64,000 nt of DNA from Candidatus Eiseniibacteriota bacterium (GTDB lineage: Bacteria; Eisenbacteria; RBG-16-71-46), in the NCBI GenBank assembly GCA_038231135.1, contig JBBRLX010000013.1, positions 31,127-95,126 on the forward strand. Reading direction: 5' to 3'. Below the pieces are notes generated by a model. It did no database searches and had not been told where the DNA came from. It saw only the letters and a program-made list of their open reading frames with translations. The position numbers and the translations under genes are program-made. Shown here one piece after another: positions 1 to 64,000 of the stretch (its first letter is position 1; each line of letters starts with the position of its first letter).

Positions 1-810
1 TGGCAGCTCGATGGCGGGCTGCGCGTCACCGGCGCGTTCGAGCGCGTGCACCCGCTGCAGGGCGGCGACGGCACGGGCCCGAGCACGGCGGTGAGCGGCG
101 GCATCGAATCCACCGACGCGGACGACGTCAAGGCGTCGGCGCGCATGGAGCTGCGCACCTCGCGCGCCAGCGACAACTGGCTGTCGAGCACCGCGGTCGC
201 GGTGCGGCTCGACAGCTCGTGGTCCGCGCTTGGCCGCAATCTGGCCACGATCACCGACGAACGCGCCGCCGGCGTCACCACGCGCGAGCGCATGCAGCTC
301 GGCCTGGCGTTCCGGCCCTCGGACGACGCGGCGTTCGACGCGCTCGGTCGCTACGAGCTGCACCTGGATCGCGAGCACCCCACGCCCGTCACCCGCAGCC
401 GCCGCACGGCCCACGTACTGTCGGCCAATGTCACCGGGCAAATGTTCGACGTGGTGGACGTGTCGTTCGCGTACGCGGCCAAGCGCGTGTTCGACCGGTC
501 CGATGCCATCGGCTCGAGCGGGTCCGCGCAATGGGTGCACGGCCACTGGTCGCGCGAGTTCGGCGCGACCTGGGATGCGGGACTCAACACCAGCGCGCTG
601 TTCGCGGACGGCGGACGGCGCGACGGCCTCGGCGTCGAGCTGGGCCGCAGCCTCGCAAACGGCCTGTGGCTGTCGGCCGGCTGGAACCGGTTCGGGTATT
701 CCGACCCCGATCTGCCCGACGAGACCTACACGCGCGCCGGCTTCTACATGCGCATGCGCGCCCGGCTCGCGCCGTCGCTGTTCGACCGGCTCACGCGGGG
801 GACGCCGTGA
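1..810 (+). CDS. C-terminal part (5'-truncated by window edge) of a large outer-membrane beta-barrel protein, probably partner of the downstream DUF11 surface protein
   Basis: Open frame from window start; alternating amphipathic beta-strand pattern (e.g. GLGVELGRSLANGLWLSAGWNRFGY..YTRAGFYMRMRARL); stop overlaps the next ATG (TGATG at 808-812). Confidence 0.65.
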   Translation, partial: WQLDGGLRVTGAFERVHPLQGGDGTGPSTAVSGGIESTDADDVKASARMELRTSRASDNWLSSTAVAVRLDSSWSALGRNLATITDERAAGVTTRERMQLGLAFRPSDDAAFDALGRYELHLDREHPTPVTRSRRTAHVLSANVTGQMFDVVDVSFAYAAKRVFDRSDAIGSSGSAQWVHGHWSREFGATWDAGLNTSALFADGGRRDGLGVELGRSLANGLWLSAGWNRFGYSDPDLPDETYTRAGFYMRMRARLAPSLFDRLTRGTP

Positions 811-3800
811 TGCGGCGGCTCGTTGCGGGGCTCCGCGTGGCCGCCACCGCCGCGGTGATCGCGGCGACGCTGTTCGCCGCGGGCACGGCCCGGGCGCAGA
901 TCGTGCGCTCGTTCACGCCGCGGTTCTCGACCAACGACCACGGCGACGTGACGCTGATCGGCAACACGCTGATGAGCTGCAGCGGCAACGGCAATGCCTG
1001 CAAACAGGGCCGTCTCGGCGCCGGCGGCAGCATCAACGACGACGACTTCGCGATGGCGTACGTCGACATCGACGCCGACGGCACCACGTTCTGCTCCAGC
1101 AACGCCACGTTGGCGCTGCCGGTGGGCGCCACGGTGCTGTGGGCGGGTCTCTACTGGCAGGGCGATTCCAACAATGGCGCGCGCAACCAGGTGAAGTTCT
1201 CGACGCCGGTGGCGGCCTACACCGCGATGACCGCGACGCAGCTCGACGTGACCGGCACCGCGTATCAGGGGTTTATCGACGTCACCGCGCGCGTGCAGGC
1301 GGGCGGCAACGGCGCCTATACGGTGGCGAACGTACAATCGACGACGGGCGCGACCTATTTCGCGGGCTGGGCGCTGGCCGTGGCCTACCGGCTCGCCAGC
1401 AATCCCTCGCGCAACCTGGTGGTCGAGGACGGTTACGCCCAGGTCGCGGCCGGCGCCACGGTGACGATCCCCGTGAGTGGGTTCCTGACGCCACCCGGCG
1501 GCATCGTGAACACGCGGCTCGGCGTGGTGACGGGCGAGGGCGACCTCGGCCTCACGGGAGACGCGTTCCAGATCAACGGCACGACGTTGTCCGACGCCGC
1601 GAATCCGGCGGACAACTTCTTCAACAGCTCGATCAGCCAGTTCGGCGTCAACGTCACCACCAAAAACCCCAACTACGTGAACCAGCTCGGCTGGGACGTC
1701 GACATGGTGTCGGCGAACGGCGTGCTGCCGAACGGCGCGACGAGCGCCACGATCACGCTGACGTCCGCCAGCGACCGCTACTACCCGTCGGTCGTGACGT
1801 TCGCGACCGATCTCTACCAGCCGGTGTACACCGGCAACGGGTTCTTCAAGTCGGTGGCCGATCTCAACGGAGGATCGGTGCGGCCCGGCGACGTGCTGGA
1901 GTACACCGTTCGCATGAACAACTCCGGCGACGATGCCTCGACGAACACCGTCGTGCGCGACACGCTGCCCGCCAACGTCACCTACGTCGCGGGCTCGCTG
2001 TCGGTGGTGAACGGCCCGAACACCGGCGCCAAGACCGACGCAATCGGCGACGACGTGATGGAGTACGACCCGGCCACGCGCATCGTCACCGCGCGACTCG
2101 GCACTGGCGCCACGGGCACGCTGGGCGGCCGCGTCGACCCGGACGTGCAGACCACCGTGAAGTTCCGCGCGGCGGTGAACCTGCCACTCGCGAACGGCAG
2201 CGTGGTGTCGAACCAGGCGCTCGCGAATTTCAACGCCGCCCAGCTCGGCACCGCGCTCAGCGCCGCGAGTGATGCGGACACGCTAACCGCGGGCAACCAG
2301 CGCACGAATGTGACGGTGGTGGCCCAGACGCTGAGCGGCACCGTGTTCGAGGACGTGAACTACGGCGGCGGCGCCGGGCGCACCAAGGCGGCGTCCGCCG
2401 GCGTGGCGCGGCCGGGCGCGCGCGTCGAGTTGTACGGTGCTGCCGGCCAATACCTCGCGGCCGACACCACCGACGTCAATGGCCTGTACTCGTTCGACGG
2501 CATCGGCCCCGGCAGCCTCACCGTGCGGGTCGTGAGCTCCATGGTGACGTCGTCGCGGCCCGGCGCCGTCGCCGGACTGCTGCCGGTGCAGACGTTCCGC
2601 GTGGACGCCTCCAGCGGCGCCGCGGTGAACGACGCGGTCCGTGTCGGCGGCGAGGTGCCGTCCAAGGTCGACGCCGGCATGAACACGACGAACGCGACGC
2701 TGGCGTCGCTCACGACGGCCGGCGCGACCGCTCAGTCGATCGCGCCGGTCACCACGGGCACCGTCAACTTCACGGGCGTGGACTTCGGGTTCAACTTCGA
2801 TGTCATCGTGAACGCCAACGACTCGGGCCAGGGCAGCCTGCGGCAGTTCCTGACCAACGCGAACGCGCTCCAGAACACCGGCCTCGCGCAGTCCGGGCTC
2901 ACCGGCGGCATCGAGACGTCGATCTTCATGGTCAGCGACGGCGCCGCCCACGCGGGATTGCGGACCGGGCTCGCGAGCCTGCTCACCGGCGGCGTTGTCG
3001 CGATCGCCCCCATCACGACGCTGCCCGCGATCACCGACCCGGCGCGGCTCGACGGCACCACGCAGACCACGAACGTCGGCAACACCAACGCGGGCACGCT
3101 GAATTCCACGATCGCGGTGGGCGCCGACGGCCTCACGGTGACCGCACTCGCGCGGCCGGAGGTTGAGATCAAGGACGGCGCCAGCCTGGCGCTCGGCGTC
3201 GACGTGCAGGCGTCGGGCGTCACGCTCACCGGGCTCGCGATCTATGGCTTCGGCAACACACCGGCGAACGACGCCCACGCCAACGTGCGCATCGGTGCGA
3301 CCGCGGGCACGGCGGTGATCGACGGGTGCGCGATCGGCGTGAGCGCCTCGAGCTTCGCCGACCCCGGCGCCGCGGCGCGCAGCGGTGGCGACGCGGTGCG
3401 TGTGATCGGCGGCGACGACGGCATCCTGCGCAACAGCATCGTGGCCTACGCGGCGGGCAACGGCGTCGCGCTGGCGACGAACTCCGATCGCTGGACTCTC
3501 ACCGGCAACGAGATCCGCGGCAACGCCATCGGCAATGCGTCGCGCGACGCGGTGTCGCTCGAGGCGAGCGCGAGCGACGTGGTGCGCGGCAACCGCATCG
3601 CGGACACCGAGGGCTGCGGCATCGACGCTCGCACCAGCACCGGGTCCGGCACGTTCGAGAACAACACGATCTCGCGCAGCGGCCTCGGCGCCGCCGGCAC
3701 GCCCGAGACGCCCGGGGTGCGGCTCGGGGGTACGGCGAACCGCGTCGACCGCAACGTGCTGTTCGACAACTACGGCGCGGGCGTGCTGGTGATGTCGAGC

Positions 3801-5750
3801 TCCTCGGCGAACACCATCACCAAGAACTCGATGTACAACAACGGCGGCATCACGAACAACGCCGCCGCCGCCGCGACCGGACAGCTCGGCATCGATCTCG
3901 AGTCGGCCACGGACGACGTGAACCGCGGCACCGCGCCCTATGTGACGCTGGACGATCTCGCCGACGCGGACGCGGGCGGCAACGGGCTCTTGAACTTCCC
4001 GGTGCTCGAGAGCGCCGTGCTCGCGGGCGGCAACCTGACGCTCACCGGCTGGGCGCGACCCGGGTCCGTGATCGAATTGTTCGTGTCGGATTCCGATCCG
4101 TCCGGATTCGGCGAGGGCAAGACCTGGCTGACGACACTCACCGAAGGCTCGGTGTCGGACCTCGACGCGTCGTCGAGCACGTTCTCCGGCACGATCAACG
4201 GACTCGTCCAGGGCACCGACAACACGAACCGGTTCCGGTTCACGTTTGCGGCCCCGGGGGGCGTCGCGGGCGGCGTGCGGCTCACGGCGACCGCCACGCT
4301 GTCGCAGGCGACATCCGAGTTCTCGGGACAGGTCACCGTCGCGGGCGGCGTGAGTGTGGCGGGCTATGGCTATCTGGATGTGAATCACAGTCTCAATCGC
4401 GACGCGGCGGAGGCCGGCACCGGCGCCACGCTCTACGCGAAGCTCGTCGCGTCCTCGACCCCGGGCAGCGCCCAGGCGGTCGTGGCGATCGACGCCGTGA
4501 CCGGCGCGTATGCGTTCTCCTACGTGACCGCCGGTACCTACACGATCGTGCTCGACGACAACAACGCCGCGAGCGACGTCGCTCCCGCCTATCCCGTGGG
4601 CATGATCGGCACCGAGGTTTCGAACGGGGCGCGCCCGCTCACGGTCGCCAACGCGAACCTGGCGGACCAGGACTTCGGCATGTGGCGCGGCAGCCGGGCC
4701 GACGGCATCGTGTTCCGCGACGACGGCGCGGGCGGCGGCACCGCCAACGACGGCGTGAACCAGGCCGGCGAGGGCGCCGTGGGCGGCGTGCGCGTCGCGC
4801 TCGCGAACGCGGCGTGCGCAGGCGGCCGCTGCGACAGCACGCTCACCGACGGCGCGGGTGCCTTCACGCTGTGGATCCCGAACGGCGCCGTGGGCACCAG
4901 CACGCAGGCGCTCGAGACGAATCCCTCGGGCTGGGTGTCCACCGGCGGCGGCGCCGGGACGACCGGTGGCGCCTACTCGCGCAACTCCGACATGGTCACG
5001 TTCACCCCGGCAGGCGGCGTGGCGTATTCCGGGCTCCGGTTCGGGGACGTCCCGCCCAACACGTTCGCGCCGAACGGCAACCGCAGCGGCACACCGGGCG
5101 CCGCGGTGTTCCACCCGCATACCTTCATCGCCGGCAGCGGCGGCAGCGTGAGCTTCACGGCCGTCGAATCGCCGTCGCCCGCGATTCCCGGCTGGACGGC
5201 GGAGCTGTACCGCGACCTGAACTGCAACGGCAGCGTGGATGCCGGCGACAACCCCGTGACGGCACCCGTGGTCGTGACCGCGGGTCAGACGCTATGCCTC
5301 GTGCTCAAGCACTTCATCCCCGGCGGCGCGCCCGCCGGCGCCAGCGAGCAGGTGACACTCGGCGCCAGCATGAGCTACACGAACGCGTCCCCCGCGCTCG
5401 TCACGGTCGTGTCGCTGGGCGACCGCACGACGGTGATCTCCGCCGGCAGTCTCGAGATCGTGAAGACCGTGGACCTCGCGAGTGCCAGGCCTGGCGACGT
5501 GCTCACCTACACGATCACCTACCGCAACCTGGGGCCCGCGCCGCTATCGGCGATCCTGCTGCAGGACGCCACTCCCGCCTACACCGTGTTCCAGAGCGCG
5601 AGCTGCGGCGCCGCCGGCAACGGCATCACCGCCTGCAACGTGACCGCGCAACCGGCGGTGAACGCGTCCGGCCCGGTGCGCTGGACGCTGACCGGCGCAC
5701 TCACGCCCGGGGGAGCGGGGGCGGTGACGTTCCAGGTGAAGGTGCAGTAG
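810..5750 (+). CDS. Large secreted surface protein/adhesin: DUF3344-like N-domain, two DUF11 repeats, SdrD-B/Cna-like domains and a right-handed parallel beta-helix
   Basis: Signal peptide MRRLVAGLRVAATAAVIAATLFAAGTARA; DUF11 motifs 'PGDVLEYTVRMNN..VVRDTLPANVTYVAGS' and 'KTVDLASARPGDVLTYTITYRN'; 'VNANDSGQGSLRQF' and PbH1-like repeats; start reassigned to the ATG coupled to the upstream stop. Confidence 0.8.
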   Translation: MRRLVAGLRVAATAAVIAATLFAAGTARAQIVRSFTPRFSTNDHGDVTLIGNTLMSCSGNGNACKQGRLGAGGSINDDDFAMAYVDIDADGTTFCSSNATLALPVGATVLWAGLYWQGDSNNGARNQVKFSTPVAAYTAMTATQLDVTGTAYQGFIDVTARVQAGGNGAYTVANVQSTTGATYFAGWALAVAYRLASNPSRNLVVEDGYAQVAAGATVTIPVSGFLTPPGGIVNTRLGVVTGEGDLGLTGDAFQINGTTLSDAANPADNFFNSSISQFGVNVTTKNPNYVNQLGWDVDMVSANGVLPNGATSATITLTSASDRYYPSVVTFATDLYQPVYTGNGFFKSVADLNGGSVRPGDVLEYTVRMNNSGDDASTNTVVRDTLPANVTYVAGSLSVVNGPNTGAKTDAIGDDVMEYDPATRIVTARLGTGATGTLGGRVDPDVQTTVKFRAAVNLPLANGSVVSNQALANFNAAQLGTALSAASDADTLTAGNQRTNVTVVAQTLSGTVFEDVNYGGGAGRTKAASAGVARPGARVELYGAAGQYLAADTTDVNGLYSFDGIGPGSLTVRVVSSMVTSSRPGAVAGLLPVQTFRVDASSGAAVNDAVRVGGEVPSKVDAGMNTTNATLASLTTAGATAQSIAPVTTGTVNFTGVDFGFNFDVIVNANDSGQGSLRQFLTNANALQNTGLAQSGLTGGIETSIFMVSDGAAHAGLRTGLASLLTGGVVAIAPITTLPAITDPARLDGTTQTTNVGNTNAGTLNSTIAVGADGLTVTALARPEVEIKDGASLALGVDVQASGVTLTGLAIYGFGNTPANDAHANVRIGATAGTAVIDGCAIGVSASSFADPGAAARSGGDAVRVIGGDDGILRNSIVAYAAGNGVALATNSDRWTLTGNEIRGNAIGNASRDAVSLEASASDVVRGNRIADTEGCGIDARTSTGSGTFENNTISRSGLGAAGTPETPGVRLGGTANRVDRNVLFDNYGAGVLVMSSSSANTITKNSMYNNGGITNNAAAAATGQLGIDLESATDDVNRGTAPYVTLDDLADADAGGNGLLNFPVLESAVLAGGNLTLTGWARPGSVIELFVSDSDPSGFGEGKTWLTTLTEGSVSDLDASSSTFSGTINGLVQGTDNTNRFRFTFAAPGGVAGGVRLTATATLSQATSEFSGQVTVAGGVSVAGYGYLDVNHSLNRDAAEAGTGATLYAKLVASSTPGSAQAVVAIDAVTGAYAFSYVTAGTYTIVLDDNNAASDVAPAYPVGMIGTEVSNGARPLTVANANLADQDFGMWRGSRADGIVFRDDGAGGGTANDGVNQAGEGAVGGVRVALANAACAGGRCDSTLTDGAGAFTLWIPNGAVGTSTQALETNPSGWVSTGGGAGTTGGAYSRNSDMVTFTPAGGVAYSGLRFGDVPPNTFAPNGNRSGTPGAAVFHPHTFIAGSGGSVSFTAVESPSPAIPGWTAELYRDLNCNGSVDAGDNPVTAPVVVTAGQTLCLVLKHFIPGGAPAGASEQVTLGASMSYTNASPALVTVVSLGDRTTVISAGSLEIVKTVDLASARPGDVLTYTITYRNLGPAPLSAILLQDATPAYTVFQSASCGAAGNGITACNVTAQPAVNASGPVRWTLTGALTPGGAGAVTFQVKVQ

Positions 5751-5806
5751 GGGCGAGTGGCAGAGGTCCGCGGACGACCCGTCGGGCGTTGCGGCGAATT
5801 CTCTAG

Positions 5807-5957
5807 CAGGCTGCTGAAAAAGGCGGTACCGATCGTGCCGGAATGCAGATCTGGCGTCCTGGCCGCGGACGGGTGCACGAATTTGCTGAGGTTTTCAAGT
5901 TCTTCTCGTCGGGCCATCAACGCGAAATGAGGTCCGGAAAGGTTTTTCAGCAGCCTG
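5807..5957. mobile_element. MITE-like non-autonomous element with 15-bp terminal inverted repeats and CTAG target-site duplication
   Basis: CAGGCTGCTGAAAAA (5807-5821) ... TTTTTCAGCAGCCTG (5943-5957), with CTAG at 5803-5806 and 5958-5961; no credible ORF inside. Confidence 0.7.
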
Positions 5958-7580
5958 CTAGCGTTCCCTGCGCACCAATACCAATGTCATGTCGTCGGTG
6001 CGCGGCTGATCTTCGAGGAATGCAGTCACCTGCCCCACCACCGCCACGGCCGCGCGCTCGAGCTCCGGCTCGCGGGCGTTGTCCGCCAGCGCCTTGGCGA
6101 GCCGGGCGTCGTCGAAGAACGCGTCGCCGTTCTGCGCTTCGGGCAGGCCATCCGTGAACACCGCCAGCAGCGCCCCCGGCTCGAGCGTCACCTCGCCCGC
6201 CACGAACGGGAAGTCGGCCAGCACTCCGACCGGCACCGCGGTCGCCTCGAGCAGCGCGGGTGCGCCGTCCCCGAACACCATCGGCGAATTGTGCCCCGCG
6301 TTCACATAGCGGAGCCGGCCGGTCGCGGGATCGAGACTGGCGATGAACATGGTGACGAAATGCCCGGCATCGGTGCTGCGATAGACGACGGCATTGAGCC
6401 GCGTCGTGAGATCCGCGGGGTCGGGGCAGATGTCGTACAGCACCCGTGCCGAGGACAGCACCGAGGACATCAGCAGCGCGGCGCCCATGCCCTTGCCGGA
6501 CACGTCGCCGACCAGGAACACCAGCGTGCCGTCCGCGCGCACGTGGAAATCGTACAGATCGCCGCCCACCTCGAAGCAGGTCTCGAGCTGGGCGTGGCAG
6601 CCCCAGCCCGGCACCACCGGGGGCTTCGTCAGCAGCGTGCGCTGGATGCGCGTGGCCGTCGCCAGTTCCTGCGCCATGCGCAGCCGGGCCTGCTCGGCTT
6701 CGAGCAGCCGCGCGTTCGTGATCTTCACGGCGGCCATGTTGCCGAGCAGCGTGAACACCTCGAGCTGTTCCTCGTCGTAGGACACGGTGAGCGCGTTGCT
6801 GTCGACGTACAGCAGCCCGAGCACCCGCTCGTTGTCGAACAACGGCACCGCCATCGCCGAATGAATGCCCTGCGACACGATGCTCATCTGCGCCTGGAAC
6901 CGCGGATCCATCGTGGCGTCCCGGGTGATCACGGACGTGCACTCGTTCAGGACCGTGTCCATGATCGTGCGGGACAGCACCAGCGGCTCCCGCGCGCCCA
7001 CCCCGCGAGTGCGGGCGGCGATCTGCACCGGCTCGGCACCGGGATCCTCGCGCAGCAGCATGATGAGCCGGGTCGCCGGCACCGCCTGTTCGACCAGCCG
7101 CAGCAGTTCCTCGCAGGTCTCCCGCAGCGGCCGCGGCAGCACCAGTACCCGGCCGGCCTCGGTGAGCACGCGCACCAGCCGTGCGATGTCGGGGCGCGCG
7201 CTGCGCGCCTCGGCGCGCTCGAGGATCTGCTGCGCCCGGATCTTGACCGACGACCCCAGGCCCACGGATTCGCTGAACTGGGTCTTTGGCTCGCCCGCAT
7301 CCGAGCCCATGCGCACGAGCACGTGGCCGAACTCGATGGTGTCGCCCACCGCGAGCGGGTGCACATCGCGCACGTCGACGCCGTTCACGCGCGTGCCATT
7401 GCGGCTGCCCAGGTCGCGAACCGCCCAGCCGCTGCCCTGGCGCACGACTTCGGCGTGCTCCTTGGACACGGTGGCGTCCGGCAGGTGGACGGTATTCTTC
7501 GACGACCGGCCCACGGTGAGCGTTCCCTCGAGCGGCCAGCTGCGGCGCTCGCCGTTGAGGACCGCCGTGAGTTCGGTCAT
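5958..7580 (-). CDS. FHA-GAF-SpoIIE (PP2C-type) Ser/Thr phosphatase
   Basis: FHA motifs VGRS..VSKEHA..DLGSRNGT; GAF 'SAMAVPL..LGLLYVD'; PP2C motifs VGGDLYD, GDVSGKG, NAGH, FTDGL, DDMT. Confidence 0.92.
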   Translation of the reverse strand: MTELTAVLNGERRSWPLEGTLTVGRSSKNTVHLPDATVSKEHAEVVRQGSGWAVRDLGSRNGTRVNGVDVRDVHPLAVGDTIEFGHVLVRMGSDAGEPKTQFSESVGLGSSVKIRAQQILERAEARSARPDIARLVRVLTEAGRVLVLPRPLRETCEELLRLVEQAVPATRLIMLLREDPGAEPVQIAARTRGVGAREPLVLSRTIMDTVLNECTSVITRDATMDPRFQAQMSIVSQGIHSAMAVPLFDNERVLGLLYVDSNALTVSYDEEQLEVFTLLGNMAAVKITNARLLEAEQARLRMAQELATATRIQRTLLTKPPVVPGWGCHAQLETCFEVGGDLYDFHVRADGTLVFLVGDVSGKGMGAALLMSSVLSSARVLYDICPDPADLTTRLNAVVYRSTDAGHFVTMFIASLDPATGRLRYVNAGHNSPMVFGDGAPALLEATAVPVGVLADFPFVAGEVTLEPGALLAVFTDGLPEAQNGDAFFDDARLAKALADNAREPELERAAVAVVGQVTAFLEDQPRTDDMTLVLVRRER

Positions 7581-7956
7581 CGCTGGTTCCGGAGCCCGCC
7601 GGCGGCTGCGCGCCAGCCGGGCGCGAGCATGGGCACGTCATGGATGGGTGTGGAACTCCGTCGGCTGTGGCGCATATCCGTCGGAATCTACCCGACTTAG
7701 GGCGTCCCGCGTCAATTCTCCGCCAAGTGCTTCGGAAAGCACTGGTCGCGCGGCGGCCTGACGGGTTAGCTTGTGCCCACGACCCGCAGCGAGACCGGTT
7801 CAGATCGCATTCAGGGACATCCCCTGGTTCGGGGTATGGTACCGGGCGCTTACGGGTAGCCGGATGACCCCCTCGTCACTGCCGTGAATCGTTCGAAGAC
7901 TTCGAACGGCACGACATCGTCACCGGTCGAACGAGTGGGCGAAACGGGGAGCATCC

Positions 7957-9489
7957 TTGCTGTCGGTTTCGGTGGTCGTTCCGGCCTATAACGAAGAAGC
8001 GCTGCTGTCCGATACCCTCGACGCCCTGCTGGCCCAGGACTACCAGGGTCCGCTGCAGATCATCGTCGTCGACAACGCCAGCACCGACGGCACCGGCCGG
8101 ATCGCCCGGGAGCGCTCGGTCACCGTGGTTACCGAGCCCGACCGCGGCTACTGCAACGCGCTGGTCGCAGGGTTCGCCGCCGCGACCGGCGACATCGTCG
8201 CCTGCACCGACGCCGACACCATCGTGCCCCCCGACTGGATCTCGCGGTTCGTCGCCGAATACGAGCGCCATCCCGGGATCGTCTCGATCGGCGGCGGCAT
8301 CGAATTCGTCGACCAGAACTGGAAGAGCTGGTTCCTGACGGCGCTGATCCTGCCGCTCGTCAACGGGGTCGACCGGCGCAATCCCCAGGGACCGCACCTG
8401 TGGGGCGCCAACCTGTCGGTGCGGCGCACGGCATTCGAGGCGGTGGGTGGCTGGAACCGCGCATTCAGCCTGCAGGCGGACAGCGAGCTGTCGGAGCGGA
8501 TGCGCCGTGTGGGCCGCGTGATCCTGATTCCGTCGCTGTCCGTGCGCACGTCGTCGCGGCGCTGGAACCAGGCGCTGATGCGGAACATGTACCTGTATGC
8601 GTCGAATTTCGTGTGGTTCCAGTTGTTCCACAAGCCGCTGTATCGCGAATTCCCCGCGGTGCGTTCCGTGGTGCGATCCGCGACGCGCGAGGCGGCGGCC
8701 CAGGTGCGCCGGCCGGCGTTCGCGGTGTCGTTGGTCCTGGTCGGCGTGTTCGCCGGAGTCGTGTACTCGGCGCTCGCACCGCGGTCGAATGCGTTCGGCC
8801 GCACCTACTGGTCGGGCGCCACCACCGACAAGGTCGTCGCGCTGACGTTCGACGACGGCCCGAACGAGCCGTATACCTCGCAGGTGCTCGCGATCCTCAA
8901 GCGCGAGCACGTGCGCGCGACGTTCTTCCTGATCGGCTCCAACATCCGCCGCGATCCCGCCGCTGCCGCCCGCATCGCGCGTGACGGACACGTGATTGGA
9001 AATCATTCGGACACCCATCCGGCGCGCTTCGCGCTGAAGCCCGTGCCGGAACTCCGCCACGAGCTCGACTCGGCGGAGAACTCGATTCACGAGGCGACGG
9101 CGCTGTATCCGCGGTTCTTCCGGCCGCCCCAGGGACTGCGCTCGCCGTGGCTCATGGGAGTGCTGTCCGAGGATTCGCTGGTGGCGGTCACCTGGGACGA
9201 TACGCCGCAGGATTGGGACCCGCTGCCGCCCGACGAGCTCGTGAAGCGCGCGCTGACGCAGGCGCATCCGGGGGCGATCATCCTGCTGCACGACGGGATG
9301 AACCTGACGCCCGATGCCGATCAGAGCCGCACGGTGACCGCGCTGCCGCGCATCATCGATGGATTGCGGGCCCAGGGCTACCGGTTCGTCACGATCCCCG
9401 AACTGCTGGGCGGCCGCGCGTATCTGTCGCAGTGGCCCGCGGGACCGTCACGCGCCGTCGCCGTCAACCCGCGCCGGGACCAGCCCTGA
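7957..9489 (+). CDS. GT2 glycosyltransferase fused to a NodB-type polysaccharide deacetylase
   Basis: N-terminal VVVPAYNEE, VVDNASTDGT, TDAD; TM segment; C-terminal CE4 motifs LTFDDGP, GNHSDTH, FRPP, IILLHD. Confidence 0.9.
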   Translation: MLSVSVVVPAYNEEALLSDTLDALLAQDYQGPLQIIVVDNASTDGTGRIARERSVTVVTEPDRGYCNALVAGFAAATGDIVACTDADTIVPPDWISRFVAEYERHPGIVSIGGGIEFVDQNWKSWFLTALILPLVNGVDRRNPQGPHLWGANLSVRRTAFEAVGGWNRAFSLQADSELSERMRRVGRVILIPSLSVRTSSRRWNQALMRNMYLYASNFVWFQLFHKPLYREFPAVRSVVRSATREAAAQVRRPAFAVSLVLVGVFAGVVYSALAPRSNAFGRTYWSGATTDKVVALTFDDGPNEPYTSQVLAILKREHVRATFFLIGSNIRRDPAAAARIARDGHVIGNHSDTHPARFALKPVPELRHELDSAENSIHEATALYPRFFRPPQGLRSPWLMGVLSEDSLVAVTWDDTPQDWDPLPPDELVKRALTQAHPGAIILLHDGMNLTPDADQSRTVTALPRIIDGLRAQGYRFVTIPELLGGRAYLSQWPAGPSRAVAVNPRRDQP

Positions 9490-9493
9490 GCTG

Positions 9494-10864
9494 CTAGGGT
9501 TTCGGCGGCTGTCCGGCCGCCTGCAGCGCACGCCAGTCCTTGAGCCCGCCCGGCACCACGGCCGTGCCCTTCGCGATGCGGTCGTTCCACGATTCGAACG
9601 GCGCGGTCGTGATGTCCTTCATCGTGATGCACGTCGGCACCGGGCACACCGACGCGCACAGGTTGCAGCCGATGCATTCGGTCTCGTCGACCCACACCGT
9701 GTGAGCTCCGGTGGCATGGGCGGTGGCGATCGCGGCGTCGCGCGTCGGCGCCTTGTGGCCGGACGCGAGCGGATCGTCCACGTTGTGGATGCAATGAACC
9801 GCCGTGTCGCGGCACGCGATGTAGCACAGGTTGCAGCCGATGCACTTCGACGGATCGACGTGCGCGACGACCTTGTAGTTGAGGTCGAGCTCGCCCCAGT
9901 CGGCATACGCCGGAACGGCGGCGCGGTGCAACTGCTTCACCGACGTCATGCCCTTCTCGTCGAGATAGTTCGACAGTCCGTCGATCATGTCCTCGACGAT
10001 CCGGAATCCGTAGTGCATCGCCGCGGTGCACACCTGGACGCTGGTGGAGCCGAGCGCGATGAACTCCGCCGCGTCCCGCCACGTCGCGATGCCGCCGATG
10101 CCCGAGATCGGGATCGTCACGCGCGGGTCACGCGCCAGCGCCGCCACCATGTGCAGCGCGATCGGCTTCACCGCGGGGCCGCAATACCCGCCGTTCGTCG
10201 ACTTCCCGCCGACGACCGGGTACGGCACCATCTTGTCGAGATCGACGCCGACGATGCTCTTGATCGTGTTGATGAGCGACAGGCCGTGCGCGCCGGCTTC
10301 GACCGCCGCGATGCCGGGCTCGAGGATGTCGCCGATGTTGGGCGTGAGCTTGATCAGCACGGGAATCTTCGAGTACTGCACCGCCCAGCCCGCGACCACC
10401 TTGAGCACTTCCGGTTCCTGCCCCACCGCCGAGCCCATGCCGCGTTCGCACATGCCGTGCGGGCAGCCGAAGTTGAGCTCGAGACCGTCGCAACCGGTAT
10501 CGACCGCCGCCTTGATGATGTCCTGCCAGTCCTGCTGTGACTCGACCATCAGCGACACGATCACCGCGTGCTTCGGGTACTTCTTCTTCACCGCCGTGAT
10601 CTCGCGCAGGTTCACCTCGAGCGGCCGGTCGGTGATCAGCTCGATGTTGTTGAACCCGACCATGCGCTGGCCGCCCACGTCGATCGAGCCGAACCGGCTG
10701 CTGGTGTCGACGATCGGGTCGCCGAGCGTCTTCCACACCGCGCCCCCCCAGCCGTAGTCGAACGCGCGCATGATCTGCTCGCCGCTGTTCGTGGGCGGAG
10801 CGCTGGCGAGCCAGAACGGATTCGGGCTGCGAATCCCGGCGAAATCGATGGACAGGTCGGCCAT
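9494..10864 (-). CDS. preA: NAD-dependent dihydropyrimidine dehydrogenase subunit PreA
   Basis: NPFWLASAPPT, GWGGAVWKT, ELNFGCPHGMCERGMG, KLTPN, GGYCGPAVKPIAL, two C-terminal 4Fe-4S motifs (CIGCNLC). Confidence 0.95.
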   Translation of the reverse strand: MADLSIDFAGIRSPNPFWLASAPPTNSGEQIMRAFDYGWGGAVWKTLGDPIVDTSSRFGSIDVGGQRMVGFNNIELITDRPLEVNLREITAVKKKYPKHAVIVSLMVESQQDWQDIIKAAVDTGCDGLELNFGCPHGMCERGMGSAVGQEPEVLKVVAGWAVQYSKIPVLIKLTPNIGDILEPGIAAVEAGAHGLSLINTIKSIVGVDLDKMVPYPVVGGKSTNGGYCGPAVKPIALHMVAALARDPRVTIPISGIGGIATWRDAAEFIALGSTSVQVCTAAMHYGFRIVEDMIDGLSNYLDEKGMTSVKQLHRAAVPAYADWGELDLNYKVVAHVDPSKCIGCNLCYIACRDTAVHCIHNVDDPLASGHKAPTRDAAIATAHATGAHTVWVDETECIGCNLCASVCPVPTCITMKDITTAPFESWNDRIAKGTAVVPGGLKDWRALQAAGQPPKP

Positions 10865-11054
10865 GGCAGGAGCCTCGGAACGATTCGCGGCGCGCTCACG
10901 GGCGGGAATTCGCGGCTCACGGGCCTGCGATGACAGGCGGCGATAGTAGCATGGGGCGGCGCGGGGTTCGAAGGAATGGCGTCATGCAGGCGCCCAGGCA
11001 ATCCGCGGTGCGCAGCCCGCCGAAATTGCCGGCCACGCACACCGCGGCGGCCCG

Positions 11055-11783
11055 TCACCGGTATCTCATCCTGAGCGCGCCCCATGACGCCGCTCGCACC
11101 GGCACCGCGCACGAGCCGCCCGTGGCATACATCACCGGCAGGCCCGGCAACAGCACGGCGCACAGCTCCTGCGTTCCCGCCACCGAGATGTTCCAGCTCG
11201 AGCAGTTGGTGCACAAGGCCTCGGTGATCAGTTCCGGGCGCGAGCCGTTACCGGCGCAACTGTCGCCGAACGAGGTGAAATTCACGCACAGGAACGCCTG
11301 GCCGAGAAACCGCACCGACTTCGACAGATGGAGCGTGAACTCATGAGGACCAGACACGACGCCGGCGAGCGTGAACACCTCCGGTGCCATCAGCGACGCC
11401 AGCGTATCCGGCGACCGGCAGGCCGAATCCCCCATCACGGCCACCACGGAGATTTCGACCGGCTGATCGCACGGATGCGCAACGTCCAGTGCCACGTGCA
11501 CGTCCTGGAAGGTCGCGCTATCCGGAGCGGGACACGTCGCGCACTCGAGCAGCGTGTAGTAGCGGTCGTTGGGCGGCAGCAGGTAATCCGCGCGATACAC
11601 GCCGGGCCCTGCCGCACCCATGGTGCATGCGGTCGACGATGGCGTGGGGGAACCCCCGATCCTGTACCAGGGTCCCGCCGGCAGCGGATGGACGACGGGC
11701 GGCGGTTTGGAGGGGGCTGCGAGCGCACTGCCGATCCCGAGGAGACATAGGAACAGACAGATACCGGGTATCCAGCGAGTCAC
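11055..11783 (-). CDS. Cys-rich secreted hypothetical protein with C-terminal 'VPVRAASWGALRMRYR' tail
   Basis: GTG start at 11783 followed by signal peptide (TRWIPGICLFLCLLGIGSALA); terminal SWG..R..YR motif. Confidence 0.7.
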   Translation of the reverse strand: MTRWIPGICLFLCLLGIGSALAAPSKPPPVVHPLPAGPWYRIGGSPTPSSTACTMGAAGPGVYRADYLLPPNDRYYTLLECATCPAPDSATFQDVHVALDVAHPCDQPVEISVVAVMGDSACRSPDTLASLMAPEVFTLAGVVSGPHEFTLHLSKSVRFLGQAFLCVNFTSFGDSCAGNGSRPELITEALCTNCSSWNISVAGTQELCAVLLPGLPVMYATGGSCAVPVRAASWGALRMRYR

Positions 11784-11955
11784 GGGAACCTCGGAAACGG
11801 CATGGGGGTGAGGCCCGGTCGTGCGCCCGGCGCGGGTTTCCACTTCATATCCGCGCACGGTCGGAGCATACTGGGCGCCGGAGACATGGGCAATCTCCTT
11901 CTCGACACCGGCCGGGCAATCCTGCGGTGAATGTTCCGCAATGAGGTGTGCAAGG

Positions 11956-14265
11956 ATGTCGCTGCGCCGCCTGGCTCTGCTCTCCTTCGCAATAGTATTG
12001 GTGCTGCTGGGTGGTTGCGCCCGGAAGTTGCGCCAGATCCTGGAGCCCAACCAGGCTCCTGCCGTCCGATTCGAACTGCCGCGCGTGGTGACGAAGTCCG
12101 CCCAGTCTCGAACCTACGAGGTTCGCTGGAAGGGGCTGGACCCGGACGGGCATGTCGACCACTACCTCGTTGCGATCGACCCGCCGTCTTCGGATCCAGC
12201 CTCGATCGCGTGGATGGCAACGGATCGGACATCGCAGCAGGTGGTGGTGGCGGAGCACATCGACGGCGGCCATTCCCAGATCCGCCGGCTCGTGGTTCGC
12301 GCCGTGGACGACCTCGGCGCCATGTCACCCGTTGCCTTGACCAAGCTGAATCCCGACAACGTGCCGCCCAGTGTGCGGATCACATGCCCGCTTGTGAATG
12401 CGTATCGGGATCAGTTCGGAAGACTCGTCTATGGCACGGCCTACTTCCCCGGAGCCGTGCGCGTCGAGTGGCAGGGCGACGATTCGGATGGCACCGGTAC
12501 GCACCGTCCCACGCTCTACAAGTATATCCTGCTCGGCCCGGACACCGAGTTCCCGCCTCTACTGGCGATCAGCAACCCGGATTCGTTCTACAACTACTAC
12601 GCCCATCATCCGTCAGGTCCGTGGACCGGTTGGACGGATCGCGCGCCCGATTCGACATTCGTCACCCTCAGGAATCTGGCCAGTGGTCGTCACCTGTTCG
12701 CCGTGATCGCGTTCGACGAACAGGGCGAGGATTCCCATGTGCCATCTCTTGCGATCAATATGCTGTCGATCGTTTCATCGAACACGGGGACCCTCAATCC
12801 GCGCTTCAGGGTATTTGCCGAAGATATGGAATATGGACGACCCAACGGCCTATCGCCCGCAGTGTTTCGCGTTCAAGTGCCGGAGTTCACTTCGATACGC
12901 TGGCATGTCGAACCCGATTTCGAAACCTGTGACCTGATGAACCAGTATCGATGGGTGCTCGACCCGGCGGCCGTCGATGATTTCACTCCGCGCTCGGGCG
13001 TGAACGACATCCATCACTGGAGCGCGTGGAGCCAGGCGGATACTCTGGCGCGATTGGGTCCGTTCCAGGCGCCGCTGCCGCCCAAGCGCGATGTTCACCT
13101 GCTCTACGTCGAAGGCGATGACGGTCTGGCCCGCAGTCGCGCGATTATCTCGCTGATTGTCGTCCCCCCGACCTTCACAAAGGATGTGCTGATCGTCGAC
13201 GATACTCGGCTGCGTCCGGACTTCGTCGTGGGCGGAGCACTGCAACCTCCCTCCGGTCCATGGCCGACGGCCGCCGAATTGGACACGTTCCTGTATGCGC
13301 GCGGCGGCGTGACGTGGCAGGGACACCTGGAAGGCACTGTCAGCCTGCCCGGGATGTTCCACGGCTACTCCTGCGACACGCTCGGCACCCGCGGACTCGG
13401 ATTTGCCGTGGTCCCGCTTTCGACGCTGCTGCAATACCGCCGCGTGATCTGGATCGCCGATGGGTTGTCTGCGGCACTCGTCAAGCCGCCCAACGATCCC
13501 GTGGCCCCCGAGACCTGGCTCCGGTTCATGGGTGGACACGGCCCGATGGTGCTCGCCACCTACGTCCGCCTCGGCGGAAAGCTGTGGCTCATGGGCGGCG
13601 GGGCCGCGTATGCCATTTCGGACCCGGTCAACGATCCTAGCAACGACGTTCCGACGAAGACCTATTCCTCTGCGAGCCCTCGCAATGAGCTCGGACCGGG
13701 CCGGTTCATGTACGACATCGCCAAGTGGCAGTCTGAGTATCGCATCGCACGGCCGGCTCCCAGGTTTGCGCGCGCCCGCGGACGCTTCGCGGGGACGGCC
13801 ACTTATTCGCAGTTGCCCGCCGCTCTGCACCCGAAGTCGCCGATCACGGATCTCGTCGCACTGGAAGCTCCCGGTCGCAATCCCGCGGACTTCTATCAGA
13901 CTGTGGAATCCGTCGAGTTCCTGCAGAAGCCGAATCCGGTCGTGGAAGACGTGGGCGGTCCCGTATCGACGCTCGACACGCTGTTCCGGGTTTCCGCACC
14001 CACGCTGCCCGATTCCGGTGAAGGCAATACGGGCGTGGACCTCGAACGCAATCCGGAATACCCGGTCATGACATACGCTCACGGACCATCATTGATGGGC
14101 GGCTCGATGGTGACCACCGGCTTCCCGATCTGGTTTCTGCAGCGCGGGGAATGCCGTCAGATCGTGGACTTCGTGATGCATGACCTGTGGGGGCTGAATC
14201 GGGCGGCAGTGCCGGCCGCGGCGGCCGCGCGGCGGGGCGCAATGACTCGATCCTTGAACCGGTGA
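11956..14265 (+). CDS. Large lipoprotein of unknown function with Ig/FN3-like domains
   Basis: Lipobox LVLLGGC after a basic/hydrophobic signal; 'VRWKGLDPDG..VRAVDDLG' and 'VEWQGDDSDG..FAVIAFDEQG' beta-sandwich repeats. Confidence 0.75.
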   Translation: MSLRRLALLSFAIVLVLLGGCARKLRQILEPNQAPAVRFELPRVVTKSAQSRTYEVRWKGLDPDGHVDHYLVAIDPPSSDPASIAWMATDRTSQQVVVAEHIDGGHSQIRRLVVRAVDDLGAMSPVALTKLNPDNVPPSVRITCPLVNAYRDQFGRLVYGTAYFPGAVRVEWQGDDSDGTGTHRPTLYKYILLGPDTEFPPLLAISNPDSFYNYYAHHPSGPWTGWTDRAPDSTFVTLRNLASGRHLFAVIAFDEQGEDSHVPSLAINMLSIVSSNTGTLNPRFRVFAEDMEYGRPNGLSPAVFRVQVPEFTSIRWHVEPDFETCDLMNQYRWVLDPAAVDDFTPRSGVNDIHHWSAWSQADTLARLGPFQAPLPPKRDVHLLYVEGDDGLARSRAIISLIVVPPTFTKDVLIVDDTRLRPDFVVGGALQPPSGPWPTAAELDTFLYARGGVTWQGHLEGTVSLPGMFHGYSCDTLGTRGLGFAVVPLSTLLQYRRVIWIADGLSAALVKPPNDPVAPETWLRFMGGHGPMVLATYVRLGGKLWLMGGGAAYAISDPVNDPSNDVPTKTYSSASPRNELGPGRFMYDIAKWQSEYRIARPAPRFARARGRFAGTATYSQLPAALHPKSPITDLVALEAPGRNPADFYQTVESVEFLQKPNPVVEDVGGPVSTLDTLFRVSAPTLPDSGEGNTGVDLERNPEYPVMTYAHGPSLMGGSMVTTGFPIWFLQRGECRQIVDFVMHDLWGLNRAAVPAAAAARRGAMTRSLNR

Positions 14266-14292
14266 ATCAAGTCTCCTGACCTTGTGCCGGAA

Positions 14293-14475
14293 TCAGGGTG
14301 TGAGCACGACCCGGCGGGTGATGGTCGAGGGGCCGCATCGAAACCGTACAAAATAAAAGCCCGCTCGATCATTCGGCCCCGGCGTCCACGTCGCCTCGAA
14401 CTCGCCCGGATCCCGGTCGCCCTGATACAGCGTCGCGATCTGGCGGCCGATGATGTCGAATAATACGAGACGCGA
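14293..14475 (-). pseudogene. Remnant C-terminal FlgD-Ig/Por-type sorting domain
   Basis: 'RLVLFDIIGRQIATLYQGDRDPGEFEATW..AGFYFVRF..TITRRVVLTP' matches the C-termini of other secreted proteins in this window; upstream frame reads as non-coding with no credible start. Confidence 0.6.
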
Positions 14476-15133
14476 ACGCCGGCGGCCGCCTGAGCCGTCC
14501 GCTCGCACCCCAAGGTGAACACGGAGGGAAGGAGTTGGCCGCCGGCGGGAAGTCGGCACCCGCGGGCCCGACCTTCCGCGCCGGTGTGCCCAAGGGTGTC
14601 GGAGGCTGTGGGCGGGGCCGCTTGTCCCTGAGCCCGGCCGAACGCGAAAGCGTGAGCTCGAGCCGCTGCTCGAGCGAGAACGCGCCACGCGGAGGTCGGC
14701 TCAGGGGGCGCCGTCCACCAGGCCCGACCCCGCCGTCCGTCAAGGTGGAGGCCCGCAGGCACTACCTTGGACGGGAACTGCAGGCTCCGTGGTAGCCTTC
14801 CCAGACCTACGAGCGGAAGGCCCAACTCGTTCCGGCCAGCCGCTCCGAAGGGAGTCGGCGGCCGAGGGAAAGTCTGCGCCGCGCCCGGGCGCGGTGACCG
14901 TTCCCGTGAATTGGAGAAAGCGACACGGGGCGGCCCGAATCGGACATGGCGCGGGTCGGTGTCACCCTCCGTCTGTCCATCCGTGGACGCTTGGTGACGG
15001 TTGGTGGGCACGGCTGCGATGCAAGTCGCTGTGGGACCCCAGCCGCGTCCTGGCGTACAATTTGCGTCGAGGGGCGTGACGTCGCCGGCCCCAATAGCAG
15101 TCAGTGTTCATCCGCTCAGGGGTGATTCCGTCT

Positions 15134-16438
15134 ATGAAACCTTGGACCGCTTCGTACTTTCTCGTCGCTACGTCACTGCTTCTGGTCTCGATCGTCGCGC
15201 ATCCCGCGTCGGCCGCGGCCACCGGTGACCTGGTCTGGTCGCTGCAGGTGAGCGGCGACCGTGCGCAGCTTGTGGTGAACAAGTTTGCCCAGTCGTCGGG
15301 GGCGTTCCCGACGCCCTTGCGCAACATCCGCGTCTCGCGTCTTCAGCCCCGGAACACGGGAACCGGCGAAGGCCGCATCCTGTCCCTTGATGGCTACCTG
15401 TCGCCGCTGGAGGTCACCGAGAACGGCGAGATCACGGCCGGCGCGAGCGTACCCCAGAGCGTGCCCTTGTCGTTCGTCCCCACGCGACTGGTTTCCGGCG
15501 GTGGGGCCTTCCTCATGCCCAAGATGCCGGAGCGAATGAGACCGCTGGCAATTCCCGCGACGTTCCGGGCACGCTACGAGGTGTCGATTCCCGCTCTCGT
15601 GGATTCCGCCGATCGCCTCGACCTATGGACCGTCTCGCCGGACAAGAGCGTGGCCGTGGTCAACACGGGTCGCTCGACACGGCTCATCAACATGGCCACC
15701 GCGGCCGCGACCGATATGCCCGAGGGACCGCTGGGTGGGGTGTGTTTCGCCCCACGCGCCACAATCTTTGCCGCGGCAGCGATCTCGGGTCCCAGGCCAC
15801 GGATGGGCGGACCGGCCCTGGCCTATTGCGTGACGGTCAGGAACTGGCGGACCGGGCAATCCTTGAAGAGCGAGCCGGCCGGCGGGGTCAGCAAGTTGGC
15901 ATTCCTGCCGTCCCGCGACTATGTCGTGTTCACGCGGCACAACGGCGGTAGGCCCGCCGAAACGGTGGCGATGAGCACGACGACTGGAGTGTCGACGATC
16001 CTGCCGGGTATCCCCGACGGGGATCGCTACTACTCCGCCACCGACGGATTGCACATGTTGGTCGTGAAACCCGTGCTCACGCGGGGAAACGAGGAGCTCG
16101 GCTATGGCAGGGCCTCGTACTACGACATCACGGACCTCGGCAGTCCGAAGCTGCTCGCGGAGTACGACGCCAGCGACTTGATCCTGTCGGGAGCGGTGAG
16201 TGACGACGGAAAGCTGGTGGCCCTGCAGGTGCTCGAGAACGGCGACGCCACGCGGCTCACGAGACGGGTGGTCGTTTTGGATCAGGACCTGCACGTGGTG
16301 TTCGAGCCCGTCCGGCGCTCTCCGGACCGAGGGGTCCAGTTCGCGGGACGGTACCTGTTCACGGGCATCCAGGGGAACACGGTCGAGTTGATCGCGGCGA
16401 GGCCTACGTCGATTAGCGCCTTTGACTTCAACCGGTAA
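15134..16438 (+). CDS. Secreted hypothetical protein, probably beta-propeller (WD40/TolB-like)
   Basis: Signal peptide MKPWTASYFLVATSLLLVSIVAHPASA; repeats 'VSPDKS', 'FAPRAT', 'FLPSRD', 'ATDGLH', 'VSDDGKLVA'. Confidence 0.6.
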   Translation: MKPWTASYFLVATSLLLVSIVAHPASAAATGDLVWSLQVSGDRAQLVVNKFAQSSGAFPTPLRNIRVSRLQPRNTGTGEGRILSLDGYLSPLEVTENGEITAGASVPQSVPLSFVPTRLVSGGGAFLMPKMPERMRPLAIPATFRARYEVSIPALVDSADRLDLWTVSPDKSVAVVNTGRSTRLINMATAAATDMPEGPLGGVCFAPRATIFAAAAISGPRPRMGGPALAYCVTVRNWRTGQSLKSEPAGGVSKLAFLPSRDYVVFTRHNGGRPAETVAMSTTTGVSTILPGIPDGDRYYSATDGLHMLVVKPVLTRGNEELGYGRASYYDITDLGSPKLLAEYDASDLILSGAVSDDGKLVALQVLENGDATRLTRRVVVLDQDLHVVFEPVRRSPDRGVQFAGRYLFTGIQGNTVELIAARPTSISAFDFNR

Positions 16439-16449
16439 AGGAGCGGGCC

Positions 16450-17925
16450 GTGATCAAGACTGCTCTCTCTGGCGTTCTTACCTTGGTCTGCCTCTCCGGC
16501 GCCCCCGCGAGGGCGCAGCAGGTGTTTCCAGGCAATCCGCTCCCGAACACGACGAATCCGGCGGTGATCAACAAGTTCATGCAACTGGATGTCGTCGACG
16601 CCGGCAACCTGCATCCCGCCGTCGACATCACGGCGAACACCGGGGACGTCGTTCGCGTCCCCCTGGCCGCGGGGAAGACCGGCATCGTTCAGTCTGTGGA
16701 GTCCGACGGGATCGCCATCAGCGCCACGGACCAGCAGAATGGGCAGTACGCGCTGATCCACCTGATCCACGTGGTTCCCAACCCGTCCCTGTCGGTCGGG
16801 ACGCCCGTGACGTCCTCGACGCAGGCCGGCACGATCATCAGCGGGCCAGGTCACCTGCACCTGACGCTCTATTTGTCCTCCGCCTTTTCGTGGGGAGGGG
16901 AGGACATCGTGAATCCCGAGATCTTCGACTTCTCGGGGAGCTGGAAGACCGACACATACTACCCGGAGATCGATACCCGGACGGACTACATCCTCCAGCC
17001 GCCCGGACAGATGACCTACTGGTGGGTCTTCGCTCATGACCAGGAGAACGCCGACCCGAGATACCTCAACGGCATCTGGGCGTTGAGCCTGGAGATCGAC
17101 GGCGTCGAGGTGGACGGTTTCGCGTTCGACAAGTTCCTCGGCAAGTCGGGGTTCTATCCGCCCACCGCGTCGGAGTACTACTACTGCACGGCGCCGTCCT
17201 GCATTCCACCGACGTCGGGATTCAACAATCCGAGCGTGCTCGAGTACAAGCTGGGATGGCTCACCCAGGGGGGAAGGCATCTGTGGCAGATCAAGGCGTG
17301 GGACACCGTCGACAACCGCGCGGTATACCCGGATCTCCCAACCGGGGCCCTCGCGAGCATGGGGGGCGAAATCCTGGACGACGGGACCGTCCGGCTCACG
17401 TGGTACCTGATCTCGGCGGACGGAGCGAGCAGCTTCGACGTCCTCCAGGCCCCTCAGGAGATCGGTCCGTACGAGAAGGCCAATACCGATCCGATCGCGG
17501 TCCTGGGGGACCAACAGACCTACCAGTTCCTGTCGAAGATTCCTGAGGGTTGGGCGACCGTCTGGTACCGGCTCATGGAGAACCATGCGGATGGCACGAG
17601 CGTCCAGATGACAGAGACGAGCGTGAAAGCGCCTCCGTTGATCGAGACGGTCCAAGTGGTCCCGAACCCGAGCGACGGCATCGTCACGGTCCAGGCGTCG
17701 CTGGCGCGGACCGACATCGGCAGGGTGGCCATCTACGATCCCAGCGGTCGCAGGGTGAAGCTCCTGTACTCCGGCGCGCTGGCGCGAGGCACGCAGCGGT
17801 GGACCTGGGATGCGACGGACAGCGACGGCAATCGCGTCAGCCCCGGGAACTACTTCCTCGTCATCGACGCCTCGCAAGCTGGCGAACGCGTCGTTCACCG
17901 GGCCAAGGTCGCGGTAGTTCGCTGA
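16450..17925 (+). CDS. Secreted M23-like metallopeptidase with C-terminal FlgD-Ig/Por-type domain
   Basis: Signal peptide; M23-like ligands HPAVD (HxxxD), 'LIHL', GHLHL (HxH); C-terminus 'VVPNPS..IYDPSGRRVK..WDATDSDGNRVSPGNYF'; AAGGAG RBS upstream. Confidence 0.65.
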   Translation: MIKTALSGVLTLVCLSGAPARAQQVFPGNPLPNTTNPAVINKFMQLDVVDAGNLHPAVDITANTGDVVRVPLAAGKTGIVQSVESDGIAISATDQQNGQYALIHLIHVVPNPSLSVGTPVTSSTQAGTIISGPGHLHLTLYLSSAFSWGGEDIVNPEIFDFSGSWKTDTYYPEIDTRTDYILQPPGQMTYWWVFAHDQENADPRYLNGIWALSLEIDGVEVDGFAFDKFLGKSGFYPPTASEYYYCTAPSCIPPTSGFNNPSVLEYKLGWLTQGGRHLWQIKAWDTVDNRAVYPDLPTGALASMGGEILDDGTVRLTWYLISADGASSFDVLQAPQEIGPYEKANTDPIAVLGDQQTYQFLSKIPEGWATVWYRLMENHADGTSVQMTETSVKAPPLIETVQVVPNPSDGIVTVQASLARTDIGRVAIYDPSGRRVKLLYSGALARGTQRWTWDATDSDGNRVSPGNYFLVIDASQAGERVVHRAKVAVVR

Positions 17926-18182
17926 AACGCAGGAGCGGTCTCCGTGGCAGGCCCCTTGCCCAGCCTCACGAGCGGAAGGCCACCTCAACGCATCCTCGCT
18001 CGCCTCAGCGCGCATCCCGATTTCTGTCTCGCCGGCCACCACGGCCGGCCGTATGCTCGATCTCGGCGATTCGGACTTCCCTCGAGGAGCCCCGCGAGGA
18101 TTAACCCGGACACCCGTCCACTCCCCGGACCCGCGGACAACCCTGGCAACGCAGCCCGGGGGTGGCGGCAAAAATTTCCTGA

Positions 18183-18765
18183 GCGGCCCGCTCTGCCCGC
18201 GGGCCGTTTCCGCTGTATCGCGCGCGCACCGTCCGTGCCCGAAATGATTCGCGAGGGGTCAGGGCCCCCGAGCGACAGGCCCACAGGGCCGTCCATTTCG
18301 TGGCGCCGGACAGCTTCGGTTTCAGGTCGGCGGCCGGCTTGCGAGCCGGACGACGATCCCAAGACGGGCCGCCCTTCAAGGCGGCACGGCGCAGCCTGAG
18401 TGTGGCCCGGTGATGAAAGACGTATCTCATCACCGGGCCACACTCAGGTGGAAGCGAAGCTGTCCGGCGCCGTAGCCGAGACAGAACGCTGAACAGACGC
18501 AGGTGAAACACGCGTCGTAACTGCAAACCATTGGGACGATGGTTTGCAGTTGTTCCGAGCCCGGCCGGGACGTGCCAGCGGCACGTATCGGCCGGGCGAT
18601 GGGCGGTCTGGCTCGGCGGAGTGCGACGGACGGTGTGCGCGCAAGCCAAGGGTGAAGGCCGGGCGCATGCCGGCCGAGGGGGCGGGGGACTGACGCCCCC
18701 TGCTCCTGCGTGCCGGACCATCTGGCCGACCGCGGACGGTCGGCGGGTGTCGAATTTACGACAGC
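18183..18765. ncRNA. Candidate large structured ncRNA or structured DNA element
   Basis: Perfect inverted repeats of 22 bp (18395-18416/18427-18448), 17 bp (18302-18318/18455-18471) and 13 bp (18519-18531/18539-18551), plus several 7-9 bp stems; no credible CDS. Confidence 0.4.
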
Positions 18766-18842
18766 ACGGCCGCAGGCGATCTCAAGCTTCCGAAGCCCCG
18801 CGCTCAATCACTTGACGGCCTTCTCCACAGGCGGCCCAAGAC

Positions 18843-20472
18843 CTACTTCATCGCTACGAGCCGCCGCGTTCCATGGAGCCTACCGTCCACGAGGAACCGA
18901 AGCACGTAGATTCCGGGGCCCGATTCCAAGCCGCCGGCTCCTTCCCGCCGCCAAATTATCGTGTGCTCACCAGCTGACTGCGCGGCGTCGACCAGCGTCG
19001 CGATTCGTCGCCCATGAATGTCGAACAAGTCGAGCTTGACCATACCTTGCTTGGCTACAGTGTAGGCGATGCGGACCGCGCCGCTCGACGGGTTCGGCCC
19101 AATGGCTCGGATCCCGGAAACGTATCCTTCGCCGTCTCTCACGCCGAGATACGGCGTCAAGTAAACGGACGCCTCCGATGACATCCCCGAGCTACCTGTC
19201 GCGTTCACTGCCGCACGTAGTAGAACACTGAGTCGGTCGACGGCGGGGTTTGGTCGAGAAATGATGTGCCCGTGAGAGGGCCGAAAATGACCGGGGGCGC
19301 GGTGGGATACCGCTGTCGGACCGTGGCGCAATCGGTCAAGTGTACCCAATCGCGATACAGGTAATAGCCGGTGACGGTCCCAGCCGACGCCGTCCATGAT
19401 ATCTGGACGCCGCCCTCGCTCGTGCTCACCGTCGCCGAGGTGTTCGTTGGCGTAGAAGGTGGCGTCGAAGACGTTCCCTGGGTTCGGGCACTCGTCGTGT
19501 ACCCCGTGGTGACCCCCGGTACGTTCAGCTCATAATAGTAGGCGCGATTATAGGTGGCGGGCACTGTCCACTGGTAATGGCGGTTGTCAGACGTGACAGA
19601 AAGGTCGTGGCTGTCGAACGACCCGAGCAACGCATACGGCCCCCAGCACGCATCGGAAGATAGAATTTGGTACGTGTAGCTCCTCGATGGGTCGCTCTCC
19701 TCCCAACGGAGCGTGTCACCCGCCGTCGCGGGTGATGCCGTAAACGCGTAGCTGACCTCAGTCGGCGCATCGTAAAGGTGCTCTATCCCCTGAATGTCCC
19801 AAAATTCCGGTGTGATTTGGAACGTGCCGCACTCAAGCCCGACCCCCCACATGGTCACTGAATCGCAGGCCGCAATGCTCGCGTTGTTATAGGGTGGCCC
19901 GACATCAAAAAGCCCCCACCAGTGCCCCATCTCATGGGTCAGCACGCCGGTGAGGTCCGCGTGCGAGTAGGTGGGATCGCAGTTGCTCGTATAGCAATCG
20001 GTCACCCAGTCAAAGGTGGGGTTGTCGCCACGGACATACGTCCTGCAACGCTTGTGGGTGCCGTCCGGGAAGTATGAAATGAACGTGATTGCAAGTGAGC
20101 CACTCGTTGGGGATCCCCAGTAGCTCGAGTACACGCTGTTGCTTAAGACGTCCACCATCAGCGCCTTAGTCGTTCTGTGCCGGCCGATTCGATGAACACC
20201 GGGAAGGACGTGTCGTCGTACCAAGTGCCATAAGCATCGAAGACGGTCTGGTTGATTGTCGCGTTACCTATGGGGGTCTCGGTGATTGAGCCCAGGACAC
20301 CGTAGAGAAGGTACGACCCCGAACTGAAACGGTGGCAATAAATGCCACCGCCGTAGTTATAGCGCGAAACCACGTAGCAATCACTGGATTCGGGACCGCA
20401 TTGGGCGTGCACGTTGGACGCGAAGGCTTCCCCGACAATCATCCCCATTATGCGCTTAGAGAGCATGATCAC
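18843..20472 (-). pseudogene. Secreted metzincin (matrixin-like) protease with FN3 and FlgD-Ig/Por-type domains, split by two single-base frameshifts
   Basis: Three consecutive ORFs (20158-20472 signal peptide; 19205-20224 HEMGHWWGLFD + Met-turn 'VTMWG' + FN3; 18843-19397 sorting domain) join into one ~540-aa frame by adding one base at ~20173 (GAA^CG) and one at ~19211 (CGG^CAG). Confidence 0.8.
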
Positions 20473-21302
20473 TCCTGCCGGGGGTGGGCCGCCGCGCGTA
20501 GACGGCTGACGGTTTGCGTGAGCGAGGCCCCCAGGGCAGGGACGAGGTCGCGCCGAACTGCTATGGCCCCGCCCAGTACGCCCACAACTTCGTACGCGCC
20601 ACCCTCACCGGCCTTCAGCGCAAAAATGGTCGTCGAATCCGGGTCTACGGGTCCGTAAGTCGTGTACACACGCAACTGGCTGGTGGGCAGTGTGCCGGTG
20701 ACCACGCTGTCGACCAACACTTCCGAACAGTAAATGCGTCGTCCGCCAATCGTACATGGAGAAGAGCTACGATGAGCACGGCCCACCACGATGAGCGCGC
20801 TATTCGAGGCAAGCCCCTCCAAGCTCATCCGCTTGATGCCGTTTGCTACGGCAGACTCAGCCCCCTGAAAGGCAGTGAGGCGCACGACTCCGCCGTCGCC
20901 ATAGAACTCAGGATGAAGGGAGAGCGCCAAGCGTCCATCCGTCAGCGGATTCGCGAACAGGATGCAACGCGTAGGCCCCCCGCGCACCCAACCCTCGACC
21001 ATTCCCCTCCATGAGTTTACGTAGGTTGGGAAGTAGAGGCGAACCGTCTTCTCTCCGCCGTCGCCTTTCAGCCAGCGGTCAGGCCTGAAGCTGACCCATG
21101 CCCAAAGCGTACCTTCCTCATCGAGGCTGTCATGGACAGCCTCTGCCGTGCCGACGCCGATGAGCTTCGACTGACTCACGGCAAAGTCGACCTTTTCCTG
21201 CACGGTGAGGGGATGGGCCGGAGGACGCCAACTGGTGGCGCGCGCGGGTGACGCGGCGCAGAGCACAGAAGCGAAAATGAGGATGGCAGGAAGAGATCTC
21301 AT
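20469..21302 (-). CDS. Secreted hypothetical protein with two tandem OB/TIMP-NTR-like repeats, translationally coupled to the protease
   Basis: Signal peptide MRSLPAILIFASVLCAASPARA; repeats 'LTVQEKVDFAVSQSKLIGVGTA' and 'MSLEGLASNSALIVVGRA'; GTGA overlap with the protease start. Confidence 0.65.
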   Translation of the reverse strand: MRSLPAILIFASVLCAASPARATSWRPPAHPLTVQEKVDFAVSQSKLIGVGTAEAVHDSLDEEGTLWAWVSFRPDRWLKGDGGEKTVRLYFPTYVNSWRGMVEGWVRGGPTRCILFANPLTDGRLALSLHPEFYGDGGVVRLTAFQGAESAVANGIKRMSLEGLASNSALIVVGRAHRSSSPCTIGGRRIYCSEVLVDSVVTGTLPTSQLRVYTTYGPVDPDSTTIFALKAGEGGAYEVVGVLGGAIAVRRDLVPALGASLTQTVSRLRAAAHPRQE

Positions 21303-21554
21303 TCCATGCCTCCACGGCTAACGCGAACATCACGTCCGGTCAAGACTGCCGCCCAGAAAACATACATTACACAACCCCGACGAGACTTTTACTACGCACT
21401 CGCAAATCTTCTCACGATATGTGCCCCAAGCCCAACAGGGTCGGACCACGGGACCGGGGACGTTCGCCAACGAAGACTGGAGAGCGCCGCAACAACAGCA
21501 ATGCGGGTGGTTGGCTGGGGCCGTGGTGCGAAGGGTCATCGGGAAAATCCGAAC

Positions 21555-22322
21555 TTACAACTCCACGCCCTGCTCCCGGGCGAGCTGCTTGATCCGGGCG
21601 GTGAAATAGGCGCCAGCATTGGCCACGCTCCCAGCGCGCCGGGCTTCCTTGGTCTCGGAGAGAGCGCGGTAAACGATCTGATCTGGCACCCGCTGCGCAA
21701 CCTTCCGATAGAAGCCCATCGAGTGGCGATCGCCGAGCTCTTGGAGCATCTGTTCGGCTAGGTCACTGGTCTTGATCAGTCGATCCTTGGATTGCGTAGC
21801 AACGTTAACGTTCTTAAGTACACCCTCGAGTAACGTACTCATGCTGGGGATATTTTCCCTCCCTGAGGAGGAAAAATCCCCCCTTGATGAGGAAGAAATC
21901 CCCTTTACGGGTGGTGGTTCGCTGGCCTGTCGGGGCTGCTCGGGACGTAATGGGGAAAATTTCCCCATTACGCGTTCACGGGTACTCTTGGCGCCCGAAG
22001 TCACCCGTCGCAACAACAATTCCACGGCATCCTCGTCAACCAGCGGAACCTCGAAAAATACCCGGTAGAGGTCCGTGGTTCGGAACGGTCGCCCGGTCTG
22101 AGGATCGATCGCGTGATCGGCTTGGCGCTTGATGAAGCCGTGCGTTTCGAGCACCACGAGGCACTTCCGCAGCGTCTTGCGATCCTTGATGCCGCACTCG
22201 CGAGCGAGTGTTTCCTGCCGCGTGCGCCAGTTGTCCCGGATCTCTCCGCTTCGGGCGTTGTAGTAGCAGTGCTTCCGCAGGTTCACGTACACGGTCGTGG
22301 TGGTGGGCCCAAGCATGGGCAC
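21555..22322 (-). CDS. Phage/plasmid-type HTH replication initiator-like protein, N-terminally truncated
   Basis: wHTH-like 'QETLARECGIKDRKTLRKCLVVLETHGFI'; low-complexity linker with 7-aa repeats; helical C-terminus 'ELGDRHSMGFYRKVA..NAGAYF'; lower GC than backbone; begins abruptly at a junction with an FG-GAP fragment. Confidence 0.6.
   Translation of the reverse strand: MPMLGPTTTTVYVNLRKHCYYNARSGEIRDNWRTRQETLARECGIKDRKTLRKCLVVLETHGFIKRQADHAIDPQTGRPFRTTDLYRVFFEVPLVDEDAVELLLRRVTSGAKSTRERVMGKFSPLRPEQPRQASEPPPVKGISSSSRGDFSSSGRENIPSMSTLLEGVLKNVNVATQSKDRLIKTSDLAEQMLQELGDRHSMGFYRKVAQRVPDQIVYRALSETKEARRAGSVANAGAYFTARIKQLAREQGVEL
21843..21970. repeat. Iteron-like 21-bp degenerate repeats inside the replication-initiator gene
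   Basis: TGAGGAGGAAAAATCCCCCCT (21864-21884) and TGATGAGGAAGAAATCCCCTT (21885-21905), 16/21 identical; related GGGATATTTTCCC (~21847) and GGGGAAAATTTCCCC (~21952). Confidence 0.5.
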
Positions 22323-22651
22323 CGGTCGAGATCGCGCACGACGAGGTCACGAGCTGGTTCCACGGGCCCGAACGGCCTCAGGATCTCGAATCGCAGATCA
22401 CCCAGTCCCCTGAGCCAGCCTGCCGGCGTAACGACGTCGAGCTTGCCGTCGCCGTCGAAATCGGCCGCGATGGGGACCGTCGGAGGCCCGGCCAGGAGTC
22501 CGTATGGGCCGTGGAACGGCAACTCCTCGGCCCACAGCACCGAAGGCGCACCGACGACCGCAACGATCAGCAACCCCGCGGACAGCGCTTCGGCGGATGC
22601 CCGGACGAGCCGAGGCCATCGAACGCGAGTTGCCGGCTCCGAAGCGATCAC
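22283..22651 (-). pseudogene. N-terminal fragment of a secreted FG-GAP/VCBS repeat protein
   Basis: Signal-like segment, then 'ADFDGDGKLDVV' and a second repeat 'DLVVRDLDR' that breaks off at ~22322; start uncertain. Confidence 0.6.
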
Positions 22652-22772
22652 TACTTGATTGTATCCCGCTTCCAGGTTCCAGCGCTCCACGAAAACCCGG
22701 TCGCCACCTTGGCGCCCCCCCTCCCTTCTGGAATGATGCGACCGGAGCCACCCAACCCGTCGGGAGTCCCAC

Positions 22773-25328
22773 GTGACCGCCCTCGCCGCGCTCGAAACCG
22801 TGCTGCTGATCGTCGCCATCATCGTGGCGACGCGCGGCGTCGAGCCGGCGGCGCCCCCGCACGGACGCCGGTTCGTGTGGATCGCAGTCCTGCTGGCGTT
22901 GCAGGCCGCCCTGTTCTACGGCTTCGTGGCGGTCCTCCGCCGCACGCACTGGGGCATCGAGTCGGGTTCGATGCCGGGCGTCGCGGTCGTGTTCCAGGGA
23001 CTGCGCGCGCTGCTCCTGCTCGCCGCGGTGAGGTCGTGGCTGCGGATCGTCGGCGGCGAACTCAATCGCGTGCCGAAGCGCGTGATCGTCGCGGTGGCGG
23101 TGTTCACGTTCGGCTGGGGCAGCGGCGGGCTGCCTGTGATCGCGGCGATCGCGCTGATGTTCGTGCTCGATCGCATGAAGTGGATCGAGGCGATCACCGG
23201 CTGGCGGCGCGGCGCGGGCCTGGCCGGCTGCCTCGTGCTGCTCGCGCTGCTGTCGATCCTGCCATTCGCCTCGGTCCAGCACGGCGCCATTCACGCGCGG
23301 CTCGCCCTGAACGCCCCGCACTGGCCGCCGCCGCTGCTATTCGGCGCGACCGATCCCCGCGCGGCGGCGGAGCTGGCGATCCTCCGGCCGCTCGACCGGT
23401 TCGTGCAGGCGCTCGTCGACCTGTTCCGCGCGCAGTTGGTGATCGCGTCCGCCAAGCTGCTGTTCCTGCCGGTCCGCCTGTCGGGCATGAGTCTCAAGCG
23501 CCGGTTCACGATCAACTACCTGCTGGTGCGGTCGATCCCCGCGTTCCTGTCGGGACTGATCCTGGTGGTGTTCGGGTATCTGGTGTTCGGGCAGGCGAAG
23601 CTGGCGCGCGTGCGCGGCGGGTTGGAACGGACGCTCGCCCGCGCCGGCACCGTAGCTGCGGTGCTCGCCGACGATCCGGCTGTGCGCGACCGCCGGCCAT
23701 TCGATCGGGCACGGATCGAGCGTGCGGCGCGCTGGATGGATGCCGACAGCACGCACGTGAGCATTGTCGTCCGCGATCCCCGGGTCCGGGTGCCGGCGTC
23801 GGAGGACACGCTCACGCCGGGCACGGCCCGGGACGATTCCGTGTGGGCGGCGGCCACGAATCCCGGCGTCCCGGGACCGCTGCTCGTGAGATCATTCGCC
23901 GGCGCGGACAGCGGCGAAGCGAGCGGCCTGGTGGTCGCCGGAGACCGGTTCTACCTTGGAGTTCGCCGCGTGCTGGCGGAGGGGCGCGCGATCGAAGTGT
24001 TCACGCCCGTCGATTCCGCATACCTGGCGCGGATCATGGAGCCCATCGGCGGCGATCTGCGTATTACGGCCCATCCGGACCAGCGATTGGGCGGCGGCCG
24101 CATGGAATTGCTGACACCTCACTGGATTCCCCAGGTCGTCACCGTCAGCGCGCGCGAACCCGATCCGGGCGGGCGTCCCCAGCGGCGCTGGTACCTGGCG
24201 CGCAGCTACGTACCGGAAGGTGACTGGAGCGGCGAGCCGCTGACAAGCGACCGCGGCGCCGTCGAGGTGAAGCTCGAGACCCTACCCCAAAGCCTGCTCC
24301 GCGGCGCCACTCGGTCGTTCGCGAGCGTGTACGCCAACCTGATGACGCTGCTCATCGTGATCGCGATCGTCATGGTGTTCTCGATGATCGAACGCTTCGC
24401 GGTGCGCTCGGGGCGCAGCATCATCGATGCGGTGCTCGACGAGATGACCACGCTGCGCGACGCGACCGAACGGTTCGGCGCCGGCGACCTGTCCTACCGC
24501 CTGCCGGTGCGGGGCCGGGACGAGTTCAGCGTGGTCGCGACGTCGTTCAACCGGATGGCCGAGAACCTCGAGAGCCAGCGGAGCGAGCTGGTCACGAAAC
24601 AGCGGCTCGACCAGGACCTCGAAGTGGCGCGGGTGATCCAGCAACGCTTCCTGCCGCGGACGGCGCCCACCGTCGCGGGGCTGGACGCCGCCGGAATCTC
24701 GGTGCCGAGCCGTGAGGTGGGCGGGGATCTGTTCCAGTGGTTCGCACACGCCGACGGCCCGCTGGGGCTCGCACTGGGGGACGTGTCGGGCAAGAGCATG
24801 TCGGCCGCGCTGCTGATGTCGAACGTGCTCGCGGCGCTGCGCACCCAGGCGTTCGACCGCGTCGACCTGGCCGACACGCTGGGGCGCACGAACCGGCTGC
24901 TGCTCGACATGACGGATCCCGGCACGTTCGTGACGCTGTTTTACGGCGAGGCCGATTGCGCCGCGGGCACGCTGCGCTACGCCTCCGCCGGCCATAACCC
25001 GCCGCTGCTGCTGCGTGCGGGTGGCGGCGCGGACTGGCTGCGCGAGGGCGGCGTGCCGCTCGGCATCCTGCCCGAAGCGAGCTATGCGGTCGCCTCGACG
25101 CGATTCGAGCCCGGGGACATGCTGATCGTCTATTCGGACGGCGTGACCGAGGCGCGGCGCCCCGACGATCAGATGTACGGCGAGGATCGGCTCGCAGCAC
25201 TGGCTGCCACGCTGCACGGCCGCCCGGCGCAATCGGTGCTCGACGGCGTGCTGGCCAGCGTGAATGCGTTCGCCGCGGGCGCGGCGCAGGCCGACGATCT
25301 CACGATCGTGGTGGTGCGCCGGGTGTAA
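22773..25328 (+). CDS. Multi-TM membrane sensor with HAMP and SpoIIE (PP2C) phosphatase domains
   Basis: Several N-terminal TM helices; HAMP 'GDLSYRLPVRGRDEFSVVATSFNRMAENL'; VGGDLF, GDVSGK, SAGHNPP, YSDGVTE, DDLT. Confidence 0.9.
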   Translation: MTALAALETVLLIVAIIVATRGVEPAAPPHGRRFVWIAVLLALQAALFYGFVAVLRRTHWGIESGSMPGVAVVFQGLRALLLLAAVRSWLRIVGGELNRVPKRVIVAVAVFTFGWGSGGLPVIAAIALMFVLDRMKWIEAITGWRRGAGLAGCLVLLALLSILPFASVQHGAIHARLALNAPHWPPPLLFGATDPRAAAELAILRPLDRFVQALVDLFRAQLVIASAKLLFLPVRLSGMSLKRRFTINYLLVRSIPAFLSGLILVVFGYLVFGQAKLARVRGGLERTLARAGTVAAVLADDPAVRDRRPFDRARIERAARWMDADSTHVSIVVRDPRVRVPASEDTLTPGTARDDSVWAAATNPGVPGPLLVRSFAGADSGEASGLVVAGDRFYLGVRRVLAEGRAIEVFTPVDSAYLARIMEPIGGDLRITAHPDQRLGGGRMELLTPHWIPQVVTVSAREPDPGGRPQRRWYLARSYVPEGDWSGEPLTSDRGAVEVKLETLPQSLLRGATRSFASVYANLMTLLIVIAIVMVFSMIERFAVRSGRSIIDAVLDEMTTLRDATERFGAGDLSYRLPVRGRDEFSVVATSFNRMAENLESQRSELVTKQRLDQDLEVARVIQQRFLPRTAPTVAGLDAAGISVPSREVGGDLFQWFAHADGPLGLALGDVSGKSMSAALLMSNVLAALRTQAFDRVDLADTLGRTNRLLLDMTDPGTFVTLFYGEADCAAGTLRYASAGHNPPLLLRAGGGADWLREGGVPLGILPEASYAVASTRFEPGDMLIVYSDGVTEARRPDDQMYGEDRLAALAATLHGRPAQSVLDGVLASVNAFAAGAAQADDLTIVVVRRV

Positions 25329-25504
25329 CGCCGGACACTGCCGCGCCACCCCGCGACGATCCCGTGTCCTAAGGAGGGCTGAGGCTCGAGCCACGCCCCC
25401 GTTCGACTCCGGGGTGGCGCCGGCCACGCGTTGGGACCCACGACGGGTCACGACGCCCGAACCGGTTGCGCGTGCCCGATCCCTCTGCTTCAATCGCCGC
25501 GCTC

Positions 25505-26674
25505 ATGCTCACCATCGCCGTACCGCGCGAAACCCTGCCGGGCGAACTCCGCGTCGCCCAGGTGCCCGATACCACCGCCCGACTGGTGGCTGCGGGCGCG
25601 GATGTCCGCGTTCAGGCCGGCGCCGGCGAACGCGCCGGGCATCGCGACGACGCCTATGCGCAGGCCGGGGCGAAGCTCGTCCCGGATGCGCGCGCCCTGT
25701 ATGCCGGTGCCGGGCTCGTCCTCAAGGTGCGCGAGCCGCGGCAGGACGCGACGCTGGGAACGCACGAGCTCGAGCTGATGGATCCGGGCACGGCGCTCGT
25801 GAGCTTCCTCAACCTCCAGGCGAATCCCGATCTGCTCGAGCGGCTGCTGCAACGCCGCATCACCGCGTTCGCGATGGAGCAGATGCCACGCACCACGCGG
25901 GCCCAGCGCATGGACGCCCTGTCGTCGATGAGCACGGTCGCGGGCTACAAGGCGGTGCTGCTGGCGGCGAACACGCTCGGCCGGTTCTTCCCGCTGCTGA
26001 TGACGGCGGCCGGCACCATCGCCCCCACCCGGGCGTTCGTGCTCGGCGCCGGAGTGGCCGGGCTGCAGGCGATCGCCACGGCGCGGCGGCTGGGCGCGGT
26101 GGTCGAGGCGTTCGACGTGCGTCCGGCGGTGCGCGAGGAGGTGCAGAGCCTGGGTGCGACGTTCGTGGCCACCGAGCTGGCGAGCGAGAGTAACGTCGCG
26201 GCGGGCGGCTACGCGAAGCAGTTGTCGCACGACGACGAGGCGCGCGAGCGCGAGCTGCTCCACAAGCACGTGGCGGCGTCCGACGTGGTCATCGCCACCG
26301 CGAACATTCCCGGCCGCCGTGCGCCCGTGCTCGTGACGGCCGCGATGGTCGAGGACATGCGGCAGGGCTCGGTGATCGTCGACCTGGCCGCGGAGACCGG
26401 CGGCAATTGCGAGCTGACGAAGCCGGGCGAGACCGTGGTCGTGAACGGCGTCACGATCCTCGGACCCGTGAACCTGGCCGCGGCGCTGCCGGTGCACGCG
26501 AGCCAGATGTATGCGCGCAACCTGCTCGCGTTCACGCAGCTCGTGCTCAAGGACGGCGCGCTGAACTTCGATTTCTCGGACGACATCGTCGCCGGCACGT
26601 GCGTCGCCCGCGACGGCGCGAGGCCCGCCGGCGCGGCGCCGCCCGCGCCCACTCCCGTGCCGGCGGCCTCATGA
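25505..26674 (+). CDS. pntA: NAD(P) transhydrogenase subunit alpha, part 1 (dI)
   Basis: RAQRMDALSSMSTVAGYKAV, MTAAGT, GAGVAGLQAIATARRLGA, DLAAETGGNCE. Confidence 0.95.
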   Translation: MLTIAVPRETLPGELRVAQVPDTTARLVAAGADVRVQAGAGERAGHRDDAYAQAGAKLVPDARALYAGAGLVLKVREPRQDATLGTHELELMDPGTALVSFLNLQANPDLLERLLQRRITAFAMEQMPRTTRAQRMDALSSMSTVAGYKAVLLAANTLGRFFPLLMTAAGTIAPTRAFVLGAGVAGLQAIATARRLGAVVEAFDVRPAVREEVQSLGATFVATELASESNVAAGGYAKQLSHDDEARERELLHKHVAASDVVIATANIPGRRAPVLVTAAMVEDMRQGSVIVDLAAETGGNCELTKPGETVVVNGVTILGPVNLAAALPVHASQMYARNLLAFTQLVLKDGALNFDFSDDIVAGTCVARDGARPAGAAPPAPTPVPAAS

Positions 26675-26970
26675 GCTACGAACTGCTCACGCTGGTCTAC
26701 GTGTTCGTGCTCGCGATCTTCGTGGGCTTCGAAGTCATCTCCAAGGTGCCGGTGGTGCTCCACACGCCGCTCATGTCCGGCACCAACGCGATCCACGGCA
26801 TCGTGGTGATCGGCGGCATCATCGTGCTCGGCACCGGCACCGGCCCGCTCGAGTGGCTGCTGGGATTCATCGCGGTGGTGTTCGGCGCGGCGAACCTCGC
26901 GGGCGGGTTCGTCGTCACCGACCGCATGCTCGAGATGTTCAAGGGCCGGCCCAAGCCGGGCGGCAAGTAG
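26671..26970 (+). CDS. pntA: NAD(P) transhydrogenase subunit alpha, part 2 (membrane)
   Basis: VFVLAIFVGFEVISKVPVVLHTPLMSGTNAIHG..GGFVVTDRMLEMFK; ATGA overlap. Confidence 0.95.
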   Translation: MSYELLTLVYVFVLAIFVGFEVISKVPVVLHTPLMSGTNAIHGIVVIGGIIVLGTGTGPLEWLLGFIAVVFGAANLAGGFVVTDRMLEMFKGRPKPGGK

Positions 26971-26973
26971 GCG

Positions 26974-28413
26974 ATGCGCTCCGACATCCCGGTCGCGATC
27001 CACTTCGCCTACCTCGTCGCGTCGATCCTGTTCATCGTCGGCCTCAAGTTCCTCAGCTCGCCCGCCCGCGCCCGGCGCGGCAACCAGCTCGCGGCGGCGG
27101 GCATGCTGATCGCGATCGGCGCCACGATGCTGATTCCCGGCGTCCGGCTGTCGCCGGTGCTGTTCCTGGGGCTGGCACTCGGCGGCGGCGCGGGGGTGTG
27201 GGCGGCGCGCCGGGTGGCGATCACCGACATGCCGCAGATGGTCGCGATCCTCAACGGACTGGGCGGCGGCGCCGCCGCGGCGGTGTCGGTGGCGGAGATC
27301 TGGCGCGCCGCGCACCCCGATCTCGCGGAAGCGCTGATATCGGCGCTGGGCGTGAGCGCGCGCCAGGGTGCGCGCCACGGCGCGTCGATGATCGAGCTGC
27401 TGGGCGTGCTGATCGGGTCGGTGTCGTTCAGCGGCAGCGTGATCGCGTGGGGCAAGCTCCAGGGCGTCATGCCGGAGAAGGCGATCGCCGGCGGCTGGGT
27501 GCGGCTCGTGAACATCGGGATCGTGCTCGCGATCGCGATCGCCGGCTACGTCGCGATGACCGGCGGCGGCACCGCGGCCGTGGTGATGTTCACGCTCGGC
27601 TCGCTCGCGTTCGGCGTGTTCATGGTGGTGCCGATCGGCGGCGCCGACATGCCGGTGGTGATCTCGCTGCTCAACTCGTGCACCGGGCTCGCCGCGGCGT
27701 CCACCGGCTTCACGCTCGACAACCGCGCGCTGATCATCGCGGGCACGCTGGTCGGCGCCTCGGGCACGCTGCTCACCCGGATGATGTGCAAGGCGATGAA
27801 CCGTTCGCTGGCCAACGTGCTGTTCAGCGGATTCGGCGCCGGCGCCCCGGCGGCCGCGGGCGGCGCGAAGGTGGCGGCGCGACCGGTGCGCGAGATCGGT
27901 CCCGAGGACGCGGCGGTGCTGCTGTCCAATATCCGCTCGCTGATCATCATCCCCGGCTACGGCATGGCCGTCGCCCAGGCGCAGCACGCCGTGCGCGAGA
28001 TGGCAGACTTGCTGGCCAAGCGGGGCGTGGACGTGAAGTACGCGATCCATCCCGTCGCGGGGCGCATGCCCGGGCACATGAACGTGCTGCTCGCGGAGGC
28101 GAATGTGCCCTACACGCAGCTCTACGACCTCGACCAGATCAACCCGGAGTTCGAACGCGCCGACGTGGCGCTGGTGATCGGCGCGAACGACGTCGTGAAC
28201 CCGGCGGCGCGCACCGATTCCGCGAGCCCGATCTACGGCATGCCGATCCTCGACGCCGACAAGGCGCAGCACTGTATCATCATCAAGCGCAGCATGAGCC
28301 CGGGGTTCGCGGGCATCGACAATCCGATCTACTACGAGCCGCGCACGATGATGATGTTCGGCGACGCCAGGGGCGCCGTCACGAAGCTGAACGAAGCGCT
28401 GAAGGCCATGTAG
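26974..28413 (+). CDS. pntB: NAD(P) transhydrogenase subunit beta
   Basis: MPQMVAILNGLGG, IGGADMPVVISLLNS, PGYGMAVAQAQH, HPVAGRMPGHMNVLLAEA, GANDVVNPAA. Confidence 0.97.
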   Translation: MRSDIPVAIHFAYLVASILFIVGLKFLSSPARARRGNQLAAAGMLIAIGATMLIPGVRLSPVLFLGLALGGGAGVWAARRVAITDMPQMVAILNGLGGGAAAAVSVAEIWRAAHPDLAEALISALGVSARQGARHGASMIELLGVLIGSVSFSGSVIAWGKLQGVMPEKAIAGGWVRLVNIGIVLAIAIAGYVAMTGGGTAAVVMFTLGSLAFGVFMVVPIGGADMPVVISLLNSCTGLAAASTGFTLDNRALIIAGTLVGASGTLLTRMMCKAMNRSLANVLFSGFGAGAPAAAGGAKVAARPVREIGPEDAAVLLSNIRSLIIIPGYGMAVAQAQHAVREMADLLAKRGVDVKYAIHPVAGRMPGHMNVLLAEANVPYTQLYDLDQINPEFERADVALVIGANDVVNPAARTDSASPIYGMPILDADKAQHCIIIKRSMSPGFAGIDNPIYYEPRTMMMFGDARGAVTKLNEALKAM

Positions 28414-28435
28414 CCACACCCAGCACGGAGCACGC

Positions 28436-30151
28436 TTGCCCACCGATCGAGAGTTCCCGAGCCGCGCCGCCACCGCGTTCCGCGCGATCGCGCTCGGGGT
28501 GGGGCTGGCGGTCGCCGCGATCCTCGCGTCCTGCCGGGAGGGCCCGAACCCCCGCGCCTACGCCCCGGGCCCCGCACTCGACGGGCCGCGCCAGCGTGGC
28601 GGACATGCGGTATTCGTACGCGAGGACGATCCCGACTTCCTCGACCCGGCGCTGTCCTACGGTACCTACACGGCGCCCGTCATCCTCGGCGTGTTCCGCA
28701 CGCTGCTCGAGTATGCCGATTCGACCGGGCTGCCCGGCACCCGGCTCGTTCCCGAGCTGGCGCAGAGCCTGCCCGACGTCCGTGAGGACGGCAGGCTCTA
28801 CTGCTTCAAGATCCGCCCCGACGCACGATTCTCGGCGCCCGTGCGGCGGCACGTCACCGCGGCCGATTTCAAGTATTCGATGGAGCGGCTGTTCAAGGTC
28901 GGGTCGCCGGGCATCAATTTCTACCGCAACATCGTGGGCGTCCAGACGGTGCTCGAGGGACGCGACACCCTGGTCCAGGGCATCGTGGCCCACGGTGATT
29001 CCCTGTACTTCCGGCTGCTCCACCCCGATCCGGTATTCACCTCGGTGCTCACGCTGCCGTTCACGGCGCCGGTGCCGCGCGAGATCGCGTCCCAGCATCC
29101 GAACGATTTCTCACAGCACACGGTCTCGACCGGTCCGTTCATGGTGGCCGAGTTCACCCCGCGCCGCCGCGTGATCCTGGTGCGGAACCCCGACTACTTC
29201 GGCACTCCCGCGTGGCTCGACACGTTCGAGTTGCGCCTCGGCGTTTCCGCGCTCAACGGCGTCGGCTTGATCCGGCGCGGCCTGGCGGACGGGGGATTCT
29301 TCGAATTGCCGGCGGGCGAGTTCGCACGCCTGCGCGGCGACCCATGGTGGCATAACCAGGTGATGCTCGCCGACGGCATCAACACGGAGTACCTGTTCAT
29401 GAACACGCGCATCAAGCCGTTCGACGACGTGCGGGTGCGGCAGGCGGTGAACTGGGCGATCGACCGGCGCGCGATCGCCAAGGCGTATTCCGGCAAGGGC
29501 GTCCCCGCCGGTGAGTTCATGCCGCCGAGCATGCCGGGGTTCGTAGCGCTCGGCCGCTATCAGGGTCCCGACACCGCGAAGGCGCGCGCGCTGCTGCGCG
29601 CCGCCGGGTATCCGAACGGCATCCAGGCCACGCTGTACGGCTGGACCGTCGAGCCCAGCCCGCGCATGCTCGCGCTGCTCCAGCAGGAGCTCGATCAGGC
29701 CGGCATCCACACCCGGCTCGACATCGGCGAAGCCGCCGGTTACACCAGCATGGCCGAGAACGTCTCGAACCACATCGCGTTCGGCATGTACAGCTGGTAC
29801 GCGGACTATCTCGATCCGTCGAACTTCTTCGACACGCTGCTGAACGGCCATCGCATTCAGCCGATCCACAACAACAACCTGAGCCTGTACGACGATCCGC
29901 TCACGAACGAGCTGATCGATCGGGCGATGGCGACGGCGGATGACTCCACGCGCATCCACCTGTGGCAACGCGTGGACCGGCGCGTCATGGACATGGCGCC
30001 GATCGCCCCCACGCTGCACCTGCAGGAGAGCCGGTTCTTCGGCCCGCGACTGGGGGGCTGGTATCGCCACGTGACGCGCCTGCTGAAGATCGAGGATCTC
30101 TACATCAAGCGGCCCGCGGCGGACACGGCGCGCGCGGGAGCACCGGCGTGA
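28436..30151 (+). CDS. ABC transporter substrate-binding lipoprotein, family 5 (peptide/nickel)
   Basis: Lipobox ILASC; 'LDPA', 'PELAQSLP..DGRLYCFKIR', 'STGPF', 'PFDDVRVRQAVNWAIDR'. Confidence 0.92.
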   Translation: MPTDREFPSRAATAFRAIALGVGLAVAAILASCREGPNPRAYAPGPALDGPRQRGGHAVFVREDDPDFLDPALSYGTYTAPVILGVFRTLLEYADSTGLPGTRLVPELAQSLPDVREDGRLYCFKIRPDARFSAPVRRHVTAADFKYSMERLFKVGSPGINFYRNIVGVQTVLEGRDTLVQGIVAHGDSLYFRLLHPDPVFTSVLTLPFTAPVPREIASQHPNDFSQHTVSTGPFMVAEFTPRRRVILVRNPDYFGTPAWLDTFELRLGVSALNGVGLIRRGLADGGFFELPAGEFARLRGDPWWHNQVMLADGINTEYLFMNTRIKPFDDVRVRQAVNWAIDRRAIAKAYSGKGVPAGEFMPPSMPGFVALGRYQGPDTAKARALLRAAGYPNGIQATLYGWTVEPSPRMLALLQQELDQAGIHTRLDIGEAAGYTSMAENVSNHIAFGMYSWYADYLDPSNFFDTLLNGHRIQPIHNNNLSLYDDPLTNELIDRAMATADDSTRIHLWQRVDRRVMDMAPIAPTLHLQESRFFGPRLGGWYRHVTRLLKIEDLYIKRPAADTARAGAPA

Positions 30152-30197
30152 GCGGCCCGGCAGCGGCGCCCGGCGCCGCGACCTCCATGTTGGCGGC

Positions 30198-31145
30198 ATG
30201 AGCGCCGAACCCATCGACGCCGTCGGCGTGCCGCCGGTGACGCCGCTGTGGCACGACCTGTGGCGCCGGTTCGCGAGCGACGGCGCCGCTGTGGCGGGGC
30301 TCGTGGGCCTGGCGATCGTCGTGCTGGGAGCGCTCGCCGCGCCGTGGATCGTGCACGACGTGCTGCATCAATCCCCGTTCGACCAGCGCCTGATGGAGCA
30401 CATCACGATCCACGGCCGCCAGACCGACGTGGTGTCGGACCTGGGGCTGCCCGTGGGCCCGAATCCCGCGTTCCCGCTGGGCGCCGATCTCGTGGGCCGC
30501 GACGTGCTGTCGCGGATCCTCTATGGCGCGCGCGTGTCGCTGGTCATCTCGAGCCTGGGGACGCTGCTGGCGCTGCTGCTCGGACTCGCCGCCGGGCTGC
30601 TGGCGGGGTACTACCGTGGCGTGTGGGACATGGTGATCTCGCGATTCGTCGACGCGATGATGGCGATCCCGGTGCTGCTGCTCGCGATCGCGCTGGCGTC
30701 GGTGCTCCGCTCCGGCAGCATGGTGATGATGGTGCTGATCCTCGCGATGGTGAACTGGACCTACCTTGCGCGCATCGTGCGGGCCGAGGTGCTGTCGCTG
30801 CGCGAGCGCGACTTCATCGAGGCGGCACGGGCGCTCGGGGCCGGCGACCGCGCGATCCTGGCGCGCCATCTGCTGCCCAACCTGGCGGGGCCGGTGATCG
30901 TGTTCTCGACGCTGTCGCTCGCCGGCAACATCCTGCTCGAGAGCGCGCTGTCGTACCTCGGCGTCGGAATCCAGGCGCCCACGCCGTCGTGGGGCAACAT
31001 GATCCAGGAAGGCCTGCCGCTGTTCAACGTGGCGTGGTGGATCACGGTGTTCCCGGGCCTCGCGATCATCCTCACCGTGCTCAGCCTGAATCTCGTGGGC
31101 GACGGCGTGAAGCAGGCCATCGATCCGCGCGGCGGCGACGCATGA
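30198..31145 (+). CDS. ABC transporter permease (OppC/DppC-like)
   Basis: 'PLGADLVGRDVLSRILYGARVSL', EAA loop 'FIEAARALGA', 'ESALSYLGVG..PSWG'. Confidence 0.93.
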   Translation: MSAEPIDAVGVPPVTPLWHDLWRRFASDGAAVAGLVGLAIVVLGALAAPWIVHDVLHQSPFDQRLMEHITIHGRQTDVVSDLGLPVGPNPAFPLGADLVGRDVLSRILYGARVSLVISSLGTLLALLLGLAAGLLAGYYRGVWDMVISRFVDAMMAIPVLLLAIALASVLRSGSMVMMVLILAMVNWTYLARIVRAEVLSLRERDFIEAARALGAGDRAILARHLLPNLAGPVIVFSTLSLAGNILLESALSYLGVGIQAPTPSWGNMIQEGLPLFNVAWWITVFPGLAIILTVLSLNLVGDGVKQAIDPRGGDA

Positions 31146-32092
31146 TCACCTGGCTGATTCGCCGGCTGCTGTGGAGCGGCCTGGTGCTGCTGATCGTCAC
31201 CGCGGTGACGTTCACGATCTTCTTCGCCGTGCCCGGCAAACCGGCCGAACTGATCGCCGGCAAGTACGCGTCGAAGGAGACGATCGCGCTGATCGAGAAG
31301 CGGCTCGGCCTCGATCAACCGGCGCCCGTCCAGTTCGTGCGGTTCGCCGGCAATGCCGTGCGCGGCGACTGGGGCTACTCCTACGTGAGCCAGCAGCCGG
31401 TGCTCGGCACCATCCTGACGGCGTTTCCGAAGACGCTGTCGCTCACCGTGGGCGCGGTGCTGCTGTGGCTGCTGGTAGGCATCCCGCTCGGGGTGCTGGG
31501 CGCGACGCGGCCCAGGTCGTCGTGGGATCGAGCCGCGACGGTGTTCGCGCTCGTCGGCATCTCGGCCCCCGCCTACTGGGTCGGCCTCGTGCTGCTGAGC
31601 CTGTTCGCCGACCGGCTCGGCTGGTTCCCGCTCGGCGAATACGTCGCGGTCACCGAGGGCGGCGTCGCGTCGTGGGCGCTGCACCTGGTGCTGCCGTGGG
31701 TGACGCTGGCACTGCTGTATGCCGGGTTCTACGCGCGGTTCACGCGCTCAACAATGCTCGACGTCGGGCGGCTCGACTACGTGCGCACTGCGCGCGCCAA
31801 GGGTCTCGCCGAAGGCGACGTGGTGTCGCGCCACATCCTGCGCAACGCGCTGCTGCCGATCGTGACGCTGCTCGGCATCGACATCGCGTATCTGATGGGC
31901 GGCGCCGTGCTCACGGAATCCGTGTTCGGCATCCCGGGGATCGGCGGCCTGGCGTGGAAGGCGATCCGCCAGCGCGATCTGCCGATGGTGATGGGGACCG
32001 TGCTGTTCTCGGCCATCTTCATCGTGCTCGCGAACCTGGTCGTGGACGTGTTCTATCGCACACTCGATCCGAGGATTCAGACGGAAGGCTGA
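31142..32092 (+). CDS. ABC transporter permease (OppB/DppB-like)
   Basis: 'LGLDQP..GDWGYS', 'DYVRTARAKGL', 'HILRNALLP', 'TESVFGIPGIG', 'LDPRI'. Confidence 0.93.
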   Translation: MITWLIRRLLWSGLVLLIVTAVTFTIFFAVPGKPAELIAGKYASKETIALIEKRLGLDQPAPVQFVRFAGNAVRGDWGYSYVSQQPVLGTILTAFPKTLSLTVGAVLLWLLVGIPLGVLGATRPRSSWDRAATVFALVGISAPAYWVGLVLLSLFADRLGWFPLGEYVAVTEGGVASWALHLVLPWVTLALLYAGFYARFTRSTMLDVGRLDYVRTARAKGLAEGDVVSRHILRNALLPIVTLLGIDIAYLMGGAVLTESVFGIPGIGGLAWKAIRQRDLPMVMGTVLFSAIFIVLANLVVDVFYRTLDPRIQTEG

Positions 32093-32097
32093 GATGG

Positions 32098-33426
32098 CTA
32101 GCGATGCCCCGCGTGCATCGGCGAATCCGGCCGCACGGTCACGCCCATCGCGGCGCACATCGAGCGTGCCGCGCGCTTGCCGTCCTGCGCGGCGTTCACG
32201 ACCTCCTGCCCGCCGCTGGTCGCGTCACCGCCGGCCCACACCTTGCGGTTGCCGGTCAGGCCCGTCATCGGGTCCGCGACGACGCGGCCCTTCGGGTCGA
32301 TCGTGACGCCGGGCAGCGCCTCGGCCACCGCGCGCAGCTTGGCCTGGCCGATGCCGAGCACCGCGAGATCCGCGACCAGCTCGCCGCCGCCTTCGAGCTC
32401 GAGGCCGGTGAGCTGGCCGGCCACGTCGCGCAGGAACCGGTGGGGCACGGCGCGCTCGAGCATCACGACGCCGTCCTTGAGCGCCAGCTCCATCTCGTGG
32501 GCGTAGCCGGGCATCTCGGCCCGGGTGCGGCGATACACCAGGGTGACGCTCGGCACGCCGAGCTTCGCCAGCTCGCGAGCGGCGTCGATCGCGGTGTTGC
32601 CGCCGCCGATCACCAGCGCGCACTCGATGCCGTCGAGACCGAAGCCGGGTTCGAGCTTCATGCGCTCGATCCACTCGGTCGCCCCCAGCACTCCGGGACC
32701 CTGCTCGCCCTCGATGCCGAGTCTGGCGTCGGCGCCGAGCCCCGTGCCCAGGAACACGCCGTCGTAATCCCGCAGCAGATCGGCGGGCTTGACGTCGCGG
32801 CCCACCTCGACGCCGTCGCGGATCGTGACGCCGAGCGAGCGGATGAAGTCGACCTCCATCAGCGCCCCGTCGACGTGCATCTTGTATGGCGCGACCCCGG
32901 TGACGTTGAGGCCGCCCGGCATCGTGTGGCGTTCGAACACCGTGACGTCGACGCCTTCGATCGCGAGGTAGCCGGCGGTCGCGAGCGACGCGGGCCCGCC
33001 ACCGATGCAGGCCACCTTGCGGCCCGCCTGCGGCGCCTTCGGGAACAGCGCCGCCGCGTTGCCGCGCTCGAACACCGCCTCGACCGAGTAGCGCTGCAGC
33101 CGTCCGATCTGGATCGGCGGATAGCGGTGCCAGTCGTTGTACACGCAGGCGCCGACGCACAGCACCTCGACCGGGCACACCCGGGCGCACGAATACCCCA
33201 GCAGGTTCGCCGACAGGATCCGGCTCGCGGAGCCGCGCACGTTGTCGGTCGCGATCTTCCGGATGAACCCCGGGATATCGATGCCGGTCGGACATGCCTC
33301 GACGCACGGCGCGTCGTGGCAGTACAGGCACCGGTTCGCCTCGGCGATCGCCTCGCCCTGCGTGTAGACGGGCTTCGAGTCGACGAGCTGGCGCTCCAGC
33401 CGGTCGATGGGAAGTTCGATGCTCAC
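32098..33426 (-). CDS. preT: Dihydropyrimidine dehydrogenase subunit PreT (GltD-like FAD/Fe-S)
   Basis: EANRCLYCHDAPCVEACPTGIDIP, CARVCPVEVLC, GGGPA, IGGGNTAID, GGD..VVNAAQDG; GTG start with GGAGG RBS; preA and hydA nearby. Confidence 0.88.
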   Translation of the reverse strand: MSIELPIDRLERQLVDSKPVYTQGEAIAEANRCLYCHDAPCVEACPTGIDIPGFIRKIATDNVRGSASRILSANLLGYSCARVCPVEVLCVGACVYNDWHRYPPIQIGRLQRYSVEAVFERGNAAALFPKAPQAGRKVACIGGGPASLATAGYLAIEGVDVTVFERHTMPGGLNVTGVAPYKMHVDGALMEVDFIRSLGVTIRDGVEVGRDVKPADLLRDYDGVFLGTGLGADARLGIEGEQGPGVLGATEWIERMKLEPGFGLDGIECALVIGGGNTAIDAARELAKLGVPSVTLVYRRTRAEMPGYAHEMELALKDGVVMLERAVPHRFLRDVAGQLTGLELEGGGELVADLAVLGIGQAKLRAVAEALPGVTIDPKGRVVADPMTGLTGNRKVWAGGDATSGGQEVVNAAQDGKRAARSMCAAMGVTVRPDSPMHAGHR

Positions 33427-33768
33427 GCGGATCCTCCCCGGTTTGCGTCGCCGAGTCTTGCGATCGTCGCGGGGTCCCAACGGGGCGAACGGCGCGGCGA
33501 TTGCAGCGATTGCTGAGATGGCGCCGCCCCAGGCGGCGCACGGATTCGGCGCATCATGCCATGTTTGGCGCCCGAGAGGAACATCGGGCGGACCCGATCC
33601 GGGGCGGGGTGCGAGGCCGGCCACCCCTAACCGCACGAACCCCAGGGAGCACGCATCCCGTCGAAGGTTGCCGCTTTGGTGACCGCTGGAGCATCATTCG
33701 GCGGAAATTCACCCCCGGATGCGGCGCTCCATGGCAGGATCGCGCTACCGGGCCCTCGAGGAGGTTGC

Positions 33769-34365
33769 ATGCCGCTGTCGCGTCCCGGTCCCACCCGAAT
33801 GATCCCATGGTTCGCAGTGCTCGTGGTCATGATCGCCCTGAGCCATGCGGCACCCGCACGCGCCGCCGGCGCCGCCAAGCCCACTCCCGCGCCCGTTCGG
33901 TTCAAGGCCGGCCCGTGCGACGCTCCGGAATGCCACCAGTTCGATTTCTGGATCGGCGACTGGGACGTGTTCACGTCCGATGGCCAGCTCGCGGGCACGA
34001 ACAAGGTCGAGCGTATCCTGGGTGGCTGCGTGCTGACGGAGAACTGGGAGGGCAGCAAGGGCAGCCAGGGCCGCAGCTTCAACATGTATTCGGCCGTCGA
34101 CAAGCAGTGGCGGCAGACCTGGGTCGACAACCAGGGGTCGCGGCTGGATCTGGCCGGGACGTTCGACGACGGCAAGATGGTGATGACCGGCGACACCACG
34201 ACCCCGGGCGGAGCTCCGCTCCACAATCGCATCACCTGGCAGCCGCTCCCGGACGGCCAGGTGAAACAACACTGGGAAGTGTCGCCGGATGGCGAGAAGT
34301 GGTCGGACGCGTTCCTCGGCTTCTATACCCGGCACAACGCGGACGGGAAAGGCGCCTCGAAATGA
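33769..34365 (+). CDS. Secreted hypothetical protein (DUF1579-like beta-barrel)
   Basis: Signal peptide; 'QFDFWIGDWDV..WRQTWVDNQG..QHWEVSPDG..W'; start may be 33799. Confidence 0.7.
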   Translation: MPLSRPGPTRMIPWFAVLVVMIALSHAAPARAAGAAKPTPAPVRFKAGPCDAPECHQFDFWIGDWDVFTSDGQLAGTNKVERILGGCVLTENWEGSKGSQGRSFNMYSAVDKQWRQTWVDNQGSRLDLAGTFDDGKMVMTGDTTTPGGAPLHNRITWQPLPDGQVKQHWEVSPDGEKWSDAFLGFYTRHNADGKGASK

Positions 34366-35357
34366 CGCCTCCCGCCAACACGCGGCTCGCTCACCCGAAG
34401 GGATGCGGATTCGGTTCACGGGTTTGCACGGGCGCCGGTTCGGCCGGCGCCGCCGTAATGGCGCTGGCGATCGTGGCGATGACCGCGCTGCCCGTTGCCG
34501 CCGCAGGCGCCGGGGACAACGCGTCCGTCAAGGCCGTCGACGAGATCGCGGCCGCCGAGCGCTCGTTCTCGGGGATGTCCGTGGAGAAGAACATGCGCGA
34601 CGCGTTCGTCGAGTTTCTCGCCGACGACGGCATCATATTCCGGCCGCTCGCCGTCGTCGGGAAGCCGATCTGGCAGGCGCGAACCCCGACCAAGGCGACC
34701 CTGATCTGGGAGCCGGGCATCGCCGAGGCCTCCGCGGCCGGCGATCTCGGATGGGACACGGGGCCGTGGGAGTTCCGGCCGCCGGCCGACAGCACCGGCG
34801 CGCCGCCGCCCGCGGATCAGATCGGGCACGGCTATTTCACTTCCGTCTGGGCGAAGCAGCCGAATGGACGCTGGCGCGTGGCGTTCGATTGCGGCACCAG
34901 CAACGCGAAGCCCGAGCACGGCGGGCTGGGTGAGGTGAAATTCGAGGCGAAGCCCGAACACGCGTGGGCGAAGGGCCTGAAGAAGACCGCGCGGGCGCGC
35001 GCGAACCTGGTCGCGATCGAGCGGCTGTATGCCCGGGATGCGAAGCAGCAGGGCGCGGCCGCACTCGACACCTGGGGCACGTCCGACCTGCGATTCAATC
35101 GCGAAGGCGACTATCCCGCGCAGGGCCGCGACGCGGCGAAGGCCGCCACCCACGCCGCGGCGGACCTGGTGCGGTTCGTGCCGTCAGGCTCACGCGTGTC
35201 CGAGAGCGACGATCTCGGATATACGTTTGGAGTGGTCGAGCGCATGGCAGCGCGCTCGGAGGCCCCCGACTCGAGCGTCTACCTGCACGTGTGGCGCAAG
35301 GAGGCCGATCACCGGTGGCGCATGGCCGCGATCGTGGAGAACCCGCTCAAGAAATGA
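34362..35357 (+). CDS. Secreted protein with two SnoaL/NTF2-like (DUF4440-like) domains
   Basis: 'AAAERSF..AFVEFLADDG..LIWEP..GDLGWDTGPW..YFTSVWAKQPNGRWR', repeated as 'SDDLGYTFG..YLHVWRKE..WR'; start may be 34458. Confidence 0.75.
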   Translation: MTPPANTRLAHPKGCGFGSRVCTGAGSAGAAVMALAIVAMTALPVAAAGAGDNASVKAVDEIAAAERSFSGMSVEKNMRDAFVEFLADDGIIFRPLAVVGKPIWQARTPTKATLIWEPGIAEASAAGDLGWDTGPWEFRPPADSTGAPPPADQIGHGYFTSVWAKQPNGRWRVAFDCGTSNAKPEHGGLGEVKFEAKPEHAWAKGLKKTARARANLVAIERLYARDAKQQGAAALDTWGTSDLRFNREGDYPAQGRDAAKAATHAAADLVRFVPSGSRVSESDDLGYTFGVVERMAARSEAPDSSVYLHVWRKEADHRWRMAAIVENPLKK

Positions 35358-35358
35358 T

Positions 35359-36777
35359 TTACGTCCGCACTCCCGCCGGGTGCTCCGCGCCGCGGAGCAC
35401 CGGCGACACGGTGCGCTTGATGAACCGTCCGGCCCCACGCTCGACCTTGAGTTTGCCATCGGCGAACTGCACGCGGCCGTTCACCACCACATAGGTCGGC
35501 TGTCCTTTCACCGGGAAGCCCTCGAAGATGCTGCGGTCGGCCCTGGAGAAGTGCGTGCGCGCGCTGCGCGTGCCGGTCGCCTTGGGATCGTAGACCACGA
35601 GATCGGCATCGGCGCCCACCGCGATCGCGCCCTTGCGCGCCAGCCCGAAGATCCGCGCGGGGTTCGTGCTGCCGAGCTCGACCATGCGCTGCAGGTCGAA
35701 GCGCCCCTCGCACACGCCGTACGTGTACAGGATCTGCAACCGGTCCTCGACGCCCGCCGCGCCGTTCGGGATCTTCATGAAATCGCCGAGGCCCATCTTC
35801 TTCTGCTCGAACGTGAACGGGCAGTGATCGGTGCCGACCGTGTCGAGCATGCGGTTGCCGAGCGCGCGCCACAGCGCGTCGTGGTGGCCCAGGTGGGCCG
35901 GCCGGATCGGCGGGCTCATCACGTAGGTCGAGCCTTCGAAGTTCGGCTTCGTGAACACCGAGTCGTCGAGCAGCAGGTACTGCGGGCAGGTCTCGCCATA
36001 GCAGCGCTGGCCCTCGAGCTTCGCGCGCACCAGCGCCTCGACGGACTCGCGGCAGGTCATGTGCACAATGTAGGCGCGGGTGCCGTGCAGCCGCGCCATC
36101 ATGAGCGCACGATTCGTCGCCTCGCCCTCCACGCTGCTCGGACGCGACACCGGGTGGAACTCGGGGCCGAGCTGGCCCTTCGCCACCAGTTCCTTCTGCA
36201 GGTTGAACACCGCGTCGCCGTTCTCGGCGTGCACCGTGACGACGGCGCCCAGCTTCGCCGCCTGCTTCATCACCTGATACAGCTCGCCGTCGTCCACCAT
36301 CAGCGCGCCCTTGTAGGCCATGAACACCTTGAACGACGTGATGCCGTGATCCTCGACGACCTGGCGCATCTCGTCCGCGGTCTTGTCGTTCCACCCCGTG
36401 ATCGCCATGTGGAACGTGTAGTCGGCGACCGCCTTCTTCGAGCTGCCGTACCAGATCTCGAGCGCGTCGAGCAGCGACTGGCCGCGGTTCGGGATGCAGA
36501 AGTCGATGATGCTCGTCGTGCCGCCCGCGACGCCGGACGCGGTGCCCGACTCGAAGTCGTCGGCCGATACGGTGCCCATGAACGGCAGCTCCATGTGGAC
36601 GTGCGGATCGATGAATCCCGGGAACACGTACTGCCCGGATGCGTCGATCACCTCGTCGCCCGCCGACTTCTCGAGGCCGGTACCGATGTCGACGATGCGC
36701 CCGCCCTCGCACCGCACATCCGCGACGTACTGCTCGCTCGCGGTGACGACCTCGCCGTTCTTGATCAGGACTCCCAT
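35359..36777 (-). CDS. hydA: Dihydropyrimidinase (D-hydantoinase)
   Basis: PGFIDPHVHM, GGTTSIIDF, SFKVFMAYKG, VHAENGD, GETCPQYL, MSPP, TDHCPF, IPNG. Confidence 0.95.
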   Translation of the reverse strand: MGVLIKNGEVVTASEQYVADVRCEGGRIVDIGTGLEKSAGDEVIDASGQYVFPGFIDPHVHMELPFMGTVSADDFESGTASGVAGGTTSIIDFCIPNRGQSLLDALEIWYGSSKKAVADYTFHMAITGWNDKTADEMRQVVEDHGITSFKVFMAYKGALMVDDGELYQVMKQAAKLGAVVTVHAENGDAVFNLQKELVAKGQLGPEFHPVSRPSSVEGEATNRALMMARLHGTRAYIVHMTCRESVEALVRAKLEGQRCYGETCPQYLLLDDSVFTKPNFEGSTYVMSPPIRPAHLGHHDALWRALGNRMLDTVGTDHCPFTFEQKKMGLGDFMKIPNGAAGVEDRLQILYTYGVCEGRFDLQRMVELGSTNPARIFGLARKGAIAVGADADLVVYDPKATGTRSARTHFSRADRSIFEGFPVKGQPTYVVVNGRVQFADGKLKVERGAGRFIKRTVSPVLRGAEHPAGVRT

Positions 36778-36859
36778 GACTTCCTCCGAATCGTTCAGAC
36801 GCCAGCGTCGGTTCGTCGATCCAACCATGCCCCCGGATGTCGGGCAAACGGCTCCAGAT

Positions 36860-37543
36860 TCAGCCCCCGCGCTGGTACTCCACGAGCCGCATCCACGGCC
36901 GCGAGTCGTCCACTCCTTCGCAGGACTCGAGCACGAAGCCGTCCTCGTCCGCCCAGAACGCGTAGCCCTGGTCCTCGGGTGCCGGCGGGATGCTCACGAC
37001 GTAGCGCTTGGCGTTCACCGTGCCGAACGGCGTCGCGAGCGCGCGCTGCTCGATGCAGCGATACAGCATGCGCTCGGGCGTCACCGCCATGTACGGCGGC
37101 CCGATGCGCAGCACCGGGAACTCGTGTTCGCCGCCGAGCTGGAAGTCGCGCCGCGCGAGCACGATGGTATTGAACAGGTGCGTGCCGTAGTCGACCTCGC
37201 AGAATGCCGGGAAGTCGCCCTCCTGCTCCTTCACGTGGTCCTCGTACTCCATGCGCACCCGCCACATGTCGCCGCCGGCCCGGTGCGTCGACACCAGCGT
37301 GCGGCCGCCCACCTGCCACAGGATCTCGAGTCCGGTCAGCCGCCAGTCGCGGGTGAGCGTCGCGCGGTATTCCTGCCGGCTCGGAAACGGGTGCGGCTGG
37401 ATCAGCTCCTGGTCGCCGGTGATCACGTAGCCGTCGGGACCGCTCTCCAGCCGCCAGCGCTCGGTGCCGCACTCGTGCCCGCCGAAGAACAGCGCGTAGC
37501 GCCCCGACGCGACGGTCGTCGGAGCCTTCACTGCCGGTATCAT
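36860..37543 (-). CDS. Hypothetical protein, putative glycolipid-binding-like beta-sheet fold
   Basis: Beta-rich; 'EVDYGTHLFNT', 'FWADEDGFVL'; codon usage like backbone genes. Confidence 0.55.
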   Translation of the reverse strand: MIPAVKAPTTVASGRYALFFGGHECGTERWRLESGPDGYVITGDQELIQPHPFPSRQEYRATLTRDWRLTGLEILWQVGGRTLVSTHRAGGDMWRVRMEYEDHVKEQEGDFPAFCEVDYGTHLFNTIVLARRDFQLGGEHEFPVLRIGPPYMAVTPERMLYRCIEQRALATPFGTVNAKRYVVSIPPAPEDQGYAFWADEDGFVLESCEGVDDSRPWMRLVEYQRGG

Positions 37544-37663
37544 GTGCGGGGTACCCCTGTTCCGGAGAGTAAGGGCCGGTGCGCCTCTGCGATTGGGATC
37601 GCGTCCCCGAAGAATATACCAGCATGCGCTCCGGTGCCGGTGGCCAGTAGCCAGCATCGCCGT

Positions 37664-39673
37664 TCAGTGAGATCCGACCGCCGGGCCGCCGATGCGCTGC
37701 AATCGTTCGAGCTGCTGGTGGACGTAGGTGCGCTGATCATCGCTGTGAGCGAACTCCAGAGCCCGTGTGAACGCAGCGCGCGCCGCCTGGAGCCGCCCGC
37801 CTTTCGCCTGCTCTACGGCGTGATCCGTTTCGAGCCGGAACCCGGCCTCGTCGCGCAACTGTCGCGCGTACGCCAGCTCCTGCTGCAGCGCGTTCGCGTC
37901 CGACGAATCGCGGTGCGCCGTCACGAGGCTGTCGAGCAGACTCTTGGCCCGTTCCGGGCCGCGGTTCCGCAGCAGCGCCGCCGCCTCCGCGAGGCGCATT
38001 CGGGTGCGCGTCTTGAGGATGAAATGCGCCGCTCGGGCCCGCACCTCCGCGTTGTCCGAATTCCTGACCCGCTCGAACAGCGCGAGTGCGGCCGCATAGT
38101 TTTCGGCCGCCAGCTCGCGATTGCCTCGATTCAGCGTGTCGAATTCCTGAGTCTGCGCGTGATCCCGCTGCCACGACTCGAGGCGTTCCACGGGCACTCG
38201 CTCCCGCATTGATTGCAGCAGCGAATCCGCGCTCCGCTCCTGCCCCGAGCGGACCATCAGATCGAGCAGGTCCCACAGCAGGTCGACGCGATCGCCGCGG
38301 GCATGGAATGCGCGCATCAGGGCGGCGATCGCGGGAGGGTCCGGCGGCCCGGAGTCGAGCACATAGCTCTTGCCGTAACCGATCAGCGCTTCGGTGTTGC
38401 TCGGATCGTTCGCGAGGCAGCACGCGAACCGGGTGCGGATGGCGCGGAGCAGGGCCTTCCGGCTCGCATCCTGATAGGGCTTCGCCGTCAGGACCTGGAG
38501 CCGGTGCAAGGCACCGCGACCGCCGAGCAGGCACGATCGTGGGTCCTCGGAGTCCGCGACGTAGGCACGATTGTAGAGGGATTCGGCCGCCGCGGGCTGT
38601 CCCCGCAGCTCGTTCACGTATCCCAGGCCGGCGAGCGCGTGCGTATGGTCGGGCTGGGCCCGCAGCACCGCGCTGTAGAACTCGGCGGCCCGGTCGAGGT
38701 CGGGCTCGCCCGATTCGGTTCGCGCCAGCAGCAGATCGCCCACGTCGGACAGTACGTCTTCACGCGACATGGGATGCGTTTCGACCTGGGCCGCATCGAA
38801 TCCGGACGCGAACCGATACTTCCAGTAGGTGAACTCGCCGCGACCGATATAGTGCCGCAGCTCCGCGAGCAACGCCGGCCAGGTATCGCGCGGGTACACG
38901 GACGCGAACGCGCGCACCGGATCCTCGCCGTGCCGCAGCAGACCGAGATACCGCGTGAACGAATTCGAATCACGCGACGACCGCTCCCACAGGAACGCCA
39001 CGAGCGCGTACGATTCCGAATAGAACGTGGTGCGGTCGTCACCGAGCCGGTACTGGGGAGATTCCTGGCGTATGTCGAACAGCGCCTCGAGACTGTAGAG
39101 CGCATGATCGCCGCACCAGGCGGCGCGGCTCGCGATCGGATGCCCGATCTCGGCCTCCCGGTCGCCGGGCACGAACGTGCTGTAGTACTGGGCGAGCCCC
39201 TCGTCGAGCCACAGCGGCACGTGCTCGAAATTGCGGTGCAGGTAGGCGTGCGTGAACTCGTGGTACATCGTGAGCGGACCGTGCGGGTCCTCGTCGGAAC
39301 GCACGTTCAGCACCAGCGAGCTGCCGCCGCCATCGCTCAGACAGTAACCGGTCAGGCTCTCGACGCCGTGCAACGAGAAGTACTTGAACGTGCCGTCCCC
39401 GTCGAACGCATAGACGCGCATGCGCTCGACGCCGACCGCGGTGAGTTCGGGCTCGATCCGCTGCAGCGTCTCCGACAGCCGCTCGAGCCGGCGCGCGATC
39501 TCGACGGCCTGCATGCGATCGATGTTGCCGAGCACGACGAAGTGATCGGTCTTCACGCGTACCCACGGCTGGTCCACCAGCGGTGACGGGATCGCGGCAT
39601 CGCACCTGCGGGGTGCCAGGCACGCGAGAACGACCAGCAGCACGCGGAATGCTCCCGAGCACCCCCGAGGCAT
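37664..39673 (-). CDS. Secreted DUF1570-like gluzincin domain + TPR repeat protein
   Basis: 'WVRVKTDHFVV', HEFTH..PLWLDEGLAQYY, 'FYSESYALV'; C-terminal TPR-like helices. Confidence 0.75.
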   Translation of the reverse strand: MPRGCSGAFRVLLVVLACLAPRRCDAAIPSPLVDQPWVRVKTDHFVVLGNIDRMQAVEIARRLERLSETLQRIEPELTAVGVERMRVYAFDGDGTFKYFSLHGVESLTGYCLSDGGGSSLVLNVRSDEDPHGPLTMYHEFTHAYLHRNFEHVPLWLDEGLAQYYSTFVPGDREAEIGHPIASRAAWCGDHALYSLEALFDIRQESPQYRLGDDRTTFYSESYALVAFLWERSSRDSNSFTRYLGLLRHGEDPVRAFASVYPRDTWPALLAELRHYIGRGEFTYWKYRFASGFDAAQVETHPMSREDVLSDVGDLLLARTESGEPDLDRAAEFYSAVLRAQPDHTHALAGLGYVNELRGQPAAAESLYNRAYVADSEDPRSCLLGGRGALHRLQVLTAKPYQDASRKALLRAIRTRFACCLANDPSNTEALIGYGKSYVLDSGPPDPPAIAALMRAFHARGDRVDLLWDLLDLMVRSGQERSADSLLQSMRERVPVERLESWQRDHAQTQEFDTLNRGNRELAAENYAAALALFERVRNSDNAEVRARAAHFILKTRTRMRLAEAAALLRNRGPERAKSLLDSLVTAHRDSSDANALQQELAYARQLRDEAGFRLETDHAVEQAKGGRLQAARAAFTRALEFAHSDDQRTYVHQQLERLQRIGGPAVGSH

Positions 39674-39774
39674 CAGCGGACCGGGCTCACCTGTCGCAAC
39701 CTCGTCCCGCGCGCGCCCGCCTCGCGACCCATCGATGCCTCCGCGCCCGCACCCGAACGTCCGGCCCGGGCTCG

Positions 39775-41277
39775 CTACCACCAGCGCGTGATGACGACCT
39801 TCTTGTCGGTGTAGAACTCGATCGAGTCGCGCCCGTGAGCCTTGAGGTCCCCGAAGAAGCTCTGCTTCGAGCCGCCAAACGGGAAAAACGCCATGGGCGC
39901 CGCGACGCCGATGTTCACGCCCAGCATGCTCGGCTCGACGCGATAGCGATATTCGCGTGCCCAGCGGCCGCTGCTCGTGAAGATACTGGTGGCGTTGCCC
40001 AGTTCGTGCGCACGCACGATCTCCACCGCCTCGTCGAAGTCCTTCGCCCGCATGATGCTGAGCACCGGGCCGAAGATCTCCTCCTTGCCGATCGTCATCT
40101 GCGGTGTGACCTCGTCGAAGATCGAGGGGCCGAGATACCAGCCGTTGGGGTGCTTCGGATCCTTGTGATTGCGGCCGTCGAGCACGAGCTTGGCGCCCTC
40201 GGCGATGCCCTTCTCGATGTAGCCGAGCACCTTGTCGCGGTGCTGAGCGGTGATGACGGGTCCCATGGTGACACCGGGGTCGATGCCGTTTCCAACCTTG
40301 ATCTGCTTCGCCTCCTCGATCAGCCGGTCGCGGATCGGGCCGTACGCGTCACCCACCGCGAGCACCACGCTGTTCGCGAGGCAGCGCTCACCGGCGCAGC
40401 CGAAGCAGGATTCGGAGGAGACCCGCGCCGAGCGCGGGATGTCGGCGTCTGGCATCACCACCACGAAGTTCTTGGCGCCGCCCAGCGCCTGCACCCGCTT
40501 GCCGGCCTTGGCGCCCCGCTCGTAGACGTACTTCGCGATCGGCGTCGAGCCCACGAACGACACGCCCGCGATGCCAGGATGATCGAGGATCGCGTCGACC
40601 ACTTCCTTGGCGCCATGGACCAGGTTCACGACGCCCTCGGGGAATCCGGCCTCGTGCAGGATCTCGAACATGATCGCCTGCGACAGCGGCACGCGTTCGC
40701 TCGGCTTCACGATGAATGTGTTGCCGCACGCGATCGCGTGCGGCAGGAACCAGAACGGCACCATCGCCGGGAAATTGAACGGCGTGATCGCCGCGAACAC
40801 GCCGATCGGCTGGCGCACGGTCGTGCAGTCGATGCCGGCCGCGATGTCCTCGAGCGACGTGCCCATCATGCGATCGGGAATGCCGATCGCGAGGTCGACG
40901 TTGTCGATCGCCCGGCGCACGCTGCTCTGCGATTCGCTGAGGGTCTTGCCGTGCTCGAGCGTGCAGGTGCGCGCGATGTCGTCGAACCGCTGCTCGAGCA
41001 GCTCCTTGAGCTTGAACAGCGGCTTGATGCGATTCACCGGCGGCGTGCGCCGCCAGGCCGGGAACGCCTTGGTGGCGGCCTGCACCGCGCGGTCGAGATC
41101 CGCCGCGGTGCCCAGCGGCACGCGCGCGATCACCTCTCCCACCGCCGGGTTGTAGACGTCGCCGAACTGCCTCGAGTCGGATGCGACCCAGCGGCCGCCG
41201 ATGTAGTGTTCGAGCGTGCGGACGGCCGTCGCTGAGTCGCGGCCGTTGATCACCGTGGATTCACGGGGAGTGGTCAT
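39775..41277 (-). CDS. mmsA: CoA-acylating (methyl)malonate-semialdehyde dehydrogenase
   Basis: ITPFNFPAMVP, KPSERVP, SFVGST, QALGGAKN, GCAGERC, EEIFGPV, GVNIGVAAP, FYTDKKVVITRW; GGAGG RBS. Confidence 0.93.
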   Translation of the reverse strand: MTTPRESTVINGRDSATAVRTLEHYIGGRWVASDSRQFGDVYNPAVGEVIARVPLGTAADLDRAVQAATKAFPAWRRTPPVNRIKPLFKLKELLEQRFDDIARTCTLEHGKTLSESQSSVRRAIDNVDLAIGIPDRMMGTSLEDIAAGIDCTTVRQPIGVFAAITPFNFPAMVPFWFLPHAIACGNTFIVKPSERVPLSQAIMFEILHEAGFPEGVVNLVHGAKEVVDAILDHPGIAGVSFVGSTPIAKYVYERGAKAGKRVQALGGAKNFVVVMPDADIPRSARVSSESCFGCAGERCLANSVVLAVGDAYGPIRDRLIEEAKQIKVGNGIDPGVTMGPVITAQHRDKVLGYIEKGIAEGAKLVLDGRNHKDPKHPNGWYLGPSIFDEVTPQMTIGKEEIFGPVLSIMRAKDFDEAVEIVRAHELGNATSIFTSSGRWAREYRYRVEPSMLGVNIGVAAPMAFFPFGGSKQSFFGDLKAHGRDSIEFYTDKKVVITRWW

Positions 41278-41562
41278 GGATCGTACCTCCTGTTGAAGTC
41301 GGGGCCGGCGGGCCGCACGGCGCGAAACGCCGGACCCGGCCAGGCGGGAATGTGCGGTCGATTCGAGACAGCATACACCGGCGGCGGGGATTGCGCCGGG
41401 GGATGCCGGACCCGCCCCCGCCCTCCTCCGGGTCACCTCTCCCGGGGGAACCCGGCCGGTGCCGCAAAGCTCCTGCTGGCAGCCAGCTACGCGGCCGAAC
41501 GGCGTCGATCCTCGATGGCGTCGTGAGGTACACTGCCGGGGAACCGTCACAGGAGGCCCGCC

Positions 41563-43185
41563 ATGGGCGAGACCCGAGTCGATCTTCACCACCTGCTCGA
41601 AGACCTTCGCGACGCCTATCCCGGCTCGCTCGAAGAGACCATCCTCACCGAAATCGTGGCGAATTCACTGGATTCCGGCGCCACTTCGATCGCCATACAA
41701 TGCGATACGGCGGTCGCGACGTTCCTTGCCGTGGACGACGGCTCGGGGATGCAGCGGCGGGACCTGGCGCGCTATCACGACATCGCGTCGAGCTCCAAGA
41801 CACGCGGCCAGGGCATCGGGTTCGCCGGCGTCGGGATCAAGCTCGGCCTGCTGCTGTGCGACCACGTTGTGACGGAGAGCCGGCGAGGCAAGACACACGT
41901 CGCGAGCCGCTGGCACCTCGCGTCGCGCCACAAGGCGCCGTGGCGCTGGGAGCCCCCCACCGGCAGGGTCGCCCGCCAGGGCACGGCCGTCGAACTCAAA
42001 CTCACGAATCCGCTGTCGCCGCTACTGGACGCTGGATTCGTGGAAGGGTCGCTGCGCCGCCACTTCGAAGCGCTGCTCGATCCGTCGTTCGACGAACTGC
42101 TGGAATCCGCATACCCGCACCGGGTTCGATTCGAAGTCAACGGTCAGCCGTTGCGGGCCGAACCCGCGGACGCCGGCCTGCGCGCTCCCATCGAGGTCCG
42201 GCTGCCGCGCAAGCGCAAGGCCGCCGCGGCCGGGTACCTGCTTCGGGACGTGACTCCGTTGCCCGAAGATCGCCGCGGCCTCGCAATCTGCACATTGGGC
42301 AAGACCATCAAGCGCGGCTGGGACTGGCTGGGCGTCACGCCGGCGACTCCGGATCGCATCGGCGGATTGATCGAAGTGCCGGCACTGGCGGAATGCCTCA
42401 CGCTGAACAAGGCGGACTTCATCCGCTCCGGTGCACGCGGTGCCATGTATCTCATGTATCGCAAGGCCATCCAGGAATCGGTCGTCCGCCAGTTGACAGA
42501 ATGGGGCGACCATCGTGACCCGCACGCCGACACGCGCCGGCGTGCCGGTCGTCCGGTCGAACGCGATCTGGAACGCGTGCTCGTCGATCTGGCGGACGAA
42601 TTCCCGCTACTCGCGACCCTGGTGGAGCGGCGTGAAGGCGGGCAGCGCCGGCTGGCGATCGGCTCCGGCAGCGTGCAGGACGGACAAGCGTTCGTAGCGC
42701 GGTCGGTCACGATGGGCATCGATGCGGTCCCGGAATTCTCCGCCACCCCGCTCGCCGACGGCGCGACCGGGGCGTCTGTGCCGGCTGGCGTCGGCGCCGT
42801 GACCCTCGACGCGACCGAAGCGGAACCGGGCCTGCCGGAATCCGCGCGCGAGCTGGCCACGGCACCCGATCCACGGCAGACGCGAACGCTGCTGGGGGCC
42901 GGCGGCCCCAGGAAACCCGCCCGCTACGGCCTGCAGATCCAGTTTCACGAGCAGGCAGATGATCCCGAACTGGCTCGGCTCGTGGAGTCCACGGTCTGGG
43001 TGAACGAGGCGCATCCGGCCTTCCGGCGCGCGGCTGCATCACGCTCCGAGGGCTACCACGTCGCGTTGAGCGTCGCGATGGCGCTGGCGCCGCTGGCGGT
43101 CGAGCCGCATCGCGAGCGCAGCTTCATCAGCTCGTTCCTCGAACTGTGGGGCGGGTCCATCGTGCCGGCGAAGACGCGGCGATGA
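41563..43185 (+). CDS. GHKL (HATPase_c, MORC/MutL-like) ATPase
   Basis: N-box EIVANSLD, G1 DDGSGM, G2 GIGFAGVGIK, G3 GTAV; S5-like segment; C-terminal 'VWVNEAHPAF'; AGGAGG RBS. Confidence 0.8.
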   Translation: MGETRVDLHHLLEDLRDAYPGSLEETILTEIVANSLDSGATSIAIQCDTAVATFLAVDDGSGMQRRDLARYHDIASSSKTRGQGIGFAGVGIKLGLLLCDHVVTESRRGKTHVASRWHLASRHKAPWRWEPPTGRVARQGTAVELKLTNPLSPLLDAGFVEGSLRRHFEALLDPSFDELLESAYPHRVRFEVNGQPLRAEPADAGLRAPIEVRLPRKRKAAAAGYLLRDVTPLPEDRRGLAICTLGKTIKRGWDWLGVTPATPDRIGGLIEVPALAECLTLNKADFIRSGARGAMYLMYRKAIQESVVRQLTEWGDHRDPHADTRRRAGRPVERDLERVLVDLADEFPLLATLVERREGGQRRLAIGSGSVQDGQAFVARSVTMGIDAVPEFSATPLADGATGASVPAGVGAVTLDATEAEPGLPESARELATAPDPRQTRTLLGAGGPRKPARYGLQIQFHEQADDPELARLVESTVWVNEAHPAFRRAAASRSEGYHVALSVAMALAPLAVEPHRERSFISSFLELWGGSIVPAKTRR

Positions 43186-43206
43186 CGGGTCGCTGACAGG
43201 CACCTC

Positions 43207-43470
43207 ATGAGCTTCCCCGCCGACACCGACCGCGACGCCCTGCAGGCGCAGTTCGCGGCCCTGCGCCTGCTGTCCCCCGCGCGGCGGCTCCAGTTGATGG
43301 ACGATCTCACCCGCGCGGCACGGGAGTGGACGCTGGCCGGCATCCGGCGCCGCAATCCGGGCGCATCCGATGAGGACGTCGAGCGCATGTTCTTCGAACT
43401 CGCGCTCGGCAGGGACCTCGCGGAGCGCGTGCTGGAACACCGGCGCTCGCGGCTAACGGACCCCTCGTGA
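43207..43470 (+). CDS. Small helical protein, probable antitoxin-like partner of the downstream nucleotidyltransferase
   Basis: 87 aa 'DTDRDA..LSPARRLQLMDDL..AGIRRRNPGAS'; GTGA-coupled to the NTase. Confidence 0.7.
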   Translation: MSFPADTDRDALQAQFAALRLLSPARRLQLMDDLTRAAREWTLAGIRRRNPGASDEDVERMFFELALGRDLAERVLEHRRSRLTDPS

Positions 43471-44045
43471 CGCTGCCCGGCGAATTCGCCGCCCACATCG
43501 CGGCGCTGCTGGAATCCCTGGGGATCCCGTATCAGGTGGGCGGATCGTTCGCGAGCTCGGCGCACGGAATGTACCGGGCCTCGGCCGACATCGATATCGT
43601 GATAGATCCGCGGGCGGATCAGCTCGAGGCGCTGCTGGCGGCGCTCGATCCGGACTTCTATGTGAGCCGCGCCGCGGCTCGGGAAGCCGCCGAGCATCGC
43701 AGCACATTCAATGCGATTCACACCGCGACATCCTTCAAGATCGACTTCTTCCTGCGCGGCAGCCAGCCGTTCGACATCGAGGAGCTGCGACGTTCCATCC
43801 CGCAATTGCCGGACCCCGATTCGCGGCGGACGATCATGATCAAGAGCGCCGAAGACACCGTGCTTCGCAAGCTGGAATGGTATCGGCGGGGCGGCGAAGC
43901 GTCGGATCGGCAGTGGCGGGATGTCCTGGAAGTGCTCGCCGCCACGCGGGGGCACCTCGACCCGCACTATCTGGATCGCTGGGCGGCCGAACTGGACGTG
44001 GCGGATCTGCTTGCGCGCGCCCGGCGCGAAGTCGACGGTCTCTAA
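43467..44045 (+). CDS. Pol-beta-superfamily nucleotidyltransferase (DUF6036/AbiEii-like)
   Basis: 'YQVGGSFASSAHG..R.SADIDIV' (GS..DxD), 'KIDFF', 'SAEDTVLRKLEW..RQWRDV'. Confidence 0.8.
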   Translation: MTLPGEFAAHIAALLESLGIPYQVGGSFASSAHGMYRASADIDIVIDPRADQLEALLAALDPDFYVSRAAAREAAEHRSTFNAIHTATSFKIDFFLRGSQPFDIEELRRSIPQLPDPDSRRTIMIKSAEDTVLRKLEWYRRGGEASDRQWRDVLEVLAATRGHLDPHYLDRWAAELDVADLLARARREVDGL

Positions 44046-44063
44046 CCGGCGGCGCGTGCCGGC

Positions 44064-44714
44064 TCAGGCTCGGCGGCGCCCCCGGCGGATCGCGCCATTC
44101 CGGTCCGGGTTGATCGCCACCGGCTCGGGCGCCGCCGCGTTCGCCCCCCACGCGCCGCGCTTCACGTCGCGGATCACGAGCGCCATGTGGTTCCAGGCGA
44201 ACCGGTCGCGCCCGCGCCGGAGCCGCGCCAACGGCACCCACTCCACGCTGGCGGCGTCGTCCGCGGCGCGCGGGACGCCGCGGCGCCAGAGCGCGACGTA
44301 GTAGAAATTCATGGTGGGGAAATACCCGAAGCCCTCGAGGAAGTACCGGTCCCAGTAGAATCCGAGCCACTCCATGCGTCCGACCGTCAGGCCGGTCTCC
44401 TCGCGCAACTCGCGGCGTGCCGCCGCTTCGATCGACTCGCCGGCATCGATGAATCCGCCCGGCGTGTCGAGCCAGCCGCGCTTCGGCGCGTCCGCGCGGC
44501 GCAGCACCAGCAACTCGTCGCCACGCAGCACGATGATGCCGGCGCACGGCCGCGGATAGTCGTAGATGCGATAGCGGCACACCGGGCAGCGCAGCCGGTC
44601 GGGGCGCCCGGCTTCGCGCGTGATGAGCGTGCCGCACCGCACGCACGGGAATCGCGGCGGTCCCGAACGCTTCCCGGTTCGCGGCCGCGCCGCCGCGGGG
44701 TTCCGGCCGCTCAC
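44064..44714 (-). CDS. NUDIX hydrolase with N-terminal zinc ribbon
   Basis: CVRCG..CPVC; Nudix box PGGFIDAGESIEAAARRELREETGL; GTGA-coupled start. Confidence 0.9.
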   Translation of the reverse strand: MSGRNPAAARPRTGKRSGPPRFPCVRCGTLITREAGRPDRLRCPVCRYRIYDYPRPCAGIIVLRGDELLVLRRADAPKRGWLDTPGGFIDAGESIEAAARRELREETGLTVGRMEWLGFYWDRYFLEGFGYFPTMNFYYVALWRRGVPRAADDAASVEWVPLARLRRGRDRFAWNHMALVIRDVKRGAWGANAAAPEPVAINPDRNGAIRRGRRRA

Positions 44715-45538
44715 TCGGTGCTCACCGTCACCACCGCCGGCAGCGGCACGAGCGTGGGGCTCGGTTCGTTCTGCGTCGTGCGCGGGTCGAGATGGACGAA
44801 GCTCGCGTAGCGGAATCCGGCGGAACTCACGAGCAACTGGGCTTCGCTGCCGCCGTCCATCGACATCGCGTGCGTCAGGTGGAACGGCGAGCTGCGCAGC
44901 AGTTGCGCGATGTCGTAGAGCGTGTAGCTGCCCTCGGTCGCCACCACCACCAGGTTCCCGTCGCGATCCTGCGCGACGATCGTGCGTGGCGCGATCTGGC
45001 TCGAGCGCTTGACCCGCACGTTGCCGGCGGCGTCGAACAGCATGAACGACTGCGCCACCTCCTGCCATTCCGGCTTCGCGGGGTCCACGGGATGCCGGGC
45101 CAGGTCCAGCACCTGCGCGCCGTCGCCGCCGTTCACCCGCCGGGCGACCAGCGCCGCCTGGTACGTGGGATGCGGATGGCTCGAGATCACCTCGCCGCCG
45201 CACACCAGGAGGCCCATGTAGGACCAGTCCGGGTAGTACTGGCCGGCATTGAACACCGCGAGGGCATGGGTGCGGCGCTGCCATTCGAAGATGTCCAGCG
45301 GCCGGTCGCCCTCGCGGGAGAAGTGCCGGATCCGCACTCGCGCCCTGGCGGGATCGAGTCGCAGCACCGCGATGTCGCTCGATCCCTGCCGGCAATACGG
45401 CTCCCCGTGGATGCTCGTGAACTCGACGCCGCGCGCGACGCCCCGGAACCGCGGCGCTCCGGTGCCGCGCGCCACCACGATCGCGCCCACCACGACGGCG
45501 AGCAGCGCCGCGATCCGGCCGATCGGCGGGTTCGTCAC
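44711..45538 (-). CDS. Phosphodiester glycosidase (NAGPA-like) family protein
   Basis: Signal/TM; 'FNAGQY', 'PRTIVAQDRDG', 'AMSMDGGSEAQL'. Confidence 0.8.
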   Translation of the reverse strand: MTNPPIGRIAALLAVVVGAIVVARGTGAPRFRGVARGVEFTSIHGEPYCRQGSSDIAVLRLDPARARVRIRHFSREGDRPLDIFEWQRRTHALAVFNAGQYYPDWSYMGLLVCGGEVISSHPHPTYQAALVARRVNGGDGAQVLDLARHPVDPAKPEWQEVAQSFMLFDAAGNVRVKRSSQIAPRTIVAQDRDGNLVVVATEGSYTLYDIAQLLRSSPFHLTHAMSMDGGSEAQLLVSSAGFRYASFVHLDPRTTQNEPSPTLVPLPAVVTVSTE

Positions 45539-45539
45539 C

Positions 45540-46619
45540 TCAGGCCCGCTCGTGACGCCGCAGCGCGTCCCGCACCAGCAGCAGTTCGCTCACGTTCTCG
45601 AGCGTGATCATGCCGATCATGAGGCCACGGTGCAGCACCGGCATGGCGGCGCGGCCGCCGGACCGCATGCGCTGCATCGCGACCTCGAGCGGCTCCCCGG
45701 CGTCGATCGCGTCGCCGGTGCGCTCCACCACGTCTCCGACCGCGGCAGCGGCGCCATGCGTCTGCAGGCCCCGCACCAGGTCGGCGCGTGTGAGCACTCC
45801 CACGGGCCGGCCGCCGTCGATCACGGGGAAGTCCTGCTGGCTGCCGGCCATCAGGTAGTCCACGGCGCGCTGCAGCGGCTCGCGCGCGTCGAGCGTCCGG
45901 AACTCGGTGATCATCGCGGCTCGGACCGGCAGGCCGCCGAGCGACGAGCGCGTGTCGACGAGTGCGCGTTCCTCGGCGGCGGCCATGAACACGAACAGCG
46001 CGACGAACGCGAGCATCGGGTTGTGGAGCAGGAACAACCCGAGCACGCCGATCAGCAACGCGAATCCCTGACCGATGCCGGAGGCGATGCGCGTGGCGCG
46101 CGCGTAGGGCAGGCGCATGGCGAGCAGGGCGCGGAGCACGCGCCCGCCGTCCATCGGGAACGCCGGGACCATGTTGAACAGCACCATCACCGTGTTCACC
46201 AGCAGCAGCATCGGCAGCGTGCCGATGTCGCGCACCGAACCCACGTCCTCGTACCGCACGCCCAGCAGCAGCAGGATGCCGAGGATCGCGACGTTCACCG
46301 CGGGGCCCGCGAGCGCCACGACCAGCTCCTCCGACGGCTTGTCGGGCATGCGCGCCAGACGGGCGACGCCGCCGATCGGCAGCAGGATGATGTCGCGGGT
46401 GCTGATGCCGTAGCGCCGCGCCGCGAACGCGTGTCCGAGCTCGTGGAGCACGACGCAGGCGAAGATCAGCAGGATGCCGGCCACGGCCGCAAGCGCCTCG
46501 GAGGGGCGGCCGGTGGTGAGGCCGCTCGAGAGCGCGATCCACCCGAGGAAGATCAGGAACGTGACGTGCAGCTCGACCCGGATGCCCGCGATCGTGCCGA
46601 TCTTGAACGACCAGCGCAT
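45540..46619 (-). CDS. Site-2 protease (M50) with tandem CBS domains
   Basis: HELGH, 'LAGPAVN', FNMVPAFPMDGGR; two CBS repeats. Confidence 0.93.
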   Translation of the reverse strand: MRWSFKIGTIAGIRVELHVTFLIFLGWIALSSGLTTGRPSEALAAVAGILLIFACVVLHELGHAFAARRYGISTRDIILLPIGGVARLARMPDKPSEELVVALAGPAVNVAILGILLLLGVRYEDVGSVRDIGTLPMLLLVNTVMVLFNMVPAFPMDGGRVLRALLAMRLPYARATRIASGIGQGFALLIGVLGLFLLHNPMLAFVALFVFMAAAEERALVDTRSSLGGLPVRAAMITEFRTLDAREPLQRAVDYLMAGSQQDFPVIDGGRPVGVLTRADLVRGLQTHGAAAAVGDVVERTGDAIDAGEPLEVAMQRMRSGGRAAMPVLHRGLMIGMITLENVSELLLVRDALRRHERA

Positions 46620-46752
46620 GGCAGCGAGTCTCCCATACCGGTGGGAGCCGTGAAAACGCCGCCGCGGCCGGGGCTGCGGACAACGCGGCGCCGCGAATAC
46701 GGACGACCCATGCCTTGCGCCCCACGCCGCGAACTACGGCGCGCGTCTCGAG

Positions 46753-47211
46753 CTACGCGGCGCGCTCGTCCTCACCGCCCTCGAGGAACGCCGACAGCGC
46801 CTCGAGATCCTGGCGGGCCGCCGAATAGCCGGGGTTGATCCACAGCGCATGGCACAGCAGTCGGAACGCGAGCTCCACGCGTCCGATCTCGAAGCTCGCC
46901 GACGACAGCATGTAGTGGAGCGTGGGATCGTGGGGGGCGAACGACAGGCCGCGCAGCGCGCGCACCACGGCTTCGCGCTCACCGCCGCGCTCGAGTGCGA
47001 CCTGCGCCGCGCGCGCCATGGCGTGACCGGCTTCGGCGTCGGGCATCGGGTCGAGCCCGGGGATGAACAGCTCGAGGTCCTCGAGGAGGTGCCGGATGGT
47101 CTGTTCGACGCCGGGATCGAGCGGACACGCCTTCGATTCGCTCACCTCGTCGGCCAGGTCACGGAACGCGCAGCAGATGTCACCGATCGATGGATGCCAT
47201 GGTTCCGACAC
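46753..47211 (-). CDS. Small TPR-like hypothetical protein
   Basis: Helical repeat 'AVVRALRGLSFAPHDP..LCHALWINPGY'; GGGAGG RBS upstream. Confidence 0.65.
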   Translation of the reverse strand: MSEPWHPSIGDICCAFRDLADEVSESKACPLDPGVEQTIRHLLEDLELFIPGLDPMPDAEAGHAMARAAQVALERGGEREAVVRALRGLSFAPHDPTLHYMLSSASFEIGRVELAFRLLCHALWINPGYSAARQDLEALSAFLEGGEDERAA

Positions 47212-47259
47212 GGATCACGCCCTCCCTTGCCGCGGGCAATATGCCCGCCGTCAAAGGTT

Positions 47260-47286
47260 TTATCGGCGCGCGCCCGGGCTTCCTGA
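47260..47286 (-). promoter_or_regulatory. Sigma28 (FliA/WhiG)-type promoter
   Basis: Minus strand reads TCAG-N15-GCCGATAA: exact consensus -10 and canonical spacing, ~50 bp upstream of the 47211 start. Confidence 0.55.
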
Positions 47287-47381
47287 AGAATTGAAAGTAC
47301 CGGGGTGGGACCCGCGATTCATACGGCGGAAACGGCTCACCGGCACGGGCTGGAACCGGGGTTGCACGCGTTGCGGCCGCG

Positions 47382-48262
47382 TCAGGAGCGGGCGTAACGG
47401 CGGTCGGCCGCGCGGAGGAATTGTTCGAGCAGGTTGCCGGCGACCGTCATGCGGTACTCGCGATCGGAGCGGATGTCGTCGATCGGCGCGATGTCGGCGG
47501 CGAGCGCCGCGCGCGCGGCCGCCGTGGCTGCGGCGCCGGGTGCCGCGCCGCGCAGCAACTCCTCCGCCGCGCGCGCGCGCACCGGAACCGGAGCGACGCT
47601 GCCGTAGGCGAGCCGCACGTGACGCTGCCCGCGCGCGGCCGTGGTGATCGTGCCGCAGAACACCACCTTGGAGATGCTCTGGGCCCGCCGCGTGCCCACC
47701 TTGCGGAAAAACGGGAACGCTCCGGCGGGCGCTGTGGGAATCCGGATCGCGATGATCAGCTCGTCCGGCTCGATCGCGAGCTTGCGGTAGCCGGTATAGA
47801 GCTCCGCGAACGGCACGTGGCGCCAGCCCCGCACCGATTGCACCTCGACCACGGCGTCGTGCGCGAGCAGCACCGGCAGCGAATCCCCGGCGGGCGACGC
47901 GTTAGCGATGTTGCCGCCGAGCGTGGCGCGATGCTGGATCTGGCGCGCGCCGATTTCGGCTGCCGCCGCGGCGAGCGACGGCAGGCGCCGCCGCACGTGA
48001 CGGTCGTGGCGCAGCTCGTGGAACGTGGTGAGCGCACCGATCACCAGCCCGTCGCGCTGCACCGTGACCCCGCTCAGCCCCTTGAGTCCCGCCAGGTCGA
48101 GATAGCGGGTTCCGGTCTGGGTGCCGGCGTTCAGGTACACGAACAGGTCGGTGCCGCCGGCGATCGGAATCGCACGCTCGCGCGGCACCGATTCCGCGAG
48201 CACGCCGAGCGCCTCGTCGATGTGGCGCGGACGCACCACGTCGAGCGCCGACAGCGCGGACT

Positions 48263-48266
<4 letters not shown>
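47382..48266 (-). CDS. Xanthine dehydrogenase family FAD-binding subunit
   Basis: IAGGTDL, QIQHRATLGGNIANASPAGD, PIDDIRSDREYR; GTG start coupled to the upstream stop. Confidence 0.92.
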
Positions 48267-48990
<724 letters not shown>

Positions 48991-48994
<4 letters not shown>

Positions 48995-49527
48995 TCGTCG
49001 AGCTCCGGTTCCTGGTTCGCGAACGGCGGCGCGCCATGATGGCCCTCGAACCGCTCCTGCATGTCCTGTTCGACGCGTGCCGGGTCGTCGTCCGGGAACG
49101 GTTTCCACGCCACGCGCAGCGCGGAGCGATCCGCGAGCTGCCAGATCGCGCGGCCGCCCCAGTGCGACACGTGGCGCCCCTGGCCGTAACGCAGATAGCG
49201 CTTCACCCGCTGCTTCAGCAGCGAGCGCACGCCCGGCCCGCGGGCGCGGCCGATATACAGCACCTGGGCCCCCGCGACCCAGCGCCGCTCGAGTTCCTCG
49301 AGCGGCAGCTCGGGAGCGGTGTCGCGGAAGCTCGGCGCCGAGCTCTTCGCAGTGAAGCGCGGCGGATTCAGCGTCTCGCGAACCACCGCGTAGATGCCGC
49401 GTTCGTTCGGCAGCTCCTCGCAGCGGTCCGCCCATAGCTGCGCCACGGTGCGGAAGCCGACGAAGCCATCGGCTTCGAGCGCCGCGATGGAGCCGGGAGC
49501 GGCCGGAGTGGCCACCATGGCGCTCAA
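48991..49527 (-). CDS. GIY-YIG nuclease-like protein
   Basis: 'LPNERGIYAV'..'VLYIGRA'..'LKQRV'..'RVEQDM'..'PPFAN' motif series; TTGA and ATGA overlaps with flanking genes (alternative ATG at 49518). Confidence 0.7.
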
Positions 49528-51884
49528 CGCCCGGTTCCGGCGAGTGCGCGCAGCAGGCGCTCGGGGGTCACGGGGATCTCGTTCATGACGGCGCCGGTCG
49601 CGTGCTCGATCGCGGCCACCACGGCGGGCGCCGGCGCGTCCATGGGCAGCTCACCCACGCCCTTCGCGCCGAACGGGCCGCGCGAGTACGGGACCTCGAC
49701 GATGTCGACGTCGATCGGAGGTGCGTCCATGGACGTCGGAATGATGTAGTTGGTGAGCTGGTGATTCCACACCCGCCCATCCTTCCATCGCACCTCTTCG
49801 AGCAGCGCCCAGCCCAGTCCCTGCAGCGTGCCGCCTTCGATCTGCCCGGCGGCGAGCACGGGATGGATCGCCTTGCCGATATCCTGCGCGGTGGTGACCC
49901 GCAGGACGCGCGTCTCGCCGGTGTCGAGATCGACTTCGACCTCGACGGTCAACGCCGCGTACGAGAACACGCCGTACGCGTCGCCGCGGTAGGTGTCGTC
50001 GTCCCACTTGAGGCTGTCGGGCTTGCGGTACCGGCATTCGGTGCGCAGCGGACCGCGCTCCGCCAGCCAGCGCTTCGCGATCCTGCGGAAGTCCGCGCCA
50101 TCGCGCGGCGGGCGCTCGGCGAACAACTCGAGCTTGCCGCGCATCTCGCGCGCGCACGATTCGAGCAGCCCGCCCACCACGACCACGGTGCGCGACGCCA
50201 CGGTCGGGCCGCTGTTGGGGACGAGCCCGGTGTCGGGCGTCTCGATCATGATCTCGTCGGGCGCCAGGCCGAGCGTCTCGGCCACGATCTGCGAGAACGC
50301 GGTGATCGTGCCCTGGCCGATCTCGGTGTTCGCGACCAGCACGCGCGGGCTGCCGTCCGGCGCGAGCTCGAGCGCCGCGAGCGAGTTCACCTTGGACTCG
50401 CCACTACCGGTGAATCCGGCCCCGTGGTAGACGAGCGACAGGCCGATGCCGCGGCGCACGCGCCGCGATGGCGCGGCGCTGGCGCTAGGCATGATGCCGC
50501 CCGGGGCTCCACCCGGCTCGCGCGACATGCGGCCGGCGCGCTCGAGCTTCTCGGCGGCCGCGTTGTCGCGGGCGAACTCGCGGCGTTTCTTCGCGTATCC
50601 CGACAGCGCGGCGGTGCGCTCGAGCACTTCGAGCGTGCCGACGCTCTCGGTCAGCACCTGCCCGGTCGGCGTCACGTCGCCTTCGACATAGGCGTTGCGG
50701 CGCCGGAGCTCGAGCGGGTCCAGCCCCAGCCGCGCGGCGATGCGGTCCATCTGGCACTCCATGGCGAACTGGGTCTGCGGCGCGCCGAACCCGCGGAACG
50801 CGCCGTTGGGCGGCGTGTTCGTGGCCACGGCGTTCGCGACGATCGTGGTGTTCGGACACCGGTAGGGGCCGCCCGCGTGGATCGCCCCCCGCGACAGCAC
50901 CACCGGCGTCAGCGTCACGTAGGCGCCGCCGTCCATCACGATGTCGATGTGGTTCGCGACCAGCGTGCCGTCGCGCTTCACGCCGGTGCGCAGCCGCATC
51001 CGCGCCGGATGGCGCTTGGTGGTGGCGGCCAGATCCTCGAGCCGGTCGTAGACGATCTTCACCGGACGGCCGCTCTTCCATGCCAGCAGCGCGGCATGCG
51101 CGCCGATCATCGACGGATACTCCTCCTTGCCGCCGAAGCCGCCGCCCGTGACGTTCTGGATCACCCGCACCAGGTGGGACGGCAGTCCGAACGCGCGCAT
51201 GAGCGCGGCGTGCACGTAGTACGGGCACTGGAGCGAGCCCTGGACTTCGAGCCCGCCGGCATCCGTGCGCCGCGCGATCATGCCGTTGTTCTCGATGTAG
51301 AGCTGCTCCTGGTGACCGCAGACATACTCGCCTTCGACGATCACGTCCGACGCGGCGAACCCGGCGTCGAGATCGCCGCGCGCGATCGTGATCGACTTCA
51401 TCACGTTGTCGTCGCCATGGATCCGGACCCGCATCGCGAGCGCGTCCTCCACCGTGAGCGCCGCCTGGAGCGGCTCGACCTCGACCCGCACCGCGCGCAG
51501 TGCCGCCTCGGCCCGTTCGGGATCCTCGTGGGCGAGCAGCAGGATCGGCTCCTCGGCGTGCCGGATCATGTCCACCGCGAGCAGCGGCTGGTCGTCCTCG
51601 ATCAGCGCGACCAGGTTCTCGCCCGGGATGTCCTTGTGGTCCGCGATCGTGACGCCGGTCCAGTCGAACGACCGGTCGAGCTCGATCTTGAGGATGCGGC
51701 CGCGCGGCACGGTGGAGCGCACCGTGCGGCCGTGGAGCACGCCCGGCACGGCGATGTCATCCACGTACAGCGAGCGCCCGGTGACCTTGTCGTAGGCTTC
51801 GAGCTTGGGAATGCTCCTGCCGACGGCAGGCGGACGCAGCAATGTCCGGGCTCGGGCATCACTGGGTGGGGCTGAACGGACCAT
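49524..51884 (-). CDS. Xanthine dehydrogenase family molybdopterin-binding subunit
   Basis: KVTG..YVDD, QEQLYIE, GGGFGGKEE, AFRGFGAPQ, EIGQG, GPTVASR, GQIEGG, AKGVGELP. Confidence 0.93.
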   Translation of the reverse strand: MVRSAPPSDARARTLLRPPAVGRSIPKLEAYDKVTGRSLYVDDIAVPGVLHGRTVRSTVPRGRILKIELDRSFDWTGVTIADHKDIPGENLVALIEDDQPLLAVDMIRHAEEPILLLAHEDPERAEAALRAVRVEVEPLQAALTVEDALAMRVRIHGDDNVMKSITIARGDLDAGFAASDVIVEGEYVCGHQEQLYIENNGMIARRTDAGGLEVQGSLQCPYYVHAALMRAFGLPSHLVRVIQNVTGGGFGGKEEYPSMIGAHAALLAWKSGRPVKIVYDRLEDLAATTKRHPARMRLRTGVKRDGTLVANHIDIVMDGGAYVTLTPVVLSRGAIHAGGPYRCPNTTIVANAVATNTPPNGAFRGFGAPQTQFAMECQMDRIAARLGLDPLELRRRNAYVEGDVTPTGQVLTESVGTLEVLERTAALSGYAKKRREFARDNAAAEKLERAGRMSREPGGAPGGIMPSASAAPSRRVRRGIGLSLVYHGAGFTGSGESKVNSLAALELAPDGSPRVLVANTEIGQGTITAFSQIVAETLGLAPDEIMIETPDTGLVPNSGPTVASRTVVVVGGLLESCAREMRGKLELFAERPPRDGADFRRIAKRWLAERGPLRTECRYRKPDSLKWDDDTYRGDAYGVFSYAALTVEVEVDLDTGETRVLRVTTAQDIGKAIHPVLAAGQIEGGTLQGLGWALLEEVRWKDGRVWNHQLTNYIIPTSMDAPPIDVDIVEVPYSRGPFGAKGVGELPMDAPAPAVVAAIEHATGAVMNEIPVTPERLLRALAGTGR

Positions 51885-51923
51885 ACTGAAGTTTACAAAA
51901 CCGCAGGCTGCCGGACAAACCCG

Positions 51924-51975
51924 GCAGGCTGCTGAAGAACCCGATTGCTGCACTCGGGGTCCTTCAGCAGCCTGC
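51924..51975. repeat. REP-like palindrome sharing ends with the 5807-5957 MITE
   Basis: GCAGGCTGCTGAAGAACCCGA (51924-51944) / TCGGGGTCCTTCAGCAGCCTGC (51954-51975); degenerate extra copy GCAGGCTGCC at ~51903. Confidence 0.65.
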
Positions 51976-52011
51976 GCTATTCCGGGCGATCAAGAAGCTC
52001 AACAAATCCAA

Positions 52012-54798
52012 TCAATTCAAGATCACGAACCTGCCATTTTGTACGCCGTCGGCCGACCGGACGCGGTAGAAATACACTCCGGGAGCCATAGCGCGACCCT
52101 GGGTGTCGTGGGCGCGGAGCGTCCAGGAGTGGATGCCGGGGGCGGCGGCCGGCTCGTCGGCCAGCACGCGTACCACGCGGCCGCTCACATCGATCAACTC
52201 GGCCTTGAGCGGACCCGTACGCGTTACGGCGAAGCGCAGGAACGCCTGGGACCGCATGGGATTCGGCGACACGAGCTGGCGCACGACGGCGCGCTCCGGC
52301 TCCGGCACGGCGAGCACGGGGAGCGACTCGGTCGAGATCTTCACGTCGTCGACGTCGAACCGGTCGCCCGCCCCGCCGGACCCTCGCATGACCAGGAAGT
52401 CGAGCGTGGAATTCAGCCCCAACGCCGAGTAGCGCTCGGCAAGGTTCACCCAGTCGGACCCGACGGGCTGACGTGGCGTGGATACGCTGGTGATGAGCGC
52501 GCCCGTGGGGCCGTATTCGCGGACCCACAGCCACATCGGTTCCGTGCCCGCGTCCGAGCGGACCCACGCGGAATAGTTGTAGATCGATCCGGCGCCGTAC
52601 GACGTCGCCCAGTCGGGGCTGTCGGTGATGCCGAATGTCGACCTGCCGAGCACGTTCGTCACGCGCGCGGCATGGCCGTCGGCGCGCCCGGGCGCGGCCC
52701 ACGTGAGCTCCGCCTGATTGCCGTTCCAGCCGTCGAGGCCGGTCTCGAACGATGCGTTGCCGGCGAGATTCCGGTTGACCTGGATCCGCGTCGTGTCGGA
52801 GCCCGACATCGCGTTACCGGCGGTGAACACCACCGTGTAGGGCAGGTTGCGCTGCGCCCCGATCCCCGGCTCCCACGCGAACGTGCCCGTGAGGCGATCG
52901 GAAGTCAGTTGCAGACTGGCGTCATTGCCGGGCGGCAGACCCGACACGTCGGCCGCGAAGCTGCGGACCACGTCGCCGTCGGGGTCATAGGCCTGGACGT
53001 TGAACGGCATCGACCGCTGCCAGCTCTGGGTCAGCAGCTCGGGCGCCGTGACGATGGGCGCAACGTCGCCATACAGCCGCTGGATCGCGACGTCGTCGAC
53101 GAGGAACGCATCGCCGGACTCGTTCGGATCCATCAGCACCTGGAAGTCGAAGTGCGAACCCCGGAACACGGTGAGCACGGCCAGCGACAATTTTCGCCAG
53201 GTGGCGTCGATCGGGACGCCGAGCGTCTGGCTGGCGCCCTGGAACACGAGCCCGCTGTATTCGCGCACGCGGAGCCTGGCGGAGCCCGTGCCGGCCGCGA
53301 GCTTGACCCAGGCGGTGAACCGGTAGCGGGCCCAGTCGGAGTCGGCGGCGGCGACCCAGTCCGGACTGTCGTTGAGTCCGAACGTCTTGATCGAATCCGG
53401 GGAGGTCACGAGCGCCGCCCACGATCCAGTGTGGGAGTTCGGTGACGCGGTGATCGTGCTGCTGCCGGTGCCGGCCCAGCCGAGCAGCGAGCTCTCGAAA
53501 TCGGGATTTCCGGCCAGGTTCGGTCCCACGTCGGAATCGTCGTTCAGGATCGTGCCGGTGCCGGTGCCGTTCGCGATCGCACTACCCGACGGGTTCGACA
53601 GCACGACCGTGAACGCCTCGTCGGCCTCGGTCTGCACGTCACCGGTGATCGTGACGGCCAGCGAGCCCGCATGGCGGGTCGTGAAGTGCACGATGCGCGG
53701 GTACTGGTCCTGCGCCAGGTAGACGTCGCCGCGCCCGTTCGCCGCGACGGCATAGGGTTTCGCGACGATCGAGGTGTCGGTCGGGATGTCGGACCATTCC
53801 GCGATCCAGTTGCCGTTCTCGTCGGCGATCGCCACGCGGTCGAGATCCGCGATGAACACGTGGCCGCAGCCGTCGATCGCGACGGTCGCGATGCCGCGCG
53901 CCTGCCCCGCCGTGCTCGCCGGCGCCCAGGTGGCGACGGGCGTGCTGTCGGGGGCGAACACGTGCATCCGGCTCACGGTGCCGTTGGTGTCGGACACCAT
54001 GGCGTAGACGTTGCCGGTGGATCCCACCGCGATCGAGAACGGACGCGGTCCGCCGCTGCCCCACTGCATCAGGTAATTGCCGGCGGTGTCGAACTGGGCA
54101 ATCGTGCCAAACGCGGACACGTACACGTGACCCGCCGCGTCGGCCGCGATGTCGACCGGCCGCAGGTCGGCACTCGCCGCGAACGGCAGCGCGAACTGGC
54201 CGAGCCAGCCGCCGGACGCGTCGAACTTCTGCACGCGCTGATTCTCGGTGTCGGCGACGTAGACGTTGCCCACGGCATCCACCGTGATGCCGATGGGTTG
54301 CGCGAACTGGCCGTTGCCGGATCCGGGCGAACCCCAGCTCAGCACCAGCGTGCCGTCGGGGTGGAAGCGCAGCACGCGTGCATTGGGCTGGTCGACCGCG
54401 TACACGTCGCCGTTCGGCGCCACCGCGAGGTCTCTGATGAATCCGGCGCCCCCGGCATCCCAGGACTCGGAGAACACGGGCTCGGGAGTCGCGAGCGTCA
54501 CGGTGCCGCTCGCCGCCGTGAAATCGCCCGAGTCGGCGCGCGCGGTGCCGTTCTGGGTGGCCCAGTCGACCGAGATCGGCGCGCAGGCCGGACCCGTGGC
54601 CGTCACCCGGAACGTCATAGCTTTGGAGCCGGCATCGCCTTCGACGACGCGGGCGTTCCCGATCGAGATCGCGGGCAGCGTGCCCGCCGGGGCCGAGTGC
54701 GACGGCGTCGCATTCCACGTCAGCAACGCGGCCGCGAGGCCCGCCCACCGGAGGCTTGAGCTCGAGAACTGGGGAGTTACCGGGGACATGCACCGCAT
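52012..54798 (-). CDS. Secreted multidomain protein: Calx-beta, NHL repeats, two CBM4/9-like domains, FlgD-Ig/Por-type C-terminus
   Basis: 'GSPGSGNGQFAQPIGITVD..VYVADTENQRVQKFD' (NHL); 'EADEAFTVVLSNPS..GTGTILNDD' (Calx-beta); 'NLAGNPDFE' and 'NLAGNASFE'; 'VSPNP..DVSGRVVR..PGVYF'; GGAGG RBS. Confidence 0.85.
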   Translation of the reverse strand: MRCMSPVTPQFSSSSLRWAGLAAALLTWNATPSHSAPAGTLPAISIGNARVVEGDAGSKAMTFRVTATGPACAPISVDWATQNGTARADSGDFTAASGTVTLATPEPVFSESWDAGGAGFIRDLAVAPNGDVYAVDQPNARVLRFHPDGTLVLSWGSPGSGNGQFAQPIGITVDAVGNVYVADTENQRVQKFDASGGWLGQFALPFAASADLRPVDIAADAAGHVYVSAFGTIAQFDTAGNYLMQWGSGGPRPFSIAVGSTGNVYAMVSDTNGTVSRMHVFAPDSTPVATWAPASTAGQARGIATVAIDGCGHVFIADLDRVAIADENGNWIAEWSDIPTDTSIVAKPYAVAANGRGDVYLAQDQYPRIVHFTTRHAGSLAVTITGDVQTEADEAFTVVLSNPSGSAIANGTGTGTILNDDSDVGPNLAGNPDFESSLLGWAGTGSSTITASPNSHTGSWAALVTSPDSIKTFGLNDSPDWVAAADSDWARYRFTAWVKLAAGTGSARLRVREYSGLVFQGASQTLGVPIDATWRKLSLAVLTVFRGSHFDFQVLMDPNESGDAFLVDDVAIQRLYGDVAPIVTAPELLTQSWQRSMPFNVQAYDPDGDVVRSFAADVSGLPPGNDASLQLTSDRLTGTFAWEPGIGAQRNLPYTVVFTAGNAMSGSDTTRIQVNRNLAGNASFETGLDGWNGNQAELTWAAPGRADGHAARVTNVLGRSTFGITDSPDWATSYGAGSIYNYSAWVRSDAGTEPMWLWVREYGPTGALITSVSTPRQPVGSDWVNLAERYSALGLNSTLDFLVMRGSGGAGDRFDVDDVKISTESLPVLAVPEPERAVVRQLVSPNPMRSQAFLRFAVTRTGPLKAELIDVSGRVVRVLADEPAAAPGIHSWTLRAHDTQGRAMAPGVYFYRVRSADGVQNGRFVILN

Positions 54799-55027
54799 GG
54801 AAGAACCTCCAGAACACTTCTCCCAAGGACCCTGGGAGCATTCGGACTCCGGTGAACGAGAGTGACGGACCGGTCCGGGGTCGATCGGGGCCGGTGCGTG
54901 ACATCCAGTAAGTGATCGGCCGGCACCGGCATGGAATCCATCGGTTTCGCCCGGGGCGGAAAGGTTTCGCTCGCGCCGGGGGCCAGCGCCGCCTAGATTG
55001 TCGCGGCTCGCACCCGGAGGAAACGCA

Positions 55028-56524
55028 ATGGCCAACGTGCTCAGCGGCGAACCGCTCGCCGAGATCCTCGCCCGCCTGTCCGACGCCAACCAGCAGTTCG
55101 ACGCCGCGCACCCGGGCGAGAAACCCGATCGGCAGCCCGTCCATACGGTCTATGGGGGTGCCCATCTGTTCACCTCGGACATCTCCCAGAAGCTGGGCAT
55201 AGCCGCCAGCCGGATCCTCGCCGAGTTCGCCCCCGAGCCCGAGGGATTCGCGCGTGTCCTCGGTTTCGAAGGCGTGTCGCTCGCGGTGGACAACGTCGTG
55301 CGCAAGCCCGCGAAGATGCCCGGCGTGCATCCGCGGCTCTCGACTCCCGGCTCGGGCGAGAAGCCGGCGCCCCCGCCGGCGCGCGCGTCCGCGTCGCCGG
55401 CCGGTCCGCCCCCTGTCCCGTCGCTGGCCGAGGCCGTGTACGCGCGTGTGGTGGACAAGCTCGAACACGAGCCGGTCGAGGATTTCCGGATCGACTTCGA
55501 GGACGGCTATGGGAACCGCCCGGACGAAGAGGAGGACGGCCACGCCGTCGCCGCCGCCACCGAGCTCGCGACCGGACTCATCGCCCACACGCTGCCGCCG
55601 TTCATCGGCATCCGCATCAAGCCGCTGACGGCCGAGCTCCACGCGAGGAGCCTCCAGACGCTGTCGCTGTTCCTTACCAAGCTCGTGGAGCGCACGAGCG
55701 GCGTGCTGCCGCCGCACTTCGTGGTGACGCTGCCCAAGATCACCGTGCCCGAGCAGGTGTCGGCGCTGGTCGAGACGTTCGAGCTGCTGGAACGCAGCCT
55801 CAAACTGTTCCCGGGCACGCTCAAGATGGAGATGATGATCGAGACGCCACAGTCGATCGTTGCCGCGCGCGGCACGTTCGCGATCCCCGAGCTGCTGGCG
55901 CGCGCCCGGGGCCGCTGCCGCGGCCTGCACTTCGGCACCTACGACTACACGGCAGGCGTGAACATCACCGCGATGCACCAGAAGATGTCGCATCCGGCGT
56001 GCGACTTCGCGCGGCACGTGATGCAGGTGTGCTCGGCCGGCACCGGCGTGACGCTGTCGGACGGCGCCACCACGTTGATGCCGGTGCCGCCGAATCGCGC
56101 GACGCCCGACGGCCCGCGGCTCACGGACGCGCAGGTGGCGGACAACCTGCGTGCGGTGCACGGCGCGTGGAAGGCGCACTACGACGACGTGCGGATGTCG
56201 CTGCGCAACGCCTACTACCAGGGCTGGGACCTGCACCCCGGGCAGCTGTGCACGCGCTACGCCGCGGTGTACGCGTTCTTCCTCGAGGCCCGCGCCGAGG
56301 CCGCCGCGCGCCTCAAGCTGTTCATGGACAAGGCCGCGCAGGCGACACTGATGGGCAACGTGTTCGACGATGCCGCCACGGGCCAGGGGCTCCTGAACTT
56401 CTTCCTGCGCGGCATCAACTGCGGCGCGTTCACCGACGAGGACGCGCTCGCGACCGGTCTCACCTATGACGAGCTGCGGCTGCGATCGTTCGTCAAGATC
56501 CTGGACCGGCGGCGCGGCGTGTGA
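55028..56524 (+). CDS. HpcH/HpaI aldolase-citrate lyase (CitE/malate synthase-like TIM barrel; DUF6986-type)
   Basis: RQPVHTVYGGAH, PVEDFRIDFEDGYG, TLPKI, EMMIETPQS, HFGTYDYTA, LSDGAT, QGWDLHPGQ; GGAGG RBS. Confidence 0.8.
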   Translation: MANVLSGEPLAEILARLSDANQQFDAAHPGEKPDRQPVHTVYGGAHLFTSDISQKLGIAASRILAEFAPEPEGFARVLGFEGVSLAVDNVVRKPAKMPGVHPRLSTPGSGEKPAPPPARASASPAGPPPVPSLAEAVYARVVDKLEHEPVEDFRIDFEDGYGNRPDEEEDGHAVAAATELATGLIAHTLPPFIGIRIKPLTAELHARSLQTLSLFLTKLVERTSGVLPPHFVVTLPKITVPEQVSALVETFELLERSLKLFPGTLKMEMMIETPQSIVAARGTFAIPELLARARGRCRGLHFGTYDYTAGVNITAMHQKMSHPACDFARHVMQVCSAGTGVTLSDGATTLMPVPPNRATPDGPRLTDAQVADNLRAVHGAWKAHYDDVRMSLRNAYYQGWDLHPGQLCTRYAAVYAFFLEARAEAAARLKLFMDKAAQATLMGNVFDDAATGQGLLNFFLRGINCGAFTDEDALATGLTYDELRLRSFVKILDRRRGV

Positions 56525-56535
56525 TGGGGCCTAAC

Positions 56536-59500
56536 TCACCGTAACCGCACGAGGCGCGCGACTCGCGCTCCCCACGGCGTGTCGAGCCGCACCAGATAGA
56601 CGCCGGCGGCGACCGCAGCGCCGCCGCTGGTGGTTCCCGGCCACGTCGCGCGATGGACGCCGGCTTCGTAGGTCGCCTCGCTGTGCCAGATCCTGCGTCC
56701 GGCCAGGTCCAGGATATCGAGGCTCGCTCGGCCGGACCGCGGCAGCGAGAAGCTCAGCGTCGCCGAACCCGAGCTGGGATTGGGCTGTGGCCGCGCCAGG
56801 TCGAGTCCGGTCGCCGTCGCCGGGCCCACGCCCGCGGTCGGCAGCTGCCCGATCGCGAAGTCTCCGAAATCCGTCACGCCCATCGCCTGCGTGCTCGTGG
56901 GGCTGTCGGTGCCGGGGTTGGTGGCGAACCATGCGCCGTTGTAGCGCCGGATCACGAGGTTCGCGGGGTCGGTTCCGGCGTCGAGATCGGCAGGGGCGAA
57001 CGTGAACGTGGCGTCGAACCCGGTGAGCGTCGGCGTGCTGGCCGGGGCCAGCGTCCACCAGCGATTCACGGAATGCGCGGGGTCGAGGTCGGAGCTTCCC
57101 AGATTCGGATGATCCGGCGTGTGCGTGGCCGCCGTGAGATCGAACGCCGTGGTGCCGTTCATCGCGAGCGTGACCGGCGCATAGGTCGTCGCGTCACCGA
57201 CGTCGAACACGACCGTCTGAGATCCCGCCGCCACGCTGCGCCGTAGATTGCCCGCGACGTAGCCCGTCGCCTGCGACGCTCCGCCGATGCCGCCGGTGGC
57301 GGCGATCGCGAGCGTGTTCGGCCCCGTCGTGACGAGCCCGCTCGTGAACGTCAGCGGACCGTTGAGGCTCACGTTGGTGGCGAGCGTCACGCCGGCCGGG
57401 TTGTTCACGCGCATCGACGAGTTCGCGGTGGTGACAAGGCTGCCGAGGATGCCGATCGGCTGGTTCGTGGATCCCGCGAACGCCAGGCTCGTCGTGGAGG
57501 ACGTCGGGCTGAAGTTGAGCATGGCGCCGGGCCGCACGGTGACACTGCCGCGGATCGTGCCGCCACCGGGGAGTCCGCCGAGGCTCAGCGTGCCCTGGGT
57601 GACGATCACGCTGTCCGCCGACCAGGGATTGGCGCCGCTCGGCGAGATCGTGCCCGCGGCGTTGAGCTCGAAGTCCGCGAAGTCGCGTCCCGACATGGAC
57701 GGCGTCAGCGCGGCGTTTAGCCGGAACCGGCTGCCGGGCTGGAAGATCACGACGGTCGCGGGGGCGGTCGCGCCGAACGGGTTCGCGCCGGCGGCCTGGG
57801 CGTACAGGGATCCCGCCCGGAACACGACGGAGTTGACCGCGCCGGGCGCTGTGCCGTTGCCGAACACGTTGCCCGAGAATCCGGTGCCGAGCGTGATGGA
57901 CGAGCCGGTCTCGAACGCCAGCGCCTGCGTGCCCGCCGCGAGCAGCCGGTGCGACCCACCGCTGACCGCAACGGGGCCGCGAATCGAGCCCATCGCACCC
58001 GATCCGAGTGCGAGCGTGAGCGCGCTCGAGCCGCTCAGCGTGATCGCGCTGCCCGGCGCCAGGTCGAGCCCGGTGCCCGAGAACCCCGTCATCGACAGCG
58101 TGACCGCGGCACTCGCCTGCAGGGTCACCGACGTGTTACCGGAGATCATTAGCTGGGAGATCGTCTGGGTCGGAACCCCGGTGGCCGTGACGCTGCCGCC
58201 GCCGGAGAACGCGAGCACGTCGGTGGCGCCGGGCGTCGTCCGCGTCGGAGTCCAGTTGGTCGCAGTGGTCCACGCTGCCGACCCCGTCGCGATCCACACG
58301 TATGAATTCGCGGAGGCCGCGAGGATGGTGAAGTCGGCGTGGCTGGAATCGGCGGCCAGATTGTTCGAGGCGTCGTGAGCGACGACGCGCACGCGGGCCG
58401 TGGTGGTGGCGGCGCCCGGGACCGTCCACGTATAGGAACCGCTGTTCGCGAGTCCGCTGGCGATCGCGTTCGGGAACGTCGCTCCGCCGTCGGTGGAGTA
58501 AGCCAGATCGATCGCGGTCACGCCGAGGTTGTCGGACGCCGTCCAGGTGACGGCGTGCGCGGTACCACCCTGCCAGCTCTCGCCGCCCACCGGTGCTGTC
58601 AGCATCACCGTCGGCGCGATCGAGTCCACGGGATTCGCGGCGAACGACGCCGACAACGTCTGGTCAGAATGCACGGGCGGGAACGTGTAGTTCGTGACCG
58701 CCCCCACCGTCACGCCGTTCACGAGCACATCCGCCACATGGAAACCTGCATTCGGAGTCATTGTGAACGCGGGCGTGCTGCCATCCAGAACGCTCACGGC
58801 GCCGCCGGGCGACACCGCGCCGTTCGGCCCCGCGCTCGCGGTGATCGTCCAGCTCTGCGCGATGACGCCGCCGCTGTGCGAAACCCACAGCGTGCCGTTC
58901 AGGAACACCAGGCTGTCGGCGTCCTCGGCCCAGCCCGTGAACAGGCTGCCGCCGTTGCCGCTGCCGTCGTCCGCGGGGGAGCTGTCGGACACGAACACGA
59001 TGCGTCCCGCGCCGTATTGCGAATGCGCGACCATGCCGCCCACGGTGCTGCCCTGGGGCTGGCCCGCCATCCACACGTCCCCGGTCACCGACGGATTCGC
59101 CGCGGTGTCGAGCGTCATGGTGGTGCCGGCGTGGAACGCGATGCCGGGCGCCAGGCCCGCGACGCCGTGGATGATCGAGTCGGTGGGCGACGTGTTCACG
59201 TTCGCGCTGGTGGCGGTGATGCTGTTGTTGGGATCGCCCGTGACGTTGAAGTGCACACCCAGCAGGTGCTGGGCATCGAACAGGTTCCAGATGTGCGGGG
59301 AGTCGAAGCCGTCGTTGTTGCGGTCCGAGCCGTTGTGGTCGGAGATCACGAACAGGCCGCCACCGTCGCGGACGAAGTTGAAGATCGCCGTGGACTCGGC
59401 CGAGCTGAACCGGGTGTTGGGCTCGTCGACGATGAACACGTTGTACTTGGAGAGGTCGTACGGATTCGACAGGTTTTGATAGGTGATCCCGAACGCGGAC

Positions 59501-59760
59501 GTCAGCGTCGCGACGGTGTACCCGCGTTTGACGAGTTGGACTCCCCATGCGGAATTGGCGCCGGTCCAGTAATTCTCGGGCGTCGCCCAGTTGATACCGC
59601 TTTGCGGCGGAGACGGGACCGGCTGGTCATTGTCGATCACCCAGTCGGCATTGCCGGCGGTCTGGGCCTTGGTGTTGTCGAACAGGGCCGTCGGGTTGGC
59701 AAACGCCGGGGATGCGGCCAGGAACGCGCCGAGCAGCAGGAACCCGAGACTTCGTCGCAT
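56536..59760 (-). CDS. Large secreted protein: N-terminal GATase-like/DUF4350-like domain, InlB B-like repeat, Ig domains, FlgD-Ig/Por-type C-terminus
   Basis: Signal MRRSLGFLLLGAFLAASPAFA; 'LFDNTKAQTAGNADWVID..EPN..FVRDGGGLFVISDH..DRNNDG'; 'TITASAGPNGAVSP'; 'PQPNPS..DLAGRRI..AGVYLVRL'. Confidence 0.8.
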   Translation of the reverse strand: MRRSLGFLLLGAFLAASPAFANPTALFDNTKAQTAGNADWVIDNDQPVPSPPQSGINWATPENYWTGANSAWGVQLVKRGYTVATLTSAFGITYQNLSNPYDLSKYNVFIVDEPNTRFSSAESTAIFNFVRDGGGLFVISDHNGSDRNNDGFDSPHIWNLFDAQHLLGVHFNVTGDPNNSITATSANVNTSPTDSIIHGVAGLAPGIAFHAGTTMTLDTAANPSVTGDVWMAGQPQGSTVGGMVAHSQYGAGRIVFVSDSSPADDGSGNGGSLFTGWAEDADSLVFLNGTLWVSHSGGVIAQSWTITASAGPNGAVSPGGAVSVLDGSTPAFTMTPNAGFHVADVLVNGVTVGAVTNYTFPPVHSDQTLSASFAANPVDSIAPTVMLTAPVGGESWQGGTAHAVTWTASDNLGVTAIDLAYSTDGGATFPNAIASGLANSGSYTWTVPGAATTTARVRVVAHDASNNLAADSSHADFTILAASANSYVWIATGSAAWTTATNWTPTRTTPGATDVLAFSGGGSVTATGVPTQTISQLMISGNTSVTLQASAAVTLSMTGFSGTGLDLAPGSAITLSGSSALTLALGSGAMGSIRGPVAVSGGSHRLLAAGTQALAFETGSSITLGTGFSGNVFGNGTAPGAVNSVVFRAGSLYAQAAGANPFGATAPATVVIFQPGSRFRLNAALTPSMSGRDFADFELNAAGTISPSGANPWSADSVIVTQGTLSLGGLPGGGTIRGSVTVRPGAMLNFSPTSSTTSLAFAGSTNQPIGILGSLVTTANSSMRVNNPAGVTLATNVSLNGPLTFTSGLVTTGPNTLAIAATGGIGGASQATGYVAGNLRRSVAAGSQTVVFDVGDATTYAPVTLAMNGTTAFDLTAATHTPDHPNLGSSDLDPAHSVNRWWTLAPASTPTLTGFDATFTFAPADLDAGTDPANLVIRRYNGAWFATNPGTDSPTSTQAMGVTDFGDFAIGQLPTAGVGPATATGLDLARPQPNPSSGSATLSFSLPRSGRASLDILDLAGRRIWHSEATYEAGVHRATWPGTTSGGAAVAAGVYLVRLDTPWGARVARLVRLR

Positions 59761-59914
59761 GAGTGGCCTGTTCGCAAGGGGTGGGGCTGAAGGGCAGAGG
59801 GGATGGGCCCCTGAGTCTACCACCGTGCCATTGCGAAACCGGGTCAAATGAGGCGGGCGGCGGGCCCTGAAACGTTGGATTCCGGGGCCATGATGGTCGC
59901 CGTTCAGAGTCGGT

Positions 59915-60253
59915 TCAGCTTCCGCGATAGGTCGAATACCCGTACGGGCTGTAGAGCAGGGGCACGTGATAGTTCTGGGTCGGATCGCCGACCTCGAACA
60001 TCACCTGCACCTCCGGGTAGAACGTCGGCAGCCCCTTGCTGTGGGAGAACTGGCGGGTCGCAAACGTGATCCGGTAGAGGCCCTTCGGGACCTGGGGCCC
60101 CAGGTGGAGGTCCTTCACCCGGCCGTCGATGTCGGTGGTGCGCTCCTCGACCCGTTCCCAGCCAGTGCCGGTCAGGCGCTCGAGCCGGACACCCATGCCC
60201 TGGGCGGGCTGGCCACTCGACAGATCGAGCACATGCGTGCTGATACCACTCAT
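59915..60253 (-). CDS. uraH: 5-hydroxyisourate hydrolase (transthyretin-like)
   Basis: ISTHVLD..G.PA, DGRV, FYPEV, YHVPLL.SPYGYSTYRGS. Confidence 0.96.
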   Translation of the reverse strand: MSGISTHVLDLSSGQPAQGMGVRLERLTGTGWERVEERTTDIDGRVKDLHLGPQVPKGLYRITFATRQFSHSKGLPTFYPEVQVMFEVGDPTQNYHVPLLYSPYGYSTYRGS

Positions 60254-60263
60254 TGGAACCTCT

Positions 60264-60806
60264 CTAGGCGGGCCGCGCCGGATCGGCGGGCCCTCGGGTG
60301 TTGTCGGCCAGCAGCTTGTCGAGCCTGAGGCGCGTGATCTTGCGCTGCTCTCCCGCCGCCACGGCCAGCTCGGCGGCCGAATCGTTGGGCATGCGCTCCC
60401 GCAGCAACGCGAGCATCTCTGCGGCCGTCTTCCCGGTGGCGCACACGATGAATACGATGCCGAACCGCTGCTCGTACGCTCGATTCGCAGCGGCCAGCGC
60501 TTCGAGCGTGGCCCCCTCCGCCGCGGTCGCGCCGCTCTGCTCGTCTGCAGCCCACTGCGCGGTGCTCGCGAACCGCTCGCGCAGCGCGGCCGCATCGCCG
60601 ATCCGCGGGTGGTGGGCGAACGCCTCGCGCCAGTCGGCGGCCTCGAGCCGCGCCTCGGCGGTCGCGGCGGCGGCCAGCAGCGCCGCGCGGTCCGCAAAGG
60701 GCCGGTGCGAACACATGGATTCCACCCACGCCGAGGCGCCACAGCAGCGCTCGAACGCGGTCCAGGCCTCCTGCGGCGTCAGCCGGTTGAGTTCGTCCAG
60801 CGTCAT
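60264..60806 (-). CDS. uraD: OHCU decarboxylase
   Basis: CCGASAW..RPF, EAFAHHPRIG, EQSG, NRAYEQRFGIVFIVCATGK, EQRKITRLRL. Confidence 0.95.
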   Translation of the reverse strand: MTLDELNRLTPQEAWTAFERCCGASAWVESMCSHRPFADRAALLAAAATAEARLEAADWREAFAHHPRIGDAAALRERFASTAQWAADEQSGATAAEGATLEALAAANRAYEQRFGIVFIVCATGKTAAEMLALLRERMPNDSAAELAVAAGEQRKITRLRLDKLLADNTRGPADPARPA

Positions 60807-60884
60807 CGCGGCGCATCGTGGGACAGTTGCGCGCGACGCGCAAGCGCCTACAATGCGCGCCATGAAACTTGCGAGCATGCTTCG

Positions 60885-61904
60885 ATGACGGCCCCCGTGA
60901 CCTCACCGGGCGCCAGCGCGTCGTTCACCGGCTCGGTGGACCTCGCGGGCGAATGGGTCGGCGGCAAGGTGATCGCCGCCACGGACGAGTTCTTCGCAGA
61001 GAAGGAGAACCTGCTCAAGCAGGGCCCGGCGATCTTCGACGCCGACCGCTATACCGAATTCGGCAAGTGGATGGACGGCTGGGAATCGCGTCGCAAGCGC
61101 GGCCCGGGACACGACCACTGCGTGATCCGGCTCGGCCTGCCCGGCGTCGTCCACGGCGTCGACATCGACACCAGCTTCTTCCTCGGCAACCACCCGCCCT
61201 ACGCGTCCCTCGAGGCGGCGTCACTCGGCGACGAGCGCGAGTCGTCGTTCGAGAGCGGCGAATGGGAAGGGCTGCTGCCGCGCGTGCCGCTCCAGCCGGG
61301 CTCGCACAACCTGTTCCCGGTGCTCAACACCGCGCGCTGGACGCACGTGCGCCTCAACATCTACCCCGACGGCGGCGTCGCTCGGCTGCGCATCTTCGGC
61401 ACCGTCGTGCCCGACTGGAGCCGGGTCGCTCCCGACACCTCGCCCGACCTCGCGTCGGTCGTGAATGGCGGCATGGTGGTGGCGGCGAGCGACATGTTCT
61501 TCGGTTCGAAGGAGAACCTGATCATGCCGCACGCGGCGCTGAGCATGCGCGACGGCTGGGAGACCCGCCGGCGCCGCGGCCCCGGCTACGATTGGGCGAT
61601 CGTCAAGCTCGGCCGGCCGGGCCACGTGCGCCGGCTGGAGATCGACACCAAGCACTTCAAGGGCAACTTCCCCGACCAGTTCTCGGTCGACGCCTGCTAC
61701 TCGCCGAACGCGGTGATCGACGGCCTCAACTGGCCGCAGTTCGTCTGGAAGGAGCTGCTGCCCAAGACGAAGCTCCAGGCGCACAAGAATCATGTGTTCG
61801 CGCAGGAGCTGTCGGACGCCGGGGAGCGGGTGTCGCACCTGATGCTGAACATCTATCCGGATGGCGGGGTGAGCCGGATGCGGGTGTTCGGGACGCCGGA
61901 GTAG
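60885..61904 (+). CDS. alc: Allantoicase
   Basis: Two repeats: DEFFAEKENL, GKWMDGWESRRKR, IDTSFFLGN, NIYPDGGVARLR; DGWETRRRR, IDTKHFKGNFP. Confidence 0.95.
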   Translation: MTAPVTSPGASASFTGSVDLAGEWVGGKVIAATDEFFAEKENLLKQGPAIFDADRYTEFGKWMDGWESRRKRGPGHDHCVIRLGLPGVVHGVDIDTSFFLGNHPPYASLEAASLGDERESSFESGEWEGLLPRVPLQPGSHNLFPVLNTARWTHVRLNIYPDGGVARLRIFGTVVPDWSRVAPDTSPDLASVVNGGMVVAASDMFFGSKENLIMPHAALSMRDGWETRRRRGPGYDWAIVKLGRPGHVRRLEIDTKHFKGNFPDQFSVDACYSPNAVIDGLNWPQFVWKELLPKTKLQAHKNHVFAQELSDAGERVSHLMLNIYPDGGVSRMRVFGTPE

Positions 61905-61914
61905 CGCGGCGGCA

Positions 61915-63666
61915 TCACCGCGTGATCAATAACATACGCTCGGCGATCAGGTCCCCGCTCAGGCGGATGACGTACCAGCCCGGGGGGGCCGGTCGCCCAC
62001 TCAACGTTCGCCCATTCCACTCAAGTACATGCTTGCCTGGGGCAAGGTATTGGCGCCCAAGGCTTGCTACTTGCCGGCCCGCCAAGTCGAACAACCGTGC
62101 GCTCACGAGCGACGGCCGCGACAGCCCCAGTTCGATTGTTGCCGGGCCGACGGTCGGGTTGGGGAAGACCCTAATCGCAGACGCGACGTCGATGCTTACC
62201 GTTACCGGTGTCGAGGAATACGTCCCCTCCGGCGCGCGCCAGGCAACCCGGTACCAGTAGGTCAACCCGGCAGCGACACTGGAATCGGCCTGCACATACT
62301 CCTCTCCGATCCTCTGCAACTCACCTGCCACGCGCTGCCAAGTGGACCCTGGTCCGAGCGACCGCTCAAGCCAACACGCCGGGGGGATTGCAGCGCCGAA
62401 CCGCCAACGGGCAATAACCACCTGATTCTGGGACTCCGCCGTGAACATGCTGAGCAGCGCTGCCGTCGTGCCACAACCGACTCCTCGGGCCCCGATCAAT
62501 CCGCAGCCTGGCGAAGTCGCCAACGGGGACGAAGCGAGAAGACTCACGTTTGCGCTGTCGATGGCGCAGAACATGGGGTCCACGGCGAGGTCCTCAGGGC
62601 CTGGGGTTGCGCCTTGAATCGCACCGAACCCATTCCCGAACCAATCGTTGCAGCCTGGACGGACAGTGGCGTTTGGATCGATGTCCATACCCCATTGCCG
62701 ATTGAAAACAAAGATATTGTGGTCAACCGCAACCGTCCCGCTGATCAGCAGTGTCGCTTCGATTCCAGACCCAGCATTACCAAAGCTCGTGTTGTTACGA
62801 AGGAGCGGGTCCTCAACACCTTCGAGGAGGATGCCGTGGCCTCCGCAGTCGCCAACTACATTGCCCTCGACGACCACACTTGACGAAGTCCCTCGGATAC
62901 CATAGGAGGCAGCTCGCAACACCGTGTTGCCACGTACGTATAAACTGTCGTCTAGGCCAGTATTGATCCCTGACGTGCAATCGAGTATTGAGTTGTTTGT
63001 AAAATGTACGATATCGCCGCTGACGAGGTAAGCCCCCAAGGTACAGTTTGCGATCGAATTGTCTTGGAATGTAATGTTGTTCATGCCTTCGGCATAAATG
63101 CCCGTGCCATAACCTTGGATATCGTTATGCTTAACGAGTCCGGCCGCATAGTAGAGGAGCTCGATGCCTTTGTCGGCACCCCCGCGAAACAGGCAATCTT
63201 CGATGTCAGTGTCGCCGCCAATATTGCTCCACGACACGCCCCCATCGACAGTGTCGGCAACCATCTCAAACTGCTGCGATCGGGCGCGGCTCTGTCCTTT
63301 GAGCGTACAACTGCGCAGGCTCAGCATCGCGAGATTGTCGGTATCTACGCTGATAATCTGATAGAACCCGGAATCAAGTGCGCAACGCGTAAAGTAGATC
63401 AGTAGATTTTGAGGAAACACGTATTGACTTGTCTCGTTGACTCGACCCGTAAAATGCATATCGGTGACGCTCAATTGTCGTGGATCTGGAACGAAAAAAT
63501 CGCTGTGGATGTCAAGTCCATCGAGCAGGGGCCTGCCCTCGCCAAGGGCTTCGAGGGTAAGAGGGTGATCAATGTAAGGCCGTTCGTCGTATGTCCCTGG
63601 CCGTATCGCGACAGTGTCAGCTCCCGAGTCGATGGCTCGCTGAATGGTGCCATATTCGTCGGGCAC
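61915..63666 (-). CDS. Secreted right-handed beta-helix (pectin lyase-like) protein with FlgD-Ig/Por-type C-terminus; signal peptide apparently disrupted
   Basis: 'VPDEYGTIQRAIDSG..PGTY', PbH1 repeats, 'DPMFC..SP..CGLIGA.GVGC', 'VFPNP..DLAGRQV..WNGR'; lower GC; in-frame TGA at 63709-63711 just upstream. Confidence 0.8.
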   Translation of the reverse strand: MPDEYGTIQRAIDSGADTVAIRPGTYDERPYIDHPLTLEALGEGRPLLDGLDIHSDFFVPDPRQLSVTDMHFTGRVNETSQYVFPQNLLIYFTRCALDSGFYQIISVDTDNLAMLSLRSCTLKGQSRARSQQFEMVADTVDGGVSWSNIGGDTDIEDCLFRGGADKGIELLYYAAGLVKHNDIQGYGTGIYAEGMNNITFQDNSIANCTLGAYLVSGDIVHFTNNSILDCTSGINTGLDDSLYVRGNTVLRAASYGIRGTSSSVVVEGNVVGDCGGHGILLEGVEDPLLRNNTSFGNAGSGIEATLLISGTVAVDHNIFVFNRQWGMDIDPNATVRPGCNDWFGNGFGAIQGATPGPEDLAVDPMFCAIDSANVSLLASSPLATSPGCGLIGARGVGCGTTAALLSMFTAESQNQVVIARWRFGAAIPPACWLERSLGPGSTWQRVAGELQRIGEEYVQADSSVAAGLTYWYRVAWRAPEGTYSSTPVTVSIDVASAIRVFPNPTVGPATIELGLSRPSLVSARLFDLAGRQVASLGRQYLAPGKHVLEWNGRTLSGRPAPPGWYVIRLSGDLIAERMLLITR

Positions 63667-64000
63667 GACGACAGCAGTGGCTCCGGCGACGCCATGCCAC
63701 GCTAGGCCTCAAACAAGCGCGGTTTCACACTGGCACGCGTGCGTGTTGACGTGATGTTGTATGGGCATGGCGATCCTCCAGCCGAGCCCGGCCGTTGGAT
63801 CGCTACTCGTCTGGAACTGAACTGCCCCTTTCTGTCTCCTCGCCGTTGAACTGTGATGACCGTTGGCTCCCGCCCCGCACCGCCTCCACTTCGGCTCCAT
63901 CAGCAGCGCAGCGCCGTGATGCCGCGCAGGAACACCCGCTGCCATGGATTCCACGCCAGCAGTCGATAGACGATGCGTCGTCCCGTGCGGAGGATCTGAC

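Follow-up and report, generated by a model that had tools for sequence, protein, structure and literature searches.

A large, covarying three-domain fold in MOBC-type mobilisable islands, candidate signal of the transferred DNA strand

To our knowledge, the route by which transferred single-stranded DNA becomes double-stranded is known for very few integrative elements, and we know of no way to find such second-strand signals by sequence alone. The locus analysed here offers one candidate for such a signal, backed by covariation, in MOBC-type mobilisable islands of an uncultured phylum. It is a gap between genes, rich in palindromes, at positions 18183-18765 of the window, by which we mean the whole stretch of 64,000 nucleotides under analysis. 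A preliminary description had offered two ideas for it, an undescribed multi-domain non-coding RNA (ncRNA) or a folded single-stranded DNA site, for origin or packaging, of a decayed element whose replication initiator (Rep) remains nearby. We show below that the gap contains a real, conserved and apparently undescribed structured module of MOBC-type mobilisable islands; the literature searched returned no description of the fold.

The conserved unit is a core of 423 nt on the forward strand (18220-18642), in which an outer helix of 17 pairs, P1 (18220-18236/18626-18642), joins three branched domains, A, B and C. Domain A (18240-18300) is a 7-bp stem, CGAAATG/CATTTCG (18240-18246/18294-18300), around two short stems, one of them with a tandem G.A mismatch. 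Domain B (18302-18471) begins with a 17-bp stem (18302-18318/18455-18471), a conserved G.G mismatch and a 5-bp stem, which enclose two short hairpins (18334-18349 and 18368-18385) and a long one with a perfect 22-bp stem (18395-18416/18427-18448). Domain C (18475-18617) has a mismatched basal stem (18475-18480/18612-18617) around three hairpins; one hairpin lies at 18519-18551, and the third (18559-18597) is present in the window only. The core is followed by variable hairpins (18643-18765, including one at 18725-18744) without a U-tract terminator. It is preceded on the same strand by an approach (18158-18219) composed of a G-rich tract, an A-rich tract, a short hairpin (18183-18207) and a pyrimidine-rich linker. 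This approach is a candidate location for a nick or for a transcription start, and its G-rich tract may resemble a MOBC nick site. Every helix listed in the preliminary description was recovered at its position; P1 and the basal stem of domain C had been overlooked.

The fold is far more stable than expected from composition. The 583-nt region has a fold energy of -374.8 kcal/mol on the forward and -354.2 kcal/mol on the reverse strand. The comparison with dinucleotide shuffles that the preliminary description had proposed gave z of about -12 (-11.9 and -13.3 respectively), with none of 100 shuffles as stable on either strand. Across 213 tiled 300-nt windows of the 64 kb, the best was 18301-18600 (z -8.0) and the runner-up reached -2.9. 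The core itself folds better on the forward strand (z -17.1, 20 shuffles), on which all eight of its small internal mismatches are purine-purine and unpaired bases are rich in A and G. A long perfect stem alone is not unusual in this genome, which has 44 perfect inverted repeats of at least 17 bp with partners no more than 1.5 kb apart. Many of these belong to repeated families that we take to be MITE/REPIN-like. The element under study is present in a single copy.

At least two families of palindromic repeats of 120-160 nt occur in the genome, with examples at 5803-5961 and 51924-51975 of the window. Palindromic repeats are found on contigs C1, C2, C7, C14, C15, C16, C18, C25, C28, C34, C37 and C40; their outer arms of 18-28 bp differ between copies, yet are perfectly complementary, and they carry tandem G.A mismatches on one strand. 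The top inverted-repeat cluster of the genome is a 746-nt nest of palindromic repeats with perfect arms of 20-38 bp (G000 C15 67007-67752).

Several simple identities were considered and rejected. The gap was correctly described as non-coding: no coding frame scores positively across 17950-18850, and a coding remnant was dismissed for want of any coding signal. Nor did it match a recognised RNA class, again as first described: no Rfam 15 family reached the gathering threshold in the 64 kb (the best weak matches were generic hairpin models far below it) and no tRNA or tmRNA was detected at the element, the tmRNA of the genome being elsewhere. Searches of loci L122, L119 and L173 gave no Rfam match. 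No consensus promoter and no terminator, U-tract or otherwise, was found in the gap. An assembly artefact was rejected, as one contig from each of two DNA runs, which may be the source of the genome, spans the element without difference. A REP linked to a RAYT was also rejected, the one Y1 gene of the genome lacking such flanks. This only Y1 transposase-like gene (G000 C11 108721-109062) follows a LexA-like gene, has no flanking hairpins and is possibly domesticated.

Relatives of the fold were found through the Rep gene. A scan of GTDB contigs with a Rep alignment provided six loci, which together with four earlier Rep loci made ten that were searched. In one of them, L116, a model built from domain B of the window alone matched positions 13268-13436 on the reverse strand (36 bits, E 2e-5). 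The whole architecture is present there (region z -12.5), and the fold lies about 2.4-2.8 kb downstream of Rep on the opposite strand, the same arrangement as in the window. The contig, from a record titled Saccharibacteria and of about 70% GC, is probably mis-binned. Used as a query, L116 returns the window (E 2e-8) and, as the only clear match among 206 genomes besides that of the window, genome G147 (80% identity, E 2e-66), which scores 52.5 bits with the window-only model. L116 and G147 are clear homologs. Eight of the ten Rep loci (L029-L031, L049, L117, L118, L120 and L121), several of them short or cut by a contig end, yielded no member.

We also screened 38 regions around the Replic_Relax genes of the phylum, which gene content suggests is Eisenbacteria; 32 of the 206 genomes carry such a gene. 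This added two identical copies on contig C7 of genome G077 (profile E 0.016, nested repeats of 14 and 21 bp, z -14.6). They share the order of the three domains, the ACTGGAAA hairpin and the approach sequence. G077 is ranked as a probable member of the fold family only, because its score with model R3 (26.7 bits) is no better than that of a false match, a coding gene in L176 (27.5 bits), and its sharing of exact 6- and 7-mers is no more than that of shuffles. The two copies (L172 and L173) are part of a ParA-ParB-fold-relaxase block present in two places 21.3 kb from each other, with no difference in the 1.7 kb that was compared. The order of sequences in the approach is, by eye, common to the window, L116, G147 and G077. 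A further locus, L119, on a contig titled Zixiibacteriota, has a nested fold of 248 nt (1834-2081) with stems of 19 and 20 bp (z -13.3) between Rep and Replic_Relax; having no sequence match to the element of the window, it is considered an analog rather than a proven homolog. A possible second analog, in another Replic_Relax region of G077 (contig C26), is an 18-bp inverted repeat around a branched fold (L164 4673-4945), which reaches z -10 against 8 shuffles on the strand opposed to ParA.

Of the 32 genomes of the phylum with a Replic_Relax gene, two yielded a member within about 10 kb of it. Most such elements therefore lack the fold or have a version that is not recognisable; it is either confined to a single lineage of elements or too diverged for these methods. 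BLAST with the window sequence in 101 and in 206 related genomes returned no homolog, only short scattered matches, the best of which lay inside a PhoR-like gene; such negatives are weak, because the BLAST covering G147 missed its true homolog. Single-sequence models (R1 and R2) over 150 genomes and searches of plasmids and phages with the window sequence were likewise without homologs, plasmid blastn giving short chance matches only. Exact patterns gave 0, 19, 0 and 40 matches in viral contigs and two in metagenomes, all of them chance, and none in genomes. Four weak R3 matches in genomes (E 0.003-0.02) do not have established membership. A sliding 300-nt fold scan of 42 loci was too blunt an instrument, the G077 member reaching z -2.7 only.

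The homologs show that the structure itself has been retained. In domain B, aligned by plain MAFFT for three sequences (window, L116 and G147, two of them 80% alike) with the structure drawn from these same sequences, 96.8% of 155 cells are paired, and 16 of the 53 pairs have changed on both sides against two that have changed on one. None of 500 shuffles reached this, and slid controls attained at most 49% and 2. The homologs thus show the compensatory changes, and the gap lacks the Rfam match, by which the preliminary description had proposed to test its ideas. P1 is kept in L116 and G147, its innermost pair being T-A, G-C and C-G in the three sequences, and further two-sided changes are seen by eye in P1, in the stem of domain A, which reads CGAAGGGG/CCCCTTCG in L116, and in one hairpin of domain C. 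The ACTG(C/G)AAA hairpin of domain C occurs in L116 and G077 too, with a two-sided change. The perfect 22-bp stem of the window is an interrupted hairpin in both homologs. One hairpin of the window copy has lost its internal loops, so that duplex length seems to outweigh loop detail.

The genes around the relatives identify the type of element. L116 includes an integrase, Replic_Relax, a coupling-protein ATPase, ParA, ParB, Rep and restriction genes, with DUF2958 beyond the fold; G147 includes ssb, a coupling protein, Replic_Relax and an integrase next to a tRNA-like sequence (judged by eye). In G077, ParA, ParB and a 547-residue protein without Pfam match are followed by the fold and then by Replic_Relax, which also stands beside the fold in L119. 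PF13814, the Replic_Relax family, corresponds to the MobC family, which in integrative mobilisable elements is described as having VirD4-type coupling proteins for partners (PMC5357655). L116 has defence cargo in addition: a ThsB-like TIR protein with a dCMP-deaminase-like gene (462-1751), and a methylase with an XcyI-type restriction enzyme (10917-12976).

The fold has a constant orientation in these elements. Its better-folding strand is antisense to the core genes in all five loci (window, L116, G147, G077 and L119), although the preference is small in L119 (4.7 kcal/mol). The 5′ end faces the start of an operon running away from it. In G077 and L119 this is the relaxase gene, upstream of which the fold starts, facing away, at 200 and 30 nt respectively. 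In G147 and L116 the 5′ end faces a conserved leader of about 350 nt and then ssb (G147) or the DUF2958 operon (L116). On the chromosome map the L116 fold is about 9.5 kb from the relaxase gene.

The copy in the window has lost this setting. It is located in an island of about 11.7 kb (10964-22690, the right end placed by eye) between preA-like and SpoIIE-like genes, which adjoin each other in G001, a genome of the same genus with the empty site. The island holds the core, leader copies, a Rep remnant and genes for secreted proteins with FlgD-like tails, and is without integrase, relaxase or coupling protein; the whole genome has no match to PF13814 and no reverse transcriptase. The Rep remnant, an HTH_36 replication-initiator-like gene on the reverse strand (21555-22322), lacks about the first 60 residues of its relatives. 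The secreted-protein genes (18843-20472 and 14293-14700) seem to be broken up between several frames, as would be expected of an island in decay. The element copy of the window is an orphan and probably idle.

The leader, which lies between core and ssb in G147 and between core and DUF2958 operon in L116, persists in the window as a detached forward-strand copy (14470-14840; 74% identity over 334 nt to G147, E 3e-49). It has the invariant complementary blocks CACGGAG (14520-14526) and CTCCGTG (14785-14791) and a TG-n-TAnnnT box (14790-14798). The leader also has a GTCAAGG/CCTTGGAC stem with a non-canonical spacing of 20 nt. A degenerate stub of the leader end (17935-17985, forward strand; 79% over 47 nt to 14780-14822), in which the -10-like box is broken, remains closer to the core. 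The leader (window 14470-14840, L122 1070-1420, L116 13690-13990) has its more stable fold on the template strand, where RNA parameters give z -3.5 to -5.2, and is closed by the invariant blocks, followed by the extended -10-like box, which makes it a Frpo-like candidate in its own right.

Of the two initial ideas, the folded single-stranded DNA site of a decayed Rep element has fared better, because the Rep search led to the first homolog, in which the fold is placed and oriented as it is in the window. The packaging role proposed with it has not: since the element is an integrative mobilisable one with a MOBC-type relaxase, its likely role is in transfer and second-strand synthesis. By analogy with known systems, the reading we prefer, at about even odds, is that the fold works as a single-stranded DNA signal of the transferred strand, a priming site comparable to an sso or Frpo. 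The folded strand would be the transferred one, by comparison with F, whose leading genes have the transferred strand as their template, and the nick would be placed just 5′ of the core, given that the fold faces away from the relaxase, ssb or DUF2958 operon. The fold would then enter the recipient early and offer a duplex platform on which the second strand could be primed. RNA polymerase or a primase might use it, perhaps for early transcription in the new host also, and it would in this way help the island to restart copying after entry into a new cell. The analysis found neither a nick site nor an oriT and did not pinpoint the strand that is transferred.

The closest known systems support this comparison in part. 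Like sso1 of ICEBs1, which adjoins nicK and is orientation-specific, and the ssos of rolling-circle plasmids, whose function depends on structure, the fold is non-coding, structured and strand-specific, and is near the relaxase region in some members (PMC4595007). Two traits of ssos are present: secondary structure on one strand, the same in five of five loci and accompanied by covariation, and an element with a single-stranded phase, apparent beside the homologs, the genes having been lost from the island of the window. Unlike sso1, of about 200 nt and three stem-loops (PMC4595007), the fold has 405-522 nt and three branched domains; it belongs to a MOBC-type mobilisable element rather than an ICEBs1-type ICE and is likened to ssos by structure, not by Bacillus sso sequence. 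In F, which has Frpo1 and Frpo2, Frpo2 folds upstream of ssb (PMC9849209), and leading genes are described as having a template-strand bias (PMC11541004, PMC12282955). As with the Frpo/ssi sites of F and ColIb-P9, the folded strand is the template of the neighbouring ssb in G147 (PMC9849209, PMC11541004), and the adjoining 350-nt leader shares this strand preference and has an extended -10-like box. The neighbouring gene is of the leading type in G147 (ssb), DUF2958 in L116, and the relaxase instead in G077 and L119. The core differs from Frpo/ssi sites in being far more branched, in lying about 460 nt from ssb with the leader between, and in that a promoter search of the folded core rebuilt no canonical -35/-10 pair. 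The leader with its extended -10-like box is, moreover, directed towards the core along the folded strand, the arrangement expected of an ordinary promoter for an RNA.

Size also counts against an sso- or Frpo-like site, as does the lack of a recognisable member in most Replic_Relax genomes. The ssos in the sources cited have 170-340 nt and a few stem-loops, and a three-domain fold of 420-520 nt is more than priming is known to need. We entertain, more tentatively and with some doubt, the broader proposal that MOBC-type elements carry in their transfer machine an undescribed class of large (400-520 nt) three-domain folds, either a DNA scaffold beyond the known sso or a mobilisation RNA. The RNA alternative in its specific form, a new large structured ncRNA with a core of about 420 nt, whose ends P1 would bring together and whose transcription would be directed away from the mobilisation operon, is unlikely in our estimate. 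Such an RNA would act in trans in the transfer or maintenance of the element, akin to the sgm-sRNA of SGI1, whose mobilisation requires a self-encoded RNA (PMC9299015). Both are conserved non-coding parts of the mobilisation region of an integrative mobilisable element; they differ in the proteins involved (tyrosine-recombinase-like MpsA/B in SGI1, MOBC here), in size (the SGI1 RNA core has about 200-280 nt by deletion ends) and in that our fold is known from DNA sequence only. An RNA would agree with the pairing of the two ends and the three multi-way junctions, which are conserved with 16 two-sided changes, as well as with the conserved G.G and G.A mismatches and the A-rich junctions, and a covarying multi-domain structure, one trait of large ncRNAs, is indeed seen, in three sequences only. 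In G147 and L116 a TG-n-TAnnnT box lies upstream at a distance of about 135-170 nt, on the strand required, and the hairpins 3′ of the core could end a transcript. Yet the window has this box in broken form, G077 has no leader, there is no U-tract terminator, and loops vary freely among homologs.

The make-up of pairs and loops further disfavours RNA. G-T pairs account for nine of 638 confident pairs in the five cores, whereas the 16S, 23S and RNase P RNAs of the host have 61 in 614 (p 8e-12). This comparison pools L172 and L119, which are not proven homologs, with the other elements and uses a control that is not matched in GC and rests on predicted folds. Loops, pooled in the same way, give a similar contrast: triloops are 12 of 42 in the fold loci against two of 65 in host RNAs, tmRNA included, and GNRA loops are two of 14 tetraloops against 15 of 25. 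The pairs and loops typical of large ncRNAs (G-U, GNRA, UNCG) are scarce, and pair and loop make-up is DNA-like, which leans towards DNA, although only one of 12 triloops is a stable C(GNA)G DNA triloop. The purine-rich asymmetry of the strands is not decisive, because the MITE/REPIN-like DNA repeats of the same genome share the one-strand pattern. The initial suggestion of an undescribed ncRNA thus retains its covarying fold outside any Rfam family and loses ground on pairs and loops.

A place for the fold as a structural part of oriT, recognised by the MOBC relaxase or the coupling protein in nicking, pumping or re-circularisation, seems improbable to us. The position directly upstream of the relaxase gene in G077 and L119 would agree with it, as most oriTs are reported to be hairpin-bearing sites in large intergenic gaps ahead of the relaxase gene (bioRxiv 10.1101/2024.01.30.577996), but L116 has its fold about 9.5 kb from that gene, and the hairpins known from the vicinity of nick sites are far smaller than this fold. 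We consider very improbable that the fold is nested palindromic debris of MITE/REPIN-like repeats without a role for the element. Like these repeats, it has long perfect arms and few G-T pairs, and on one strand its loops are purine-rich and it has tandem G.A mismatches; the genome has several palindromic families with 20-28-bp arms and similar loops. Unlike these multi-copy sequences of 120-160 nt, it is single-copy rather than dispersed, three times larger, tied to one type of element and without similarity to those families, and debris is largely refuted because other genomes have kept the order of the three domains, their orientation and the setting in a mobile element. An orphan RNA of the retron msr-msd type is hardly credible: domain B, an inverted repeat around two short hairpins and a long one with an unpaired G, fits the retron pattern given in PMC7736814, but the genome has no reverse transcriptase and none was seen in the L116 and G147 proteins that were scanned, the homologs have an interruption in the long hairpin, and domains A and C and P1 would be left unexplained. 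If the DNA reading is true, the fold would be a natural, conserved multi-junction DNA structure; if it is an RNA instead, horizontal transfer would have a new class of large RNA linked to it. The case also serves as a caution that strand-biased, covarying folds in mobile elements need not be RNAs.

The Rep genes contain palindromic sequences of their own. Palindromes or repeated inverted units occur inside their variable middle in the window (21946-21972), L029 (14315-14345), L049 (8422-8738) and L117 (about 9000-9050), and are probably iteron-like origin sites.
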